NCBI GenBank assembly: GCA_029856145.1
Contig: JAHQWK010000019.1
Coordinates: 32,001-96,000 of the forward strand
Length of the DNA stretch: 64,000 nt
Direction of reading: 5' to 3'
Origin: Promethearchaeia archaeon
Lineage (GTDB): Archaea; Asgardarchaeota; Lokiarchaeia; Sigyniarchaeales; SOKP01
Positions 1 through 64,000 of the stretch are shown in pieces. A model generated the notes under the pieces. It saw only the letters and a program-made list of their open reading frames with translations, did no database searches and was not told the DNA's origin. Numbering within the stretch: position 1 is the stretch's first letter; the number at the start of each line of letters is the position of its first letter. The position numbers and the translations under genes were made by a program.

Positions 1-123
1 GAAAAATTTGAAAAAATGCTCGATGAACATTATAACCTTCATGGTTGGGATAATAAAGGAGTTCCTACTGAAAAAACTCTCCGAAGACTAGGGATTGAAA
101 AAGAACCAACTCATATTATTTAA
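1..123 (+). CDS. Aldehyde:ferredoxin oxidoreductase family, C-terminal end (truncated by window start)
   Basis: Frame 1 reads EKFEKMLDEHYNLHGWDNKGVPTEKTLRRLGIEKEPTHII*, the typical AOR C-terminal YY..RGWD..G.PT.E.L..LG motif; followed by a 4Fe-4S partner gene. Confidence 0.85.
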   Translation, partial: EKFEKMLDEHYNLHGWDNKGVPTEKTLRRLGIEKEPTHII

Positions 124-139
124 AATTGAGGGATATCAA

Positions 140-628
140 ATGCAAAAAATATTATTTGTCGATCCGGAAAAATGTACTGGATGTAGGCTATGTGAAAATG
201 CATGTTCTCTCTTTCATGAAAAAGTTAGTAATCCCTCTCGAGCAAGAATTCATATTGTAAAATGGGAAAATGCTGGTTTATATGTGCCAATGATTTGTCA
301 GCAATGTGAAACACCTATTTGCGAAATTGTGTGTCCTATGGGAGCTATAAGTAGAAATGAAAAGACAGGGGCAGTGATTATCAATGAAGATTTATGTGTA
401 GGATGTAACCTTTGCGTAACTTTTTGTCCACTTGGTGGAGTAGGAATTAATAAGAATAGAAAGATTATAAAATGCGATCTTTGTGAGGGTGACCCTATAT
501 GCGTAAAATTTTGCCAACCTGGTGCCCTTCAATTTATAGATGCTAATACTATTAATCTAAAAAAAAGAAGAATTGCAGCAGAAAAATTATCAGAATTAAT
601 GAAAAAATTGTTAGATGTATCAATATAA
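140..628 (+). CDS. 4Fe-4S dicluster electron-transfer protein (DmsB/HydN-like, AOR partner)
   Basis: CTGCRLCENAC, CQQCETPICEIVCP, CVGCNLCVTFCP and KCDLC..DP.CV..C motifs; likely start ATG 140 rather than TTG 95. Confidence 0.9.
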   Translation: MQKILFVDPEKCTGCRLCENACSLFHEKVSNPSRARIHIVKWENAGLYVPMICQQCETPICEIVCPMGAISRNEKTGAVIINEDLCVGCNLCVTFCPLGGVGINKNRKIIKCDLCEGDPICVKFCQPGALQFIDANTINLKKRRIAAEKLSELMKKLLDVSI

Positions 629-661
629 AGATTTTTTATGAATATTTAAAGAGGATTCAAT

Positions 662-1609
662 ATGCAGGAAAAATTTAAAATTGGAATAATTGGTATTGGA
701 CCAACTGGGGGGATTTTAGCAGCACAACTTGTTAAAGCAGGACACAACGTGGTTCTTGTTGATATCAATAAAAGCCATATGGATAAGATAAAAAAGAATG
801 GATTAACTTTAACGAACCTCAATGATTTCAATGTGAAATTCCCAAAAGAAAACATATGCTATTCGATAGATGAGCTGGAAAATAAAGAACTAGATACTTT
901 ATTCATCGCTGTAAAAGCATCTCATCTTGAGGAGATTTTACCACAAATAAAAAAAATAATGGAACCCAACACAACCATAATTAGCTTACAGAACGGTTTT
1001 GATACTGAGGAACTTATTGCAGAGTATGTAGGAGAAGAAAATACGATTCGTATTGTTGTTAACTATGCTGGAAATATTTTAGAGGATGGAGTCATAAGGA
1101 TGTCATTTTTTAATCCACCAAACTACTTAGGTGTATTAGTTACTGAAGCTGAAGACAAAGCCAAAAAACTAGCAGAAATCATCAATTCAGCAGGATTAGA
1201 AACTGTATATACTCCAGATATCAAAAAATATGAATGGACAAAATGTATACTTAACACAATAAGCCCTGTTTGCGTTGTCACCCGTACGACTATGAAGCAA
1301 ACAATGGGATTTGAAGACACAAGAAAGATTTGCCGAGAAATATTACGCGAAGGAATTGAAGTTGCACGTGCGCGAGGTCTTAATTTTGAACCAGATTTTT
1401 TAGATAAATGTATGAGCTACTTGGATAAAGCAGGACACCATAGAGTTTCAATGGAAGCTGATATTAATGCTGGAAATCCATCAGAAATAGGATATCTTAA
1501 TGGAAAAATAGTAGAATATGGAGAACTCGAAGGAATACCGACACTTTATAACAAAATATTCGTTTCGTTAATTAAAGGATGCGAATTACCTCCTGTAAAT
1601 CGTGATTAA
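662..1609 (+). CDS. panE: 2-dehydropantoate 2-reductase (ketopantoate reductase family)
   Basis: GIGPTGG Rossmann motif, IAVKA, SLQNG, WTKCILN, SM..DI..G..SEI..LNG. Confidence 0.85.
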   Translation: MQEKFKIGIIGIGPTGGILAAQLVKAGHNVVLVDINKSHMDKIKKNGLTLTNLNDFNVKFPKENICYSIDELENKELDTLFIAVKASHLEEILPQIKKIMEPNTTIISLQNGFDTEELIAEYVGEENTIRIVVNYAGNILEDGVIRMSFFNPPNYLGVLVTEAEDKAKKLAEIINSAGLETVYTPDIKKYEWTKCILNTISPVCVVTRTTMKQTMGFEDTRKICREILREGIEVARARGLNFEPDFLDKCMSYLDKAGHHRVSMEADINAGNPSEIGYLNGKIVEYGELEGIPTLYNKIFVSLIKGCELPPVNRD

Positions 1610-1632
1610 ATAAATTCGATTAATGCTAAACT

Positions 1633-2421
1633 ATGAGCAATGAAATATACTTTGTTGGTATTGATGTTGGAACTAGCTATGTAAAATCAGTTCTTATCAA
1701 TAATACAAAAGAAATTCTAAGTTCTTTTTTTAAACGTACTGGTACTTCCATTGAGAATTCCAGTAAAACTGCTTTTCAAAAAGTTATTTCAGATGGAACT
1801 CTATCCGAAACTACTATATCATCTATTATGGCAACAGGATATGGAAAAAATAAAGTTTCCTTTGCTAATAATTATAAAACTGAAATAAGTTGTCATGCAA
1901 AAGGAGCATATCACTATTTTCCTAAAAAAATTACAGTTATTGATATAGGAGGCCAGGATACTAAAGTTATTAAACTTGATGAGAAAGGAAAAATAGTAAG
2001 GTTTAAAATGAATAGAAAGTGTGCTGCTGGAACAGGCGCATTTATAGAGGAGATAGCTTATCGTCTTGATATTCCCTTAAAAGACTTAAATAATTTGGCT
2101 GCTAAATCTACTTTAAATGTTCCTCTTGCTAGCTTTTGTACTGTTTTTGCGAAAACAGAAATTCTTACTCGTATTAAAGACGGAGAAAAAGTAGAAGATA
2201 TGATAAAGAGTGCGTTTGGCTCTGTTATAAAGAGAATAATTGAAATGACTGAGATTGAAGGTACAGTTGTTCTTACCGGTGGAGTGATAGCTCATAATAA
2301 TATCGTGGGGGAAATCTTGAAAACAGAATTAAAAGCAGATATCTTAATTCCACCTCACCCACAATTTATAGGGGCAATAGGAGCAGCTCTATTTGCGTTG
2401 GAAACCTATAATCTAGAGTGA
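1633..2421 (+). CDS. 2-hydroxyacyl-CoA dehydratase activator (BadF/BadG/BcrA/BcrD-type ATPase)
   Basis: GIDVGT, ATGYG, EISCHA.GA, IDIGGQDTK, MNRKCAAGTG, CTVFA. Confidence 0.9.
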   Translation: MSNEIYFVGIDVGTSYVKSVLINNTKEILSSFFKRTGTSIENSSKTAFQKVISDGTLSETTISSIMATGYGKNKVSFANNYKTEISCHAKGAYHYFPKKITVIDIGGQDTKVIKLDEKGKIVRFKMNRKCAAGTGAFIEEIAYRLDIPLKDLNNLAAKSTLNVPLASFCTVFAKTEILTRIKDGEKVEDMIKSAFGSVIKRIIEMTEIEGTVVLTGGVIAHNNIVGEILKTELKADILIPPHPQFIGAIGAALFALETYNLE

Positions 2422-2470
2422 AAACGATAAATTTTAAAAAAAAGAATAAATTAAGATAGATTTAACCTTT

Positions 2471-2989
2471 TTAACTTATTACTCTACCAAGTTCTTTTCT
2501 TGATTTCTTTGTATTCTCATTAGTAATATAGAAACCGATAAAATAAGCGATTAGAGCTAGAAGGAAAAGACACAATGCTGATACGTAAAACCAGCGCCCT
2601 CTTTCTCCCAAAACCTCTATGATTACCCATTTAAGTAACCAGGTCGCAACCCCACCTACGAGAACAAAAACAATATCGAAAAATGCATTGATAAAAGTAT
2701 CCTTTCTATTTTCATATTTTAGTCCTAGTCTCCACAGAATTGTGTTTTCTATGATTTCCCATATAACACCTACGATAAGAACTAATAATAAGATGAAAAA
2801 CCATGGTATAAGAGCTGGACCTATAAATAGTTCCCATAAAGTTATAATTAATGAAAATAATGAAAATGCACCAATTCCAAAGGCAATATGACCCCAACTA
2901 TAATAATCCCATGGAGAACGGCCCACGTAATCTTCTAGAAGGCCTACAAAAGGTAAATAATGTTTATTTTCTGATTCTGTATCTGACAT
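2471..2989 (-). CDS. Hypothetical membrane protein (about 4 TM)
   Basis: Hydrophobic segments; D.YS.GH...G and WE..EN motifs. Confidence 0.7.
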   Translation of the reverse strand: MSDTESENKHYLPFVGLLEDYVGRSPWDYYSWGHIAFGIGAFSLFSLIITLWELFIGPALIPWFFILLLVLIVGVIWEIIENTILWRLGLKYENRKDTFINAFFDIVFVLVGGVATWLLKWVIIEVLGERGRWFYVSALCLFLLALIAYFIGFYITNENTKKSRKELGRVIS

Positions 2990-3591
2990 ATTTAATCCTT
3001 TTTTTTTGATATTTCAAATTAAAGTATGAATAATAAAGAAATAAATAAATTTATAATTAATCCTACAAATGTTTCGGTTAATCCTATTATAAGTAAACTA
3101 ATATTTTTTTTTAAGTAATTTATCTATTTATAATATGATTTAAGAATCTATGAGGGATTTTTAATAAAAATTTGAAAGATTGTTGTGTAACCAATAGTGG
3201 AGTAAGTTATTAAATTATTTTGTCGGTAGCATTCTAAAATTTAAAACATAAACACTTTTGATTATTTAAAATGAACTTCATGCTTATTAAGAACTTAATA
3301 AAATGTAAAATTATTTTTATTAGAATGAAGAGGAACAAAAATTTATAAAAAATTTCGGAATACCTTTTTCAAAAAAATCTGGTTAATGCGTTTTTTAGAG
3401 AAGCAAATTTTTTTTTTTCAATTAAAATTATGAGCTCTTTTAACTTTTATTTCTAAAATAAGGATGTAATAAAGAAAGCTAATAAAATTAATCTCATAAT
3501 GTTATCATACCAATTATATTTACAGAAAAATGGAACAGAACGTTCATAAAATTCACGAAACATTTATTAATATAGTTGACTAGATACATAA

Positions 3592-3689
3592 TAGAAAAAA
3601 ATTAATTTTTTTTCTAGTAGTGGAATGTTTAAGCCATATTTATTCCTCCACGAATAATAAAAATTCATTCCATTACTCTCTTTTTTTTT
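3592..3689 (+). ncRNA. Candidate small structured RNA (or 10-codon microORF 3625-3657)
   Basis: BRE/TATA-like GAAACATTTATTAA at about 3557-3570; hairpin 3592-3616; 12-bp stem AGTAGTGGAATG (3616-3627)/CATTCCATTACT (3666-3677); inner hairpin TTATTC-CTCCAC-GAATAA; T9 run at 3681-3689. Confidence 0.4.
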
Positions 3690-3787
3690 ATAAATAATAA
3701 ATTACTGAAAGTTTTAGTTTTGTAAATTTAGTCTAATTGACAGTTAACTTAAATTTAAGAAAATTTTCTTTTAATTAACTATTTAAG

Positions 3788-3943
3788 TTAATCTACAGAT
3801 TTACTTTTCATAAATTCTTTAATAAGTGTAGGTAGGACTTCATATAAATCACCCACGATTCCATAGTGAGCGATACTATAAATAGGGGCATTTGGATCTT
3901 TATTGATTGCTACAATAATTTCAGAATTTTGCATCCCTACTAA
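3788..3943 (-). pseudogene. etfA: Electron transfer flavoprotein alpha subunit, C-terminal remnant
   Basis: Reads [51 protein letters not shown], the conserved EtfA C-terminus; starts 1 nt after the acyl-CoA dehydrogenase stop; N-terminal part absent. Confidence 0.9.
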
Positions 3944-3944
3944 A

Positions 3945-5102
3945 TTATTGAATTCCTTTTCGTAATAGGTGATTAGCTATTACTAATCTTTGGATTTCTG
4001 AGGTTCCCTCATATATCTCCCCCATCTTAGCATCGCGAAAATATCTTTCAACAGGATAAGCTTTCATTAGCCCATATCCACCATGTATTTGAACTGCATC
4101 ATGTGCCGCTTGCATTGCTGCTTCAGATGCAACTAACTTTTCCATCGAACTTGTATATCCATATTCTTTTCCTTGATCACACAAATATGCAGCCTTATAA
4201 GTTAACAAACGGCCAGATTCAATAGCACATGCCATATTGGATATCATCCACTGGATTCCTTGAAACCTTCCTATTGGTTGTCCAAATTGAACTCTTTCAT
4301 TTGCATATTTAATAGAAGCTTCTAATGCCGCCTGACCTAATCCTACACATTGAGCTGCTATGGAAATTCTCCCAAAATCCAATGTCTGCATAGCCAATTT
4401 AAATCCATCTCCTTGTTTTCCCAAAATATTATCCTCTGGGACACGAACATCTTGAAAAACAAGCTCTGAAGTATTTGAACCTCGAACTCCCAATTTATCC
4501 TCTTTTACACCAACAGAATAACCATGTGTATCAGTGTCAACAATAAAAATAGTTAATTCTTTTCGAGAACCTTTTTCTCCTGTTGCAGCAACTACTAATA
4601 AAGTTTCTGCTATACCCCCATTTGTAGCAAAAATTTTACTACCATTTAAAATCCATTCATCACCATCTTTCTCAGCTTTTAATTGCACTCCTGCAGCATC
4701 AGAACCCGCATTTGCTTCAGTTAAACAGAAAGCACCAATTTTATTACCTTTTGCAAGGTCAATTAGAAATTGTTGTTTTTGATCTTCTGTACCAAACCTA
4801 TAAAGGGGTTTTGCGACAACAGAACAATGAACTCCCGTTGTAACCGACCATGATGCATCCACTCGTCCAATTTCTTCAGTAACAACACAAAAACTTACTG
4901 TATCATTATGAAGTCCTGCTCCACCATATTCTTCTGGAATACAAGTCCCAAAGTAATTCATTTCTTTCATCTTTTCCATTACTGTCTCGTCTAATTTTTG
5001 AATATCATCGCTTTCTTGTGCGACCGGAGCAATATATTTCTCAGCAAATTCTCGTGTAACTTCTTTTAGTAGCTTTTGCTCATCATTTAAGGCAAAATCC
5101 AT
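3945..5102 (-). CDS. Acyl-CoA dehydrogenase (butyryl-CoA dehydrogenase-like)
   Basis: [45 protein letters not shown]. Confidence 0.95.
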
Positions 5103-5426
5103 AATAAATCAACAAATTCTTTACTCTTTTATTAAAATCTTACTAATGAAATATTCTATTTTAAAAAACTAGTTAATAATCATAATTATATTTTATTAAA
5201 TTTTTAACGCAGTAAGAAAAAGGATAATAGACAGTCAATATTTGCCTTTTAAAAAAAGCATCTTTTATACACAATTTTTATATAGTTTCGAGATCAAATT
5301 TTATATTAAATTAGTTAATTAAATAAATAAGTTTTTAAGCAAAATTAAAAACAAAAAAAATATTGTTCATTCTAGTTTTTAAAATTGTTTAATTACAAAT
5401 TATAATATAAAAGGAAAGAAATTTCA

Positions 5427-6692
5427 ATGGAAGTTGAACAAGTTTTTTTAAAACTCTTTGGGAGAAATCTCATAAGTTATAAAAAGCTTGAAAATGGTCA
5501 AGTTGCAGGTTCAGGGATTCTCAATCCAATTCTTGATAGGTTAAGTATTTACCGACTAATTTTCATGATTCTCTTACAAGCTAATTTTTATAAAAATATG
5601 GAAGTTGGAAGATGGAAAGGAAAAATAGTTTCAAATACTTTTGCTCCGCCAGTCGGAAGTCGACCTATGTTACGTGCTTTAAAGGGTTTAATAAGATCCC
5701 AATTATTGCCGTATCCATTCCCAATTGCAATGACTTTTGCGATAACTTATAATTGTCAATGCAAATGTGTTCATTGTAGTGCTGGGAGGCATCTTAGAAA
5801 AGATAGAAAAGAATTATCTACAGAAGAGGCAAAAAAGTTAATAGACGATGCTCAAAAACTAGGAGTAACTATTATTGCCTTCACTGGAGGGGAACCCTTA
5901 CTACGAGAAGATCTTTTCGAGCTTATTTCTCATGTAGATAAGAGAAAAGCAATGCCTGTTATGTTTACAAATGGTCAATTTCTTACTGATGAAAATGTTG
6001 ACAAACTGGCTGAGGCGGGGCTTTATTCGATATTCTTGAGTATAGATTCACCTGATGCTGAAGAACATAACAACTTAAGAGGAATGCCAGGTCTTTTTGA
6101 GACTGCTATAGAAGGAATTAAGAGAGTTCAATCAAAAGGGATCTTTGCAGGATTTTCCGGTTATGCAACTCGTTCTGGAACAGAAAAAGGAACATACAAG
6201 AAACTACATAAATTAGCTATAGATCTTGGTCTAAAAAATATAATTTATTTCGATTGTGTACCTACCGGAAATATGTTGCATGATACGAGTGAAATGTTGA
6301 CATTTGATTTACGAGAAGAACTTCATAATTATTCTGCTGAGGTTTTTAGGAAAAAGATTATACCTCCTCTGTCATCTCAATCGTGGCAGAATTCTGTGGA
6401 AGCCTACCTCTCAGGAATAGGATGTCTTGCCGCAAATATTCAATTATATGCTTCTGCTTATGGAGATATTGCTCCCTGCGATTTCACACCTCTCTCGTTT
6501 GGAAATGTCCGAAAGGAATCCTTAAAGAAGATTTGGATGCGGATGGTAAAACATCCTGCTTATAATCATCGAAGTCCTTTCTGTAGAATGCAAAATAAAG
6601 AATTTAGGCATTTCTACATTGATCCTATCCCTAATGATGCTTATTTACCCTATAAAATAAGCAAACTTCCCAGGGTTGATTATAGAAAATAA
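5427..6692 (+). CDS. Radical SAM protein with SPASM/twitch domain
   Basis: CQCKCVHC (CxxxCxxC), FTGGEPLLR, C-terminal GCLA...GDI.PC...FGN. Confidence 0.9.
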   Translation: MEVEQVFLKLFGRNLISYKKLENGQVAGSGILNPILDRLSIYRLIFMILLQANFYKNMEVGRWKGKIVSNTFAPPVGSRPMLRALKGLIRSQLLPYPFPIAMTFAITYNCQCKCVHCSAGRHLRKDRKELSTEEAKKLIDDAQKLGVTIIAFTGGEPLLREDLFELISHVDKRKAMPVMFTNGQFLTDENVDKLAEAGLYSIFLSIDSPDAEEHNNLRGMPGLFETAIEGIKRVQSKGIFAGFSGYATRSGTEKGTYKKLHKLAIDLGLKNIIYFDCVPTGNMLHDTSEMLTFDLREELHNYSAEVFRKKIIPPLSSQSWQNSVEAYLSGIGCLAANIQLYASAYGDIAPCDFTPLSFGNVRKESLKKIWMRMVKHPAYNHRSPFCRMQNKEFRHFYIDPIPNDAYLPYKISKLPRVDYRK

Positions 6693-6816
6693 AATAAATC
6701 AAATCTTCCTTTCCTTTATCTTCTTATTTTAATTTTATTTTTTTATAGTTTTCTTGAAACTTTAGTCTTTATTATTAGCAAATAAAATTAAATCTATTAC
6801 AATCATTACTTGATGT

Positions 6817-7626
6817 ATGAGTGTTGATAACCAACATTTTGAAATTTCAAAACAAAAGGAATATTTGTATGTAATAAAAGAAAACATCTCGTTGGTTCAT
6901 CCTGCTTATACAAATGATCCTCTTAATATGTATTTACTTTTAGGATCTCATACGGCTCTTTTACTTGATACGGGATGTGGGCTTTCCCCTCTAAAACCAA
7001 TAGTAGATCATGTGATAGGGGAAAGAAAACTCATAGTCTTCAATACTCATTATCATTGGGATCATCCTTTGGGTAATGTAGAATTTGGAGAGGTTTACAT
7101 TCATGAAAATGAAGTTGATAATGTTTCAAAACCTTATGATGTTTCATTTTTAAAAGACTCTCCCAACGAGATTGTAAAGATATATGCAAAACAAAATTTT
7201 CAAATCCCTCCAGCAAAAACAATTAAAACTTTAAAAGATGGAGATGTTTTTGATTTAGGTGAAATAGAGATAAAAATCATTCACTGTCCAGGACATTCTC
7301 CTGGTTCAATTTGCTTATTGACATCCACAGGTGAACTTTTTACAACTGATGTAGCTTATTATGGAGATCAATTCTTGCCTAAAAAAGAAAATTTTCCTGA
7401 GGTTCTTAATACTCTTTCTAAATTGATAACTTTAAGTGAAAAACAAAAAAATCTTGAACTTTATCCTTCGCATAGAAATTATCCATGTGATAAGACACTA
7501 TTAACAGATCTTTACAAGGGAATTGAAAATCTAGAGAATCTATGGGATACTAAGATAATGTTTGATTTTTTTGAGATGTGGCAGATCGATGATGATAAAT
7601 TTAGATACTATATATCTCAAACATAA
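6817..7626 (+). CDS. Metallo-beta-lactamase fold hydrolase
   Basis: LLDTG, THYHWDH, PGHSPGS, PSH. Confidence 0.9.
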   Translation: MSVDNQHFEISKQKEYLYVIKENISLVHPAYTNDPLNMYLLLGSHTALLLDTGCGLSPLKPIVDHVIGERKLIVFNTHYHWDHPLGNVEFGEVYIHENEVDNVSKPYDVSFLKDSPNEIVKIYAKQNFQIPPAKTIKTLKDGDVFDLGEIEIKIIHCPGHSPGSICLLTSTGELFTTDVAYYGDQFLPKKENFPEVLNTLSKLITLSEKQKNLELYPSHRNYPCDKTLLTDLYKGIENLENLWDTKIMFDFFEMWQIDDDKFRYYISQT

Positions 7627-7699
7627 GGATATTTCAACATCAAACTTTTATATTCTTTTACTGAATAAAAACTTTAAAACTGTCATTGAGTATTTTATA

Positions 7700-8018
7700 A
7701 TAATTAGAGGCGACAAGTGCTGAATAATCTATTGGAATTTCAAATAAATCAGAATACGGTCTTCAAGGAATGATATTTACAGAAGATATTGATCTTGAAT
7801 TCAATATAGCTCAGGAAGTAGAGGTTGGAACAGATCAAATTAACAGGAAGAGTGCTCGTGGACCAGATCATTTTCCTTTTTTAGGGACAAAATCATCTGA
7901 TTTGGGTACCCAAGGTAAAAAATATTCTATTGAAGCTATGAGCCGCCCTAAAATCGTTATTATAAATTTATCTGAAAGGGGAAAATTAGTAAAACAGTGT
8001 TTTGCTCCAGAGAAATAA
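7700..8018 (+). pseudogene. gapN: NADP-dependent glyceraldehyde-3-phosphate dehydrogenase (GapN, ALDH family) C-terminal remnant
   Basis: Reads IIR/ATSAE*SIGISNKSEYGLQGMIFTEDID...EVGTDQINRKSARGPDHFPFLGTKSSDLGTQGKKYSIEAMSRPK; RGPDHFPF.G.K.SG.G.QG..YSIEAM is the GapN C-terminus; in-frame TAA 7725-7727 and a 1-nt frameshift near 7709. Confidence 0.85.
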
Positions 8019-8204
8019 ATTTCAAATGTAATAGGAATTAGGTCTGTTATATCTTCCTGCTAAACTAATTTTCGAATATCAAACTTAATTTCAATAGTAT
8101 TTCTCCACATATTACAAAATTGTAGTCCAATTAAATTTATATATGATCAAATTTTAATCATTAAACAAGAAATCTAATTTACAAATTTGTAGTTTTGATT
8201 AAAA

Positions 8205-9950
8205 ATGAGATTAAAAAAATATTTAATTTCAGGTATAATTGCTGTAGGTCTAGTTACAGGAACGATATTTTTAGCTGTATTTTATCTTTTTCCACCACCT
8301 CCTCAACAAGAAGAACCTAAGGAATTATTTAACTTTGATTTGTCTATTACATCACATGAAAATGATTCAGTAGTAAAATCTTGTGCAGTCGTTTTAAGAG
8401 GAAATACCTCTGGATCGCCAGATATTAATGAAATTGTTGTGAATGGTAAAAATGCTATTAGCTTGGAATCTAATTTTAAAAAGTGGGGAGTAATTTTGAA
8501 TTTAATACATGGTTCAAATCAAATTCTAATAGATATCATATATAATATAACATATAAAATTGAAAATGCCTCAGACTTCTGTATTAACGCTGACACAAAT
8601 CCTTTTCCAAAAGATTTAGATCGTCCTGATTCGAGTTATCAAGATATGAACAACGATGGAATTGATGGTATGTGTGATAATGCAATTTTTGTATCTAAAG
8701 GTGGATCCGATCTAAATTCAGGTGATATAGCTCATCCCATGTTAACAATTATTGCAGGAGTCGCTAAAGCAAATGAAAGTGGAAAAAAAGATGTATACAT
8801 TTCAGAGGGAACTTACAATGGAAGTGTCGTAATGGTAGATGGAATTAGTATATATGGAGGGTATAGAGAATCAGATTTATGGTCAAGGGATGTATCAACC
8901 TATCCAATAATAAATTCAACAAAGGAAGTAGATAATCATATTATTGGAGTCAAAGCTCATAATATTCATTCACCAACATATTTGGATACTATGGAAATAA
9001 TTACTGGAAATTCTACTAGTGGTACTTCTTGTGGGATCTGGTGCTATAATATCTCTGATTTTATGCTTAGCATAAATAATTGTATCATTCATTCAGGAAA
9101 TGGTGGAGATGGTGTTAATGGCCCTAATGGAGTTAATGGTGCGTCAGGTAGCGCTGGAAGCGCTGGGGTAGGAGTAAATGGTGGGTCAGGAGGCTCTGGA
9201 GTTTATAATGGCGGTTCTGGCGGAGCAGGGGGTATATTCGTGTTAATTCCTTTACCAGGAAACCCTGGACTCGGTGGGGCGGGACCAAGCGGTGGTTCTG
9301 GGGGTATTCTTGGCCCTCCTCTCCTTCCAGGGCTTGCTGGAGGTAATGGTGGTAATGGTGGAAATGGTGGTCATGGTGCTGTTGGAGATGGAAATGGTAC
9401 GATTGTAAATAATTTTTGGTATGGAAATGATGGACATAATGGTGGAAATGGTGGTCATGGAAGTGGTGGCGGCGGAGGCGGAGGCGGAGGCTCTGGTCTA
9501 ATTTTGCCTTCTTGGGGCGGTGGCGGCGGAGGTGGAGGCGGTGGTGGCCAACTTGGAATTGGAGGTATCGGAGGTACTAGCGGCGGTGGTTCAATTGGTA
9601 TTTTGCTCGTCGAGGCTAATATCACCAGTACTTATAATACGATCTTTACTGGTAACGGTGGTGCTGGTGGTGCTGGTGGTAGTGGTGGTATAGGAGGTTC
9701 TGGTGGTTCTGGTGGTGCTGGGGGAATACCACTTCTAGGAGGTCTAGGAGGAAAAGGTGGTAATGGAGGAAAAGGTGGTGATGGTGGCGCAGGAGGCGGA
9801 GGAGCTGGGGGTGTATCTTACGGTATATATTGTTATAACTCAAATTCCGTAATAATCGGTAATTTGTATACCATAGGTTCTGGAGGCTCAGGTGGTTCAA
9901 GCACTGGCAATAATGGAGTACAAGGAGAATCAGGAGACGTTTACATTTAA
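8205..9950 (+). CDS. Membrane-anchored glycine-rich (PGRS-like) surface protein with DUF1565-like beta-helix entry motif
   Basis: N-terminal TM, PPPPQQ linker, D.NNDGIDG, IFVSKGGSDLNSGD..HPM.TI..G, EGTY, G.SIYGGY; Gly-rich region from about 9100 to 9930. Confidence 0.8.
   Translation: MRLKKYLISGIIAVGLVTGTIFLAVFYLFPPPPQQEEPKELFNFDLSITSHENDSVVKSCAVVLRGNTSGSPDINEIVVNGKNAISLESNFKKWGVILNLIHGSNQILIDIIYNITYKIENASDFCINADTNPFPKDLDRPDSSYQDMNNDGIDGMCDNAIFVSKGGSDLNSGDIAHPMLTIIAGVAKANESGKKDVYISEGTYNGSVVMVDGISIYGGYRESDLWSRDVSTYPIINSTKEVDNHIIGVKAHNIHSPTYLDTMEIITGNSTSGTSCGIWCYNISDFMLSINNCIIHSGNGGDGVNGPNGVNGASGSAGSAGVGVNGGSGGSGVYNGGSGGAGGIFVLIPLPGNPGLGGAGPSGGSGGILGPPLLPGLAGGNGGNGGNGGHGAVGDGNGTIVNNFWYGNDGHNGGNGGHGSGGGGGGGGGSGLILPSWGGGGGGGGGGGQLGIGGIGGTSGGGSIGILLVEANITSTYNTIFTGNGGAGGAGGSGGIGGSGGSGGAGGIPLLGGLGGKGGNGGKGGDGGAGGGGAGGVSYGIYCYNSNSVIIGNLYTIGSGGSGGSSTGNNGVQGESGDVYI
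9353..9460 (+). repeat. 24-bp exact direct repeat within the Gly-rich coding region
   Basis: TAATGGTGGAAATGGTGGTCATGG at 9353-9376 and 9437-9460. Confidence 0.85.
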
Positions 9951-10091
9951 GAAATAGAATTTTTAAGAAATTTTAACAAATTTTTTTTTTATTATTATTC
10001 AATATTTAGTAGGTGAAACATATAAAGTTCTTTTTGGTACATTAGTACGAAATTGTGTTAAAAAAACTTAAGAAAATAATTATTAATTTCA

Positions 10092-10291
10092 ATATTAAAA
10101 AATCTTCTAAGAAAAATTGTTGAGGGTTTGGTAGACAATCACATATATATCTATATAAAAAATTAGGTAAAGAATTTGCTGGGAAAATTAATTCTATAAT
10201 GGATTCGGATACAATCATTTTAGAAGATAAAAATGAGAACCTTTCTTCAATACCCCTTTCAGAAATAAGTGTAATCACTGAAAGAAGATAA
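10092..10291 (+). pseudogene. Frameshifted small protein, possibly Sm/LSm-like fold
   Basis: Frame A ILKNLLRKIVEGLVDNHIYIYIKN* joins by -1 shift at 10157-10163 to LGKEFAGKINSIMDSDTIILEDKNENLSSIPLSEISVITERR*; start uncertain. Confidence 0.45.
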
Positions 10292-10425
10292 AGTATCTCA
10301 GTTTTTATAAAGAAACCAATGAGTTAAGATAGATTTGTTTAGGTAAACAGCAAGAAAATGATAGACTTAATAAATTTTTATAACTATTTAAAAATTATTT
10401 TTAATAAATAAAACTACAAGATAAT

Positions 10426-11871
10426 ATGATAATTAGTATAATCATAATTTTGGCATGTTTTATCGCAGTTATTTTATTAATTATAACCAATAAATTAAAT
10501 CGAGCGATCTCTTCTCTACTAGGAGCAATAATTACATATTTCGTGCTTATATTTATTGAAGGTTTAGATTTTTCAATAATAGTTGAATTACTATTTGGGT
10601 CTCCTTCTGAAGGATTTGTTAACTTGCATTCTTTAATTATGATAATTGGAACAATGATGATTGTACAAATTGCTCATGAAGCGGGATCATTCCAATTTAT
10701 TGCGGGGAAATTAATAAAACTATCAGGAGGAAAGCCTGTTAATTTAATGATAATCTTTTGTGTTGTGACTGTTTTTATATCCGCTATTTTAAATAACATT
10801 TTAACAGTTATTATTATTATTCCGCTCACTATTACAGTTTCAAGAATTTTAAACATAAATCCCTCACCATACATATTAACTCAAGCGGTATTAGTAAATG
10901 TTGGAGGAACAGTTTTTTCAATTTCCTCAATTCCAAACATTTTAATTACAACATACGCGGGGATAGAGTTTTTAGAATTCTTTATTAATGTAGGGCTAAT
11001 ATCTTTTATTGTTTTTATTTTTACTCTCTTTTTTTTCATTTTGATATATAAAAAAGAGTTAATAATACCAGAAGAAGGTCAAAAAGCATTAGAAGAATTT
11101 GATGTTTGGAATGTCGTTCAAAATAAAAGATTATTATATCAATCGTTAATATCATTAGTCGGTTTATTAATTTTACTTATACTTATTCCTTCTTCATTAA
11201 TTTCTCCAGATATTATTGCTTTAACTACTGCTATCATCTTAATCATTATAACAAGATTAGATCCAAAAGAAATTATTAAAAAAATAGATTTTGAATTGAT
11301 CTTTTATCTACTGGGTATCTTTATAATTGTGGGAGGACTTGAGGTAACAGGAGCAACAGGAGCTCTAGGAATTTTTATCCAAAATATTGGTGGAAGTAAT
11401 CTTTTTTTCCAACTTCTTTTGGTACTATGGTTTTCAGCCTATTTAAGCAGTTGTATTGATAATATACCAATCACAAAAGTATTGATTCCGGTTGCAGATA
11501 CTATGACTGAAACAGCTTCAATATTTAATAGAAAGCAAGTTTTTTACAGTCTTGCATTTGGGGCAAATTGGGGGGATAATTTAACACCATTAGGAGATAA
11601 TATTCTTGTGGTTAATATTGCGGAACAAAATAAGCGTCCTATTACTTTCAAATCATTTTTCAAATTAGGTTTTATTACAGCAAATTATCAATTAATAATT
11701 ATTTCAATCTATTATTGTCTAATTTTTTATATCCAAATAGGAATTATTATTTTAGGGATTGTGGGCTTATTTCTAATAGTAATCTACTGTTTGAATAAAT
11801 TTGGAAGTAAAACTATTAAATCTCGTATGAATACACTTAGCAATAAATTAAGAGAAATTATAATAAGGTGA
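10426..11871 (+). CDS. ArsB/NhaD (SLC13, P-protein-like) ion transporter
   Basis: Multiple TMs; SAILNNI, S.PNI.I, SS.IDNIP, GAN.GDNLTPLG. Confidence 0.85.
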   Translation: MIISIIIILACFIAVILLIITNKLNRAISSLLGAIITYFVLIFIEGLDFSIIVELLFGSPSEGFVNLHSLIMIIGTMMIVQIAHEAGSFQFIAGKLIKLSGGKPVNLMIIFCVVTVFISAILNNILTVIIIIPLTITVSRILNINPSPYILTQAVLVNVGGTVFSISSIPNILITTYAGIEFLEFFINVGLISFIVFIFTLFFFILIYKKELIIPEEGQKALEEFDVWNVVQNKRLLYQSLISLVGLLILLILIPSSLISPDIIALTTAIILIIITRLDPKEIIKKIDFELIFYLLGIFIIVGGLEVTGATGALGIFIQNIGGSNLFFQLLLVLWFSAYLSSCIDNIPITKVLIPVADTMTETASIFNRKQVFYSLAFGANWGDNLTPLGDNILVVNIAEQNKRPITFKSFFKLGFITANYQLIIISIYYCLIFYIQIGIIILGIVGLFLIVIYCLNKFGSKTIKSRMNTLSNKLREIIIR

Positions 11872-11878
11872 TAATGAT

Positions 11879-12517
11879 ATGGTATTTAAAAATATTCTAA
11901 GAATAAAAGCAGCCTTACCTGAAGTTAAACATGTTGTAATGTTCTATAACAATGGTACAATTTTTCAAACTACATTTGAGCAAGAAATTAATATTCCAAA
12001 ATTAGGTGAAAATTTAGCAGAAATATTAGATCATGCTAAACGACTCTATGATATCTCTAATTATAATTTTGATAATTATAAAAAAATTATTCTTGAAACT
12101 AATGATATGTCTATTATTATTTTAAAGCTTGGTGAAGATAGTAATATTGCTCTTTTTTTTAGGAAAGAAGAAGAAAAAGAATTAAAATTGACGGCAATAA
12201 AAAGGTATATAACTAGAATTGAAGAATTAATTGATATGGATGAAAGAGAACTTGTAATACAAAATATACTGGTAAAAGAGGAAGAAATTAAACACTTAAA
12301 GGAACTACTAAGTGAAAAAGAGAAAATTGGTGAAGAATTAAAAACAGAATTAATTAATATGGAGAAAGGAAATATAGAAGGAGATAAAAGAAAAATAACT
12401 AGTGAAATAAATAGCCTTGATTTTGAATGTGAAAATTTGAGAAAGCATTTAGAAAAATCCAATAATGAAATCAAACATTTAAAAGAAAAAATAGAAAAGA
12501 GTCACAAAAAAGAATGA
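11879..12517 (+). CDS. Roadblock/longin-like domain fused to a C-terminal coiled coil
   Basis: Pattern helix, VVMFYNNGTI, long helix, IILET..IIILKLG...ALFF; E/K-rich heptads after residue about 120. Confidence 0.55.
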   Translation: MVFKNILRIKAALPEVKHVVMFYNNGTIFQTTFEQEINIPKLGENLAEILDHAKRLYDISNYNFDNYKKIILETNDMSIIILKLGEDSNIALFFRKEEEKELKLTAIKRYITRIEELIDMDERELVIQNILVKEEEIKHLKELLSEKEKIGEELKTELINMEKGNIEGDKRKITSEINSLDFECENLRKHLEKSNNEIKHLKEKIEKSHKKE

Positions 12518-12527
12518 AAAAAAAGAT

Positions 12528-12725
12528 TTACAAATTTAAGTCTTGAATGACACCTAGTAATACCGGTATTAAAAGAATTATCGCAATACTTATAACAATA
12601 AGAAGTATAAGGGATTCATTAGATTCTTTTTTCATTTGTTCAAAAAAGATGTAGACCAATATTATCAAGGATACTGCTAAGACTCCGAATAACAGTAAAA
12701 TTAAAATTATTTCATTTAATGACAT
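12528..12725 (-). CDS. Small two-TM membrane protein
   Basis: 65 aa, two hydrophobic helices, AGGA upstream, downstream of lpdA. Confidence 0.6.
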   Translation of the reverse strand: MSLNEIILILLLFGVLAVSLIILVYIFFEQMKKESNESLILLIVISIAIILLIPVLLGVIQDLNL

Positions 12726-12781
12726 GATATTCCTAAATTATTATCATTATTTTTTAATTCAAATTTAGATTTCTTTTAAAA

Positions 12782-14344
12782 TTAAGTCTCTCCAAACTTA
12801 ATTAATCCATACCTTTTCAATTTTTCACTTTGCATAAACTGTCTAATCATATCTTCCTTCAAATCTACCTTCTGTTTTACACGACGTCGAGTTCGATGGA
12901 TGGATAATCCATAAACATCTTCTGCAGCTTCTAAGACCATTTCTGATAATGTAGGATGACTATGTACAGTATTGGTGATATCATGAATAGTTAACCCATT
13001 TTTCATAGCAAGAGCAATCTCAGCAATTAATTCTGAGGCCGCAACACCTATACAAGAAGCACCTAATATATCATCAGTATCTTCATCAGTAATGATCATT
13101 AAAAAACCTTCATCTTCACCCATACATTTAGCTTTTCCTAATGAGGCATATCCAAATCGACCAGTTCTTATTTTTATTCCCCTATCTTCAAGAAATTTCG
13201 ATTTATAACCAACAGAACCAATTTCAAGTGCTGTAAATATTGATGCGGGAATAACAGTATAATCTGCTACCACAGGAAAAGTATCAAAATTCCCAATACT
13301 ACTAAGAGCATTGAAGACAGCAATATCTCCTTCATAACTAGCAACATGAGCTAACATGACACCCCCTGTAACATCACCAATCGCATAAATTCCTCTCTCA
13401 TTGGATTCTAAAGTAGATGGATTTACTTTTATTTTACCCCGATAAATTTCTATTTTAGTATTTTCTAATCCAAGTTCTTCAATATTTGCTTTTCGTCCTA
13501 CAGACACTAAACAAAGATCTGCTTCATAAATAAACTTCTCAGTTGCGGCAGTTTCATCCTGTTGTATGGTTGAATCACAGCTATTTGCTCTTACTTTTGA
13601 ATCAACAATTTCAATGTTTAATATTTTTCGATTCTCATAAATTTCAATTCCCATAACTTTAAATTTTTTTTTTAGTTCACGGACAACTAGTGGTTCTTCA
13701 ATGGCTAGAATTGATGGTAAGTATTCCAAAATTGTTACTTTTGAACCAAAACTATTAAATATATTGGCAAATTCGCATCCGATTACTCCACCACCCACAA
13801 TTAGAAGACTTCTTGGAATTACATGAAAATCCTGAGCAAGAATATCATCACTTGTTAAAATATGTTTATGATCAATATTAAACGCTGGGATCAGTATTGG
13901 TCTGGATCCAGTAGCAATAATAATTCGCTTACCTATAATTTGTTTAGAATCTTCTCCTACTATTTCAATGGTAAATCCATCTTCTACCGAACCTGATGTA
14001 ATTCTTCCCACGCCATAGATCAAATCAATCTTTCTTTGTCTAATTAAAACTTCTATACCTGAAATCAATTCATTAACCACTTTATTTTTTCGAACAACCG
14101 CACTTTTGAAATTCGGTTTAACTTCTCCCTCAATATCTACTCCAAAATCCTTTGCATTACGTTTGATATTCTCGATTAATTTTGCTGAACTATGGAGAGC
14201 TTTTGTTGGAATACAACCTCGGTTTAAACAAGTCCCACCAACATTTTCTTTTTCTATTAAGGCAACTTTAGCATCATATTGAGCTGCACGAATTGCAGCA
14301 TGATAACCTCCTGGTCCCGCACCAATTATAACAATATCATACAT
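12782..14344 (-). CDS. lpdA: Dihydrolipoamide dehydrogenase
   Basis: GAGPGGY, GGTCLNRGCIPTK redox disulfide, GGGVIGCE, MLAHVA, HPTLSE. Confidence 0.95.
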   Translation of the reverse strand: MYDIVIIGAGPGGYHAAIRAAQYDAKVALIEKENVGGTCLNRGCIPTKALHSSAKLIENIKRNAKDFGVDIEGEVKPNFKSAVVRKNKVVNELISGIEVLIRQRKIDLIYGVGRITSGSVEDGFTIEIVGEDSKQIIGKRIIIATGSRPILIPAFNIDHKHILTSDDILAQDFHVIPRSLLIVGGGVIGCEFANIFNSFGSKVTILEYLPSILAIEEPLVVRELKKKFKVMGIEIYENRKILNIEIVDSKVRANSCDSTIQQDETAATEKFIYEADLCLVSVGRKANIEELGLENTKIEIYRGKIKVNPSTLESNERGIYAIGDVTGGVMLAHVASYEGDIAVFNALSSIGNFDTFPVVADYTVIPASIFTALEIGSVGYKSKFLEDRGIKIRTGRFGYASLGKAKCMGEDEGFLMIITDEDTDDILGASCIGVAASELIAEIALAMKNGLTIHDITNTVHSHPTLSEMVLEAAEDVYGLSIHRTRRRVKQKVDLKEDMIRQFMQSEKLKRYGLIKFGET

Positions 14345-14408
14345 AATTTCTTCCCTAATATATTCTTTTGCTTAATTTTATAAAATAAAAAAAAAATTAG
14401 TTAATTAC

Positions 14409-15065
14409 TTAAGCATTTAGTCCTAACGGTCTAATTTTTTCTCGTTCAGATAGTTTATCTGAGTGTTGTTTCTTAAGATCAGCTAATTTATTCTGCTTTT
14501 CAACTATATTTTTATTCAAATCTAGCGCATCAATTTCAAGTTTAGTTAATAACTTCTGAATACTAAGATATGCTTCCTCTGCTTTAGAAATTTTATCGCT
14601 AGGAGCATTACTATTTACTAACTTTACATAGATCATTATTTTTTTTGCTAAATTATCTCGTTCTTTAGCCTCATCAAGCTTCCTATTAGCAATCTTTACT
14701 TTTATTTGGGTTATATCAGTTTCAACAATCGCAATCTTTTTTTGAATTTCAGCAATTTTAGTCTGAATTTCAGCAATTTCCCGGTTGTATCTTGCCTGTG
14801 CTTTCTCCGCTTTTAAGATTTCATCACCAATTTTTACAAGATCTCTTACTTTTTCTTTCCTCTCGACTAATTTTTTACTCTTATCTGCTAATCTATGTCT
14901 TAATTTTGCTACCTCTATTTCATTCCTAGCTAGCATTTCTCGAGCTTTGGCTCTTTTTACTGATTGCTTAGCTAAAACTTTCATTTCACTTGCTGTTTCT
15001 TTTTCAATTCTTGCTAAATTTGAATTCTCTTCTGCTATTTTTTCAATATTTTTAGTTTCTTCCAT
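14409..15065 (-). CDS. Long coiled-coil protein (paralog of 16224-16892)
   Basis: K/E/A-rich heptads; shares KLADLKK...SEREKIR C-terminus with 16224-16892. Confidence 0.8.
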   Translation of the reverse strand: MEETKNIEKIAEENSNLARIEKETASEMKVLAKQSVKRAKAREMLARNEIEVAKLRHRLADKSKKLVERKEKVRDLVKIGDEILKAEKAQARYNREIAEIQTKIAEIQKKIAIVETDITQIKVKIANRKLDEAKERDNLAKKIMIYVKLVNSNAPSDKISKAEEAYLSIQKLLTKLEIDALDLNKNIVEKQNKLADLKKQHSDKLSEREKIRPLGLNA

Positions 15066-15112
15066 AATTACATCTCCTTAATTTTTATTGATTTTACTAT
15101 AATTTTATTAAA

Positions 15113-15265
15113 TTAACTATATTGTTCATCCGAATCCTCTAAATCGTCTTCTCCTTCATCCTCTTCCTGATCTTCATCACTTTCCTCATTAGAATCATCA
15201 TCTTCGAAATAATCATCATATTCATAATCATATCTCTTCTTCTTTTTTTTAGAGTCTTCCTTCAT
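15113..15265 (-). CDS. 50-aa basic-then-acidic low-complexity protein (missed by ORF track)
   Basis: MKEDSKKKKKRYDYEYDDYFEDDDSNEESDEDQEEDEGEDDLEDSDEQYS*; ATG 15265, stop 15113-15115. Confidence 0.75.
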   Translation of the reverse strand: MKEDSKKKKKRYDYEYDDYFEDDDSNEESDEDQEEDEGEDDLEDSDEQYS

Positions 15266-15356
15266 TTTAAATTAAATTTCTCTTATATTTTGTTGTTTTA
15301 TGTTTAATTTATCTTAATGATTGCAAGTTATTTAAATGTTTTCATTTGAAAACGAA

Positions 15357-15402
15357 ATCATATATCGACAACTTTATATACTCTGATATCATATATTGAT
15401 AT
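15357..15402 (+). promoter_or_regulatory. Candidate operator pair flanking a TATA box upstream of the RHH regulator
   Basis: ATCATATATCGACA (15357-15370) and ATCATATATTGATA (15388-15401); second lies in the palindrome ATATCA-N5-TGATAT; TTTATATA between them at 15373-15380. Confidence 0.5.
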
Positions 15403-15439
15403 ATAAAAGAAGGAAAAATGAACGGAAAAGATATTTAAA

Positions 15440-16009
15440 ATGACCAAAAAACAAATAAAAAAAAAAAGTAATTTTTTGGGATTTAGACTTTCAGAAGAAA
15501 TTATTGATAAATTAGAGTTAATAGCAAAACAGGAAAATAAGTCACGTGGTCTGGTTGCAAAAGATGCTATCGAACAATGGCTCAATTTAGAACTTTTCAA
15601 TCAAACAAATGAAATGATTATGATCTCTAAATCTATATTCTCTAAAATCCTTTCTAAATTAGATGAAATAACATTAGATATCATTGCTAAAGATTTTGCT
15701 GATTTATTTTCAGATATAATGAAATTCTCAACTGCAAAACCAATGAATGAAGATACTTTGAAGTCATATACCATTTTTTTAATTAATTTTTTCGGCAAAA
15801 ATGGATTGAAATGGTTTAATACTCTTGATATTCAGACACATGATAATTCTTTTATTTTTAGAGGTTTGCATGATATGGATGAAATCTATTCAAATTTCTT
15901 CACAAAATTCTATAAATATCTCTTATCTGAATATTTTGACTTAGAATTTACTACAAAAGTAGAAGAAAAAACATCTAATTTAATTCATCTGGAATTTAAA
16001 ATTAAATAA
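15440..16009 (+). CDS. Ribbon-helix-helix (CopG-like) regulator with C-terminal domain
   Basis: FLGFRLSEEIIDKLELIAKQENKSRGLVAKDAIEQWL RHH pattern. Confidence 0.75.
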   Translation: MTKKQIKKKSNFLGFRLSEEIIDKLELIAKQENKSRGLVAKDAIEQWLNLELFNQTNEMIMISKSIFSKILSKLDEITLDIIAKDFADLFSDIMKFSTAKPMNEDTLKSYTIFLINFFGKNGLKWFNTLDIQTHDNSFIFRGLHDMDEIYSNFFTKFYKYLLSEYFDLEFTTKVEEKTSNLIHLEFKIK

Positions 16010-16223
16010 GGTTTATTCTGATAAAAAGATGAAAACTAAAATACGTACTAAAGTAAAGATTAGAGATTATTTTCTAACTTTTTTAATGTATAGGATTTGA
16101 AGGCAATACGCATCCAAAAACCAAAGCAAATATTATAAACAAATTAAATTTAAATATTATTCATACTAGCTAAAATATGTTTATTAATTCATTTTTTATA
16201 TCATCATTTAAAGGTAAAGAGAT

Positions 16224-16892
16224 ATGGAAAATTTAACTATTATTGAGAAAGAAGCTCAACAAAATTTTAAAATAGCTCAATTTGAAAAAGAACTTGCCCA
16301 AAAATTAAAAATTAATGCTATAACTGAAATTAAAAAATCAAAAGCTAGAGTAAACTTACTGAAAATTGAATATGAATTAGCAGAAATAAAAAAAGATTTA
16401 GCAGAAAAGAGAAGGGTTTTAGCCAAGGAAAAATTAGAGATTAAAAAAAATCAAATTCTGGATTTTTCAGAAGAGGAATTAAAAATTGAGAATGATTATG
16501 CAATTTATAACGAGAAGATTGCAAAAAACCAAAAAGGAATCGCTGAGATTAACAAGAAAATTGCCTTAGTTGAGAAGCAAATAGCTGAGCAAAAATTAAA
16601 GCTATCTGGAGAAAAATTAGATGTGGCGAAAGCACGAGGAAAATTATCCAAAAAACAAATAAATTATCTAAAAGTAGCTAGAGGAAGTGCCCCAGAAAAT
16701 AAAATTCTGAAAGCTAAAAATAATTTAGAGAGCCAAAAAGAATCACTATTAAAACAGAAAAACGATGTATTTGATAAGGAAAGAGATGTAAAGAAAAAAG
16801 AAAATAAACTTGCCGAATTAAAGAAGGAACTATCCTTGAAATTTTCAGAAAGAGAAAAAATAAGACATCCTGGTGTCGTTCTAGCAGAATAA
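16224..16892 (+). CDS. Long coiled-coil protein (paralog of 14409-15065)
   Basis: K/E-rich heptads; KLAELKKELS...SEREKIRH. Confidence 0.8.
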   Translation: MENLTIIEKEAQQNFKIAQFEKELAQKLKINAITEIKKSKARVNLLKIEYELAEIKKDLAEKRRVLAKEKLEIKKNQILDFSEEELKIENDYAIYNEKIAKNQKGIAEINKKIALVEKQIAEQKLKLSGEKLDVAKARGKLSKKQINYLKVARGSAPENKILKAKNNLESQKESLLKQKNDVFDKERDVKKKENKLAELKKELSLKFSEREKIRHPGVVLAE

Positions 16893-16934
16893 ATTAAATA
16901 GAGTTATTACCTAAAAGAAAATAGGTCGATATAA

Positions 16935-17747
16935 TTGATTTTTCAAAATTTTTTCGAAATCTTTTTAGACTGGTTATCTCTATATTTTTTTCCTATTCTC
17001 ATTTCAATATTAGCAATAATTATCGGTTATATTATTTATGTCTTGATTAGAAGACAATTTTTAAAACTTGCTAAACATGAGAAATTAGAACTGAGTACGG
17101 CAAAAAATATCACAAAAGTAATTAAATATCTCATTATTTTGATCATTTTAACTGCTATTCTTATACAATTTGCAGAAAGTTTAGGTTTAATTACAGCATT
17201 ATTCACTCTTGTTGGTGGGACTATAATTGGTTTTGCAGCTATGAATACTTTAGGAAATATGATTGCTGGCATTATTATAATGGTTAGTAGACCGTTTTCT
17301 GTAGGTGATAGAATATTATATGATGGTAAAATCACTGATATTGTCGAAATAAAATTGATCTACACAATTATGGTTGATCTTGATAATGTTAAGATTTCTG
17401 TTCCAAATCAAAAGTTGTTATCACAAGAGATTAATGACTTCGGGAAAAAAGAGATTATTAGAAGACATGTGACTATAACACCTGGATTTGAAGAAGATAG
17501 GAGAAAAGTTGAAGAGGTTTTATTAGAGGCTGCGGGTAAATCATATCAAGTATTAAAAGACCCTAAACCATATGTTTGGATAAATTCCTTCCAGAATTAT
17601 GCAGTTGAATATAGATTATATGTTTTCATAAAAGATATTAAAAATTTACCACTAATTGAATCTGAATTACATAAAGCTGTATTGGATACTTGTAAAGAAA
17701 ATAATATAGATATCAGAACTCCTCTTCTGCACAAGAAAATAGAATAA
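16935..17747 (+). CDS. mscS: Small-conductance mechanosensitive channel
   Basis: 3 TMs, GFAA..TLGNMIAG, RPFSVGDRI, VPNQ. Confidence 0.9.
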   Translation: MIFQNFFEIFLDWLSLYFFPILISILAIIIGYIIYVLIRRQFLKLAKHEKLELSTAKNITKVIKYLIILIILTAILIQFAESLGLITALFTLVGGTIIGFAAMNTLGNMIAGIIIMVSRPFSVGDRILYDGKITDIVEIKLIYTIMVDLDNVKISVPNQKLLSQEINDFGKKEIIRRHVTITPGFEEDRRKVEEVLLEAAGKSYQVLKDPKPYVWINSFQNYAVEYRLYVFIKDIKNLPLIESELHKAVLDTCKENNIDIRTPLLHKKIE

Positions 17748-17771
17748 AAAATTTGTATTAATTTAACTTTC

Positions 17772-18863
17772 TTAAATCCATTTTTTTCTTCTAAAAAAAT
17801 ATAACATAATAACGGCAATTATAGCCATTGTGCCTATTAAGAATGGATATGCGATTGGGTTTGACAGTTCGGGCATATAAAGAAAGTTCATTCCATAAAA
17901 ACCTGCTAAAAATGATATTGGAATAAAAATTGTTGAAATAATTGTTAATACTTTCATGATATCATTCATCCTATTACTAACACTTGATAAATACATATCT
18001 AACATTCCAAAAATTATATCTCGATAATTTTCTAAAAGATCACTAATTCTAAAAATGTGTTCGTATATATCTCTTAGATATATCTGCAATTCATCACTGA
18101 TTAGCTTTGATGGTTCACGCTGCAATTTATTGATTAATTCTCTTATTGGCCATATTGATTTTCTCAACTCAATAGAAGATCTTTTCAATCGATAAATATT
18201 TTGTAGTGTTTCTGGATCAGGATTCTTTATTAAAATGTCTTCAATGTTATCTATATCCTCGCCTACCTTTTCTATAACAACAAAATAATCGTCAATTATA
18301 ATGTCAATTAAAACATAAAATAGGTAATCTGCACCCATTACCCGAACCTTTCCTCTTGGAACTTTAATCCTCTCGTAAATGGGATTAAAAAGGTTAGTAT
18401 CCCGCTCTTGGAATGATATTACATAATTCTCTCCTAATATTAAACTAATTTGTTCATATTTAAATTCCTCTTCTTCTTCATTCCAACTCAATTTTTTTAA
18501 TACTGCAAAAATATAATTCCCAAAATCCTCTAATTTAGGTCTTTGATTTGGGCTTAAAATGTCTTCCAGAACAAGAGGATGTAAATTGAATTGATGGCCA
18601 ACCTCTTCAATAACTTTTACTTGTGCTAGACCATAAATATCAATCCATCTAATAAATGGCTTTTCAATTTTTGTGAGATCAATCTGAATATCCTGAAATT
18701 CTTGAAAATTAAATTGGTCTTTATTATAATCCGTTACTTTAATTTTAGTTTTTTCATTTACTTTATCTCCTGTGTAAATTAAAGTTCCTGGAGGAAGACC
18801 AACTTTTTTCTTCTTTTTAGTTGAAGAATGTTTATTCCTTTGAGGTCTAGAAAATTTCCTCAA
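17772..18863 (-). CDS. corA: Magnesium/cobalt transporter CorA
   Basis: GLPPGTL, LHPLVLEDI...QRPK, YGMNF..MPEL. Confidence 0.95.
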   Translation of the reverse strand: MRKFSRPQRNKHSSTKKKKKVGLPPGTLIYTGDKVNEKTKIKVTDYNKDQFNFQEFQDIQIDLTKIEKPFIRWIDIYGLAQVKVIEEVGHQFNLHPLVLEDILSPNQRPKLEDFGNYIFAVLKKLSWNEEEEEFKYEQISLILGENYVISFQERDTNLFNPIYERIKVPRGKVRVMGADYLFYVLIDIIIDDYFVVIEKVGEDIDNIEDILIKNPDPETLQNIYRLKRSSIELRKSIWPIRELINKLQREPSKLISDELQIYLRDIYEHIFRISDLLENYRDIIFGMLDMYLSSVSNRMNDIMKVLTIISTIFIPISFLAGFYGMNFLYMPELSNPIAYPFLIGTMAIIAVIMLYFFRRKKWI

Positions 18864-18983
18864 ATTGTCTCACTTAAACTATAGAGTAAATATTATCTAA
18901 TAATTTAATAAACCAACCTTTAAAATATAAGTTTTCTTATATTTTTTCTATATAAAATTTGTATTCTCAAAATAATAAAAACT

Positions 18984-19919
18984 TTGGAGATATGGTTTCT
19001 TGTGAAGAGAATTTATAAAATAGTCACATGGATATCAATTATAGGAATTATTGTATTAGTTTATTTTTACTTTGGATTTGAGCAATTATTATTAAATATA
19101 GTAATTGTAAATTTGGTTGCTTATGTCTTAAGGTCAATATTAATTGATATATTTCATAGCTTGATTAAAAACTTATTAGTTCGTTATATTACCATGATAA
19201 TTATAAATATAATATGGTTATTATTTCCATTTTGGTTGATTTTTATTATTTCACCAACTTTTTTTGTAGCAATTATTTCTTTTCTGGTTGTAGCAATAGC
19301 ACTAACGTTTCAAAATATAATTAATAATATTGCCTCAGGAGTAATGCTTTTATCCTCAGGAGGTTTTGAGGCTGGCGATTTAGTCGAAACCAACGGAATT
19401 GAAGGTATTGTTAAAGAGATAACATTAAATAGTTTGAAGCTAGAAGATTTTGATGGTTCTATCACCTATATTCCCAACAAAAATGCTTTTAATTCATCAG
19501 TAGTTCGCTTTACTCACAAATCTATTAAAAAAGAAAAAAAGATAGAAATTTCGGAACTAGTTAGAAAATTCGGCAAGTTAGTAACTGGTGAAAAAAAACT
19601 CACTCGTTATATTAAAGTAGTTGAGCTTTTAGGTACCGTAGATTTAGAGAAACTTGATGAATTATTAACGCCAATATTTGAGAAATATGAACCCATTTTT
19701 GGGATAAGACCTTACTTTTATGCAAATAATACTGTTAGTGGGATTGTAAATCGTTTAAGTATCACTATTCAAATTATTACAGAGGATCCAAAATTAATCT
19801 TAACATATACAGACCCATTGCTCAAAGAAATTCTTTTTAAAATATATAATAAAGAAATTAATTATGGATGGAAGAATAGCGAAAACGAATATCCAGGAAA
19901 TAGCCTAGAGGTGGATTGA
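18984..19919 (+). CDS. MscS-family protein
   Basis: FQNIINNIASG, FEAGDLVE..GIEG.V.EI, YIPN. Confidence 0.8.
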   Translation: MEIWFLVKRIYKIVTWISIIGIIVLVYFYFGFEQLLLNIVIVNLVAYVLRSILIDIFHSLIKNLLVRYITMIIINIIWLLFPFWLIFIISPTFFVAIISFLVVAIALTFQNIINNIASGVMLLSSGGFEAGDLVETNGIEGIVKEITLNSLKLEDFDGSITYIPNKNAFNSSVVRFTHKSIKKEKKIEISELVRKFGKLVTGEKKLTRYIKVVELLGTVDLEKLDELLTPIFEKYEPIFGIRPYFYANNTVSGIVNRLSITIQIITEDPKLILTYTDPLLKEILFKIYNKEINYGWKNSENEYPGNSLEVD

Positions 19920-20830
19920 AAACGGCATTATTTAGTTCAGATTTGGAAGCATTAATATATCTCTTAATTATTGGGATAGGGTTTTACCTTTTAAATAAAG
20001 TAATTTCTGCGACAATTGGGAAAAGTAAAAAAGTATCTTTAAAGCAAAAAATCATCGTTAATTTTGCATTAAAAATTGTTACTGTTCTCGTAATAGTGTT
20101 CTTTATTATTGAGGGTTTTCCACTCGTTTCTTCAATTGATCCAACTGGAACTTACACAGCTGTACTTACTGGAGCAATTAGCACTGCGATTGCATTTGCA
20201 TCTAGCGGTATATTCGCAAACTTTATTTCAGGGATTGTTATAATGTTAATAAGACCTTTTGAAGTTGACGATTTGGTCAAAATTGAAGGAGATAAAGGAA
20301 TTGTACGAGAAATTAATTTAACAAAGATGAAAATAGAGACATTTGATAATATAATAATTGAAAAATCAAATGGTCAAGTTATTTCATCAAAGATAGTAAA
20401 TTATACTATCAAATTAGGTAAAAAGAAGTCTTTTAAAGATTTTAAAAGTAAGATCTTAGCCCCTCAGGATACTGGATTTAAAGGTATTTATGAAGATATT
20501 TTGAATTCTAAAAGGGAATTTGAAAGTACTTTAAAAAAGGCTTATGATTCCTTTTCAACTAAGTTCTATCCAAAATTATACAATTATACTTTCAGAATGG
20601 CTTTTCCTTATAATGGATATCGAGTAATGATGAATAAAGTTGCAGAACTTTGTAATTATTATAATGAGAAAAATATTTTCAGGATAAAACCACAATTTGA
20701 TGTAGTCGATTTAAATATAAGTATTATTGTGAAATTTCGATTATTAACATTTGATGCACAAAAAATATTTGATTTTCAACCTAAATTTGCTGAAGATGTA
20801 TATAAAATAATTTATAAATATAAAATTTAA
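19916..20830 (+). CDS. MscS-family protein
   Basis: AFAS..IFANFISG, RPFEVDDLVKIEG..G.V.EI; overlaps previous stop codon. Confidence 0.8.
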   Translation: MKTALFSSDLEALIYLLIIGIGFYLLNKVISATIGKSKKVSLKQKIIVNFALKIVTVLVIVFFIIEGFPLVSSIDPTGTYTAVLTGAISTAIAFASSGIFANFISGIVIMLIRPFEVDDLVKIEGDKGIVREINLTKMKIETFDNIIIEKSNGQVISSKIVNYTIKLGKKKSFKDFKSKILAPQDTGFKGIYEDILNSKREFESTLKKAYDSFSTKFYPKLYNYTFRMAFPYNGYRVMMNKVAELCNYYNEKNIFRIKPQFDVVDLNISIIVKFRLLTFDAQKIFDFQPKFAEDVYKIIYKYKI

Positions 20831-20963
20831 GAATTTGACTCTATTTAATTATAATTAACACAGATTAAATAAAAAGGATTTTTTTAGAGATGTCTAAATT
20901 TTTAAATAATTTTATACTGAAATACACTATAAAAAATTTTTTTAATATTATGGAGGTAAAAAA

Positions 20964-21518
20964 ATGAAGGAAGATGTAAAACAAAAAATTTTAACATCAT
21001 CAAATATCATATTTGGCGCATTGATTATTATTTTTTCTATAATTGTAATGACATTTACTGTTGCGGCTGTAATAACTCTACTATTTATACTTTCCATCGC
21101 GATAATTATTATTGGATTAGCAAGGCTGGTAAATGCGTATGCAAATGATGAACTTGATACAAGTGGGAAAATTGCCAAATTTATAACAGCCATTATTGCT
21201 CTAATTTTTGGGGTTATTGTTATTGTAAATACAGCAACATCTCCTACACTTACAGTTGAAATTTTAATAATTTTAGTTAATTCTTTATTATTAATCATTG
21301 GATTTGTGAGGATTTATATAGGATTGGCAACAAAAGAGTATTATAAAGGATATCGAGGTTTTTTAGTACTTTTTGGAATCGTTATGATCATATTATCGCT
21401 TTTAGTGTTCTTAAGTCCTACATTTGATAACACAACTTCTATCATAATAGTTGCAACAACAATGTTGCTAAGTGGAATTGCTCGTTTTGTACTGGGAATA
21501 ATAGGAATTAAAAAATAA
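20964..21518 (+). CDS. DUF308/HdeD-like membrane protein
   Basis: Six short TMs in repeated G...I...P pattern. Confidence 0.65.
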   Translation: MKEDVKQKILTSSNIIFGALIIIFSIIVMTFTVAAVITLLFILSIAIIIIGLARLVNAYANDELDTSGKIAKFITAIIALIFGVIVIVNTATSPTLTVEILIILVNSLLLIIGFVRIYIGLATKEYYKGYRGFLVLFGIVMIILSLLVFLSPTFDNTTSIIIVATTMLLSGIARFVLGIIGIKK

Positions 21519-21584
21519 CTTTCTTTTTTTTTTAAAAACTTATTAGATAATATTCTAGTAAATGCTTGTTAGCTTACTCAGTTG

Positions 21585-22580
21585 TTAATCCTTGAGAGCT
21601 TTTTTAGTTTTTTTTTTAGTTATTTTTACACCTAAACTTAATTGACCCGACTTCTCCTCAGGACCCTTCCAAAAAGGATAATTTTTTTCCAAAATTTTTA
21701 TTTTTTTAAGTTTAAATATCAAAATTGCCATAAAATTAATGGCAAGAATATTTGATCCTAAAAGGACAAAACTTCCAAATGATAAAAGTAAATTTCCATA
21801 AATTAGAGTTACTCCAATATTAACGGCAGGAGGCATCAACGATACAGCAATAGCGATCCCTACTAAAGAAGATTGTATTGTTCCCGTTATGGCAAATCCT
21901 ATAGCTAAACCTGCACCGATAGAAACGATCAAATCAAAAATCGTTGGAAAATTTCTACTCATCATTTCATTTGTTATAGAGGGTGAAACATAAATAAGGA
22001 TGGCTAAGCTAGCTAGTAAAACTCCAATTCCTATTGAGATAAGAACACTAAATAATTGTCCAAGTATTCCCTTTTCAACTAAGAGATAATTTTTGCTTAT
22101 TATTCCATATGAAACGCCCAGAATAGGACCCATTAATGGAGATATGATCATTGACCCGATAATGATCGCAGTAGAATTTAAAATAAGCCCTGCCCCTGCG
22201 ATAAAAGCAGCTATCATAATAAAGAGATAAAAATTAATATTCAATTCCATTCCTTCTTTTATTGAGGATTCGATTTCTTCTACGGATACTCTGCTTGATA
22301 GCTCTTCGGAAACCTCTATTTGATCCTCTTTTAACTCTGGAATCGTAGCTTGTAATTTTAATATATCTACTATCCCAAATTCAATTCCTACTCCAACTTC
22401 ATTAAGGACCTCAAGTACTCTAGGAACCATGTTCCTTTGACAACGAATAATGACCAATGAATTGTTAACTCCTTCTAATAAAATTATACTTTTAATATTA
22501 AGCTTCTCATTTATAGCAGTAATTAAGTTTTCAGTATGCCCTTTTGGTTCATTAGGAAGACTTATCTGAATTTGACTCAT
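21585..22580 (-). CDS. DUF389 (TIGR00341) membrane protein
   Basis: AGAGL..NS.AIIIGSMIISPLMGPI, GIAIAVSLMPPA; likely start ATG 22580. Confidence 0.85.
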   Translation of the reverse strand: MSQIQISLPNEPKGHTENLITAINEKLNIKSIILLEGVNNSLVIIRCQRNMVPRVLEVLNEVGVGIEFGIVDILKLQATIPELKEDQIEVSEELSSRVSVEEIESSIKEGMELNINFYLFIMIAAFIAGAGLILNSTAIIIGSMIISPLMGPILGVSYGIISKNYLLVEKGILGQLFSVLISIGIGVLLASLAILIYVSPSITNEMMSRNFPTIFDLIVSIGAGLAIGFAITGTIQSSLVGIAIAVSLMPPAVNIGVTLIYGNLLLSFGSFVLLGSNILAINFMAILIFKLKKIKILEKNYPFWKGPEEKSGQLSLGVKITKKKTKKALKD

Positions 22581-22771
22581 ATAACACACATCTATTTTTT
22601 TTGAAGGATTTTTTTATCAGATATTTTCATATAATTTTTTTTAAAAGTTGTATTAAATCTAGCAAAAGCCATTTAAATTCTTTTTCTAGATTTTATAAAA
22701 AAACTAAAAGACTCAAAAAATTAAAGACTATCCCTCTCTTATAAGAGATTTCGATAGAAGTTTTAGATTGT

Positions 22772-23872
22772 CTAATTATTAGCAGTTATTCTCGGAGGAG
22801 GTATAAAGACTCTTCTCATTTCTGTTCGGGCCAAATTAATGGCATTCTCGGGACATAAATGAGCACAAACACCACAACCTATACATCTTTCTTCATTAAC
22901 TTCTGCTATTGTGTCTATAAGTTCAACAGCCTCAGCTGCACAACTCTCTACACATGTTCCACATCCAGCACATAGATCTTTATCGATATGTGCTAGGTGA
23001 GAAGTATAATCCATTAAAGGAACTGCTCCTGTATAATGGAGTAAAAAAGTACCACAACAGCACTTGCAACAATTGCAAATACCATCAAGCTCTTTTTCTA
23101 TATCCAAGTTAGTATGGAAAGCCTTATGAACCAAACCCTCATCTTCAGCTTTTTTCATTATATCCAATGCTTCTTCTTTTGAAACTTTTTCAGAAAAACC
23201 GTGTGAGATAAGAAATTCTGCAGTTCTACCGAACGCAAAGCAATTCCTTCTTTCTTTTGTTGTTTCACAGGGTTCATCAAGAAGATCTTTTTTATGTCTA
23301 CAATAACAAGGCGATACTCCTATTGGATCATATTTATCAATGATTTTTGAGATTTCTTCTAATTGCAGAACTACTTCTTCCCTTACTTTAACTTCTTCTT
23401 CAACAGGAATAACTCTATCTAGAGATGGACCATTCCTATATTCTTGGACCATTTGATCGTAATTAGTTTGAGTGTCTTGAACTACTTGTTTATATAATCT
23501 TGAATATAATTTTGCTAAGTTTTTTGCTCTTTCATTCGTTTCACCACGCATTAATGTAAATTCAATAATTCCTGGAAGTAAGGGTGTTTTCCGATAAACC
23601 ATAACTCCTGTGCTTCTACTGGGTATACCAGTAATCACACCAATATTCATTAGGTCACTTAACATATTATTAAGTGCCTCCTCATCCATATCAGTTAAAG
23701 GTTTAATCTCGTCAATGTTATATGAACGTTTTCTAAGTAAAGTGATAAATTTCGCTTGTTCTTCTGTTAATAAAGTTTGCATTATTTCGATAATAATATC
23801 ACTTACCCGTATTGGCAACCTTCCTGCTTTTATAAAATTTCTTGCTACTTTATACCATAATTTTTCAGCCAT
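22772..23872 (-). CDS. 4Fe-4S binding protein with C-terminal dicluster ferredoxin domain
   Basis: PCYCR, ICNCCKCCC, CAGCGTCVESC, CIGCGVCAHLCP. Confidence 0.85.
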   Translation of the reverse strand: MAEKLWYKVARNFIKAGRLPIRVSDIIIEIMQTLLTEEQAKFITLLRKRSYNIDEIKPLTDMDEEALNNMLSDLMNIGVITGIPSRSTGVMVYRKTPLLPGIIEFTLMRGETNERAKNLAKLYSRLYKQVVQDTQTNYDQMVQEYRNGPSLDRVIPVEEEVKVREEVVLQLEEISKIIDKYDPIGVSPCYCRHKKDLLDEPCETTKERRNCFAFGRTAEFLISHGFSEKVSKEEALDIMKKAEDEGLVHKAFHTNLDIEKELDGICNCCKCCCGTFLLHYTGAVPLMDYTSHLAHIDKDLCAGCGTCVESCAAEAVELIDTIAEVNEERCIGCGVCAHLCPENAINLARTEMRRVFIPPPRITANN

Positions 23873-23991
23873 TATTAATCAATTTCTGGATTTTGATAAT
23901 TAATATAAAATTTTACTTTCTATAGTTAATTATTATAACTATATTTTACTAAATTACATAAATATAATTTGCTAATTAGCGTGATTTAAGA

Positions 23992-25668
23992 TTGTTTGAT
24001 AAAAATTATTTGGAAGAAGTCAGAGAAGAAAAAGAAAAATGGGATAAACTCTATGAAAGTTTGAAAGAGCGCGATGTAAAATTTGTTTCTGATTCTGAAA
24101 TCCCTATTAAAAACCTTTATACACCTTTAGATATAAAAGATAAAGATTATGTGAGTGATATCAGTTTTCCTGGAGTACCACCATATACGCGTGGTGTTTA
24201 CCCCTCTATGTATAGAGGAAGATTATGGACTATGCGATTATTTTCAGGTCATGGGACTCCTGAAGAAACTAATAAAAGATGGAAATTTCTCTATGAGAAT
24301 GGTGAAACTGGGTTTAGTGCTGCGGTTGATGCTTTAACCTTTAATGGGATTGATCCGACTAACAAAGATGGAGCAGCAGAAGTAGGAACGTCTGGAGTTC
24401 CTCTCTATTGTATTGATAGTCTTTTTGCTCTGACTGAAGATATTCCGATCGATAAAATTAGCGTAGCTTTAGTAGTAGAACCTTTCACAACCGCTCCTGT
24501 GTGTTCTATGTATTTTAATATGGCGCAAATGCGGGGGTATGATTTAAAACAATTGATGGGAACAACTCAAAATGATATCTTAACTATGACGGTAGGATAT
24601 ATTCCATATAAAAATAGTCCTCCTAACCATATACTTCGCTTAGCATGTGATTTCATTGAATGGACAGTAGCTATGAAAAATGTACCCAAATGGCATCCAA
24701 TAAATTTCACAGGATATAATTATAGAGAAGGAGGAATTGATGCCGTACAGGAATTAGGTTTTGTATTTGCGAGTGCATGTTCTCATATTGATAATTTAAT
24801 TGAAAGAGGATGGAAAGCGGATGATTTTGTTGGTCGTTTAGCATTTCACTTGTCGGCACATAAAGATTTTTTTGAAGAAATTGCAAAATTTAGAGCAGCA
24901 AGGAGAATTTGGTATAAATTAATGAAAGATAAGTATGAAGTCAAAGATCCAAGGAATCTGGGTTTTCGATTTCACGTTCAAACTGCAGGATCTTCTTTAA
25001 CAGCACAATCACCTAAAGTAAATATTGTAAGAACAGCAATCCAAGCATTAGAAGCGAATTTAGGTGGCTGTCAATCATTACACACTAATTCTTATGATGA
25101 AGCTATTTGTTTACCCTCAGAAGAAGCAGTATTGATCGCCTTGAGAACCCAACAGGTGATCTCAGATGAAACTAAAATCCATAATACTATAGACCCTTTT
25201 GCTGGGTCCTATTTTATTGAATGGTTAACAGATGAAGTTGAAGATAGAGTATGGAAATATATAGATAAAATTCAAAAAGCAGGCACTATTGATAAGACTC
25301 TATCATCAGGATTCTTATATAAAGAAATGAGAGATGCTTTTCATAAAAGAAGAATGCGTATGGAATCTGGCGATGAAATTATGTTAGGGGTTAATAAATA
25401 TCCCGTGCCATATGATACGGTGACTGATGTATTTAGAACTAATGAAGAAGCAATAAATATTGAAATTAGTCGAATTGAGAAATTAAAAGCTCGAAGAGAT
25501 AATGCAAAATTAGAGAAAATTTTAGATAAACTACGAAATGTTTGTGAAAAAGAAGAAAATGTAATGCCAATAATTATGGAAGCTACAAAAGAAGGAGCTA
25601 CTGTTGGGGAAGTATGTAATATCTATAGAGAAATATGGGGAACTTGGGATCCTCCATTAGCAATCTAA
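23992..25668 (+). CDS. Adenosylcobalamin-dependent acyl-CoA mutase, large (substrate-binding) subunit
   Basis: PG.PPYTRG.YP.MYRGRLWTMR, TQNDIL, FFEEIAKFRAARRIW, SLHTNSYDEA, ALRTQQ. Confidence 0.95.
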   Translation: MFDKNYLEEVREEKEKWDKLYESLKERDVKFVSDSEIPIKNLYTPLDIKDKDYVSDISFPGVPPYTRGVYPSMYRGRLWTMRLFSGHGTPEETNKRWKFLYENGETGFSAAVDALTFNGIDPTNKDGAAEVGTSGVPLYCIDSLFALTEDIPIDKISVALVVEPFTTAPVCSMYFNMAQMRGYDLKQLMGTTQNDILTMTVGYIPYKNSPPNHILRLACDFIEWTVAMKNVPKWHPINFTGYNYREGGIDAVQELGFVFASACSHIDNLIERGWKADDFVGRLAFHLSAHKDFFEEIAKFRAARRIWYKLMKDKYEVKDPRNLGFRFHVQTAGSSLTAQSPKVNIVRTAIQALEANLGGCQSLHTNSYDEAICLPSEEAVLIALRTQQVISDETKIHNTIDPFAGSYFIEWLTDEVEDRVWKYIDKIQKAGTIDKTLSSGFLYKEMRDAFHKRRMRMESGDEIMLGVNKYPVPYDTVTDVFRTNEEAINIEISRIEKLKARRDNAKLEKILDKLRNVCEKEENVMPIIMEATKEGATVGEVCNIYREIWGTWDPPLAI

Positions 25669-25685
25669 ATATTGAGGTGATAAAT

Positions 25686-26116
25686 ATGAGTGAGAAAAAA
25701 ATTAGAGTTTTGATGTCCAAGCCCGGCATAGATTTATTCTAAACTTATTAGGATATAATGCATACGGGCATTGGCGTGGTGGAATCGTAGTTTCAAGAGC
25801 TATTAGGGATGCTGGGATGGAGCTTATTTTCGGAGGATTTCAAAATGTAGAACAAATTGTTGAATCTGCAATTCAAGAAGACGTTGACGTTATAGGACTA
25901 AGTATTCATTCTGGTGCTCATTTTGCTTACACGCAGCAGGTTATTGATCTATTGAAAGAACGTGGAGTACTTGACGATGTTATGATACTTGTTGGCGGAA
26001 TAGTTCCTGCAAAGGACTTTCCTAAATTAAAAGAGATGGGGGTTGCAAACATCTATGGACCTGGAAGTATGACCTCAGATATCGTAGAGTTTATTAAAAC
26101 ACATGTCAAAAAATAA
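25686..26116 (+). CDS. Acyl-CoA mutase small (cobalamin-binding) subunit; two exons 25686-25731 and 25764-26116, 132 aa after splicing
   Basis: GAGGTGA RBS then MSEKKIRVLMSKPGID|GHWRGGIVVSRAIRDAGMELIF...EDVDVIGLSIHSGAH...VGGIVP; the frame is continuous only after removing 32 nt. Confidence 0.9.
25732..25763 (+). other. 32-nt bulge-helix-bulge (EndA-type) intron in a protein-coding gene
   Basis: Exon stem GCCCG 25721-25/CGGGC 25765-69; 4-bp helix GCAT 25726-29/ATGC 25758-61; 3-nt bulges AGA 25730-32 and ATA 25762-64; intron hairpin 25733-42/25748-57; contains in-frame TAA 25740-42. Confidence 0.88.
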
Positions 26117-26131
26117 AGGAGATAACTCGCA

Positions 26132-26174
26132 TCGGATATTGTCGATTTTATTAAACCTTATGTTAAAAAAATAA
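26132..26174 (+). pseudogene. Diverged second copy of the 3' end of the mutase small-subunit gene
   Basis: TCG GAT ATT GTC GAT TTT ATT AAA CCT TAT GTT AAA AAA (SDIVDFIKPYVKK) versus 26075-26113 TCA GAT ATC GTA GAG TTT ATT AAA ACA CAT GTC AAA AAA (SDIVEFIKTHVKK). Confidence 0.75.
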
Positions 26175-26244
26175 AAAAGACATGTAATATTTTTTTTTTC
26201 AAATTATAATTTTACTTCAATTTCTCATCGAGGAATGTATTTCA

Positions 26245-27222
26245 TTGAATATCGCATATAATATTGATACTTTAGTTAGTAAATTTAAACAAAAAAACAA
26301 AGTAGCGTTAGCAAAATTAATAACGATTATTGAAAATGAGCCAGAAAGAGCACATGAGATATTTAAACATTTTGAAGGTATCTCTCATGATTCCTATATT
26401 ATAGGTATAACAGGATCTCCTGGTGTTGGAAAGAGTACTTTAACTGGTGAAATATCTAAAAAATTATTAGAAGATGGAAAATCTGTTGGCATTATATGTG
26501 TCGATCCTACATCTCCTTTTAGTGGAGGTGCATTCTTAGGAGACAGGGTTCGTATGACAGATATATCACTGCATCCAAATATATTCTTACGAAGCCTCGC
26601 ATCAAGAGGGTATAAAGGCGGAATTTCAAGAGCAGTTTTTGATATTAGTTTATTATATGAAGCATACGGAATGGATGTAATCATTATTGAGACTGTTGGC
26701 GTTGGACAAGCTGAATTCGACATTTATAATCTTGCTTATTCTGTTGTAGTAGTTTTAGTTCCAGGATATGGTGATGCAATTCAAATGCAAAAAGCGGGGA
26801 TAATTGAGATTGGAGATATATACAATATAAATAAAAAAGATTTAGGTGGAGAAGATATTGCCGTTCAAATTGAAATGATGCTTGATGATACTGTTTTTAA
26901 AAGTGGGTGGAGACCACCAGTTTCTATGACTGATGCAATTTCAGGAGAAGGTGTAGAAGAACTTATCCAAAATATAAGGGATCATAAGGAACATATTGAA
27001 TTATCAGAAGCAATTAATGACAAAAAGAAAAATAGATTCACATATAAGATCAAGGAACTTATTTATTCAAAGATTGAAAAACTAATTTCAGAGAGTTTCA
27101 TTGATGAGAAAGAGATTAATGAAATTGTTAACCATGCGGTAGATGATGGTAAATTTAAAATTTATCGTACAATCCATAATAAATTCGAAGATGTGAATTT
27201 TGAAATAAAAAAGAAAAATTAA
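26245..27222 (+). CDS. meaB: Mutase-associated GTPase MeaB/ArgK
   Basis: GITGSPGVGKST, VDPTSPFSGGA.LGDRVRM, IETVGVGQAE, QMQKAGI.EI. Confidence 0.95.
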   Translation: MNIAYNIDTLVSKFKQKNKVALAKLITIIENEPERAHEIFKHFEGISHDSYIIGITGSPGVGKSTLTGEISKKLLEDGKSVGIICVDPTSPFSGGAFLGDRVRMTDISLHPNIFLRSLASRGYKGGISRAVFDISLLYEAYGMDVIIIETVGVGQAEFDIYNLAYSVVVVLVPGYGDAIQMQKAGIIEIGDIYNINKKDLGGEDIAVQIEMMLDDTVFKSGWRPPVSMTDAISGEGVEELIQNIRDHKEHIELSEAINDKKKNRFTYKIKELIYSKIEKLISESFIDEKEINEIVNHAVDDGKFKIYRTIHNKFEDVNFEIKKKN

Positions 27223-27360
27223 AGAATTTTATTTTAGCACTCAACTAATATCTTTTAATGAGTTTTGAGTGATAACAGAGAGTTCAATTGTAATTATAAA
27301 ATTAGAGACTTTTTAATTAATTATAACCTATTATACACATTTAAAGGTGATATAAGAATA

Positions 27361-27723
27361 GTGGTTGAATTCTGTCCTGAATGTGGAAATATGCTAAGGA
27401 AAAAATCTTGTAAGTGTGGATATAACAACCAAAATATTCATTCTAAGAATGTATCTAACATGTCCTTGAACGAAATATGGGATCCTCCCCCTCCTAAGAT
27501 CATTTATTGTAAACTAACGGCGACATCACACAATAAACTTGAAACCATGTTAAGTAAAAGAAAATATCCTGAAAAATTAAAGGATATAACTAAAAAACTA
27601 AAAAATCATCTCTTCTCTTGTTGCAATTGTGTCTACTATAATGAGGCGATATTTCATTGTCAAATTAAGAATAAATATTTAACAAAGGAATCTATTTGTA
27701 GAAGTTTTGAACCTTATGAGTAA
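27361..27723 (+). CDS. Zinc-ribbon protein (RpoM/TFS-like N-terminus)
   Basis: EFCPECGNML...CKCGY and C-terminal CCNC...C...C; likely start GTG 27361 after AGGTGA. Confidence 0.7.
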   Translation: MVEFCPECGNMLRKKSCKCGYNNQNIHSKNVSNMSLNEIWDPPPPKIIYCKLTATSHNKLETMLSKRKYPEKLKDITKKLKNHLFSCCNCVYYNEAIFHCQIKNKYLTKESICRSFEPYE

Positions 27724-27811
27724 CTTTAATTCCCGTATTAGAATAACAATTTGATAATAAAATCTTTAAATACTTGAAAATTCAAATTATATTAACTGCA
27801 ATCTCACATAA

Positions 27812-28300
27812 TTGGTGGCAGCTATAAATCAAATCGACCCCATAAAAAAGAACGATTTAAACATAAGAGCTGAGAATTTAATTAAAGATACAAAGATTCT
27901 CAACATTGCTAGATTGGCTAAAATGTTAGTTGATTTATATGGGCAAGTTGAGCCCTTTAAAAAGATAGGAAAACTTGAGGGTAAAGAAATTGAATTATAT
28001 TTAAAAGAATTAGATGGATATATAACATTTATCCTAACATCTGATAAGAACAATTTTACCTGTCATGCAGAGAAAGCTATAGATCCTGTCGCAAGAATTA
28101 TTATAAATGTTAAAGAAGAGAAAATCCTTAATGTGATAAGTAATATAATTCGTTCTAAGAGCAATATTTTTGGGTTAGCAAAACTTTTAAAATATATCAT
28201 TCCAGGAAAAGCTAAAATAAAAGGATCTTATGTTGCCGCTATTAAATTGATAAGATGTTTAATGATAGGTAAACATGAAATGTATAAAAAGAGTAAATGA
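27812..28300 (+). CDS. Hypothetical protein, possibly SCP2 lipid-binding fold
   Basis: C-terminal GKAKIKGS...AIKL resembles the SCP2 G.L.I.GD motif; lies in the acyl-CoA cluster. Confidence 0.5.
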   Translation: MVAAINQIDPIKKNDLNIRAENLIKDTKILNIARLAKMLVDLYGQVEPFKKIGKLEGKEIELYLKELDGYITFILTSDKNNFTCHAEKAIDPVARIIINVKEEKILNVISNIIRSKSNIFGLAKLLKYIIPGKAKIKGSYVAAIKLIRCLMIGKHEMYKKSK

Positions 28301-29463
28301 GGTGTTATTTTATAAGTTTAAATAGTGATCCTTTTTTATCAATCTCCAATTCTATAAAAAATTCCTCTATTGATGAGTGGCAAAAAGAAGGCAGAAAAGT
28401 AGTAGGTTTTTATTGCACATATATCCCAGAAGAACTGCTTCATGCTGCAGATTTATTACCTTTCAGAATCAGAGCAACTGGTAATAAAGATACTGATCTG
28501 GGCGATATATATATGGTTAGATTCACTTGCTCCTTTGTTAGAGCGACTTTAGACATGGCTCTAAAGGGAGTATACGATTTTCTAGACGGATTTTTAGTTT
28601 GTAATAGCTGTGATCACAGTCGTAGAATGTATGAACTGTTTGATCTTAAAGTATTTAATCGTGAAAACTTTCACAAGAAAGTTCATAGATTTTATTTGGC
28701 GATACCTCATGTTATAACTAACGAGGGATTTGAATGGTATAAAACAGAAATCGAAGAACTTAAAGAAGAGTTAGAGCTTAAATTTAACATAAAAGAGATA
28801 ACAAAGGAGAAATTAAAGAAAGCAATTGAAGTATATAATGAAAATAGAAGACTTCTGCGAGAGATACATGAATTAAGGATCCAAAATAATCCTAAACTTA
28901 CGGGTACTGAAGCGTTACAAATAAATATGGCAAATTCTTCAATTCCGAAAGATCTTGCTAATGAAGAATTAAAAAGACTTAAGAATATCCTAATTCAACG
29001 CGAAGGTATTCATATAAAAGATAAAAAACGGATTCTTTTAGTAGGTAGTGTTGTGGATAACATTGAATTTACAGAATTGATAGAAAATTCAGGAGCTTTT
29101 ATAGCTTCAGACATTTTATGTTTTGGAACTCGGAATTTCATGGATGATGTACAACTAGAAAATAATAAAAGCCCTATAGAAAACATCTCTAAACGTTTAT
29201 ATTATAGACTATCATGTCCACGGATGATGGATGATCATGAAAGGCGATTAGATTTTCTCAAAAAAGAGATTAAAAGAGCAAATATTGAGGGAGTCATTTT
29301 ACAAAGAATAAACAATTGCGATCTACATGGGTGCGATAATATGCTCTTTACGCATGAATTAAAGGATTTAGAAATCCCTGTTCTAAACATGGACAGAGAA
29401 TTCTATCAAGCAGATACATCTCGCTTACAAACACGAATAGAAGCATTCTTAGAAATGATATAA
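28297..29463 (+). CDS. 2-hydroxyacyl-CoA dehydratase subunit (HgdB/FldC-like)
   Basis: VGFYCTYIPEEL.HAA, CSFVR, NSCD..RR, CFGTR, SCPR, CDLHG, TRIEAFLEM; true start may be ATA 28312. Confidence 0.9.
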   Translation: MRCYFISLNSDPFLSISNSIKNSSIDEWQKEGRKVVGFYCTYIPEELLHAADLLPFRIRATGNKDTDLGDIYMVRFTCSFVRATLDMALKGVYDFLDGFLVCNSCDHSRRMYELFDLKVFNRENFHKKVHRFYLAIPHVITNEGFEWYKTEIEELKEELELKFNIKEITKEKLKKAIEVYNENRRLLREIHELRIQNNPKLTGTEALQINMANSSIPKDLANEELKRLKNILIQREGIHIKDKKRILLVGSVVDNIEFTELIENSGAFIASDILCFGTRNFMDDVQLENNKSPIENISKRLYYRLSCPRMMDDHERRLDFLKKEIKRANIEGVILQRINNCDLHGCDNMLFTHELKDLEIPVLNMDREFYQADTSRLQTRIEAFLEMI

Positions 29464-29490
29464 AATCAAAATATAATAGGTAATAGAATA

Positions 29491-30777
29491 GTGAATAAAC
29501 TAGAAATGCTAAATAGAATAATTCCATATAGAATGTTGTATGAAGCGGTTACATCTACTTATGGATTAGTTGAAGGCATACTCCCAGATAGTGGAATACC
29601 TTCATTAAGAATTGGATTAAAACATTTAAAATCAGTGATGGAAGAATATATCCAAAAAGCTAGAGAAGGATTACCTATAATTGGACACCATTTTTCTTTT
29701 CCTACAGAGTATCTTTCTTGTTTCGAATGTGTCCCCGTTTGCATTGAAGCTGTTTCATATTTATTAGCAGCATTGTTACCACACGGTTCCGAACCATATT
29801 ATGATTTAATCACTAATTGGGGTCATCCCTTTCATACATGTACCTCACAAAAAGGTACAATGGGAATGACTTTAGATGATTTATTTAAATTTGATGCTAT
29901 AATAACTCCAACAGCTCCGTGTGATAATACTTATGCATCATATCCGTTTTTCTCTTATTATAAAAAAATCCCACTGATCGCACCTGACTTACCTTTTTTG
30001 AAAGAGGAAAAGAGTTATCATTATCATGGTGAACAAATTCATCTGGGATTAGAAGCGTTAGGTAAAGTTATTAATCAAAAACCTAATTATAATAAATTAA
30101 GAAAATCAATTGAAATAGAAAACCAAGTTTCTAAGATACAATTGGAAATTTTCGATTTAAAAAAGGCAAAACCATGTCCAGTAGAGAATATGTTTAATGT
30201 AATGTCGGCTGCCGCATCAATTTACTTCTCTGGGCGTAATGAAAAATTAAGTTTTTATAATGATATGCTAGAAATTGCACAAAATCGGTATAAGAATAGT
30301 AAACATCATGCTGGAGAAGAAAAAATTAGGAGTATTTGGCCATATATGGTTATATTTTTTGATTTAGAACTTGGAGAATGGTTAGATCGCCATCTAGGAA
30401 TGTCCATTCTATTTGATATTTTTAATTATAATTTTGCTGAACCAATTAATACGAAATCAGATTTAGATACTATGCTTTATGGAATGGCAAAAAAATCAAT
30501 GGAAGCTCCTATGGTTAAGCAATCTGCAGAGTTTTACTATTCATTTATAGATGATTGTGTTCAATTTGCAAAAGATTATTCCGCTGATTGTTTTATCTTT
30601 ACATCACATATAGGTTGCAAGCAATTTGGAAGTGTTCCTCAGATTTTAAGAGAAGCTTTAAGAGATGAAGTTGGCATACCAATGCTCCTAATTGATGTGG
30701 ATGTAGGCGATGCCCGATTTGCTTCTGAGAAAATTATAAGAGAAAAAATTAAAATGTTTGCTCAAACTCTAATGTAA
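29491..30777 (+). CDS. 2-hydroxyacyl-CoA dehydratase subunit (HgdA/FldB-like)
   Basis: CTSQK, APCD, HIGCK, GIPML.ID.D..D. Confidence 0.85.
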   Translation: MNKLEMLNRIIPYRMLYEAVTSTYGLVEGILPDSGIPSLRIGLKHLKSVMEEYIQKAREGLPIIGHHFSFPTEYLSCFECVPVCIEAVSYLLAALLPHGSEPYYDLITNWGHPFHTCTSQKGTMGMTLDDLFKFDAIITPTAPCDNTYASYPFFSYYKKIPLIAPDLPFLKEEKSYHYHGEQIHLGLEALGKVINQKPNYNKLRKSIEIENQVSKIQLEIFDLKKAKPCPVENMFNVMSAAASIYFSGRNEKLSFYNDMLEIAQNRYKNSKHHAGEEKIRSIWPYMVIFFDLELGEWLDRHLGMSILFDIFNYNFAEPINTKSDLDTMLYGMAKKSMEAPMVKQSAEFYYSFIDDCVQFAKDYSADCFIFTSHIGCKQFGSVPQILREALRDEVGIPMLLIDVDVGDARFASEKIIREKIKMFAQTLM

Positions 30778-30894
30778 AATTTATTAAAATTTCTCTGTAA
30801 TTTTAAACTATTATACGAAAACGCTTTAATATCATTAAGTCAATATTTTTAAATATTATCTTATAATTAAAATACTTAAAAGGGCAAATTTAAA

Positions 30895-32370
30895 ATGAAT
30901 AATAGCAGTATTGTAGCAGAATTAGGAAAAATTGTTGGAGATCGATATGTATCTGAAGAACCAGAAATACAATTTTTATACCATTATGATTTTATAACCG
31001 CAGAACCAGAAGGCAAATGTGATATTGCTATAATGCCTGAAACTGCTGAAGAAGTCCAAGAAATTGTAAAAATTGCGAATAAATATAAGATTCCAATCGT
31101 TCCATGGGTTTCAGGGATTAATTTTGGCTCGATTGCTACACCTCGAAAAGGAGGTATTGTTGTAGATTTACGGCGCATGAATCGGGTGCTTGAAGTAAAT
31201 GAGGATGATATGTATGCTTTGATTGAAGGTGGGACAACATGGGCAGATTTCAAAGGATACCTAGATAAACATCATCCCAACTTTAGGGCAGGAGTAACTT
31301 TTTCCCCTCCTGGTACCGGTGTAATTCCCTCATGTTTATGTTATGGAATGTTTGATCTAGGGATGCTCGGAGGTACTGGAGCAGAATTCCTTAATGGATT
31401 AGAGGTAATTCTACCAACAGGGGAATTAATAAGAGCTGGCTCATGTAGCCTTACTGATTATTGGTACGGTAGACAGCCTTTACCAGATATTTCAGGATTA
31501 TTTATTGGATGGGAGGGCACAACTGGAATTGTAACAAAAGCAGCAATAAAAATATGGCCAAAACTCCCATATCGAACTGATTTTCTTCCTTTTGCAGCAA
31601 GAGTTGAAGATGGTGTTCCTATGTTGCTTAAATTATCAAAAGCTGGGTTAGGAATTGTAGACCTCTTAATGACAAATATGGGATGGGCTCAATCTCTTCA
31701 ATGTTTTGATCAGAAAAGTGTAGCAATAGACCCTGTATCACTTGGGCTACCTGATTTTATTGGCTTAATTACAACTGAAGCATATACAGAAGAACAGCAT
31801 AAAGCACAATGTGATGCTATAAAAAAGATATGTAGGGAGTATGGCATTGAACCCTTGACTGCTGATGTACAAGTAAGAAATTTTCCAAAAAGTATGAGGG
31901 GTGTATTGGGTCATATTTTTCCAATAACAGGAGGTCAAATGCCAATACAATTTTGGGGTTGTTGGAATTTTACTAGAGGTGGTGGAGGAGAATGGATTGG
32001 ATGTTATAATTCAACACGTAATATCATAAAATATTATGATCTATCAAGAGAGATTTGTCTTAAACATGGAAAATCACCTCAATACTATTGTAGAATTATG
32101 TTTGGGGGGCATTATTGTGTGACTAGGACAAATGTGAATTTCAATAAAAATGATCCAGAGGATATAAAAAAAACAAGGCAAATTCTAAAGGAAATTCATG
32201 ATGCTGTTCAAAAACTTGAAGGAACAATAATGTATAAACCTCCAAAATGGGTAGTTCAACACCATAAAGATAAAACCCTTCCAGAAACAAGGAATCTAAT
32301 TGAGAGAATAAAAAAATTTCTTGATCCAAATAATATTATGAATCCAGGACAGGGTATTGGAGATGATTAA
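30895..32370 (+). CDS. FAD-binding oxidoreductase (GlcD/D-lactate dehydrogenase family)
   Basis: P.TAEEVQ.IVK.AN, VDLRRMNRVLE, GLEVILPTGE, GWEGTTGIVTK, LDPNNIMNPG. Confidence 0.9.
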   Translation: MNNSSIVAELGKIVGDRYVSEEPEIQFLYHYDFITAEPEGKCDIAIMPETAEEVQEIVKIANKYKIPIVPWVSGINFGSIATPRKGGIVVDLRRMNRVLEVNEDDMYALIEGGTTWADFKGYLDKHHPNFRAGVTFSPPGTGVIPSCLCYGMFDLGMLGGTGAEFLNGLEVILPTGELIRAGSCSLTDYWYGRQPLPDISGLFIGWEGTTGIVTKAAIKIWPKLPYRTDFLPFAARVEDGVPMLLKLSKAGLGIVDLLMTNMGWAQSLQCFDQKSVAIDPVSLGLPDFIGLITTEAYTEEQHKAQCDAIKKICREYGIEPLTADVQVRNFPKSMRGVLGHIFPITGGQMPIQFWGCWNFTRGGGGEWIGCYNSTRNIIKYYDLSREICLKHGKSPQYYCRIMFGGHYCVTRTNVNFNKNDPEDIKKTRQILKEIHDAVQKLEGTIMYKPPKWVVQHHKDKTLPETRNLIERIKKFLDPNNIMNPGQGIGDD

Positions 32371-33622
32371 AATGGTGAAAGAAGAAAAAATAAAATTTGT
32401 AGATGGTAAAGGCATAACTCGTATTGAAACCGTCCCAGATCAACAAAAACTTGATAGACATAAAAATTTAGAATATTATAAAGACATCTTATATCAATGT
32501 GGAAAATGTGGTACATGCCGAACTGGATATCAGGAAGAGGGTTGGTTTCGAGTTTGTCCCTCTGGAGAATTTGGAAAGTTTGAGGCTTATTATTTAGGAG
32601 GAAAAAATCTCATTTCTTGGGGAATTACTTCGGGGCGTTTAGATTGGACAGAAAATTTAGCAAATATATTTTACCAATGTTCCGTTTGCTTAGCGTGTAT
32701 TCAGCAATGTCAAATCCCAGAGATTCATAATTATGCTGGCGAATGGCTAATGGCATTTAGAGAGGAAGCAGTTAAAAAAGGTTTTGGTCCAATGCCTGAA
32801 CAAAAAAAGTATACTGATCATATTAGTAAAGAACATAATCCCTATATGGAAAAGCATAAAGATAGAACAAACTGGATTACCTCGAACATTAAACAAAGCC
32901 CTAACGCAAAATTGATATATTTTGTCGGTTGCACTACGAGTTATCGAGAAAAAAGTGTAGCTATAGCTACAGCTGAAATATTAAATTCGTTACAAATTGA
33001 TTTTAGAATATTTAAGGATGAACAATGTTGTGGATCTCCTGTATATATGACTGGACAAACTGAAAAAGCAAAAAAAATTGCTGAGACTAATGTAGATTTC
33101 TTTAAAAATGAAGGAATTGAAAAAATAATAACATCTTGCGCTGGTTGTTATCGAACATTAAAAGAGACGTACCCTAAGAAATTTGGGCTTGACCATGGTA
33201 TTGAGATACTTCATTTACCTGAGTTTATTCAGGAAAAACTGAAAAATAATGAGATAAAATTCAATAACAATTTAAACATGAAAACAACATATCACGATCC
33301 TTGTCATATTGGTCGTCACATGGGAATCTATGAACCTCCTAGAGAAGTACTGAATAGTATTCCTGGTATTGAATTAATAGAAATGCCAAGAAATAAACAA
33401 AATGCTTGGTGTTGTGGTTCTGGAGGAGGTGTGAGGTCAGCATTTAAAGATTTATCGAGTTTTGCTGCGAATGAAAGAATTGAGGAAGCAAAAGAAACCA
33501 CTGCCGAAGCAATTGTATCCTGCTGCCCATTCTGTTTAAACCAATTCAAGACAAATATTAAAAATGATGAAATTAAAACATTCGATCTATCAGAATTAAT
33601 AAATAAAGCAATTAAGAGTTAA
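32357..33622 (+). CDS. Fe-S oxidoreductase (GlcF/HdrD-like, two CCG domains)
   Basis: CGKCGTC, CSVCLAC...C, FVGC, CCGSP, YHDPCH.GR, CCGSGGG, CPFC; start may be ATG 32372. Confidence 0.9.
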   Translation: MEMIKMVKEEKIKFVDGKGITRIETVPDQQKLDRHKNLEYYKDILYQCGKCGTCRTGYQEEGWFRVCPSGEFGKFEAYYLGGKNLISWGITSGRLDWTENLANIFYQCSVCLACIQQCQIPEIHNYAGEWLMAFREEAVKKGFGPMPEQKKYTDHISKEHNPYMEKHKDRTNWITSNIKQSPNAKLIYFVGCTTSYREKSVAIATAEILNSLQIDFRIFKDEQCCGSPVYMTGQTEKAKKIAETNVDFFKNEGIEKIITSCAGCYRTLKETYPKKFGLDHGIEILHLPEFIQEKLKNNEIKFNNNLNMKTTYHDPCHIGRHMGIYEPPREVLNSIPGIELIEMPRNKQNAWCCGSGGGVRSAFKDLSSFAANERIEEAKETTAEAIVSCCPFCLNQFKTNIKNDEIKTFDLSELINKAIKS

Positions 33623-33674
33623 ACCTATTAATCCTTTTTTTATATTATCTTTATAGAAATATAAATGCGATTAA

Positions 33675-34457
33675 ATGAAAATCGAATTACTAGAAGAAAT
33701 TCTTGATAATTTAAGGAATTATTTAAACTCTGAATCTCAAAAAGGGAAAAACATATTAATCTATGAAAAAAAACCTAATTCCTCTAAATTATTTAAAAAG
33801 TTAGATATCAAAGTTGAATTAGATAAACACAAAGAGATAATTCTTCAAGAAGAAACTAAGCTTGAACTGGGGGGTATCAACAAAAAGTCCTTTTCTTTAA
33901 TCTATCCCTTTTCTAATTTAGATTTTATTAAATATATAAACAACGAGAAGATTACTCTAATTGGACTTGAAAGCAAGGACATATCAGATTTATCAATCGA
34001 CTTTGGAATGATAATCCTAATTGGGGGAAACGCTATTACTGAAAAGGATTGGGATTCTTTTAGACAATATACTCTAATATCTAATGGAATAGAAGGATTC
34101 TTAATAAGAACAATTCCTAGGAAATTTTGGTGCAGAATTAGTGAGAAAATTATTAAGAATTTTACATTTGAATTTCTAGGAAATGCTATTTTTTACTTAT
34201 ATAAGCAACGGTTCAAAGATTTAATCGAATCAATGGAGATTTTTTTTGTTAATACTTATCCAAATGTAATTGATGATTTCATCAAAATCATATCTAAAAT
34301 TAATACTTATATAAATGAAAAATGGTTAAAGAAAATAGAAAACTGGAAAAAAAGGATTGATTGTGAATATGATTGGGGATGTGAGATATGTCCTTATCAA
34401 GAAGAATGTTATGAGATTAAACAAGTATTAGTTGAAAGAGAAAGAATTGAGAAGTAA
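33675..34457 (+). CDS. Stand-alone protein resembling part of the acetyl-CoA synthase beta subunit (CdhC-like), with Cys-rich tail
   Basis: ELGG....SF, ITLIG, EGF.IR......W.RIS, LGN; C-terminal C....GC..C.....C; followed by cooC. Confidence 0.55.
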   Translation: MKIELLEEILDNLRNYLNSESQKGKNILIYEKKPNSSKLFKKLDIKVELDKHKEIILQEETKLELGGINKKSFSLIYPFSNLDFIKYINNEKITLIGLESKDISDLSIDFGMIILIGGNAITEKDWDSFRQYTLISNGIEGFLIRTIPRKFWCRISEKIIKNFTFEFLGNAIFYLYKQRFKDLIESMEIFFVNTYPNVIDDFIKIISKINTYINEKWLKKIENWKKRIDCEYDWGCEICPYQEECYEIKQVLVERERIEK

Positions 34458-34478
34458 TGTTGTAGAATTTTAGATATT

Positions 34479-35276
34479 ATGAATGAAAAAAATCATTATG
34501 AAAAACCATTAACAATTTCGGTTGTCGGAAAGGGAGGTTCTGGTAAGACCATTATAACAACTCTCTTAGCGAAGAGTATTTCAAAAAAGCATAATTTTAA
34601 AATGCTTTTAATTGATGCGGATCCAACACACCCACATTTAAGTCATATGGTAAATTTAGTTCCAGAAAAAAGTCTTGAGAAATTAAGAACTGATGTTATA
34701 GATGAAATTTTAACAAAAGCAAAAGATTTCGAAAAAGTAGCAGAAAATATTGACTTTGAAGTATATAATGCTATCGCTGAAAGTAAGGCTTTTAGTCTAT
34801 TTTCTATAGGACAACCAGAGGGACCAGGGTGTTTTTGTCCTTCAAATACTCTTTTACGAAAGGTTATAGGATCGATTTCTAAGGATTTTGATATAGTACT
34901 AATTGATTGTGAAGCAGGGCTTGAACAAATCAATCGAATGGTAATAGAATCAGTAGATATTCTTTTAATTGTTTCAGATATCTCAATAAGGAGTATTGAA
35001 ACTGCTGCAGCAATACGAGAAAGTGCTAAAAAATTCACTAAATATAAAAAATTAGGTCTTATTCTAAATAGAGTTAAAGGAAATACTGATTATATTGAAA
35101 AAAAACTTAAAAAATTAAATCTACCTCTTTTGATGGAAATTCCAGAAGATGATGCTATAACTGAATTTGAGCTAGAGGGTAAACCAATAATAGATATTCC
35201 TGAAAGCTCAAAAAGTTACTTAAAGATTAAAAAGTTAGCAGAAAGGATTTTAAATCCTAAGTTTTTTGAGAATTAA
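34479..35276 (+). CDS. cooC: CooC-type nickel-insertion ATPase
   Basis: GKGGSGKT, IDADP, GPGCFCP, IDCEAGLEQ..R. Confidence 0.9.
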   Translation: MNEKNHYEKPLTISVVGKGGSGKTIITTLLAKSISKKHNFKMLLIDADPTHPHLSHMVNLVPEKSLEKLRTDVIDEILTKAKDFEKVAENIDFEVYNAIAESKAFSLFSIGQPEGPGCFCPSNTLLRKVIGSISKDFDIVLIDCEAGLEQINRMVIESVDILLIVSDISIRSIETAAAIRESAKKFTKYKKLGLILNRVKGNTDYIEKKLKKLNLPLLMEIPEDDAITEFELEGKPIIDIPESSKSYLKIKKLAERILNPKFFEN

Positions 35277-35310
35277 TATATTTTTTATCTTTTATCGTTT
35301 TAACAACAAT

Positions 35311-36096
35311 TTAAGATTGTTCTAAGAGAAATTTCATAACTATTTCATTAAATTCTTTAGGTTTCTCTACTGGAACAGCATGTCTCGCATCCTGAATTTC
35401 TATAAACTTAGCATTTGAGAGTAATGCTGTATATTCTTCTTTTACTGAAGAAGGTGCATAATCTTCGTCTGAACCAATTACCAGTGTTGGACATTTAATC
35501 TTATTGATTTGATCTCGAACGCTCCAACCAATTAATGCGCGCATGGCTGATAGATAAGCTTTTTTATCATTTTCTGCCCATCTTTCTACTAATTTTTCAC
35601 GTAGATCCTCTTGTTCAGGTTTTATGAATAATCTCGGGGCAAGAACTTTCCCCATTTTTTTCATTCCAACTAATTTTACTATAAATATACGTTTAAATGC
35701 TTCTAATTTCATTTTGAATGAATCCATTGGTATTTCAATCCCTGCATTTACAATCATTAAGCTTTTTACTAGATTAGGATAATCTAAGGCGAATTGAAAA
35801 GCAATACCTCCTCCTAAAGAGATCCCCAAAACATGAGTTGACTTAATTCCTAATTTTTTTAGTAATTCTGCAATATCTCCCGCAAACATTTGCATGCTAT
35901 ATGGACCTTTAGGTTTATCTGACTTTCCATGACCCCTAAGATCAATAGTGATAACTTGGTATTTTTGAGAAAAAACTGGAACTTGGAATTCCCAATCACG
36001 TGTACTTGATCCTAACCCATGGATAAGAAGTAAACTTTCACCCTCTCCAGTTACCTCATAATACATCTCAATTTCTTTAACCTTCTCCTTTGACAT
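35311..36096 (-). CDS. Alpha/beta hydrolase
   Basis: LIHGLGSS, DLRGHGKS, GISLGG nucleophile elbow, catalytic D and H; likely start ATG 36096. Confidence 0.9.
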   Translation of the reverse strand: MSKEKVKEIEMYYEVTGEGESLLLIHGLGSSTRDWEFQVPVFSQKYQVITIDLRGHGKSDKPKGPYSMQMFAGDIAELLKKLGIKSTHVLGISLGGGIAFQFALDYPNLVKSLMIVNAGIEIPMDSFKMKLEAFKRIFIVKLVGMKKMGKVLAPRLFIKPEQEDLREKLVERWAENDKKAYLSAMRALIGWSVRDQINKIKCPTLVIGSDEDYAPSSVKEEYTALLSNAKFIEIQDARHAVPVEKPKEFNEIVMKFLLEQS

Positions 36097-36150
36097 AATA
36101 ACACCACTCAATTTACTTTTAACTAATATTGATACAATCATATAATTTTT

Positions 36151-36182
36151 AAATTGTTCGAAAAGTGCACCTTAAATCTTTA
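36151..36182 (+). promoter_or_regulatory. Conserved 32-bp upstream element, copy 1
   Basis: AAATTGTTCGAAAAGTGCACCTTAAATCTTTA, 29/32 identical to 37878-37909; runs into a TATA-like TTTATAAT. Confidence 0.7.
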
Positions 36183-36234
36183 TAATCATATTGTTAAAAA
36201 TTATATTAAACCTTTAAAAAATATTTGATAAAAA

Positions 36235-37311
36235 ATGAATTCAAAAAAAGTGCTTTCTAAACATTATCTCCTTGTTATTCTATTCTTTTTTATGGTCTTA
36301 TCAAAAAGTAATATTGTCTCTGCCGATATAAATTTATATCCACAAAAGATCGGGCAATTCGACACGTTGTTTGCTTGGGATGTTGTTGTAATTGATGATG
36401 TAGCCTATATCGGGGGAACTGAAGAAGGGTTGCAAATTATTGATGTTTCTGACCCTCGCAATCCAACCGAGTTGGGGCACCTCGACCTCGGAGTAACTCA
36501 CAGTATCGATGTTCTTAATGAGGTTGCTTATTTAGCGAATTATTTTAGTGGTTTGCAAATAGTCAATGTATCAAATCCATTAAATCCTATTAAGATAAGT
36601 GATTTCTATGATGGAGGACATGTTTCTGATGTTTTCACTGTAGGAGATCTTGTCTATTTATTGAGTGGAGAGAATGGACTTGAAATTATTAACTGCAGCG
36701 ATATTAGACATCCAACTAAAATTGGTGAATATAATGATGGTGGATTACCTAACGGGTTTTTTATTAAAGGAGACTTAGCTTATATAGCAGAATACTATGC
36801 AGGTCTTAAAATAGTCAACATCTCAGATCCATTTAATCCTTCCAAAATCGGTGGATGGTTTAATGGTGAAGGTGCTTACAGTGTTAAGGTTATAGATAAT
36901 ATTGCTTACTTGTGTTATAGTTCAAACGGTTTAGAGATCTTGAATGTTAGTGATCCTAACCTTCCGACTACTTTAGGATCATTCAACAACGGAGGTATTG
37001 TATACTTTGGTTTCATTTTAGATGATATAGCTTTTCTATCAGATGATAATGATGGGCTTGAAATCGTTAATATAAGCGATCCTACTAATCCTTGGAAGAT
37101 GGGCGGATTTAATGACGGAGGGCACACAAGAAATTTATTTGTTGATAATGATTTAGTATTTTTAACTGACTTTGATGATGGTTTGGAAATCCTCATCCTT
37201 TCAAATGGGCTTTCTCCTCAGAATCCAAATTTAATAATCCCAGTTATTATCATTGTTATTATGACAGGTTTAGTAACAATCATCATTGTTAAATATAGAC
37301 ATAAAAAATAG
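36235..37311 (+). CDS. LVIVD-repeat beta-propeller surface protein
   Basis: Signal peptide, repeated AY.....GL.I.(N/D)(V/I)SDP..P..(I/L)G units, C-terminal TM with basic tail. Confidence 0.9.
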   Translation: MNSKKVLSKHYLLVILFFFMVLSKSNIVSADINLYPQKIGQFDTLFAWDVVVIDDVAYIGGTEEGLQIIDVSDPRNPTELGHLDLGVTHSIDVLNEVAYLANYFSGLQIVNVSNPLNPIKISDFYDGGHVSDVFTVGDLVYLLSGENGLEIINCSDIRHPTKIGEYNDGGLPNGFFIKGDLAYIAEYYAGLKIVNISDPFNPSKIGGWFNGEGAYSVKVIDNIAYLCYSSNGLEILNVSDPNLPTTLGSFNNGGIVYFGFILDDIAFLSDDNDGLEIVNISDPTNPWKMGGFNDGGHTRNLFVDNDLVFLTDFDDGLEILILSNGLSPQNPNLIIPVIIIVIMTGLVTIIIVKYRHKK

Positions 37312-37343
37312 AATCTTATAAAAACTATCTTTTAAATAGTATT

Positions 37344-37856
37344 ATGGTTGAGATTAGGAAATATCTATGGTTTTTTCCCTTTATTGGAGGGCTTATAGCA
37401 ATTATCTCCTTCTTAGCTCCAGCAGCATCATTTATTTATCAATCACCTTCCTATAATACTGAATTTTATCGTTGGATGTTAGATTTCTATTTTTCTCATG
37501 TTTATGAATTTGGTATTCATACTACTACGATGGGATTGAATACTAGTCTAACAGGTTATATCTCATTTACAATTTCATTTTTAATTATTGGTTTTAGCAT
37601 TTTCATTATAATAAGTGCTAATAAATATAGGAAAGGTATTTTAATCCATAAAATTAATTGGTTGATCTATGCTCTATTAACAGTGATTTTATCAATAATC
37701 TGGATGGTCATGAAGGAAATATCAACAATGATTTCTTTTAATCATAGTTTTTGGGGACTTTTAAGTCCAGGGTTTGGGATAATTGGACTATTTTTAGGTG
37801 CTGGTTTAGAAATTGTAGGATATATATTCTTGAAGAAAAGATTGAGAAAGGGATAA
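37344..37856 (+). CDS. Hypothetical 4-TM membrane protein
   Basis: Four hydrophobic segments; PGFG.IG.FLG motif. Confidence 0.75.
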   Translation: MVEIRKYLWFFPFIGGLIAIISFLAPAASFIYQSPSYNTEFYRWMLDFYFSHVYEFGIHTTTMGLNTSLTGYISFTISFLIIGFSIFIIISANKYRKGILIHKINWLIYALLTVILSIIWMVMKEISTMISFNHSFWGLLSPGFGIIGLFLGAGLEIVGYIFLKKRLRKG

Positions 37857-37877
37857 GCAATCTTTATTATAGCCTTG

Positions 37878-37909
37878 AAATTGTTCCATAAGTGCACCTT
37901 AAACCTTTA
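37878..37909 (+). promoter_or_regulatory. Conserved 32-bp upstream element, copy 2
   Basis: AAATTGTTCCATAAGTGCACCTTAAACCTTTA, runs into a TATA-like TTTAAAAA upstream of 37966. Confidence 0.7.
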
Positions 37910-37965
37910 AAAATAGAATTTTTTCTTATTCAATAAATAGAATTAAAAATTTAAAGTGAAAAAGA

Positions 37966-38559
37966 ATGAAAATTAATAATGATAAGATTAAAGGTAAAGT
38001 AAGTTCAATTTCTACAAGCATTTCTTCTTTTTTAATTCCAATTTTTCAATATGTACCGTGTACTGCAGTTTGGATGGGGATAATGAGTGTTCCATTCTTT
38101 GCTTATTTATCTTTATATTTTCAAAATCCTGGAATTTTTATATACGATCTCAATTTCTTATTTAGAACTCATGAAATCTATATAGTGTTATTTGGACTCA
38201 CGCTCTTTATTTTTTCTCTAATATATCAATTGACTCATAGAAAACAATTAATCCGAACAGGACCATATAAATACTTAAGACATCCTCAATATATTGCCTT
38301 TATTATTATGACTTTTGGTATGACTTTAATAGCTTTTCAGACAAGTCCTATTTTCAATTTTAACTTAGGTTATCTCAATGGTTATACGGTATTACTATAT
38401 ATATGGATTGGTGAAGTATTAGCATATATTGTTTTAGCTAAGATTGAAGAAATTGCCTTAAAAGCTAAATATGGAGATAAGTTCTTGGAATATGCTAATG
38501 ATGTAGCTTTTATGATTCCATTCTTAAAATTAAAAAGAAATAAAACAGAAAATGCATAA
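37966..38559 (+). CDS. Isoprenylcysteine carboxyl methyltransferase / PEMT family membrane protein
   Basis: LIRTGPYKYLRHPQY, EE..L...YG..F.EY. Confidence 0.85.
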   Translation: MKINNDKIKGKVSSISTSISSFLIPIFQYVPCTAVWMGIMSVPFFAYLSLYFQNPGIFIYDLNFLFRTHEIYIVLFGLTLFIFSLIYQLTHRKQLIRTGPYKYLRHPQYIAFIIMTFGMTLIAFQTSPIFNFNLGYLNGYTVLLYIWIGEVLAYIVLAKIEEIALKAKYGDKFLEYANDVAFMIPFLKLKRNKTENA

Positions 38560-38592
38560 ATCATATTAGTTATAAAAAGAGTAAAAAGTGAT

Positions 38593-39312
38593 ATGAAAGA
38601 TAAAACATTTAATCGCTTCGTATTAATGAAATTAGGCTTACTTATTTTTTCTCTTATTTTATTATCAATTGTCTTAATTCAGCTAGTTCTATCATATGAA
38701 GAAATTCTTGGGCCTGACGATCTAATCAATCTAACAATTATCGTAATATCTGTTTTGATAGCAGCAGTTTTATCAATAACCATTTTTGAAGTGCTTACGT
38801 TAAAAGAATATAGAGGGTACTTTATAAAAAGAATACATATCAAAAAAGGAAAATCTTATTTAACTCTTACAGATATATTTGAAAATGAAAATCGTATAAA
38901 TATATTAACTCAAATCCTCAATAATCCTGGGATACATCAAAATGAATTACTAAGAAGCTGTGATTTGCAAAAAGGTCAATTACAATGGCATTTAGACGTT
39001 TTATTAAAGTATCATATTATAAAAAAAGAAAAATATGGGCAATATACTATTTATTTTCCAATTACATCTTCAATTGAATCAATTGAAAATTTTAAAAATC
39101 TACCAACAAAATCGGAAACTACTTCAAAAATTTTAGACTTAATTCAGAAAAATCCGGGAATTTCATCATCTGAGATTTCTAAAAAGATCAATCTTGCTCG
39201 AAACACTGTTAAATATCATATAGATAAACTATCAGAGAATAATTTAATTTTTTTTAAGGAAAAGGGTCGAAAAATAGAACTTTATCCAAAAGTAGGGAGT
39301 TTTGATAATTAA
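38593..39312 (+). CDS. Membrane-anchored double winged-HTH transcriptional regulator
   Basis: 2 N-terminal TMs; NPGIH.NEL...L..GQL.WHL and NPGIS.SEIS....LARNTVKYHI..L. Confidence 0.85.
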   Translation: MKDKTFNRFVLMKLGLLIFSLILLSIVLIQLVLSYEEILGPDDLINLTIIVISVLIAAVLSITIFEVLTLKEYRGYFIKRIHIKKGKSYLTLTDIFENENRINILTQILNNPGIHQNELLRSCDLQKGQLQWHLDVLLKYHIIKKEKYGQYTIYFPITSSIESIENFKNLPTKSETTSKILDLIQKNPGISSSEISKKINLARNTVKYHIDKLSENNLIFFKEKGRKIELYPKVGSFDN

Positions 39313-40193
39313 AAATTAAGCAATTTTGGAAATTTATTTTTCATATTTAGTTCCTTCTGTATTATCTCATCTAATAATTCCTCTCTCTCACGCCCAGAAA
39401 GAACTTCTAATTTCCTAATTCTTAACGGGTCAACTTTTTCTCGCAGTAATTTAAGTTCTTTTTCTGTGGGAGGCTTGGTTTCTTTTAAATTCTCTGGAAT
39501 AACTAGCTCAAAGCCGGTTGAGTCTTTTACTCTATCAATATCAATTCCTGGATGAATTGTAGAAATTCTCATACGCTTACTCTTATCTTCAAAGTTCAAA
39601 TATCCAAGATTGGTAATAACACATTGGGGACCTGAACCTCCACATATAGAAGGCTTTCCATCTGGAAATCCTACACCGGAGATGAAAAAAATATCTTCTG
39701 TTGGTACAAAAGTTCTTTTATCATGACGAGGAGTATAAAGAAAAGAACCACGAGAATAAAACATACTGAAATCAAGGATGCCTGCAGCTCCAGGAAGTCT
39801 TATTTTAGGTTTTTCCCAATCCCCTATACAAATATTATTTGTATTTCCATAATGATCGATTTGAGCGGGTCTAAAGAATTCAATTGTAGTAAGCTTATCA
39901 GAAGGAAGAGACTCCAGTGTGCATTCTACACTATCTTGAAAACGATATGCTCTTGCTGTATTCATTTCAAGATAAAGCAAACTAACTTGACGAGGTTCTA
40001 ATACAAATGTGTTTCCCATAATATAATGGTATATTGCATTTGGAGCATTAGTTACTTTTGCTAATGTAAACGCAGCCCATACCATAGGTGTTGCAACACC
40101 AACAATCATCACATCATCGTTTCTGACTTCTCTTGCCATTAAAACAGTCATCATTTCATCGATTGTATAATCTTTTGAATATTCACTCATCAA
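39309..40193 (-). CDS. CoA-transferase subunit B (glutaconate CoA-transferase-like)
   Basis: AQID.YGN.N, RLPGAAG, VITNLG, HPG, STGFEL. Confidence 0.85.
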   Translation of the reverse strand: MMSEYSKDYTIDEMMTVLMAREVRNDDVMIVGVATPMVWAAFTLAKVTNAPNAIYHYIMGNTFVLEPRQVSLLYLEMNTARAYRFQDSVECTLESLPSDKLTTIEFFRPAQIDHYGNTNNICIGDWEKPKIRLPGAAGILDFSMFYSRGSFLYTPRHDKRTFVPTEDIFFISGVGFPDGKPSICGGSGPQCVITNLGYLNFEDKSKRMRISTIHPGIDIDRVKDSTGFELVIPENLKETKPPTEKELKLLREKVDPLRIRKLEVLSGREREELLDEIIQKELNMKNKFPKLLNF

Positions 40194-40202
40194 TTTTCCC
40201 TC

Positions 40203-41063
40203 CTATAATAAAATATTTAAAATTGTTTGTATTCCACCTGTTTCTTCCAAGTACTGAGTAGGTGTTTTACTCACTATGAATTTTTTCTTATACTCTTCAA
40301 AATCCATTTTTAGATAGCATTGAATGTGAAGTGGATCAAATGTATAAATAGGATAACATGAGGTAGGATGGGCACCAAAAGGCATTTTAATAACTGCAGT
40401 GGTTGTTTGGATAGGTAATTGTGCTTTTCCTGGCAAATAGCGGATATCCTCTGTTTCTACTAATTTTTCGCATATAATAATTGTCTTCTTTGCCGTTTTT
40501 GCCATGTCTGCATCCATCCATATTGCTCCCGCAATATTACCGTTCCCAAATTCGTCAGCATAAGGTACATGAATTATTGCCACATCTAAATCTATCTTAG
40601 GTACTGCCATAACCTGAGTTCCTGAACCAAGAGGGTCAGCGATTTGTTTAATATCATTTCTTACTTTTGGCATATCAGTTCCGATAATGCCTTTTAAAGG
40701 CATGAAAGGTACCTTCAAGTAGGATGCTCTTAATCCTAAAGCAATAGTAGCCTCACTTTCTTCAGAAATCTTCACTGAACCGAATTCAACTGCTTTTCTA
40801 TAATGAGGGGCCATACCAAATATTTCCATTCCTACAAAACAACTTCTTACTTCAGAAACACAACCTCCCGCTATAAGCATATCAACATCAATTCCTCCGA
40901 CAAAAGTGCAAATTGATAAATTTTTCTTATTTTGGCGAATTATCTCTCGACAAGCACTAGTAGGTTTTCTCCAAAAAGAAAGCCCTCCAATTCCAACAAG
41001 ATCTCCATCTTGTATGTAAGTAGAAATCGCTTCTTCTAAAGATATTAACTTGCTCTTCCTCAT
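40203..41063 (-). CDS. CoA-transferase subunit A
   Basis: I.DGD.V.IGG, DMLIAGG, PFMP, DVAIIH...ADEFGN, PFGAHPTSC. Confidence 0.9.
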   Translation of the reverse strand: MRKSKLISLEEAISTYIQDGDLVGIGGLSFWRKPTSACREIIRQNKKNLSICTFVGGIDVDMLIAGGCVSEVRSCFVGMEIFGMAPHYRKAVEFGSVKISEESEATIALGLRASYLKVPFMPLKGIIGTDMPKVRNDIKQIADPLGSGTQVMAVPKIDLDVAIIHVPYADEFGNGNIAGAIWMDADMAKTAKKTIIICEKLVETEDIRYLPGKAQLPIQTTTAVIKMPFGAHPTSCYPIYTFDPLHIQCYLKMDFEEYKKKFIVSKTPTQYLEETGGIQTILNILL

Positions 41064-41210
41064 TTATTAACACCTACTCAATTTTATTTTAGTAAAATTA
41101 GTGAAAAATTAATTTTACAAAATATAATTGTTTATTAAATTAAAGAATTGAGAATGAGAGAGCTATTTTCAAATTTTTATCTGAAATCAAACGTAATTAA
41201 GAATTTAAAA

Positions 41211-41978
41211 TTAATTTTTCTTTACTTTGCTTAATTGATTTTTTAAGTTTTGAAAAAATTCTGGTGTGGATAATTGAAAAGGTATTGGATATCTTGTACC
41301 TGCTTTATGAGTTTTTTCCATTCCTTCTAAAATTTCATTAATAATTCTAAAGGGTATCGATGCTATTAAATCTGTATCTATTGCCATTCCAAAACGACGA
41401 TCACCGAGACATGGAAAAGCAATTTGTAAATCTTCTGTTAGTATTGCTTTTGAAATGGTATCAGCACAAACGCCATCGCAAAAAGTTGACATTGAAACTT
41501 TACCTCCTTTTTTCCATAAATACCCTTGTATAATTCTCATTATTTGTGCGGAATTTCCCCAGATTAATATTAAATCAGGTTCAAAGTCTATACGACCTAA
41601 AGCTCCTGAAACTATAGCAGAATATTCTCCATATGAGATTTTTGGCATTGTGGCTGTTGTTTTTTTCGCGGCTTCCTTGGTTTCATTATATCTACCAATA
41701 AAAAATGCTCCTTCTTCAAAGAGTTTATGTGATTCTTCAAAACCTATAGAAATTCCAGCAAGTGGACACAAATTATCTTCTTTTGTACATCCCATTGTCC
41801 AACCATAATATCTAGCATAACTAAATATTTGACAAAGAGCAATCTTGTGTTCGGGTTTCTTTAAAAATTTGATATTTTCTAAACTTTCAGAGTCTTTAAG
41901 TAGTTTTACTCCAACAGGAAAAGAAGCTAATCTAAGAAATTTATTCAATTGATTATCTAATTTCTCATATTTACCCAT
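41211..41978 (-). CDS. DUF169 family protein
   Basis: PVGVKL, CQ...AR, CP.A...G, EPDL, C...., PCLGDR. Confidence 0.85.
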   Translation of the reverse strand: MGKYEKLDNQLNKFLRLASFPVGVKLLKDSESLENIKFLKKPEHKIALCQIFSYARYYGWTMGCTKEDNLCPLAGISIGFEESHKLFEEGAFFIGRYNETKEAAKKTTATMPKISYGEYSAIVSGALGRIDFEPDLILIWGNSAQIMRIIQGYLWKKGGKVSMSTFCDGVCADTISKAILTEDLQIAFPCLGDRRFGMAIDTDLIASIPFRIINEILEGMEKTHKAGTRYPIPFQLSTPEFFQNLKNQLSKVKKN

Positions 41979-42058
41979 AAAATCACATTTCTTACGTATA
42001 AAAAATAATTAAATGATAGAGTATTTCAAAATATAATAAATTAATAGAACGAATATCG

Positions 42059-42601
42059 ATGAATGCTAATAGAAAAAGATTGAAGCAAGGATTAGTTCAA
42101 GTTTATTTTGGACGAGGGAAAGGTAAGACAACAGCTGCAATAGGGCAAGGCATACGTGCTACGGGGCATGGCTTCAGAGTATTTATGATTCAATTTATGA
42201 AAGGTAATTACAAATACGGTGAAATTGAAGCTATCAGTAATATACCCAACTTTGAATTAAAACAATTTGGTAGTCCTGATCTTATAGCTGAACCGGGAGA
42301 ATTTGATTTAGAACAAGGTAAGAAGGCCCTAGATTATGCTAAAGATATTATTATGAGTGATGAATATGATATCATTATACTTGATGAAGTTGGAGTTGCA
42401 ATATCAATGAATGTTATTCTTGTTGAACCTGTATTAGAACTCATAAAAAATAAACCAGAAAAAGTTGAGTTAATCTTAACAGGTGGACCAAAAATGCATC
42501 CTAAATTAAAGGAAGTAGCTGATTTAGTAACCGAAATGAGAATGATTAAGCATTATTACTCTTCAAAAGGTATTACAGCTAGATATGGAATAGAATATTA
42601 A
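42059..42601 (+). CDS. cobO: Cob(I)yrinic acid a,c-diamide adenosyltransferase
   Basis: VQVYFGRGKGKTTAA.G...RA.GHG, IQFMKG, ILDEV, LILTG, ADLVTEM..IKH. Confidence 0.92.
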   Translation: MNANRKRLKQGLVQVYFGRGKGKTTAAIGQGIRATGHGFRVFMIQFMKGNYKYGEIEAISNIPNFELKQFGSPDLIAEPGEFDLEQGKKALDYAKDIIMSDEYDIIILDEVGVAISMNVILVEPVLELIKNKPEKVELILTGGPKMHPKLKEVADLVTEMRMIKHYYSSKGITARYGIEY

Positions 42602-42823
42602 AGAAACCAGTAAATTAATTTACGATAACCTTTACTCTATTTGAAATTAAAAGTAAAAGAACGAAAATAGATCTTAAAATTCAAACTTATAAAATAGATT
42701 AGGTTCTTTATTTCTTTCTTAAAATTCTCGTTTTAAAAAAAAAGATTCAAATTAAGACTCTAATCTAGACACTTAAGTAAGAAAGCGATTAAGTTTTTAT
42801 TAAAGGAAAGAAATATCAAAATC

Positions 42824-43192
42824 ATGAATGAAGTGAAAACTTTTCATATAAAAAAATTGATTTCTGTTTGTGGTTTAGATTGTAGCATGTGCAAGATTTA
42901 TCAAGCACCCTATAATCCGGGAGTTGCTGATAAACTAGTCAGAATGTTTAATAATATGTGGGATAATGTAAAACCAGAAGATTTTCATTGTAGTACGTGT
43001 AGGGGTGAAATTTCAGATTGTTGGACCAAAGAATGTTGGATTAGATACTGTTGTATAAATGATAAAAAATTAGAATACTGTTATCAATGCCAAGATTTTC
43101 CTTGTAAAAGACTAGAAGAAACAGCAAAAAAAAGTAAGAGACATATTGTGGCGTTAAATAATCTGAAAAGAATGAAAAGGAAAGAAAAGTAA
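42824..43192 (+). CDS. DUF3795 Cys-rich protein
   Basis: CGLDCSMC, CSTC, C.IR.CC...K...CYQC.DFPC. Confidence 0.8.
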   Translation: MNEVKTFHIKKLISVCGLDCSMCKIYQAPYNPGVADKLVRMFNNMWDNVKPEDFHCSTCRGEISDCWTKECWIRYCCINDKKLEYCYQCQDFPCKRLEETAKKSKRHIVALNNLKRMKRKEK

Positions 43193-43320
43193 GTATCAGA
43201 ATATCTAATTTCTCCAAAATGTCGAATTAAATCTTTCTAATCATATAAAATCAAAATATTCTTGTTCAATAACATATTTCTCATTTATTATATGTAAAAA
43301 TTATCTCAATTAGAAAAATA

Positions 43321-44541
43321 ATGGAACTTGATAGTCTAAATAAAATTAAACGTAGGAATCTAATAGCCTTAGCTATTACCAAATTAATTCATGGATTTGG
43401 GACGGGGATGTTTGGTATAGTTTATCAACCATTTCTATTAGAGCTTACAAATTCAATAGTATTAACGGGTTTATTTATTTCAATAGGATCAATAATGCAA
43501 TTTATGCCTATGCCTTTAATTGGAAAATTTTCCGATAAATTTAACCGAAAATACATTCTTATTTCTAGTATTCCGATCTATATCATAGGACTCTTATTTT
43601 TAATATTAGCAAGTCCGACCAGCTTATATTTTATTATATTTGGGATAATGTTTTACTTTTTAGGGTTTATTATTAACAATCTAAACGCTCAATTTTTAGT
43701 TGCTGAAAATAGTAATAAATCTAAAGGGTTGATATTTGGATTTATGCTTTTTTCTTATTTTGGTGGAACTATTGCAGGATCTTTATTCATAATTCTTGGA
43801 CAAGGGCTTAACTCTAGATTTTATTTAATAATTTTCATTCTATTATTACTTGTTGAAGAGATAATCTTCACAATTTTTCTATCTGCTCAAACCCACCATA
43901 TTCAAAATCAAAAACTTCAGGTAAATAATACTCGTAAAGAAAAAAAAAATATGTGGATGAAGATTTTGAAAACAAAAACATTAAGATCAGTATTAATTTT
44001 CTTTACATTGGATATTTTCGTATATAGTATATCTCTTTCAATCTATTCTGGTGGATTGGTCAAGTATTATAATCTTACCAAAGAAGATATTGCATTCATA
44101 GTATTATGGTTTAATATAGGAAATGTAATTTTTCAAATCCCTGCTGGACGTATTACTGATAAAATTGGGAATAAAAAAACATTAATTTTAAGTCAATTCT
44201 TTGGTTTCGGCTTTTTTTTTATGAATATATTGTCTGTTATTCTTTGGATGAATTTTATTACACATACCTTAATTATTACATTAAGTATTGGATATGTCTT
44301 TTTTGCTTTATCCATCTGCACATTTATACCTGCTGAACAAATTATTTTAACCAATTTAGGGGAGGACCAAAAAGCTGAATCTTATGGAATAATTTCATTT
44401 TTTAGAGGTATTGGATTGATTCCTACAGGACTTTTAGGAGCACTAATTGTAGAAAACGTTCATTATATTGCCCCATTTATATTTAGTATTATTGGGCTTC
44501 TAGTTGAGTTATTATTTCTTCTAAAATTCTTTCATGATTAA
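43321..44541 (+). CDS. MFS transporter
   Basis: About 12 TMs; GKFSDKFNRK and GRITDKIGNKK MFS loop motifs. Confidence 0.9.
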   Translation: MELDSLNKIKRRNLIALAITKLIHGFGTGMFGIVYQPFLLELTNSIVLTGLFISIGSIMQFMPMPLIGKFSDKFNRKYILISSIPIYIIGLLFLILASPTSLYFIIFGIMFYFLGFIINNLNAQFLVAENSNKSKGLIFGFMLFSYFGGTIAGSLFIILGQGLNSRFYLIIFILLLLVEEIIFTIFLSAQTHHIQNQKLQVNNTRKEKKNMWMKILKTKTLRSVLIFFTLDIFVYSISLSIYSGGLVKYYNLTKEDIAFIVLWFNIGNVIFQIPAGRITDKIGNKKTLILSQFFGFGFFFMNILSVILWMNFITHTLIITLSIGYVFFALSICTFIPAEQIILTNLGEDQKAESYGIISFFRGIGLIPTGLLGALIVENVHYIAPFIFSIIGLLVELLFLLKFFHD

Positions 44542-44642
44542 TAAAATATTTTTAAAGAAAATAATAAGAAATTTAATTTTTCAAAAATTCAATTTTTTAA
44601 ATTTAAAAAATAATTTAAATAAAATTAAAGAATGGTGAAAAA

Positions 44643-45908
44643 ATGGGAAAGTTAGCACGACGTGTAGCCATGATTGGAGCAGGAATGAGTAAATTTGGAG
44701 CACATTTTCCTCATAAAAGAAATCCAGATTTATGGATTGATGCTTGGTTAGATGCAGTAAGTAGAGTCGATAATGGTATCAATCCCAAAGATATTGATGC
44801 TTGTTATGTAGGGAATTATTCTTCAGATCTATTTAATCATCAAGGACATCTAGGACCACAAATGGCAGATTTAGTAGGATTAGTTCCAAAACCAGCAGGA
44901 CGTTTTGAAGGAGCGTGTGCGAGTAGTGGAATTGCGCTTAGACAAGCAATTTTGGCGATTGCATCAGGAGTTCATGATGTTATTGCTGTTAGTGGAGTTG
45001 AATGTATGACAGAACAACCTACTGTGAATGTGACTGATATATTAGCTACCGCATCAGACAGTTTATTTGAATATCCTGCGGGAGCAACATTTCCAGGATT
45101 GTATGGAACTCTAGCTTCAGCACATTTCCATAAATATGGAACTACAGTAGAAGATTTAATGAGAGTTGGAATCAAAAATCATGAGAATGGGAAGGAAAAT
45201 CCCTATGCTCAAATGCAAAGCTCTATTGCTGATATGATGGAAAGTAAAATAGCAAAAATTGAAAAATCAGGAGGAGAAGTTCCAGATTGGAAAGATGAGT
45301 TTGATTTTCTTAAAAGTAGATCAAATCCAATAATTGCCTACCCTTTAAGATTGTTTGATTGTAGTTTAATTACTGATGGAGCTGCTTGTGTATTTTTAGG
45401 AGCTGAAGATGTGGTGAAAAATTTCACTGATGATCCAATTTGGATTACGGGTACTGGACAAGGGAGTGCAGCATTATCTTTACATGATAGAAATGAATTA
45501 ACCAGTTTTATTGCTACTAAAGAGGCAGCAAGACAAGCTTATGAAATGTCGGGATTAAAACCTAAAGATATTCAAGTAGCTGAAGTTCATGATTGCTTCA
45601 CTATAGCTGAAATTATCGCTTTAGAAGACTTAGGTTTTTATGAAAAAGGTAAAGCAGCTGAAGCAATTAAAAATGGAGAAACAAAACGAGATGGATCAAT
45701 GCCAATAAATACAAGTGGAGGACTAAAGAGTAAGGGCCATCCTGTAGGCGCTACTGGTGCAGCATTTTGTGTGGAAGCATTTAAACAAATGAGAGGTATT
45801 GCAGAGAGAAATAGACAAGTGAAATTTGATGTAGAGAGGATGTTGACTCATAATCTAGGAGGATCAGGAGCAACATGTGTAGTAACAATTTTTGAAAAAG
45901 AGAGGTGA
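44643..45908 (+). CDS. Thiolase (archaeal / SCP2-thiolase type)
   Basis: EGACASSG, KNH.NG..NP.A, DCS.ITDGAA, EVHDCFT, NTSGGLKSKGHPVGATG, HNLGG. Confidence 0.93.
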   Translation: MGKLARRVAMIGAGMSKFGAHFPHKRNPDLWIDAWLDAVSRVDNGINPKDIDACYVGNYSSDLFNHQGHLGPQMADLVGLVPKPAGRFEGACASSGIALRQAILAIASGVHDVIAVSGVECMTEQPTVNVTDILATASDSLFEYPAGATFPGLYGTLASAHFHKYGTTVEDLMRVGIKNHENGKENPYAQMQSSIADMMESKIAKIEKSGGEVPDWKDEFDFLKSRSNPIIAYPLRLFDCSLITDGAACVFLGAEDVVKNFTDDPIWITGTGQGSAALSLHDRNELTSFIATKEAARQAYEMSGLKPKDIQVAEVHDCFTIAEIIALEDLGFYEKGKAAEAIKNGETKRDGSMPINTSGGLKSKGHPVGATGAAFCVEAFKQMRGIAERNRQVKFDVERMLTHNLGGSGATCVVTIFEKER

Positions 45909-45915
45909 AACAAAA

Positions 45916-46338
45916 GTGTCTGAAAGTGAAAGAGATTTTACTATAAAAAGCTATATAGATTATTTATCTGAAAAGAAATTAATGGGATCAAAATGTAAAG
46001 ATTGTAGTGCTATGTATGTTCCAGTCAGAAAACTATGCCCTAAATGTAATACTGCAAATATGGAATGGGTTGAAATGTCAGGGAATGGTAAACTTGCTGC
46101 CTTTACAAGTATCACAGTAGGAACGCCTTTCTTTGTAGAAAAGGGGTATGGTAGAAAAAAACCTTATTGCTTTTCAGTAATAAAACTAGACGAAGGTCCC
46201 ATGATAAGTGGGCAATTAATAGGTGTAGATGAGAGTAAACCTGACACAATTAATATTGGAATACCTGTTAAAGCAACTTTTATAGAAACTGAAATCAAGG
46301 GTGAAACAAGGGTCGATTTAGGTTTTGAGCCTATTTAA
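45916..46338 (+). CDS. DUF35 Zn-ribbon/OB-fold thiolase partner
   Basis: KCKDC...YVP.R..CPKC, SGNGKL..FT, PY....IKLDEG; GTG start 7 nt after GAGGTGA. Confidence 0.88.
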   Translation: MSESERDFTIKSYIDYLSEKKLMGSKCKDCSAMYVPVRKLCPKCNTANMEWVEMSGNGKLAAFTSITVGTPFFVEKGYGRKKPYCFSVIKLDEGPMISGQLIGVDESKPDTINIGIPVKATFIETEIKGETRVDLGFEPI

Positions 46339-46420
46339 AATCATATTTTTTATTTTTTTTGTTTATAATGATTTATAGAGGCATATTCAAATTAATTTTT
46401 TTATAAATTGGTGATTATGA

Positions 46421-47584
46421 ATAAAGAGATTATACAAAATCTTAATTTCTGTTGGTTTTGTTTCAATTGCTGTCTTTTCTCTTGTTTATTTGTATTTTCC
46501 TACTAGTAATCTAAATATTCAAAACTATGAAATAGATTTGCAATTTAGTGCCGATAACGCTTATAATTATACAGAAGATCAATTAGATATTGGTTTTCGG
46601 ATACCTGGAACACAAGAACGTGTGGATTGCGCTAATTATTTCATAACTAAATTTTTAGAAATAGATAGTAATTTCACATATGCTCTTCATAATTTTACAG
46701 TCTATTCAACTGATTGTCAGAATGTGTTATTCAAATTAAACGAGAATAAATCTAATATTGTAATTTTAGGAGCACATTATGATTCTAGAGCTAGAGCAAC
46801 GAAAGATTTAACAAATACATCTGCTCCAGTTCCAGGTGCTAATGATGGTGCTAGTGGAAGTGCTATTTTAATTGAATTAGCAAGAAATTTCTATATAATG
46901 AGTGAGAATCTAAGTTGTCAAATATGGTTTGTCTTTTTTGATGCCGAAGATCAAGGATATGATCTGGGACCTGGTATAACTGGATGGGGATGGTGTGAAG
47001 GTTCTCAGAAATTTGTTTCCGAAATTAATAATTTTTATGATTCAGAAACAGAAAATTTTGAGTGTATGATTTTATTGGATATGGTGGGTGGAGAAAATCT
47101 AAAATTTATTAATGAACAACATTCTACCTCTTCATTATTGGATGAATTATTTGCTATTGGAAGGAGTTTAGGTTATACTGACGAATTTCCAATAAACCCA
47201 ATCTCTGGAGAAATTGTAGATGATCACGTAGCTTTTGTAAATTTTGGTATTCCTTCTGCAGATTTAATTATCAAATTTTGGAATAGAAATCCAGATTGGC
47301 CTTACCACCATACTACTAAAGATAACCTTACCTATATCGCTAAAGAAAGTCTTGAAACTACGGGCAAAACTGTTGAGCAATTTATCTATAATAACTACAT
47401 TGATGATCAAAATAACATTTATCAGGGAAATTATCCTTGGAATCAAGATAAAAGTCTACTGAACCTAGACGTAGTAATAATCATTACTATAATTATTGTT
47501 ATTGCAGGAATTTCAATTATAATATTAATTCCGACAACAGAAGTTACAAAAAAAAACGAATTGCTTGATTATAATATAATATAA
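46421..47584 (+). CDS. M28 family peptidase / glutaminyl cyclase-like, membrane-anchored at both ends; probable ATA start
   Basis: GAHYDSR, GANDGASG, FDAED, LLDMVG, DDH..F, YHHT..D; N-terminal signal anchor IKRLYKILISVGFVSIAVFSLVYLYF lies upstream of the track start 46490. Confidence 0.85.
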   Translation: MKRLYKILISVGFVSIAVFSLVYLYFPTSNLNIQNYEIDLQFSADNAYNYTEDQLDIGFRIPGTQERVDCANYFITKFLEIDSNFTYALHNFTVYSTDCQNVLFKLNENKSNIVILGAHYDSRARATKDLTNTSAPVPGANDGASGSAILIELARNFYIMSENLSCQIWFVFFDAEDQGYDLGPGITGWGWCEGSQKFVSEINNFYDSETENFECMILLDMVGGENLKFINEQHSTSSLLDELFAIGRSLGYTDEFPINPISGEIVDDHVAFVNFGIPSADLIIKFWNRNPDWPYHHTTKDNLTYIAKESLETTGKTVEQFIYNNYIDDQNNIYQGNYPWNQDKSLLNLDVVIIITIIIVIAGISIIILIPTTEVTKKNELLDYNII

Positions 47585-48472
47585 TTATTTATGTTTTATT
47601 ATCGTTCCACACTGCTGACAGAATTTTTCTAACTGAGCTAATTTCATACCACAAAATTTACAGAAATAAAAAATTTCTTTTAGTTTTTCTTCTTTTTTAT
47701 CTGGAATTGAAGGTATTGATTTTTGTTTCGATGCTTCCAAAATTGGTGGAGTTATCTGTTTTTGAGCCGTAGAAATTACTTCTATCTTCTCTTCCTCCTT
47801 AATTAATGTTGGTGGGATTGGTTGTAGTTCTTCAGTTTTTATTTGTGATAGCTCAGAAACAGTTTCTTCAGATGGTTTTGGGTGGGTTATTTCTGAAATT
47901 TTTGGAATCATTTCTGGTTTAGGGGTAGGAACCTCTTTAATTTTTTCTTTCCATTTATCCGGAATCGATGGGTCTGTTTGTATTTTTAAAAATTCTGATG
48001 GAGAAATATCAGCCAACGGTTTTGAAGTAGTTTTTTGTTTTATTGCTTGTTTTTTAACATATTTTTCTCTCCGTTCATTATAAAATGCGAAATATTTTTT
48101 CTTAGCTTTTCTTAAACTATTTCTACTTCCACATTTTTCACAATATCTTCGATTTCTAATTGAAAATTCCCAACAATAAACGCAAATAAAAGGATGTCCT
48201 TTTAAAAAAGTCTCTACATCTGAGATATCCGACCCTAATGGAATTGGCTTTATATCTTCAGTTTTTTCTTTTTTGAGTATAAAAAAATTAAAGTCCTTTT
48301 TGTTAGCTTTTCTTAAACTATATCTAGCGCCACAACCTTCACAATATTCTCTATATGTATCGGTAAACTTCCCACATCTATGACAGATTAAAGGCTGTGT
48401 CTTTAGGAATGCTTTCCTATTTTGTATTAATGGTATATTATCTTTTGTTAAATATTTTTCATCATCAGAAAT
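47585..48472 (-). CDS. Multi-zinc-ribbon protein (two N-terminal repeats, Pro-rich linker, C-terminal zinc ribbon), 295 aa; probable ATT start
   Basis: Frame open 152 codons upstream of track start 48016: (I)SDDEKY...CHRCG...YCEGCG..SLRKA...CVYC...YCEKCG..SLRKA; C-terminal FCKFCG...FCQQCG. Confidence 0.8.
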   Translation of the reverse strand: MSDDEKYLTKDNIPLIQNRKAFLKTQPLICHRCGKFTDTYREYCEGCGARYSLRKANKKDFNFFILKKEKTEDIKPIPLGSDISDVETFLKGHPFICVYCWEFSIRNRRYCEKCGSRNSLRKAKKKYFAFYNERREKYVKKQAIKQKTTSKPLADISPSEFLKIQTDPSIPDKWKEKIKEVPTPKPEMIPKISEITHPKPSEETVSELSQIKTEELQPIPPTLIKEEEKIEVISTAQKQITPPILEASKQKSIPSIPDKKEEKLKEIFYFCKFCGMKLAQLEKFCQQCGTIIKHK

Positions 48473-48586
48473 ATTATTTTCACCTTAAAAAATTCAATTT
48501 TGCAGTAAAAATGATCTAATGGTTTGTTGTATAATTTTGAATTTAAACATTTCTATGAATTGTAATTAAGGAAATTGAAAAATCCT

Positions 48587-49210
48587 TTATTTTTTGATGC
48601 CTAAAATTGCTCGATGTCTCTTTCTATCATTATAAATTTCTAATAAGTTGAAAGAACTATATACATCATGTATTTCCTCCATAGTAAAAAAATGATGTGG
48701 AAGTCCTTTTTCTTGCCCTGCTTGAGGGATGTACGTGCCTCTCTCAACCTCCTTTAACTTCCAATCATCTAATCCGCCTCTACCTTCTAATCTTGGGAAG
48801 GTTATAAAAATTACACCACCTTTTCTTAAAACTCTTTCAATTTCTCTTACTGTCATTAATATATCTTTCATTTTATTGTGGTGGATAACCTGAATCGAGA
48901 TAACAGCATCAAAAAAATTATCGGCGTAAGGAAATTTTGCCTCCATTCTATTTAGTTTTATCTTCACATTTAGATTTTCTTCTGCAAGCCATTCTTTAGC
49001 AATGGAAATCGCTTTAGGAGATGCGTCAAAACCATATATCTCAAAACCCTTTTTAGAAAAGAAAATAAGATGACGTCCGGTTCCAGACCCAACATCTAAT
49101 ATCTTCTGCACTCCCCTTTCTTCAAAGATTTTAACAATTTTCTCCATATCAGTATGGGGTTCAGTGAAGACTTTACCCTTTTCAGAAAAAATGTCATCCC
49201 AATCAGGCAT
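48587..49210 (-). CDS. Class I SAM-dependent methyltransferase
   Basis: ILDVGSGTGRH, GFDAS, FDAVIS, RVLRKGG. Confidence 0.9.
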   Translation of the reverse strand: MPDWDDIFSEKGKVFTEPHTDMEKIVKIFEERGVQKILDVGSGTGRHLIFFSKKGFEIYGFDASPKAISIAKEWLAEENLNVKIKLNRMEAKFPYADNFFDAVISIQVIHHNKMKDILMTVREIERVLRKGGVIFITFPRLEGRGGLDDWKLKEVERGTYIPQAGQEKGLPHHFFTMEEIHDVYSSFNLLEIYNDRKRHRAILGIKK

Positions 49211-49246
49211 AATAAAAGAAGAAATTTATTTTTAACAATGATATCA

Positions 49247-50209
49247 TTAATGATCACATTCATAAAAATAGTGACCATATTTCTCTTTAAACTCTTCTGC
49301 AACTTCATTAGTTTTTGGACGTATAAGTTCATATCCATCTTTAATAGTTTCATAGGTAACCGGTAACGGACCCAAAACTTCCCCATCAACTTGACATATA
49401 TATGGATCATCATCAAGATTTTTCATTTCAATCCTAACTTTCTTACTTTGATATTCATGAATATTAGGATGAGGTAAAAGAGATGCGCTATACATCTTTT
49501 TAAATTGAACTAAAAGCTTAAATTTTCCAATATCAGCTATACTAATGTCAAACAACCCATCATTAATTCTAGCTTTCTGACATATATACATTCCGCCTCC
49601 ATAAGCACCACTATTTCCTACTGCAACTAAATTTGCATAGCCTTCGTAAATCTCATTATCCATTTTTACAACTAATTCTCGAGATTTCCAACCAAAGAGT
49701 GTTTGGAATATGATTAAATTATAATTTTTTCCTCCTTTCACATTTGATCTCCTTGCTACTTCAGCATCAAAGCCTTGTGATCCAATCCCTAAGAAGTAAC
49801 GCTCAACACCTTCATCTGTCTTAGCAAAACCAATATCACATTTACTGGAGTTTCCTTCTGCGATAATTTCACACGCACGTCTTATATCAGCTCTAATTCC
49901 CACCGCGGCAGGAATGTCATTACCTGAGCCCATTGGTATGAATCCACATAAGGCACCTGTATTAGATGTTATGACTCCATGAAACACTTGATTCGCAGTA
50001 CCATCTCCTCCGGCAGCTATAACTTTATATCCATCTTTTGCCAGTTGCCTAGCTAATTCAATAGCATGACCATCGTACTCTGTTTCTACTGATTTATATG
50101 ATATATTGAAGTCCTCTAAACATTTGAACGCATATTCAAGATCTTCCTTAGCTTTTCCCTTTTTAGCAATAGGATTATAAATAATCGCGTAATCTTCTAT
50201 AATTTTCAA
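49247..50209 (-). CDS. Diacylglycerol/lipid kinase family (YegS/DgkB-like)
   Basis: IYNPIA, AAGGDGT, IPMGSGND, GFDA, YGGG, QVDGE. Confidence 0.92.
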   Translation of the reverse strand: MKIIEDYAIIYNPIAKKGKAKEDLEYAFKCLEDFNISYKSVETEYDGHAIELARQLAKDGYKVIAAGGDGTANQVFHGVITSNTGALCGFIPMGSGNDIPAAVGIRADIRRACEIIAEGNSSKCDIGFAKTDEGVERYFLGIGSQGFDAEVARRSNVKGGKNYNLIIFQTLFGWKSRELVVKMDNEIYEGYANLVAVGNSGAYGGGMYICQKARINDGLFDISIADIGKFKLLVQFKKMYSASLLPHPNIHEYQSKKVRIEMKNLDDDPYICQVDGEVLGPLPVTYETIKDGYELIRPKTNEVAEEFKEKYGHYFYECDH

Positions 50210-50316
50210 CTCAAATTATATAGATTATAATAAAAATATGACTATGATATCCTTTTAAATATCAAACTATTTAAAACTATTTTTGAGTGTCTTTTAGAAA
50301 AAGTAATTAAATCTCA

Positions 50317-51141
50317 TTATTTCCATTCAAATCCGCATTTACCACAATATTTCTTTTTTCCATAAATACGAGGATAATCCATTAAAATTAAGTTCTTATC
50401 CGTTACTTCATGAATTGACCCTTCATCTCCACAACTCGGACATTTCCTACGCCCAACGGATTTCTCAACTACTATGACACTATTATTAAATGAATCTGAA
50501 AGCGGTTTATCTTCGATAATATCTAAGACTGACTCTCTAATTTCTGTTGATGGTTCACTTTTAATTGAAGTTTCCGCTTTTTCTACCAAATAATCTTCAT
50601 TGATCATTATGATATATCCTTTAACTATTGAATGAAATTCATTTTCCTTTGGTAACCTATCAAATTTTTCTATGAAATTCTCTATAAACGTTTGAATATC
50701 GTTATTTTTGACAATAAATCCTTTTAATTCAATTGAACGTTTAATTTCTTGAATAATCTCCTCTTTTGAGGGCGTAGTTTTCTCAATTTTCTCAATATAT
50801 GTTGAGTTGGTTAATCTTTTTTCAAATTCTTTCCACAATTGTCTAACTTGAGCATCTGTTAGTTTCCCTTTAATTTGAATATAAACTCGTTTTTCTTGTT
50901 CTTGTAAAATAGTAATGCGATTGTCTTTCTGTTGTTCTTGATCAGTCTCGTTATCGAAAAAAGTTATTCTGAGCAAAGATCTTCCCAACCTTTTTGTATT
51001 AATTGAAAGAGATAAACTTTTTTCTAATATATTTTCCATAATTGTTTGAATTTCATTATAACTTTTGTCCCGTACGTCAAATGATTGACTTCTCTCTAAC
51101 ATTTTAAAGTTCTTAACCCTATTTACAATGCATTTATTCAA
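50317..51141 (-). CDS. Hypothetical protein with C-terminal zinc ribbon
   Basis: RRKCPSCG...YPRIYGKKKYCGKCGFEWK; start may be ATG 51102. Confidence 0.75.
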   Translation of the reverse strand: MNKCIVNRVKNFKMLERSQSFDVRDKSYNEIQTIMENILEKSLSLSINTKRLGRSLLRITFFDNETDQEQQKDNRITILQEQEKRVYIQIKGKLTDAQVRQLWKEFEKRLTNSTYIEKIEKTTPSKEEIIQEIKRSIELKGFIVKNNDIQTFIENFIEKFDRLPKENEFHSIVKGYIIMINEDYLVEKAETSIKSEPSTEIRESVLDIIEDKPLSDSFNNSVIVVEKSVGRRKCPSCGDEGSIHEVTDKNLILMDYPRIYGKKKYCGKCGFEWK

Positions 51142-51319
51142 TCAAATTGGATAATTTTATTCTAGACATTTTACTTTAAAATGTTAATCTTTTGATGCAA
51201 TTCAATATCATATTTAATGAATCGAAACTATCAATATCCTATCTGTGATTCATTATTTTAAGAAAATTTATATTGATATTTTGATTAAATTTGACCATAG
51301 AACAACTGATTTTTTTGTT

Positions 51320-52024
51320 ATGGAAAAAGAGATTCTAAAAACGGGTTCTAATAAGAAAAAATCGAAGGAAACGCAATCAACTTCAAAAAGAAAAATCATT
51401 ATCGCGGTTATATTGATAGTTTTTGCGTTTTCAGGATCATTTTTGATTTATTTTATCCTACAAATCTCTTTAAATACAAACACTCCTATGGTGGTAGTAG
51501 TTTCAGGCTCAATGGAACCAACCTTATTAAAAGGTGATTTATTATTCGTTCAAGGCAAAGACCCTGCCCAAATAAAAAATGGTACAATTGAAGGAAAGGA
51601 GGGTGATATAATTGTTTTTGATGCTTGGAACTTAGATGGTTGGATAGATCCCCCTCGTGATCCAATTGTCCATCGTGTTGTTGATAAATGGTATGATGGT
51701 GGTTGGTTTTTCCTCACTAAAGGTGATGCCAATCCAGTAGGTGATAATGTGCCTGTACCAGAGAATAGAGTCCTTGGAGTAGTAGTAGGAAGAATCCCCT
51801 TTATCGGATGGGTAAAAATTATTCTTGCAGATTCGGGATTATTAATTCCACTTTTAGTTATTGTATCCGCTTTACTTATTATAAGTATTATTTGGGATAT
51901 TGTGAAAAAGGATGATAATGGTAGAGATAAAAAGAAGGGAGAAAAAAAGCTAATCTATGATCCAAAAACGAAAGATGATGAATCAGTAAGAGAAATTGAA
52001 TTTGATTATACCAAAAATAATTAA
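51320..52024 (+). CDS. sec11: Signal peptidase I, archaeal/ER Sec11 type
   Basis: VVVSGSMEP.L..GDL, PIVHRV, TKGDAN, IPFIGW; likely start ATG 51320. Confidence 0.92.
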   Translation: MEKEILKTGSNKKKSKETQSTSKRKIIIAVILIVFAFSGSFLIYFILQISLNTNTPMVVVVSGSMEPTLLKGDLLFVQGKDPAQIKNGTIEGKEGDIIVFDAWNLDGWIDPPRDPIVHRVVDKWYDGGWFFLTKGDANPVGDNVPVPENRVLGVVVGRIPFIGWVKIILADSGLLIPLLVIVSALLIISIIWDIVKKDDNGRDKKKGEKKLIYDPKTKDDESVREIEFDYTKNN

Positions 52025-52156
52025 TTCAATTGATATTATTGCTAAGTAATTTTCTCCTTTATTCTAAAAGTAGAATATTTATAAAACTCTAAATCAAATA
52101 AATAAATACTAAATTTTATTTTAATAAAAAAACAAAAAAAAATTGGTGAATATAAT

Positions 52157-52375
52157 ATTTCGTGGACTCCTCCAACTAAAGTTACTGTTATTCTAACATT
52201 CTTGTTGATGGCTTTTGGGATATTTATCTTGCTTGATTTAACTAGCTTGATATGGCCTGGGTTTTTACCTTATTTTGAAATTGGAACATTACACGGGTGG
52301 CATATTATTTCACTGGTAGTACTTTTTCTCTCTTGGTTTCTCTTCTTTCTAGGTGTAAAATTAAAAGGTTTATAA
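52157..52375 (+). CDS. Small two-TM protein, tandem paralog of 52412-52642; probable ATT start (missed by ORF track)
   Basis: (I)SWTPPTKVTVILTFLLMAFGIFILLD...LSWFLFFLGVKLKGL* aligns end to end with MAWTPPSRVTVSLTFLLMAFGIFILLD...KLKGL*. Confidence 0.85.
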   Translation: MSWTPPTKVTVILTFLLMAFGIFILLDLTSLIWPGFLPYFEIGTLHGWHIISLVVLFLSWFLFFLGVKLKGL

Positions 52376-52411
52376 TTATAGTTTAATTAAAAATAAAAAG
52401 TTGATTAATTT

Positions 52412-52642
52412 ATGGCATGGACTCCTCCATCTAGAGTGACTGTGTCATTAACATTCCTGTTAATGGCTTTTGGGATATTTATCTTACTCGACCAATTTAC
52501 TATATTTTGGACTGGTACTCTCCTACCGATAATTCATCCTTTTAATTTAAGCTCTTACGTATCATGGTTGCTGATTGCCATGATAGTATTCTTTTTCTCT
52601 TGGTTGCTATTTTACCTCGCTATAAAATTGAAAGGTTTATGA
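52412..52642 (+). CDS. Small two-TM membrane protein
   Basis: 76 aa, two TMs, paralog immediately upstream. Confidence 0.85.
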   Translation: MAWTPPSRVTVSLTFLLMAFGIFILLDQFTIFWTGTLLPIIHPFNLSSYVSWLLIAMIVFFFSWLLFYLAIKLKGL

Positions 52643-52897
52643 AATAATAAATTTAAATCTCTTTTTTTTCTTAATTTTATTTGGAAATGTCCCTCTTTAG
52701 TTAACTTCTGTTAGAAAATCAAAAATTCTTATTAATCTGACAATAAAATTTAAAACATTTCTAAAATTTCAAGAAAATGTTATTACGTAATTTAAAATCA
52801 AAAATACGATAAAACTACAAAACGTAATACGCAAACGCAAATTAACTAGAAAGTAAAGAAATACAATTAAAAATTAAATACAAAAGAGGAAATTAAA

Positions 52898-53182
52898 ATG
52901 TCAAAAGAAAAAGAAACAAATTCTGTTTTCGTTGGCCGCCGTCCAACAATGAACTATGTGATGGCCACTATGATGATCCTTAATAAAGGTGAGGATTGTA
53001 CTGTAAAAGCTAGAGGTAGAGCTATCTCCCATGCTGTCGATGTTTGTGAGATTTTGAGAAATAGATTCTTAAAGGGTACAGAATATAAAGACATCTTATT
53101 AAGCACAGAACAATTAGAAGGAGAAGACGGACAGAGTAACAACGTTTCAAGCATTGAAATTATACTTGCGCCTCCAAAATAA
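52898..53182 (+). CDS. albA: DNA/RNA-binding protein Alba
   Basis: VFVG..P.MNYV.A, VKARGRAIS.AVDV.EI.RNRF, NVSSIEI. Confidence 0.95.
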   Translation: MSKEKETNSVFVGRRPTMNYVMATMMILNKGEDCTVKARGRAISHAVDVCEILRNRFLKGTEYKDILLSTEQLEGEDGQSNNVSSIEIILAPPK

Positions 53183-53225
53183 ACAGTGAAATTAACTATA
53201 ATTCGCTGAAACAAATAATGTAATC

Positions 53226-53238
53226 TTTATTTTTTTTT
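53226..53238 (+). terminator. Oligo-T terminator after alba
   Basis: TTTATTTTTTTTT about 45 nt after the stop codon. Confidence 0.45.
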
Positions 53239-53592
53239 ATTATTCTATTTATATGATAGAAAATTTCGGTTTTACCTTTGATTTAAATAAAGCATTAAAA
53301 TTACTAAAAGCAACAAATGATTTTTTGTTTGTGAAAGAAGAAAAGAAAGATATATATTAATACGTTATTATATTGAAAGATATTCTCTTGTTAATAAATC
53401 TCATTATAATTAGTAGTAGTTAGATTTTAGTCAATTTTGTTGAACTATAAAGGAAATTACTAATTTTTTGGTAAAATCACAAAGTTTTATTAATACAGTT
53501 AGAAAATTAATAATTAACAAAAAATAAATTGTTTTAATTTTAAATCCAATTTTAAATAAACTATTAAAAAATTCAAAAAGAGGAAGATAAAA

Positions 53593-53787
53593 ATGGCTAA
53601 AAAGGGAGTAGAACCTTTGTATGTAAAATCTAAAGTAAGGGAATATATTAAGGGTAAAGATTGTAATACTAGCAGTGGCGTTCTTGATGGGGAAACTTTA
53701 AATAAACTCATAATGGAAATGCTTGATAATGCTGTAAGACGAGCAAAAGGTAATAATAGAAAAACAGTAAAGGCAAGAGATTTATAA
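53593..53787 (+). CDS. Short histone-fold protein with truncated alpha3 helix
   Basis: 64 aa; KSKVREYIK...NTS...L...I..ML..AV.RAK.N.RKTVKARDL ending right after the RKTV..RD motif. Confidence 0.85.
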   Translation: MAKKGVEPLYVKSKVREYIKGKDCNTSSGVLDGETLNKLIMEMLDNAVRRAKGNNRKTVKARDL

Positions 53788-54127
53788 ATCCACTTGCTCA
53801 AAAATATTCTTTTTTTTTATATTCTATTTCATAATGAGAGCATTATTTTTTAAATAATAACTGAAGGTTTTTCATACTTAGCTCGGCTGATTCCAGTAGA
53901 TAAATCCTTCTCGACAATTATTTTAGACGTAGATATATCTGGTAGATACTACTAATATTTCATTATTTTTTATAAGTACTCGAAATAAAATAAGAACAGG
54001 AGATATTTAAATCTCAAGTAATTGATATTTTTTCATCCTTAACTCAAATCCCTCTCTCCCTCCTTCCAAGTTTAAGATAGCATTATGAATATGCTCATTT
54101 TCAAAAAAATTTTCATCTTCTGAGATT

Positions 54128-56242
54128 TTATACTGTTTCTCTCTTTACTTTTGTGACATGGTTTTCTTTTTTAAAATTAAAAATATCTGTTACAAATGAA
54201 TCGAGATTTCTATCGTGAGAAATGATAATCATCTGAGCTGTATTGAGTTTTTCAAAAATATCTTGCATTCTATTTATTTGTTCTTGACTAAAACCGTCTG
54301 TGGGTTCATCTAAAATTAATAAATCTTTGGTTTTTATTTCCTGATGTCTTTCATTGATAATTTTATTCAAAGCAAGTCTATAAGCTAATGATAAAGCACT
54401 TTTTTCTCCACCAGATAAATCGTTGAATGGTGTATCATATCCATTGACTATAATTTCAGGTTCAAAATCATCCATTCTAATATTTACTTCAATGTTTTCC
54501 TCCTCAACTAATGTTCTAAACCATTCTTTAAAATATTTATTGAAATGTTGAGCGCTGGTTGAGATTATTTCTCTTTCAATATCTCTGATAAGAATTTGAA
54601 ATTCTTCAGTAATCCATTTTTTTAGGCTAGTTACATATTCACTTTTTTTTTCTAAAATTTTTTTTTTTCTAAGATTATTCTCTAACTTATTTAATTCTCT
54701 TTCTATTAAATTCAAATTAGCTTGTTTAGTATTAAGTTCCTTTTCAAAACCTGATTTTTCTTCTTTTAACTTTTTTATTAAATTCTTTTGATTAGTTAAT
54801 TTTAACTTTAATTTATTTTCAAATTCCTTGAAACTTTTAAAATCTTTAATTTCATAATTTTTTAGAATAAACATAATTTGATTTTGATTATTCTTTATTT
54901 TTTCATTTAATTGAGTAATCAAATCCTTTAATTCAATTCCTCTCTTTTTCTTTTCTTCAACTAACTTATTTAAAGCATCTTTTTTTGTTTGGATCATATT
55001 ATAATCCCTTAAATTCTTTAGATCTGCTTCAGCTTTAGAAATTGCTGAAATTAATTTTTTAATTTCTTTTGATAATTGTTCTATTTCATCATTTGTGTTT
55101 TTAAGTTCAGAATTAAACCGCTTTTTTTCATGCAATTCTTGCCCGCATAAGGAACACTTCCCTTCTTTTAAAAGCTTATTTATATTTTCAATTTTATCAT
55201 CTAATACAGCTTTGAGCTTAACTTTCTTTAATTTAATCTTTCGATTTTTATCTATTTGTTCTTCAAGTTGTTTTTCCGTTAAATCACTTTTAAGTTCGGT
55301 TTTAGGTAAATCTTTGATTTTCTTTAATGAATTTGAAATATCTATTACTAAAGACTCCAAAGATGTTTCATTCTTCTTTTTAGATACATTTGACTCATCT
55401 ACAATTGTTAGAGAATTTTCAATTTTAACTAATTTTTTTGAATATTCACTTAATTCAGACTGAATTCTGTCAACTTTTATTTCTTCTTTTTCTATTTCTT
55501 TTTCCTTTTCTCGTTTATTTTTTTCTATTATTTCAATAATTTCATTTTGTTCCTCTATTTCTTTTTCCTTTTTAGGGATGAATTCTTCGGGTTTTCCAAT
55601 AGTATTAAGCTGGATTTTAATTTTTTTTTTCTTATTTTTTAAAAATTCATTTAAGACTCCAACATTCTTTAGAGCAATCTCATATTTTTCTATACCAAAA
55701 ACTTCTTTTAAAATTTCAAATCGCTCATCTGGTTTTGCTTGTAATATCTCTTTCACTTGTTCTTGCGGAGTATATACAGTATATCGAAATAGAGGAATTT
55801 TTTGTGCCTTTTCATATCGAGTTATTGAATAATTTAAAATTTCTAGGATTTTTTTTCTTAAATCTGTAGGAGCATATGATGTCTCTACTGATTCATTTCC
55901 TAAATGCTCTATAAATGATCCAGTTTCTTGTGAAACAATAACTCTCTTTTTTCCTGCTTCTTTTCTCCTAGTTCTTTTCAATCCACGCTTGATTGTATAT
56001 CTCTTTCCATTAATTGAGAATGTTAATTCAACAAACCCTTTATTTTCACCTCTTCTTAAAAGTGAATCTCCACTTAAATCTGCTGCAGTTAAAGTACCAA
56101 ATAAGCAGAATTCTATTGCCTTTAAGACTGAGGACTTACCGCTTCCAATATCTCCAAAAAAGAGAATTATTGAGGGAGGGAACTTAATTTCTAAATCTAT
56201 AATGCTTCTAATATTTTTTATTTTCACAGATTCAATAATCAT
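54128..56242 (-). CDS. rad50: Rad50 ATPase
   Basis: KNIRS, GDIGSGKSS Walker A, Q-loop YTPQ, CSLC zinc hook, LSGGE, LILDEPTDG, IISH. Confidence 0.92.
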   Translation of the reverse strand: MIIESVKIKNIRSIIDLEIKFPPSIILFFGDIGSGKSSVLKAIEFCLFGTLTAADLSGDSLLRRGENKGFVELTFSINGKRYTIKRGLKRTRRKEAGKKRVIVSQETGSFIEHLGNESVETSYAPTDLRKKILEILNYSITRYEKAQKIPLFRYTVYTPQEQVKEILQAKPDERFEILKEVFGIEKYEIALKNVGVLNEFLKNKKKKIKIQLNTIGKPEEFIPKKEKEIEEQNEIIEIIEKNKREKEKEIEKEEIKVDRIQSELSEYSKKLVKIENSLTIVDESNVSKKKNETSLESLVIDISNSLKKIKDLPKTELKSDLTEKQLEEQIDKNRKIKLKKVKLKAVLDDKIENINKLLKEGKCSLCGQELHEKKRFNSELKNTNDEIEQLSKEIKKLISAISKAEADLKNLRDYNMIQTKKDALNKLVEEKKKRGIELKDLITQLNEKIKNNQNQIMFILKNYEIKDFKSFKEFENKLKLKLTNQKNLIKKLKEEKSGFEKELNTKQANLNLIERELNKLENNLRKKKILEKKSEYVTSLKKWITEEFQILIRDIEREIISTSAQHFNKYFKEWFRTLVEEENIEVNIRMDDFEPEIIVNGYDTPFNDLSGGEKSALSLAYRLALNKIINERHQEIKTKDLLILDEPTDGFSQEQINRMQDIFEKLNTAQMIIISHDRNLDSFVTDIFNFKKENHVTKVKRETV

Positions 56243-56252
56243 TTTATAATGC

Positions 56253-57542
56253 TCATTCTTCTTCTAATTGAAAGATTTTTTTGAAATTATTAACTAATTC
56301 TTTATCATATTCTTTTACTTTTGTTCCCTCTTCTCTTTCTTTACCTATGACTGATAATAAATCGTGAATCTTATTCTCAACGTTTTTTTTATCGATATTA
56401 TTAATTTTTATTTTCTGTGCATGTTCATAAATAAGAGTGTTTTCAATTTCTTCATTTGTTTTTCCAACCACAACACTAATAGGAGTATATTCTTTTGAAG
56501 TAAGACTCGATTTATTTACTAATACTTCATAAGCCCCTTTTTCTTGTATTTTTTGAATAATTTCATTCGTTTTTAATTCATAAGTTCTCCCAGAAGATAA
56601 AGTCCCATATATTCTGATAGTGACTGTTTTATCATCAAAATTAGTTTCATTAATTTTTTCTTTTAATAAATCTTGAACTTGGGTTATTGATTTATTATTG
56701 CAATCAATAAGTAATGAAATAACTTCCTTTACTTTAATTGGAATATATCTAACATTTAAATTCGATATTTGAGATTCTTTATCAATATCACCAGATATTA
56801 TGCAAAATCCACCAAACTTATATTGTTCAAGTTCACGAAAATTTACTGGTGCAAGAGAACCAGGATATACTATCTTAGTCTTGTCATCAATCTTAAAAGA
56901 TCTTTCATCTTTTCTTAATTTTTCAGGAACTGTTTTATGAAGATGCCCACCAGCATAATATTCAAATCCTTGGGGTAATAGGGATTTAGGAGTAGATTCC
57001 ATATCTTTAAATTCTTTAGGTTTCAATTCATATAACATAGTATGAAATATGAATATCTTTGGACCTTTTTCATCTTCTAGAGATTTTCTATCTAAAATAT
57101 GATATTCCTCAATTTCTAAACCACGTTTTCTAGCTCTTAAACCTGTTAATTTAATTTTGGTTTTTGGATCTATGTAAAAATTTAATTTTATTTTATTTTC
57201 TTCTGTTAACTCCGCGTTCCATACATCTTTAAATAATCCTGCTGAAATAAGTGGTCTAATCATTGATTTTTCTGAAGGGGAAAAGTCATGAGAACCCATT
57301 ATTCCATACACAGGGATTTCATGATCCTTCAACTTCTTTAATTCTCTTGTCGCTAAATCTATGACTTCTACTTTTGGATTACTGACATCGTATAAGTCGC
57401 CACTTATTATAACAAAATCAACTTCTTCATTAACAATAGTATTCACTGCTATTTTGAAAGCTTTATACCCTAACTCATTTAAACGTTCATTACGCCAGGC
57501 TCCTAAGTGAACATCAGAAATATGGGCAAATTTAACTTTCAT
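56253..57542 (-). CDS. mre11: Mre11 nuclease
   Basis: HISDVHLG, SGDLYD, GSHD, FH, YYAGGHLH, YPGS. Confidence 0.93.
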   Translation of the reverse strand: MKVKFAHISDVHLGAWRNERLNELGYKAFKIAVNTIVNEEVDFVIISGDLYDVSNPKVEVIDLATRELKKLKDHEIPVYGIMGSHDFSPSEKSMIRPLISAGLFKDVWNAELTEENKIKLNFYIDPKTKIKLTGLRARKRGLEIEEYHILDRKSLEDEKGPKIFIFHTMLYELKPKEFKDMESTPKSLLPQGFEYYAGGHLHKTVPEKLRKDERSFKIDDKTKIVYPGSLAPVNFRELEQYKFGGFCIISGDIDKESQISNLNVRYIPIKVKEVISLLIDCNNKSITQVQDLLKEKINETNFDDKTVTIRIYGTLSSGRTYELKTNEIIQKIQEKGAYEVLVNKSSLTSKEYTPISVVVGKTNEEIENTLIYEHAQKIKINNIDKKNVENKIHDLLSVIGKEREEGTKVKEYDKELVNNFKKIFQLEEE

Positions 57543-57565
57543 TTTTGAAATCTTTCTAACATTTT

Positions 57566-59146
57566 TTATTTTATTCCTGGAAAGGCTTTTCTAATTTTTA
57601 TATTGGATTTAGTTTCATCGTTTTTTCCTTCTAATAAATCCTCAAACTTTGGTATCTTAATTGGAATAGCAAATTTTGTAAAATTAGATGTGACTATAGC
57701 TTCACCAATATCTAAACTTGCAATTGTTTGACTATCATCTGATAGATCTTGAGCTGAACTTTCAATTAGGGTCCTTCTTTCTGGACCCATTTCATTTCCA
57801 AGGATAATTTTGGTATTCATATTTGCTAAAATTTCTCTCTCTATTAAACTTGGTAATTGTGTTATTCCTATTAATCCTATATTGAATTTCCTCCCCTCTC
57901 TTGCGATTTTTCCAAATACATTATCTCTTGTTTCGAGTACTTTTTTTCCTATAACTCTAGGCGCCTCTTCTAAAACAATAGCAATAACAGGCTTATCTTC
58001 TAATTCATCTCTGAATTTAAGGTATTTATATTGATCAAATATATTGTCTACTATAATTGTTGCAACAAATATTTCTTCTGCTCCCTCAAATAAAGAAGTA
58101 TCAACAATAACAGTTCTCCCTTCCATTAATGAGTTCTTAATATTATTTATTATTGATTCATATCCATTTAATGTATAGATACCATTTTCAATTATATTAT
58201 TCTCATCATCAAAACCAAAATGTAATAAAATTGATAATCTTCTTCTCAGAACATCTAAAGTACTCTCATGAAGTCCCTGAGGGCGTGGATAAGCAATTAT
58301 ATCATCGCTAAAAATTGCTTGAATCCAATTTTGTCTATGTAATCGATAAAAACCTATTAAAGCATCTAATTGAGGTGGTGTGAAGCTAAGAGTTCCTATA
58401 GCATGCATTGGTTCTATTAACTTCACATTTAATTTTAAGTCAAGTTTCCCAGGAATGGATCTTATAGAATAATATTCAATATATTTGGAACTTTCAGGAT
58501 GTTCCTTTAATCCTTTTTGCGTCGCAGTACCGTAATATTCATTGTGAGGATCAAACACTAATTTTCCACAATTATCGTTTTCCATTAAATTATACAGAAT
58601 TGTTTTAACTAAATTTGATTTACCTCTACCTGTAGTTGCTGGAATTAGAATATGGTGTCTAATTACCTTTGTTGCTTCAAGAATCACTTCTGTTCTTAAA
58701 ACTTTAGACCCCGAGCGAATATTACCTAAATTTAAAGGATTTTGGATTTTTTCTTCTTTAAAAAATTCTAAATGAGTATCATCAATATCAAATATATCTG
58801 AGAAAAATGTAGGTAATTTCTTTGGCAAGAAAAGTTTATTATCCTTGACGAATATTAAAGGTCTCGCTAGAGCTAACACATAGTTACGTAATTCAGATTC
58901 ATATATTTTTAAATCAGACTTTTCTCTTTCTAAACCATACCCTGCCATTAATTCAAGAACCTTATCTGGAATCTGACTTCCATAAAATAGATCCTTTATT
59001 TGAAAAATGCTATACTCATTTCTATCTTTACCAGCAATAAAAAGCTGTCCTAACTCAAATTCCTGATCTGATTTCTGCCTTAATATTAATTTAACCAAAG
59101 AACTACCGGTAACAAAACTGCCAATTTTTTTTCCTAAATCTACCAT
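57566..59146 (-). CDS. herA: HerA helicase/translocase
   Basis: [42 protein letters not shown]. Confidence 0.9.
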
Positions 59147-59156
59147 ACTTTTCCAC

Positions 59157-60314
59157 TTATCTTCTTATTATATTTAATAAATCATGTGCGTTCACGGAAC
59201 GTAAACGAGGTAAGATATATTTTTTATAATCCTCTTCATCAAATTCTGCAATTAATTGAATTTTTTGAGGTTCTAATTCTTTAATACTCACTGCTGCAAG
59301 TTGATCTGCTTTTATAAGACCATAGGGATATCCTGGATATGATAAATCATTAGAATTATTTGCTATATTAGAAATAACTATTTCACACTGATCTTCAGAC
59401 ATCTCTTTTGCTTGATCCAGTAAAATATCGAATCTAAATGAATATACTGAATTTTTATTTAGTTTTACGAAATATAAATCTGCTTTTTCTTGAGCTTTTG
59501 TAATTCTATAGATAGGATGATAATACCACGCGCTACTTGGAAATTTTTTATTTCCTACATAGTTTATTAAAGAATTTAATGAATTTCCATTTTGTGTAAT
59601 TAATCGACAAGTTTTAGAAAGTCCAGATACGACTACTCCTTTTTTAATTGCTGTATTATACAATTTTTCTGCTAATATCGTTTCTCCAGTATACCCTGTT
59701 TGAAGTGAACCATCTCTGACAAAAATACTCCCTTCATCTAATTCATTTAAAATAAATTTATTTGCGTAAGTCCATTCAGCAAATCTCATTGCGATGCCTC
59801 CAAAAACTTCAATATTTGGCAGGCTGAACCATCTCTCTCTAATAGTAGGATCATTAATTGAAAATTTTAAATCATCTTTAGGGAGATATTCTCTAAATTC
59901 TGATTCTAAAGGAAAGAAGCGTGTAATATAACCTAAAGTATCATCATCAAAAATATCTAATACTGTTACGCTATAAAACTCAATTTTAACTGGTGTTTTT
60001 TTTAATTGAGTCCACTTATTAGTAGTAAATAAAACCCCTGAAACCCTATTTAAACTTACATTGAAATCTGCACTTCTGATTATCGGACCATTTCCTCCAT
60101 CAACAAACCCAATACTCTTAACAAAATTACATTTTGGAATTTCAAAAATTTTATCTTCATAAATCTCAAATGCTTCTTCTTCTGAACTAGAAATGAATGG
60201 TTTGTCTTCTTTAGGATATCCCAATTTATGATTCTCTATGAATTTTACACATTCCTTCAATGGATTTTTTCTTTTTTCAGCACTCATCTTATTAAAAAGA
60301 TGCTTATTTTTCAT
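59157..60314 (-). CDS. nurA: NurA nuclease
   Basis: [25 protein letters not shown]; in operon with herA-mre11-rad50. Confidence 0.88.
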
Positions 60315-60425
60315 TAAATATTTTTATAAATAATAAATCAATTAGAGTCAACAGATTTAACAGTTTTTATATTAATATTAAACTTTTTATTAATAGTATA
60401 TTGAAATAATCAACGGAATTTCTTA

Positions 60426-62606
60426 TTATTTCTTACTACTACTCTTTTTTCTTAATGGTTTGTCTTCTTCTAATAATTCACTTGCAGTTTTAAAAAGAGT
60501 CTCTTTATTGGAAAGAATTTTATCTACATTAATTTTAGATTTGAATTGAACTGAAGACTTCCTATAGACATCAGGGTTCAATTCAGAAACAAATTGAGAG
60601 ACTCTTACTATTTGAGGCCCTCGATATGTATTTTTAATCGAAGGAGATATAAGATATAGCTGGTCTTTTGCTCTTGTTATTGCGACATAAAATACTCTAC
60701 GTTCTTCCTCGAAAGCATCCAGGTCACCTACGCTTCTGCTGGAAGGGAATGAATCTTCACATAACATAGGGATAAATACCACACGCCATTCAAGTCCTTT
60801 TGCTCTATGTACAGTAGACAAAATTAATGGTTTCTCTTCCTCTGTTTCGTTACCAGCATGAACCGTTCTGGATTCTAAATTAGATAGATTTAGACTCAAA
60901 TTTTCTAAGAATTTCCGAATAGTAGGAAAATTCTGCGCATAAACACTTAGTTGCTTTAAATCATCCATACGTTCTTGCCAATTATCAAATTTTGATTTTA
61001 AATGATCTTCAAGAACGGTTATTAAATTTTGGATAACTTCTGATGGATTATCCTCAGGTGTAAAATCAATTAATTTTTTTACATAAGAGATTAAGTTTTT
61101 TATTCCCTCCTTAGATATACGAGATCCTTTTAATTTTTCAGCATAAAACATCTTATTAATTAAAGCATCAATTGGATGTTCTATTATAGAAATCGCTTCA
61201 AAAATTTTTGAACCAGATGATGTTCCAATGCCTTGGATGATTGAAAAAATTCTAGACCATGAAACTTCGTCATAGGGATTCTCGATTATTCTTAAATGAG
61301 CTAAAATATCCTTAATATGTGCTCTTTCAAAAAAAGCAACACCTGCTCGAACTTCATATGGTATGTTTTTTGCTCTTAATTCAAGTTCTATTCTTAGTGA
61401 ATGAGAACCTGCTCTAATTAATATTGCTATTTCATCTAAATCAAATCCATCTGAACGTAATTTTAGAATTTGGTTCGTGATAAATCTTGCTTGATCCATA
61501 TCATCTCCTAAATTTACTTGGAATGGGATAGTTCCTTTAGGGCGTGTGGTGTGCATAGATTTTTTAAATTGTTTTTCATTATGCTCTATGGAGTTATTTG
61601 CTAGTTTTAAAATCTCAGGTACACTTCTATAATTATAAGTTATTGTATATCTCTTACAATTTTTATATCTCTTTTCAAAATTGATAATGTTTTGAAAATT
61701 AGCACCTCTAAATGCATAAATACTTTGAGCATCGTCACCCACAGCTATAACATTCTGTTCTGGATTCTGTTTAACTATTTTATATATAATCTCATCTTGG
61801 ATGTAATTGGTATCTTGGTATTCGTCAACAAGGACATATTTTATATTCTTCGCAATTAGTTGAGCAACTGCTCTTTCATCCAATAACTGATTCCAATAAA
61901 TCAATAAATCATCAAAATCTACTAAATTATCTTGAGCTTTCTTCTCTCGATAAATCTTGAAAACTTCTTCTAATTTTTTAATGACATCCTTACTATCAAA
62001 TTGAGAATATTTCCAAAGGATAACATCTCGAATTGATTTATTGCAATTAATGGAAAATGACAATATAGCTTTTGCCATCCTAGAATTTGGAAATCTTTCT
62101 TGGATTTCTTTAATATTTCCTTTCTCAATTGAAAGTTTCATCAAACTTCTTGCGTCAGTTTCATCCATTATGGTATAATTTGCTTTTAAACCTAGTATTT
62201 TTGCATATCTTCGAATAAAACGATTTGCTATAGAGTGAAATGTACCCCCCCAGATCCCTTTTGGTCGTTTTCCTAAAAGGATTTCTACACGTTTAATCAT
62301 TTCATTAGCTGCCTTATTCGTGAATGTTACAAGCATGATTTCATTTGGCTTTACTCCTGATAATAATAATTTCGCAACTGAATAAGTAATTGTCCTTGTT
62401 TTACCACTTCCTGCACCAGCGATAACTAAAATTGGTCCTTTAATATTATTAATGATTTTCAATTGTTCCTCGTTTAAATCTTCTTCAAACGATATTTCAT
62501 TATAATCCTCTATAACAACTGGTAATTCTTCTAAAGATTCAGCATAGGCCTCATCGTAAAACTCAAATATATACTCCTCTTCGGAATTGTCTTTCTTCTG
62601 ATTCAA
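60426..62606 (-). CDS. uvrD: UvrD/PcrA superfamily 1 helicase
   Basis: LNEEQ, AGAGSGKT, VTFTNKAA, VDEYQDTN, VGDDAQSIYAFRGA, NYRS, TVHRAKGLEW, EERRVFYVAITRAK. Confidence 0.93.
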   Translation of the reverse strand: MNQKKDNSEEEYIFEFYDEAYAESLEELPVVIEDYNEISFEEDLNEEQLKIINNIKGPILVIAGAGSGKTRTITYSVAKLLLSGVKPNEIMLVTFTNKAANEMIKRVEILLGKRPKGIWGGTFHSIANRFIRRYAKILGLKANYTIMDETDARSLMKLSIEKGNIKEIQERFPNSRMAKAILSFSINCNKSIRDVILWKYSQFDSKDVIKKLEEVFKIYREKKAQDNLVDFDDLLIYWNQLLDERAVAQLIAKNIKYVLVDEYQDTNYIQDEIIYKIVKQNPEQNVIAVGDDAQSIYAFRGANFQNIINFEKRYKNCKRYTITYNYRSVPEILKLANNSIEHNEKQFKKSMHTTRPKGTIPFQVNLGDDMDQARFITNQILKLRSDGFDLDEIAILIRAGSHSLRIELELRAKNIPYEVRAGVAFFERAHIKDILAHLRIIENPYDEVSWSRIFSIIQGIGTSSGSKIFEAISIIEHPIDALINKMFYAEKLKGSRISKEGIKNLISYVKKLIDFTPEDNPSEVIQNLITVLEDHLKSKFDNWQERMDDLKQLSVYAQNFPTIRKFLENLSLNLSNLESRTVHAGNETEEEKPLILSTVHRAKGLEWRVVFIPMLCEDSFPSSRSVGDLDAFEEERRVFYVAITRAKDQLYLISPSIKNTYRGPQIVRVSQFVSELNPDVYRKSSVQFKSKINVDKILSNKETLFKTASELLEEDKPLRKKSSSKK

Positions 62607-62967
62607 TTTTACATACTACTCTTATTTTAATCTTTCAGGAAAATTTCCTTTTTTCTACTAAATAAATTTTTTACTGTTGAAGGAAATAAATTTCTTTCGA
62701 TCTTTTATAATAATAAATTAAATAATTATATTTTAATTAAAAAGATTAAATTAAAAACCAGAAAAGTGGTATTTTTTAATTTTCTTTTAATTATTTTGCA
62801 CAAATATTAAATAATATTTATTTATTTCACGATAGTATAAGACCCATTTGCTTAAAACTTCAAAGACTTGAATGCTGGATGATTGAACATTTATTAAAAA
62901 TACAATTTTCAATTAAATTGATGTAGTAAAAAAAAAATAAAGTAAATTAAAAAAAAATTTGATTTTA

Positions 62968-64000
62968 TTATATAGATATACCTAATTCTTTTGACACCCT
63001 TTCGCCCCAAGTTGAGTCCGCTTTAAAAAAGTGTTTAGCCATTCGTTCTTGAATGAACTTAGGTACAGTTTTTAGACTATTAACTAGATTCTGAATTAGG
63101 CGATCTTGCTCATCTGGAGGCATTAATCTATAGAGATTACCTGGTTGAATGAAATCAGCATCAACTCTTGGTTGATTATATCTATCGGCATCTCCAGAAA
63201 TTTTTAGAGGTGGTTCTTTAAAAGCGGGGTTTTCTTTGGGTCCACCAAAACTGTTTGGTTCATAAACCACAGAGTTTCCAAAATTACCATCAAACCGCAT
63301 AAAACCATCACGATGATATGTGTTTACTTTTGCAGCTTTTGGTTGATTAACAGGCAGTGATTGATAATTAACTCCGAGCCGATATCGATGCGCATCAGCA
63401 TAAGAGAAGAGTCTACCTTGGAGCATTTTGTCGGGTGAATAAGAAACACCTGGAACGCGATTTGATGGATCAAAAGCCGCTTGTTCAACTTCTGCAAAAT
63501 AATTTGATGGATTCCGATTTAGTTCCATTATCCCCACTTTAATTAATGGATAGTCTCCATGAGGCCAAACTTTAGTTAAATCAAACGGATTCCACTCATA
63601 AGTTTCAGCTTCAAGCTCTGGCATTATTTGTACGAATAACTCCCATTTTGGAAAATCTCCCCTCTCAATTCTCTCGTATAGATCACGAGTTGCCCAATCT
63701 GGATCGGTACCAGCAAGTTTATCCGCTTCTTCTTGCATGAAGTTTTTAATGCCTTGCATAGTTTTAAAATGAAATTTTACCCAGAAACGTTCATTATTTG
63801 CATTAATAAAACTATAAGTGTGACTTCCATAACCATTCATGTGTGGATGACCTCTAGGTATACCTCGATCGGAAAAAAGTATGGTTACTTGATGCAACGA
63901 TTCAGGAACTAAAGACCAGAAATCCCACCACATGGTTTGTGATTTGAGGTTTGTTTGAGGCATGCGCTTTTGAGTGTGAATGAAATCACTGAATTTTAAT
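62968..64000 (-). CDS. Monofunctional heme catalase (5' part beyond window end)
   Basis: Frame open to the window edge ([12 protein letters not shown]...), [44 protein letters not shown] (proximal Tyr). Confidence 0.95.

What the first reader, a model, noticed from the sequence alone, without database searches (positions are those of the whole stretch)
25717..25774. Bulge-helix-bulge mRNA intron splitting the B12-binding motif of an acyl-CoA mutase subunit
Seen in sequence: from ATG 25686 the gene reads MSEKKIRVLMSKPGIDLF* and stops, while GHWRGGIVVSRAIRDAG continues in another frame 32 nt later. The junction folds into a textbook BHB: outer exon stem CCAAGCCCG/CGGGC(A)TTGG, central 4-bp helix GCAT(25726-29)/ATGC(25758-61), 3-nt bulges AGA(25730-32) and ATA(25762-64), and an intron hairpin TTTATTCTAA-ACTTA-TTAGGATATA. 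Established: archaeal splicing endonuclease EndA cuts after the second base of each bulge and RtcB ligates. Applying that rule with no adjustment removes 25732-25763 and joins G+AC into an Asp codon, giving KPGIDGHWRG (the D-x-H-x-x-G cobalamin motif) and an uninterrupted 132-aa protein. The flanking codons (CCC GGC, GGG) are GC-rich for this genome, as expected if selected for pairing. The well-documented archaeal mRNA intron of this kind is in crenarchaeal cbf5. Inference: one in a metabolic gene of a probable Asgard archaeon would mean tRNA-type mRNA splicing is used more widely, reminiscent of eukaryotic non-spliceosomal HAC1/XBP1 splicing, and could gate production of the B12 enzyme.
Basis: partly seen in the sequence, partly recalled or inferred. 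Interest (0 to 1): 0.97.

Follow-up and report, generated by a model that had tools for sequence, protein, structure and literature searches.

The report
Mobile mini-intron in Asgard B12 gene
A 32-base insert breaks the vitamin-B12-binding motif of an enzyme gene in an Asgard archaeon; it has the RNA shape that the tRNA-splicing enzyme cuts and seems to have moved between genera, so it is very probably an intron spliced out of the messenger RNA, a kind published for only one archaeal coding sequence, though splicing was not seen directly here.

Summary
Observation confirmed. The insert at 25732-25763 forms a bulge-helix-bulge (BHB). Cutting after the second base of each bulge restores D16-G-H18-W-R-G and a 132-aa B12-binding mutase subunit.

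About 105 orthologues lack the insert. It is identical in 11 other assemblies, so it is not an artefact. Two genomes of another genus carry a homologous insert whose changes spare the structure. A second, unrelated BHB insert lies 21 nt downstream in five other lineages, with a compensatory exon-intron pair. Carrier genes stay under purifying selection, and EndA (two paralogues) and RtcB are present.

Not shown: splicing itself (no usable RNA run). A regulatory gate is unsupported, because the intron is rare and patchy. Closest known case: the crenarchaeal cbf5 intron. This scan has already noted the same kind of intron in other Asgard genes, including genes of this genome.

The parts
23992..25668 (+). 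Acyl-CoA mutase large (substrate-binding) subunit, 558 aa, intact
   Evidence: PF01642 E 5.5e-163; TIGR00641 above cut-off
25674..25679 (+). Shine-Dalgarno-like GAGGTG ahead of ATG 25686
   Evidence: sequence; GAGG(TG) also precedes the start in most relatives
25686..25731 (+). Exon 1 of the B12-binding small subunit (M1-I15 plus first base of the Asp16 codon)
   Evidence: colinear with intron-less orthologues
25717..25725 (+). 5' arm of the exon-exon (outer) helix
   Evidence: 9 of 9 pairs in all three carriers; arms cofold at -14.0 kcal/mol in carriers vs mean -5.7, best -8.6 in 44 alleles without this insert
25726..25729 (+). Exon strand of the 4-bp central helix (GCAT)
25730..25732 (+). 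5' bulge AG^A, predicted cut after 25731
   Evidence: geometry shown; cut rule from PMC2738675; cleavage inferred
25732..25763 (+). 32-nt intron (phase 1, frame-shifting, in-frame TAA at 25740-42)
   Evidence: absent from 29 of 29 same-genus orthologues at this site; homologue in G187 and G189
25733..25757 (+). Intron hairpin: 10-bp stem with one U-U mismatch and one G-U pair, 5-nt loop
   Evidence: the mismatch is a U-A pair in the other two carriers
25758..25761 (+). Intron strand of the central helix (ATGC; ATGT in G187, giving a G-U pair)
25762..25764 (+). 3' bulge AT^A, predicted cut after 25763; first two bases vary between carriers, the third (exonic) is fixed
25764..26116 (+). Exon 2 (rest of Asp16 through K132 and stop), with the His18 cobalt ligand; gene callers see only a 99-aa ORF from 25817
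   Evidence: PF02310; alignment to solved B12 subunits
25765..25774 (+). 3' arm of the exon-exon helix (A25770 bulged)
25718..25768 (+). Cassette of intron plus seven consecutive rare synonymous codons (Ser11 to Gly17), identical in the exon part in all three carriers and different from each carrier's intron-less sisters
25784..25785 (+). Empty here: site of a second, unrelated 29-31-nt BHB insert (after the first base of Ile23) in other lineages
   Evidence: G032, G205, L307, L309-L313, L315
26245..27222 (+). MeaB GTPase chaperone of the mutase, intact
   Evidence: PF03308; TIGR00750 above cut-off

Best explanation
The 32 nt are a tRNA-type (BHB) intron in the mRNA of the B12-binding subunit of an acyl-CoA mutase. 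Shown: the insert, its exact position, BHB geometry at the frame-restoring register, conservation of the structure, purifying selection on carrier genes, and the EndA and RtcB genes. Inferred: the transcript folds the BHB, the two-subunit EndA cuts after 25731 and 25763, RtcB joins the exons, and the full 132-aa protein is made. Unspliced RNA would give an 18-aa peptide. Splicing is probably routine rather than regulated, and the intron is a near-neutral passenger. Its patchy distribution is best explained by recombination of a cassette of about 50 nt (intron plus pairing exon codons) between lineages (my estimate 0.75 for lateral gain against ancestral presence with repeated loss). What starts the transfer is not shown: the intron encodes nothing.
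For: (1) About 105 of 110 close orthologues are uninterrupted; 42 read at DNA level all lack an insert. (2) G187 and G189 (another genus, exon 2 72-74% identical in protein) carry a 27/32-identical insert. Variable sites are 4 of 8 unpaired against 2 of 24 paired (Fisher p 0.023, three related sequences), and both paired changes keep or improve pairing. (3) A second site in the same gene has six distinct sequences with the same bulge-4 bp-bulge geometry at the frame-restoring cut, including a G-C to A-U swap between a synonymous exon base and the intron; 87% of cells pair against 27-56% for slid partners. (4) Purifying selection: dN/dS 0.014-0.025 for this gene against sisters at dS about 1, 0.17 between G187 and G189, 0.04-0.10 among site-2 carriers; no second lesion in the carriers read; large subunit (G000, G187, G189, G032) and MeaB intact. 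(5) Two EndA paralogues and RtcB in this genome, EndA in all carrier genomes tested. (6) Three other genes of this genome (rnhB, mevalonate kinase, an FAD oxidoreductase) have 30-32-nt inserts whose only 4-pair register restores the motif. (7) For transfer: site-1 carriers are rejected as a clade (AU p 1.4e-6 and 3e-4), yet they share seven synonymous codons each found in only 2-8 of 42 intron-less alleles.
Against: No spliced RNA or cleavage was seen for this locus. Only three distinct site-1 sequences exist, with no two-sided compensatory change. The site-2 covariation does not beat the column shuffle (112 of 500), and four of six site-2 sequences have a G-G mismatch in the central helix and a weak outer helix. 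The genome has a second, canonical B12 subunit (C10) that could in principle cover for a dead gene. If the insert arrived recently, branch-wide dN/dS says little about the time since. dN/dS in the g18 carriers (0.13-0.17) is higher than in most g1 pairs.
Confidence: 0.88

Rival explanations
1. The insert is BHB-shaped but not spliced, or too poorly spliced. The gene is a young pseudogene and the other B12 subunit (C10) serves the large subunit.
For: A paralogous small subunit and three large subunits exist. Truncated or damaged copies of this gene occur in relatives (L308, G219 C17). Carriers are rare.
Against: Eight carrier lineages at two sites keep an otherwise perfect frame. Unpaired intron bases drift while paired ones and the synonymous exon stem do not. 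The same architecture sits in rnhB inside its catalytic motif.
Confidence: 0.07
2. The ribosome gets past the insert without splicing, by programmed frameshift or hopping (like T4 gene 60 or mitochondrial byps; from memory).
For: A stop codon sits in a hairpin just after the take-off point, and in this genome the exon-2 frame is open through the insert.
Against: In G187 and G189 all three frames have a stop inside the insert. No matching take-off and landing codon exists in the needed frame (GAT against TAC or CAC). A frameshift would put about ten residues between Asp16 and His18. Exon-exon pairing and 3-nt bulges have no role in hopping.
Confidence: 0.02
3. It is spliced, and splicing is a regulated switch for the B12 enzyme.
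For: The intron splits the cobalamin-binding motif, so unspliced RNA makes no enzyme.
Against: Present in 3 (site 1) and 2 (site 2) of 110 orthologues and absent from near sisters. Two unrelated introns at different sites do not suggest a conserved control element. No ligand-binding RNA family matched in the window. Conserved motifs are simply where shared cassettes can recombine, or where they get noticed.
Confidence: 0.08
4. On history only: the intron is ancestral in the family and was lost many times, rather than transferred.
For: Loss by recombination with intron-less DNA or cDNA would also swap the flanking codons. Loss of the cbf5 intron is documented (PMC2738675). An unrooted presence pattern cannot itself separate gain from loss.
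Against: It needs dozens of losses. The intron is 84% identical, and its stem shows no compensatory swaps, between genes whose bodies are only 76-77% identical in DNA, while even same-genus pairs reach dS of about 1.
Confidence: 0.22
5. Assembly artefact.
For: None found.
Against: Identical in 10 other contigs from different assemblies, and homologous in two genomes of another genus.
Confidence: 0.003

Closest known systems
cbf5 pre-mRNA intron of Desulfurococcales and Sulfolobales (Watanabe 2002; Yokobori 2009, PMC2738675)
   Same: Short (16-44 nt there, 32 here), BHB at the borders, cut between the second and third bulge base, no ORF, placed between the first and second base of a functionally critical Asp codon, host with a two-subunit EndA.
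   Different: cbf5 is one RNA-modification gene whose intron was gained once and mostly inherited vertically, with splicing shown by cDNA and in vitro cleavage. Here it is a metabolic gene in Promethearchaeota, the intron is sporadic, crosses genera with its flanking codons, has a second independent site 21 nt away, and splicing is inferred.
BHB intron in the 5' UTR of Haloferax HVO_1309 (Schwarz 2020, PMC7714728)
   Same: EndA-cut intron in an mRNA, 46 nt.
   Different: It lies outside the coding sequence; here removal is needed to restore the reading frame.
Non-canonical BHB introns of Asgard tRNA genes (PMC11291895; bioRxiv 10.64898/2026.10.13.758758)
   Same: Same motif and machinery, repeated gains, most Asgard genomes with two EndA paralogues.
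   Different: Those papers treat tRNA genes only; the preprint has no occurrence of 'mRNA' or 'cbf5'. No copy of this intron was found elsewhere in the genome, tRNA genes included.
Archaeal rRNA BHB introns with homing endonucleases and their short deletion derivatives (as discussed in PMC2738675)
   Same: BHB splicing, patchy distribution, conserved target site; co-transfer of flanking bases recalls homing.
   Different: No endonuclease ORF; no long version seen at either site among 110 orthologues.
HAC1/XBP1 non-spliceosomal mRNA splicing (own knowledge)
   Same: Protein-only cut and ligate that restores a frame; XBP1 uses RtcB.
   Different: Cut by stress-activated IRE1 at two separate stem-loops, not at a BHB by the tRNA endonuclease; regulation is not shown here.

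Membership tests
Archaeal BHB pre-mRNA intron (cbf5 type) | 4-bp central helix flanked by two 3-nt bulges and by exon and intron helices | tested here: met
Archaeal BHB pre-mRNA intron (cbf5 type) | Cut after the second base of each bulge restores the conserved reading frame | tested here: met
   132-aa protein, 98% identical to an intron-less orthologue over 114 compared residues
Archaeal BHB pre-mRNA intron (cbf5 type) | Intron-less orthologues define the same insertion point | tested here: met
Archaeal BHB pre-mRNA intron (cbf5 type) | Motif conserved while intron sequence drifts | tested here: met
   met weakly: three sequences, Fisher p 0.023, no two-sided change at this site; one two-sided change at site 2
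Archaeal BHB pre-mRNA intron (cbf5 type) | Host encodes EndA and RtcB | tested here: met
   two PF01974 genes and one PF01139 gene, no internal stops
Archaeal BHB pre-mRNA intron (cbf5 type) | Spliced mRNA exists in cells | tested here: inconclusive
   no RNA run covers the junction
Archaeal BHB pre-mRNA intron (cbf5 type) | Cleaved by EndA in vitro | not testable with these tools
   bench experiment
Homing-endonuclease BHB intron (rRNA type) | Intron-encoded DNA endonuclease | tested here: not met
   32 nt; no long allele among 110 orthologues
Group I or group II self-splicing intron | Catalytic RNA core | tested here: not met
   32 nt single hairpin; no Rfam match in the window
IRE1-type (HAC1/XBP1) regulated splicing | Signal-dependent cleavage by a dedicated nuclease | not testable with these tools
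   no expression data; patchy presence argues against
Acyl-CoA mutase B12-binding subunit (TIGR00640) | Domain score above cut-off and D-x-H-x-x-G motif | tested here: met
   intron-less orthologue scores 136.5 bits vs cut-off 57.45; motif aligns with 2yxb and 4r3u
Methylmalonyl-CoA mutase proper | Tyr and Arg carboxylate-binding residues in the large subunit | tested here: not met
   human RQYAG and QNDILKEFMVR align to RLFSG and QNDILTMTVGY; residue roles from own knowledge

The most novel reading that the evidence does not exclude
Promethearchaeota carry short, ORF-less BHB introns in ordinary protein-coding genes that are spliced by the tRNA machinery and are themselves mobile: they spread between genera as cassettes of intron plus pairing exon codons, colonising conserved motifs repeatedly (two independent sites within seven codons of this one gene). 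That would be an active mRNA-intron gain process in the prokaryotes closest to eukaryotes.
Probability: 0.62. Interest if true: 0.85.

Novelty: new variant of a known kind. Interest (0 to 1): 0.74.

Why it matters
In the papers I could search, endonuclease splicing inside an archaeal coding sequence is reported only for cbf5, plus one 5' UTR case; other cases were predicted but unconfirmed as of 2009. A spliced intron in a metabolic gene of an Asgard archaeon widens that. The patchy, cross-genus pattern makes the open question of how BHB introns arise and spread testable on a small, well-aligned gene with filled and empty alleles at two sites. In practice, gene callers record carriers as a 99-aa fragment lacking the B12 ligand, so Asgard metabolic reconstructions may be miscounting working genes as broken.

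Tried and rejected
RNA evidence: no RNA holder was listed. Two runs labelled metatranscriptomic but probably DNA (X12, X16) do not cover the junction. One contig in DNA run X7 joins 25731 to 25764; this is an intron-less relative's DNA at 85% likeness, not splicing.

Genome-wide BHB scans: two timed out and three missed the positive control, in two cases because the inner U-U mismatch or the rare codons of the exon stem failed my filters. The final scan recovers this site alone and misses the weaker rnhB, mevalonate-kinase and FAD-oxidoreductase inserts, so it is no census. Raw BHB counts do not exceed control geometries.

No viral copy of the gene, no Rfam match, no second copy of the intron in this genome or four relatives. 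A search for shorter homologues was empty. Monophyly of site-2 carriers was not rejected (AU p 0.15 and 0.085), so transfer is claimed only for site 1. The L286-L021 dN/dS row is misaligned and was ignored; residue labels are one too high. The promoter scan was uninformative.

Full report
1. Observation. Removing 25732-25763 gives a 132-aa protein reading KPGIDGHWRG; unspliced, the frame stops at TAA 25740-42. The gene lies between an intact mutase large subunit and MeaB. Homologues are named Promethearchaeota or Lokiarchaeota. Folding gives the described structure with a modest z-score of about -2. The strict BHB costs 1.0 kcal/mol over the MFE because of one U-U mismatch beside the inner closing pair. 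Of nine registers tested, only the proposed one has four central pairs. Shuffling the insert reproduces the geometry in 197 of a million trials. A genome-wide scan for frame-restoring 3-4-3 motifs returned only this site; its thresholds were adjusted until this control passed, so it shows the site stands out but is not a census.

2. Not an artefact, and a true insertion. The same 32 nt are in 10 other contigs from ENA and JGI assemblies and in two further contigs with a divergent 3' part. All 29 same-genus orthologues lack an insert at this position. Across 154 genomes of the order, 110 close orthologues were listed and five are interrupted.

3. Conservation. Among 400 Asgard genomes the site-1 insert occurs in three: this one and G187 and G189 of another genus (ABR01 and CSMAG_2237). 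The inserts differ at two loop bases, the two intronic bulge bases, one central pair (G-C to G-U) and the U-U mismatch (to U-A). Variable sites are 4 of 8 unpaired against 2 of 24 paired (p 0.023). In G187 and G189 the MFE is the textbook BHB, and all three frames are closed inside the insert, which excludes simple frameshifting there.

4. A second intron site. G032 (same genus), G205 (a third genus) and contigs L307, L309-L313 and L315 carry an unrelated 29-31-nt insert after the first base of Ile23, 21 nt downstream in spliced coordinates. All have 3-nt bulges at the frame-restoring cuts and a 7-9-pair inner stem. The central helix is GGGG with CGCC or CTCT, or GAGG with CGTC or CCTC, so a synonymous exon change is matched in the intron. 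Four of six sequences have a G-G mismatch there and the outer helix is weak, so these are relaxed motifs. The covariation does not beat the column shuffle (112 of 500), although pairing is far above slid controls.

5. Selection and machinery. The spliced gene has dN/dS 0.014-0.025 against intron-less sisters at dS about 1; carrier-to-carrier values are 0.17 (site 1) and 0.04-0.10 (site 2). No carrier that I read has a second lesion, and neighbouring genes are intact where the loci cover them. The genome has two EndA paralogues and RtcB; by recalled motif positions one paralogue has the Tyr, His and Lys catalytic residues and the other lacks the His, as in a two-subunit enzyme. Following leads from earlier notes, I confirmed 30-32-nt inserts with a 4-pair register that restores the motif in rnhB, mevalonate kinase and an FAD oxidoreductase of the same genome, and a weaker one in pyrG. 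One weakness: a second, canonical B12 subunit exists, so this gene is not demonstrably essential.

6. History. On codons downstream of both sites, this gene groups with intron-less genes of its own genus (98/80 support), while G187 and G189 group with intron-less G185 and G186 (100/98). A single clade of carriers is rejected (AU p 1.4e-6; 3e-4). Yet the carriers share seven consecutive synonymous codons (Ser11 to Gly17) that occur in only 2-8 of 42 intron-less alleles each, and the identity stops just outside the exon stem, where each gene resembles its own sisters again. G187 differs from G185 at all seven sites but is 94% identical elsewhere. The simplest reading is recombination of a cassette of about 50 nt, then retention of the paired bases. 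Gain by transfer is favoured over ancestral presence with many losses, but the direction is inferred, not shown. No endonuclease-bearing long form, viral copy or second genomic copy was found.

7. What is missing. No RNA data cover the junction, so splicing is inferred from structure, comparison and established EndA chemistry (PMC2738675). Regulation is unsupported: the intron is rare, absent from sisters, and paralleled by an unrelated one at another site.

8. Comparison. It works like, and on every testable feature belongs with, the cbf5-type BHB mRNA intron, even to splitting an Asp codon after its first base. The searchable literature reports only cbf5 and a Haloferax 5' UTR intron; recent Asgard papers cover tRNA introns only, and the library lacks most subscription journals. 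It differs in lineage, host gene class, sporadic cross-genus distribution with flanking co-transfer, and a second independent site. Earlier notes of this scan describe the same kind of intron in many other Asgard genes, some with RNA support that I did not check; none that I saw concerns this gene's intron.

9. Verdict. Real feature; spliced BHB mRNA intron with probability about 0.88; new variant of a known kind; interest 0.74.

Noticed in passing
window 23992-25668: The large subunit has an unusual pocket: RLFSGH, QNDILTMTVGY and GYN where human MCM has RQYAGF, QNDILKEFMVR and GYH; best solved match is 2-hydroxyisobutyryl-CoA mutase. The substrate is probably not methylmalonyl-CoA.
   Followed up: partly
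G000 C18:61155-61184 (+), C3:203065-203095 (+), C2:161153-161184 (+), C23 about 64794-64823 (-): 30-32-nt inserts in rnhB, mevalonate kinase, an FAD oxidoreductase and pyrG. The first three have a 4-pair BHB register that restores the motif; pyrG has three pairs.
   Followed up: partly
L314 and L317: Same intron and 5' part as the window, but divergent from 25882 and 25996 onward (51 and 22 differences): recombinant alleles or chimeric assemblies.
   Followed up: partly
L308:1062-1500: A copy of the small-subunit gene lacking its first 30 or so codons, including the DxH motif, directly after the large subunit: deletion or misassembly.
   Followed up: no
window 26075-26116 and 26132-26174: Degenerate duplicate of the last 14 codons of the small-subunit gene just downstream of it; similar secondary matches in G036 and G009.
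   Followed up: no
L287 (G201), L288 (G193), L280 (G219 C17): Variant motifs GGHFRGS and DGHYRG, and a second G219 copy whose start is out of frame.
   Followed up: no
run X12, contig ending at window 25708: A 98%-identical contig ends in a loose tail with AAG CCC G codons after ATG AGT, like a further allele of the cassette; it stops before the junction.
   Followed up: no
G000 whole genome: ARAGORN finds only 19 tRNA genes, many with introns, plus tRNA-Sec, in a 97% complete genome; multi-intron tRNAs are probably being missed.
   Followed up: no
window 28297-32370: Two 2-hydroxyacyl-CoA dehydratase subunits and an FAD-linked oxidase follow the mutase-MeaB cluster, suggesting an acyl-CoA pathway.
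   Followed up: no

Follow-up and report, generated by a model that had tools for sequence, protein, structure and literature searches.

Initiation at AUU has been described for the infC gene of E. coli, which encodes IF3 and carries its AUU start behind a Shine-Dalgarno (SD) sequence under translational autocontrol (PMC4705826). For archaea AUG, GUG and UUG are given as start codons in the same review (PMC4705826), and the observation that the aIF1 of Sulfolobus rejects AUU in vitro (PMC4705826) counts against initiation at this codon. SD motifs are not prevalent in Prometheoarchaeum according to another review (PMC7531240). In eukaryotes initiation at near-cognate codons (CUG, GUG, ACG, AUU) is governed by the stringency of eIF1 and eIF5 (PMC4705826). 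From the Asgard archaea the tubulin gene AtubA of a Kariarchaeaceae (Heimdall-group) MAG has been described as 'likely' to have 'a rare ATT start codon' (Sci Adv 2026, PMC13394414), and in the literature searched we found no systematic account of near-cognate starts in Asgard archaea or Lokiarchaeia.

The gene analyzed here is encoded on the minus strand of a stretch of 64,000 nucleotides (the window) from an Asgard MAG (Promethearchaeota, Loki-type) that is 3.55 Mb in size, 97%-complete and has 29.9% G+C. Its frame is closed by an in-frame TAA and stays open from there for 299 codons to the TAA at 47587-47585. ATT is the fifth codon past the closing TAA and is followed by TCT GAT GAT GAA, and no ATG, GTG or TTG is present in frame between this TAA and the TTG at 48016-48014, which leaves 152 codons counted from ATT. 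The whole genome contains 2710 stop-to-stop ORFs with a length of 150 codons or more, and among them this stretch free of canonical starts ranks 7th longest, which is more than expected by chance. The initial annotation had proposed AUU initiation from this anatomy, and every coordinate that it gave, including those of the TAA and the AGGTGA, proved to be exact (Table 1). The 152 codons it had taken as coding are open and conserved as coding sequence in 20 homologs, the two CxxC..CxxC repeats it had described are both located 5' of the TTG with a third one following further downstream, and the 7-nt distance it had noted at two canonical starts recurs as AGGTGA + 7 nt + GTG at 45916 and AGGTGA + 7 nt + ATG at 11879. 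The proposal itself also gains support, as syntenic orthologs keep the ATT behind an AGGTG, and we consider it very probable that the gene is started at AUU behind an SD.

Table 1: Features of the triple zinc-ribbon locus (positions in the window) and, below them, loci of nine further genes of the same genome (G000, contig:positions) in which a Pfam domain begins 5' of the first canonical start.
Feature	Position	Strand	Evidence or remark
CDS, triple zinc-ribbon protein	47585..48472	-	open frame, Pfam DZR, homologs, synteny; 295 codons from ATT + TAA stop
ATT, proposed initiation codon	48470..48472	-	invariant in 8 aligned orthologs
Shine-Dalgarno AGGTGA, 7 nt (AAATAAT) before ATT	48480..48485	-	AGGTG invariant in 8 orthologs
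In-frame TAA closing the frame, 5 codons 5' of ATT	48485..48487	-	
TTG mini-ORF, five codons (TTG AAT TTT TTA AGG TGA), ends inside SD, out of gene frame	48480..48497	-	
Promoter-like block (AAATGTTTAAATTC.AAATTATACA), probably BRE/TATA; holds in-frame ATG 48550-48548	48528..48553	-	best-conserved intergenic stretch, 8 orthologs
First canonical start TTG, codon 153	48014..48016	-	choice of a standard gene finder
Zinc ribbon 1, residues 30-47, CxxC..CxxC	48332..48385	-	sequence, homolog alignment, AF2 model
Zinc ribbon 2, residues 97-114	48131..48184	-	sequence, homolog alignment, AF2 model
Zinc ribbon 3, residues 271-288, Pfam DZR/Zn_Ribbon_1 match	47609..47662	-	Pfam, homolog alignment
Further gene 1	C2:47503-48435	+	
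Further gene 2	C25:19716-20384	+	
Further gene 3	C28:64330-64857	-	
Further gene 4	C19:30234-32120	+	
Further gene 5	C30:66845-67207	+	
Further gene 6	C19:4609-5799	+	
Further gene 7	C26:17682-18236	+	
Further gene 8	C21:6197-6970	-	
Further gene 9	C9:283359-284930	-	

For a closer look at the start codon, the first 24 codons were aligned together with the intergenic region for eight sequences (the window, L022, L023, L024, L029, L035, L037 and L040; alignment A2). These sequences are separate MAGs or metagenome assemblies, with L030, L036 and L038 being second copies from other samples, and the syntenic orthologs share 47-61% protein identity. Both AGGTG and ATTTC, the latter combining ATT with the TC of the Ser codon, are invariant in all eight sequences, and the spacer between SD and ATT has 7 nt in seven of them and 6 nt in L022. 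ATG is not found at this codon in any ortholog; all eight sequences of A2 have ATT, and so does the ninth and more distant ortholog L025, which is also without a canonical start and has its ATT merely 3 nt past GGTGA. In five of the eight orthologs no canonical start is present 5' of the ATT that is in frame with it and not cut off from it by a stop. In-frame stops precede the ATT by five codons in the window (TAA), two in L022 (TGA), five in L029 and L030 (TGA) and one in L025 (TGA), where the stop of L022 is the SD's own TGA, which comes into frame because the spacer is 1 nt shorter. In L023 no in-frame canonical start is found back to a TAG located 14 codons 5' of the ATT, and in L040 such a start before the ATT is likewise absent. 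An open in-frame canonical codon 8-9 codons before the ATT is present in L035 and L037 (TTG) and in L024 (ATG), and the product may be longer in those species.

The indels 5' of the ATT in A2 are 1 nt long, so that the SD falls in different frames relative to the ATT, and the sole downstream indel has 3 nt. After the ATT the differences are found mostly at third codon positions (2, 1 and 6 at the first, second and third position between L023 and L024; 1, 0 and 5 between L024 and L029), and the periodicity over the first 23 codons is modest with 12/24, 7/24 and 14/23 variable columns. The invariant third base of the ATT was considered as a proof of selection and dismissed as not significant alone, as 9/23 neighbouring third positions are invariant as well. 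The TTG of 'MVQDW', at which the gene callers start four of the deposited orthologs, is replaced by TTA in L022, L025 and the window. From the upstream stops to the conserved N-terminus the ATT is the sole near-cognate codon common to all orthologs, and since no canonical alternative is conserved it is also the only start candidate that they share. Conserved coding sequence thus lies before the first canonical codon with a stop nearby, and codon and SD are conserved independently of the upstream frame. The still more distant homologs L026, L031 and L039 start at ATG and no SD was seen in front of them, which fits a weak codon that would be used only together with a strong SD.

The 16S 3' end was read from three genus relatives, where it is ..GGATCACCTCC (also written GGAUCACCUCC or ..UCACCUCC), as that of the window's own MAG was not found in the assembly. 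AGGUGA forms six base pairs with this end. The SD of the zinc-ribbon gene is thus complementary to the 16S 3' end of its relatives and located at a working distance from the ATT. Further upstream the promoter-like block has the consensus ACAAATGTTTA[A/T]ATT..AA[A/T]TTATACA in A2, is invariant or nearly so, and occurs in related forms in more distant homologs. From its likeness to the archaeal TATA consensus this block is probably a promoter. A leaderless mRNA, in which the start codon would be found at the transcript 5' end ~25-30 nt past the TATA box and without an SD, does not fit this arrangement, because the block ends ~55 nt before the ATT and an invariant SD is located between the two.

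Of the small ORFs in this leader, the TTG mini-ORF has a comparable counterpart among the orthologs in L022 only, and it is probably untranslated since no SD precedes its TTG. The spacer GGTGAAAATGCAATT of L023, L029, L030, L035 and L037 contains an out-of-frame ATG 2 nt past the SD, which in five of the eight orthologs opens a 10-codon ORF overlapping the proposed start. This ATG is probably silent, because in the genome of the window no ATG is found at spacing 0-2 at any ORF edge. No conserved RNA fold was detected in the leader (consensus of the eight orthologs -0.62 kcal/mol, no covariation 5' of the ATT), and Rfam and tRNA scans of the window gave nothing. In the window alone positions 48440-48527 (-) can fold such that the SD is buried in a hairpin (-12.9 kcal/mol, z = -2.3), which is not conserved in the orthologs.

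The encoded protein has 20 homologs with E-values down to 6e-96 and 33-60% identity, all of them from Asgard MAGs that NCBI labels as Promethearchaeota, Hermod- or Thorarchaeota. In an alignment of 16 sequences (the query and 15 homologs) 32 columns are invariant, most of which are located in the region of ribbons 1 and 2, and no or almost no variation is seen at the 12 ribbon Cys. The C-terminal ribbon matches Pfam DZR (PF12773) with 33.5 bits against a cut-off of 27.3 (residues 271-293) and also exceeds the cut-off of Zn_Ribbon_1 (PF13240), and all Pfam matches are to zinc-ribbon families. Like DZR and Zn_Ribbon_1 proteins it is built from CxxC..CxxC units, of which it has three, but unlike DZR proteins it consists of two helix-ribbon-basic-helix repeats and a long disordered linker followed by a ribbon. 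In the AF2 model (mean pLDDT 60.5) residues about 11-150 reach a pLDDT of 68-88 and form the two repeats, in each of which a short helix and a ribbon are followed by a long basic helix. The model shows residues 153-265 as disordered, and its C-terminal 25 residues make up the third ribbon. As this confidence is reached from residue ~11 on, the folded part begins well before any canonical codon. Neither a solved structure nor a named family covering the whole protein was found in Pfam, Foldseek against the PDB or the ESM Atlas; Foldseek gave no match at E <= 0.001 and generic ribbons only, the ESM Atlas gave DZR-type clusters only with scores <=0.86. Basic helices (SLRKAKKK) follow ribbons 1 and 2, and the linker of ~110 residues is acidic and proline-rich; from this composition one might guess, with low confidence, at an adaptor that binds nucleic acids or proteins.

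Within the genome collection the full-length orthologs that we found belong to the window's own genus, and in the searches run the full architecture was seen in related metagenome contigs and otherwise only in this Asgard genus. As far as these searches go, the 295-residue protein is confined to this Loki-type lineage of the Asgard archaea. At the four syntenic loci with listed genes a DAGK/YegS-like kinase, a SAM methyltransferase and the zinc-ribbon gene are co-stranded and an M28 peptidase gene converges on them, which is also the gene order of the window. Paralog-like relatives within the genus, L006 (G017:C51) and L007 (G024:C55), have an extra N-terminal domain of ~110 residues followed by one N-terminal-type ribbon and then the C-terminal ribbon, and due to this different architecture they were omitted from the start-codon comparison.

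Several other readings of the start have to be weighed against the ATT. A gene finder would pick TTG 48016, the first ATG, GTG or TTG in frame, so that a 143-residue protein with a single ribbon would remain and the frame upstream would be a decaying remnant. We regard this as very unlikely, because two ribbons with invariant Cys would be discarded, all orthologs have the 152-codon stretch open and conserved, no SD is found in front of this TTG and the codon is not conserved, with V, I or G as the aligned residue in the orthologs. It could be suspected that the ATT stems from faulty sequencing or assembly, or that an ATG has recently mutated and left an allele that is untranslated or a pseudogene, as a single T-to-G change yields ATG and as the genome is a MAG. 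The comparative data refute this and leave it hardly any probability at all: the ATT is invariant in the eight aligned sequences and L025, in at least 11 separate assemblies (NCBI MAGs, JGI, Logan contigs), which excludes a base-calling error or a dead allele, and the frame is intact and constrained in all orthologs.

A start further upstream would have to come from ATG 48550, which is in frame, with readthrough of TGA 48499-48497 and TAA 48487-48485, or from TTG 48497 with a frameshift or reinitiation. Its appeal is that the codons for 'IF.GEN' look conserved (*IF*GENN in the window vs MIFIGENA), but the likeness is one of nucleotides and not of reading frame, because the 1-nt indels upstream of the ATT shift the frame and the SD itself gives 'GE'. 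As ATG 48550 also lies inside the invariant promoter-like block with two stops after it, and as the TTG mini-ORF is restricted to the window and L022, such a start is very unlikely. Slightly more can be said for a downstream near-cognate codon, ATA 48436-48434 (residue 13) or ATA 48424-48422 (residue 17), which would turn residues 1-12 into a leader: ATA also seems to be used as a start in this genome, the protein's repeat unit (IPL..FLK..C) starts close to residue 13 and gene callers begin several orthologs at the codon adjoining residue 17. It is nevertheless improbable, as neither ATA is preceded by an SD and neither is conserved (the orthologs have AAA or GAA at residue 13 and mostly GTT at residue 17), while residues 1-12 (ISDDEKYLTKDN vs ISYDDEKFIRKD) show synonymous changes that leave the protein sequence conserved and the conserved SD is positioned for the ATT.

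We also scanned the whole genome for similar genes. In scan 1 a codon was counted if it lies 5-9 nt after GGTGA, opens at least 100 codons and has an in-frame stop at most 12 codons upstream without a canonical start in between, and for non-canonical codons also without one within 25 codons downstream. This gave 29 ATG, 13 TTG, 11 ATT, 7 ATA and 5 GTG, and as controls, with triplets that are equally or more abundant, 2 AAA, 1 AAT and no GAT. The spacing has its peak at 6 nt for TTG (9), ATT (7) and ATA (5) and is flat for the control codons; for ATG the highest peak is found at 4 nt (16), and smaller ones are seen at 6 (11) and 9 nt (9). Scan 2 examined the 5' edges of ORFs for five SD 5-mers, placed by their alignment to the anti-SD, at an aligned spacing of 5-8 and found 124 ATG, 31 TTG, 9 GTG, 13 ATT, 11 ATA, 4 CTG and 2 ATC, against controls of 4 AAA, 2 AAT, 2 TTA and 0 TTT. 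At control spacings the enrichment vanishes.

When, as an independent test, ten candidates were translated from the near-cognate codon, a Pfam domain was found to begin 5' of the first canonical start in nine of them (Table 1), with the domain onset at residue 2-33 and the first canonical start at codon 26-93. Their starts are ATT, ATA, CTG or ACG, 6-7 nt past GGTGA. Among the nine is a RagA/Arf-like GTPase that would lose its P-loop if the canonical start was used, and the clearest others are a TetR HTH, the rubredoxin domain of a rubrerythrin and an AOR N-terminal domain that covers profile positions 2-199. The remaining ones are a DsrE protein whose match starts at profile position 1, an ETF-alpha with a Fer4 domain and a CTG start, a Fer4 protein resembling HdrC that has an ACG start, a phosphodiesterase and an alpha/beta hydrolase. 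From these sequence patterns we estimate that at least about 25-30 SD-led genes of this genome start at ATT, ATA, ATC or CTG. The ATT of the zinc-ribbon gene, judged in the same way, is one case of a genome-wide habit and not a peculiarity of this gene, and the pattern points to a lineage-wide start-codon check that is relaxed or differently tuned and not to a device special to the zinc-ribbon gene. The converging M28 peptidase gene of the window (46421-47584, +) has an ATA at 46421 that sits 6 nt past GGTGA and is probably its start, which would add a hydrophobic N-terminus of 23 residues before the first canonical TTG (46490). An out-of-frame ATG (46417) is present 2 nt past the SD in the leader of this gene.

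For the zinc-ribbon gene these data suggest a model in which the mRNA would be transcribed from its own conserved promoter with a leader some tens of nucleotides long, both the promoter and the transcript start being putative. Pairing of AGGUGA with the 16S 3' end would then place the small ribosomal subunit (30S), and initiation would occur at the AUU 7 nt past the AGGUGA. The codon would presumably be read by Met-tRNAi with a tolerated mismatch at the third position, so that the N-terminus would be Met-Ser-Asp-Asp-Glu-Lys with Met as the likely first residue. Default ARAGORN on G000 found 11 tRNA genes and no tRNA-Met, with introns or gaps as the probable cause. An alternative code or stop-codon readthrough was rejected, since TAA ends the gene as well as its upstream neighbour and the stop in front of the ATT can be TGA or TAA, depending on the ortholog.

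Loss of aIF1 was also considered as a cause. PF01253 (SUI1/aIF1) was not found in the 97%-complete MAG of the window (G000), but 23/24 genus relatives have SUI1 and the miss is therefore most likely an assembly gap; with SUI1 also present in 12/16 other genomes of the order, the loss of aIF1 was dismissed. In three genus relatives (L052 in G001, L054 in G009 and L055 in G004) the frame of aIF1 itself reads TAA GAG/GAC AGY ATT AAA.. and has no ATG, GTG or TTG before the CPIC..CIC zinc knuckle, with the ATT located 8 nt past GTGAT. From this sequence context aIF1 of L052, L054 and L055 likely starts at ATT, which would parallel the AUU of infC. In the neighbouring genus (L051, L053) aIF1 has a TTG start. 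One could speculate that the AUU and AUA starts form a selected regulon that tracks start-codon stringency, which would be set by aIF1, whose own gene likely starts at ATT in the genus relatives, and that the ATT of the zinc-ribbon gene, invariant at ~50% identity, would be retained as a tunable weak start. We consider this idea possible yet rather unlikely. Eukaryotic eIF1 controls its own synthesis, and such a regulon would be the archaeal counterpart of this self-control and of the control of infC. Autoregulation of the infC type, in which the product itself controls start-codon stringency and the AUU serves as a feedback sensor, does not fit the zinc-ribbon gene, as its protein shows no likeness to aIF1, aIF2 or IF3.

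To our knowledge, standard gene finders all assume AUG, GUG and UUG as archaeal starts, and textbooks do likewise. On this genome a gene finder would give only the 143-residue tail of the zinc-ribbon protein or nothing at all. Among the deposited orthologs one is truncated by the first 29 residues, four lack about 16, and three are extended by spurious N-terminal additions. Should AUU and AUA be routine start codons in Lokiarchaeia, wrong N-termini would be expected for a few percent of the Asgard proteins in databases, and the affected ones could include proteins that are used in arguments on the origin of eukaryotes. This also raises the question of how strict aIF1 and aIF2 are towards the start codon in the closest archaeal relatives of eukaryotes.

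In summary the zinc-ribbon gene resembles infC in that a near-cognate AUU is placed by an SD and conserved between species, and, as we propose, in that its use depends on the codon strictness of initiation factors. Unlike infC, the zinc-ribbon gene does not encode an initiation factor, the archaeal fidelity factors are aIF1 and aIF2 and not IF3, and the habit spans dozens of genes and not one or two. With AtubA it shares an upstream ATT at a plausible RBS distance that restores conserved sequence; whereas AtubA is a one-gene remark in the methods from another Asgard class, here the ATT is invariant in eight orthologs and accompanied by a genome-wide pattern. As in eukaryotic near-cognate initiation, one mismatch would be accepted by the initiator tRNA and the stringency would be set by homologous factors (eIF1/aIF1), but the ribosome would be positioned by the SD in the zinc-ribbon gene, unlike in eukaryotes, where scanning and the Kozak context serve this role. 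Thus, initiation at AUU as such was already known, and what appears to be new from the comparison of these genomes is that an Asgard lineage uses it throughout the genome in a conserved and SD-dependent way.
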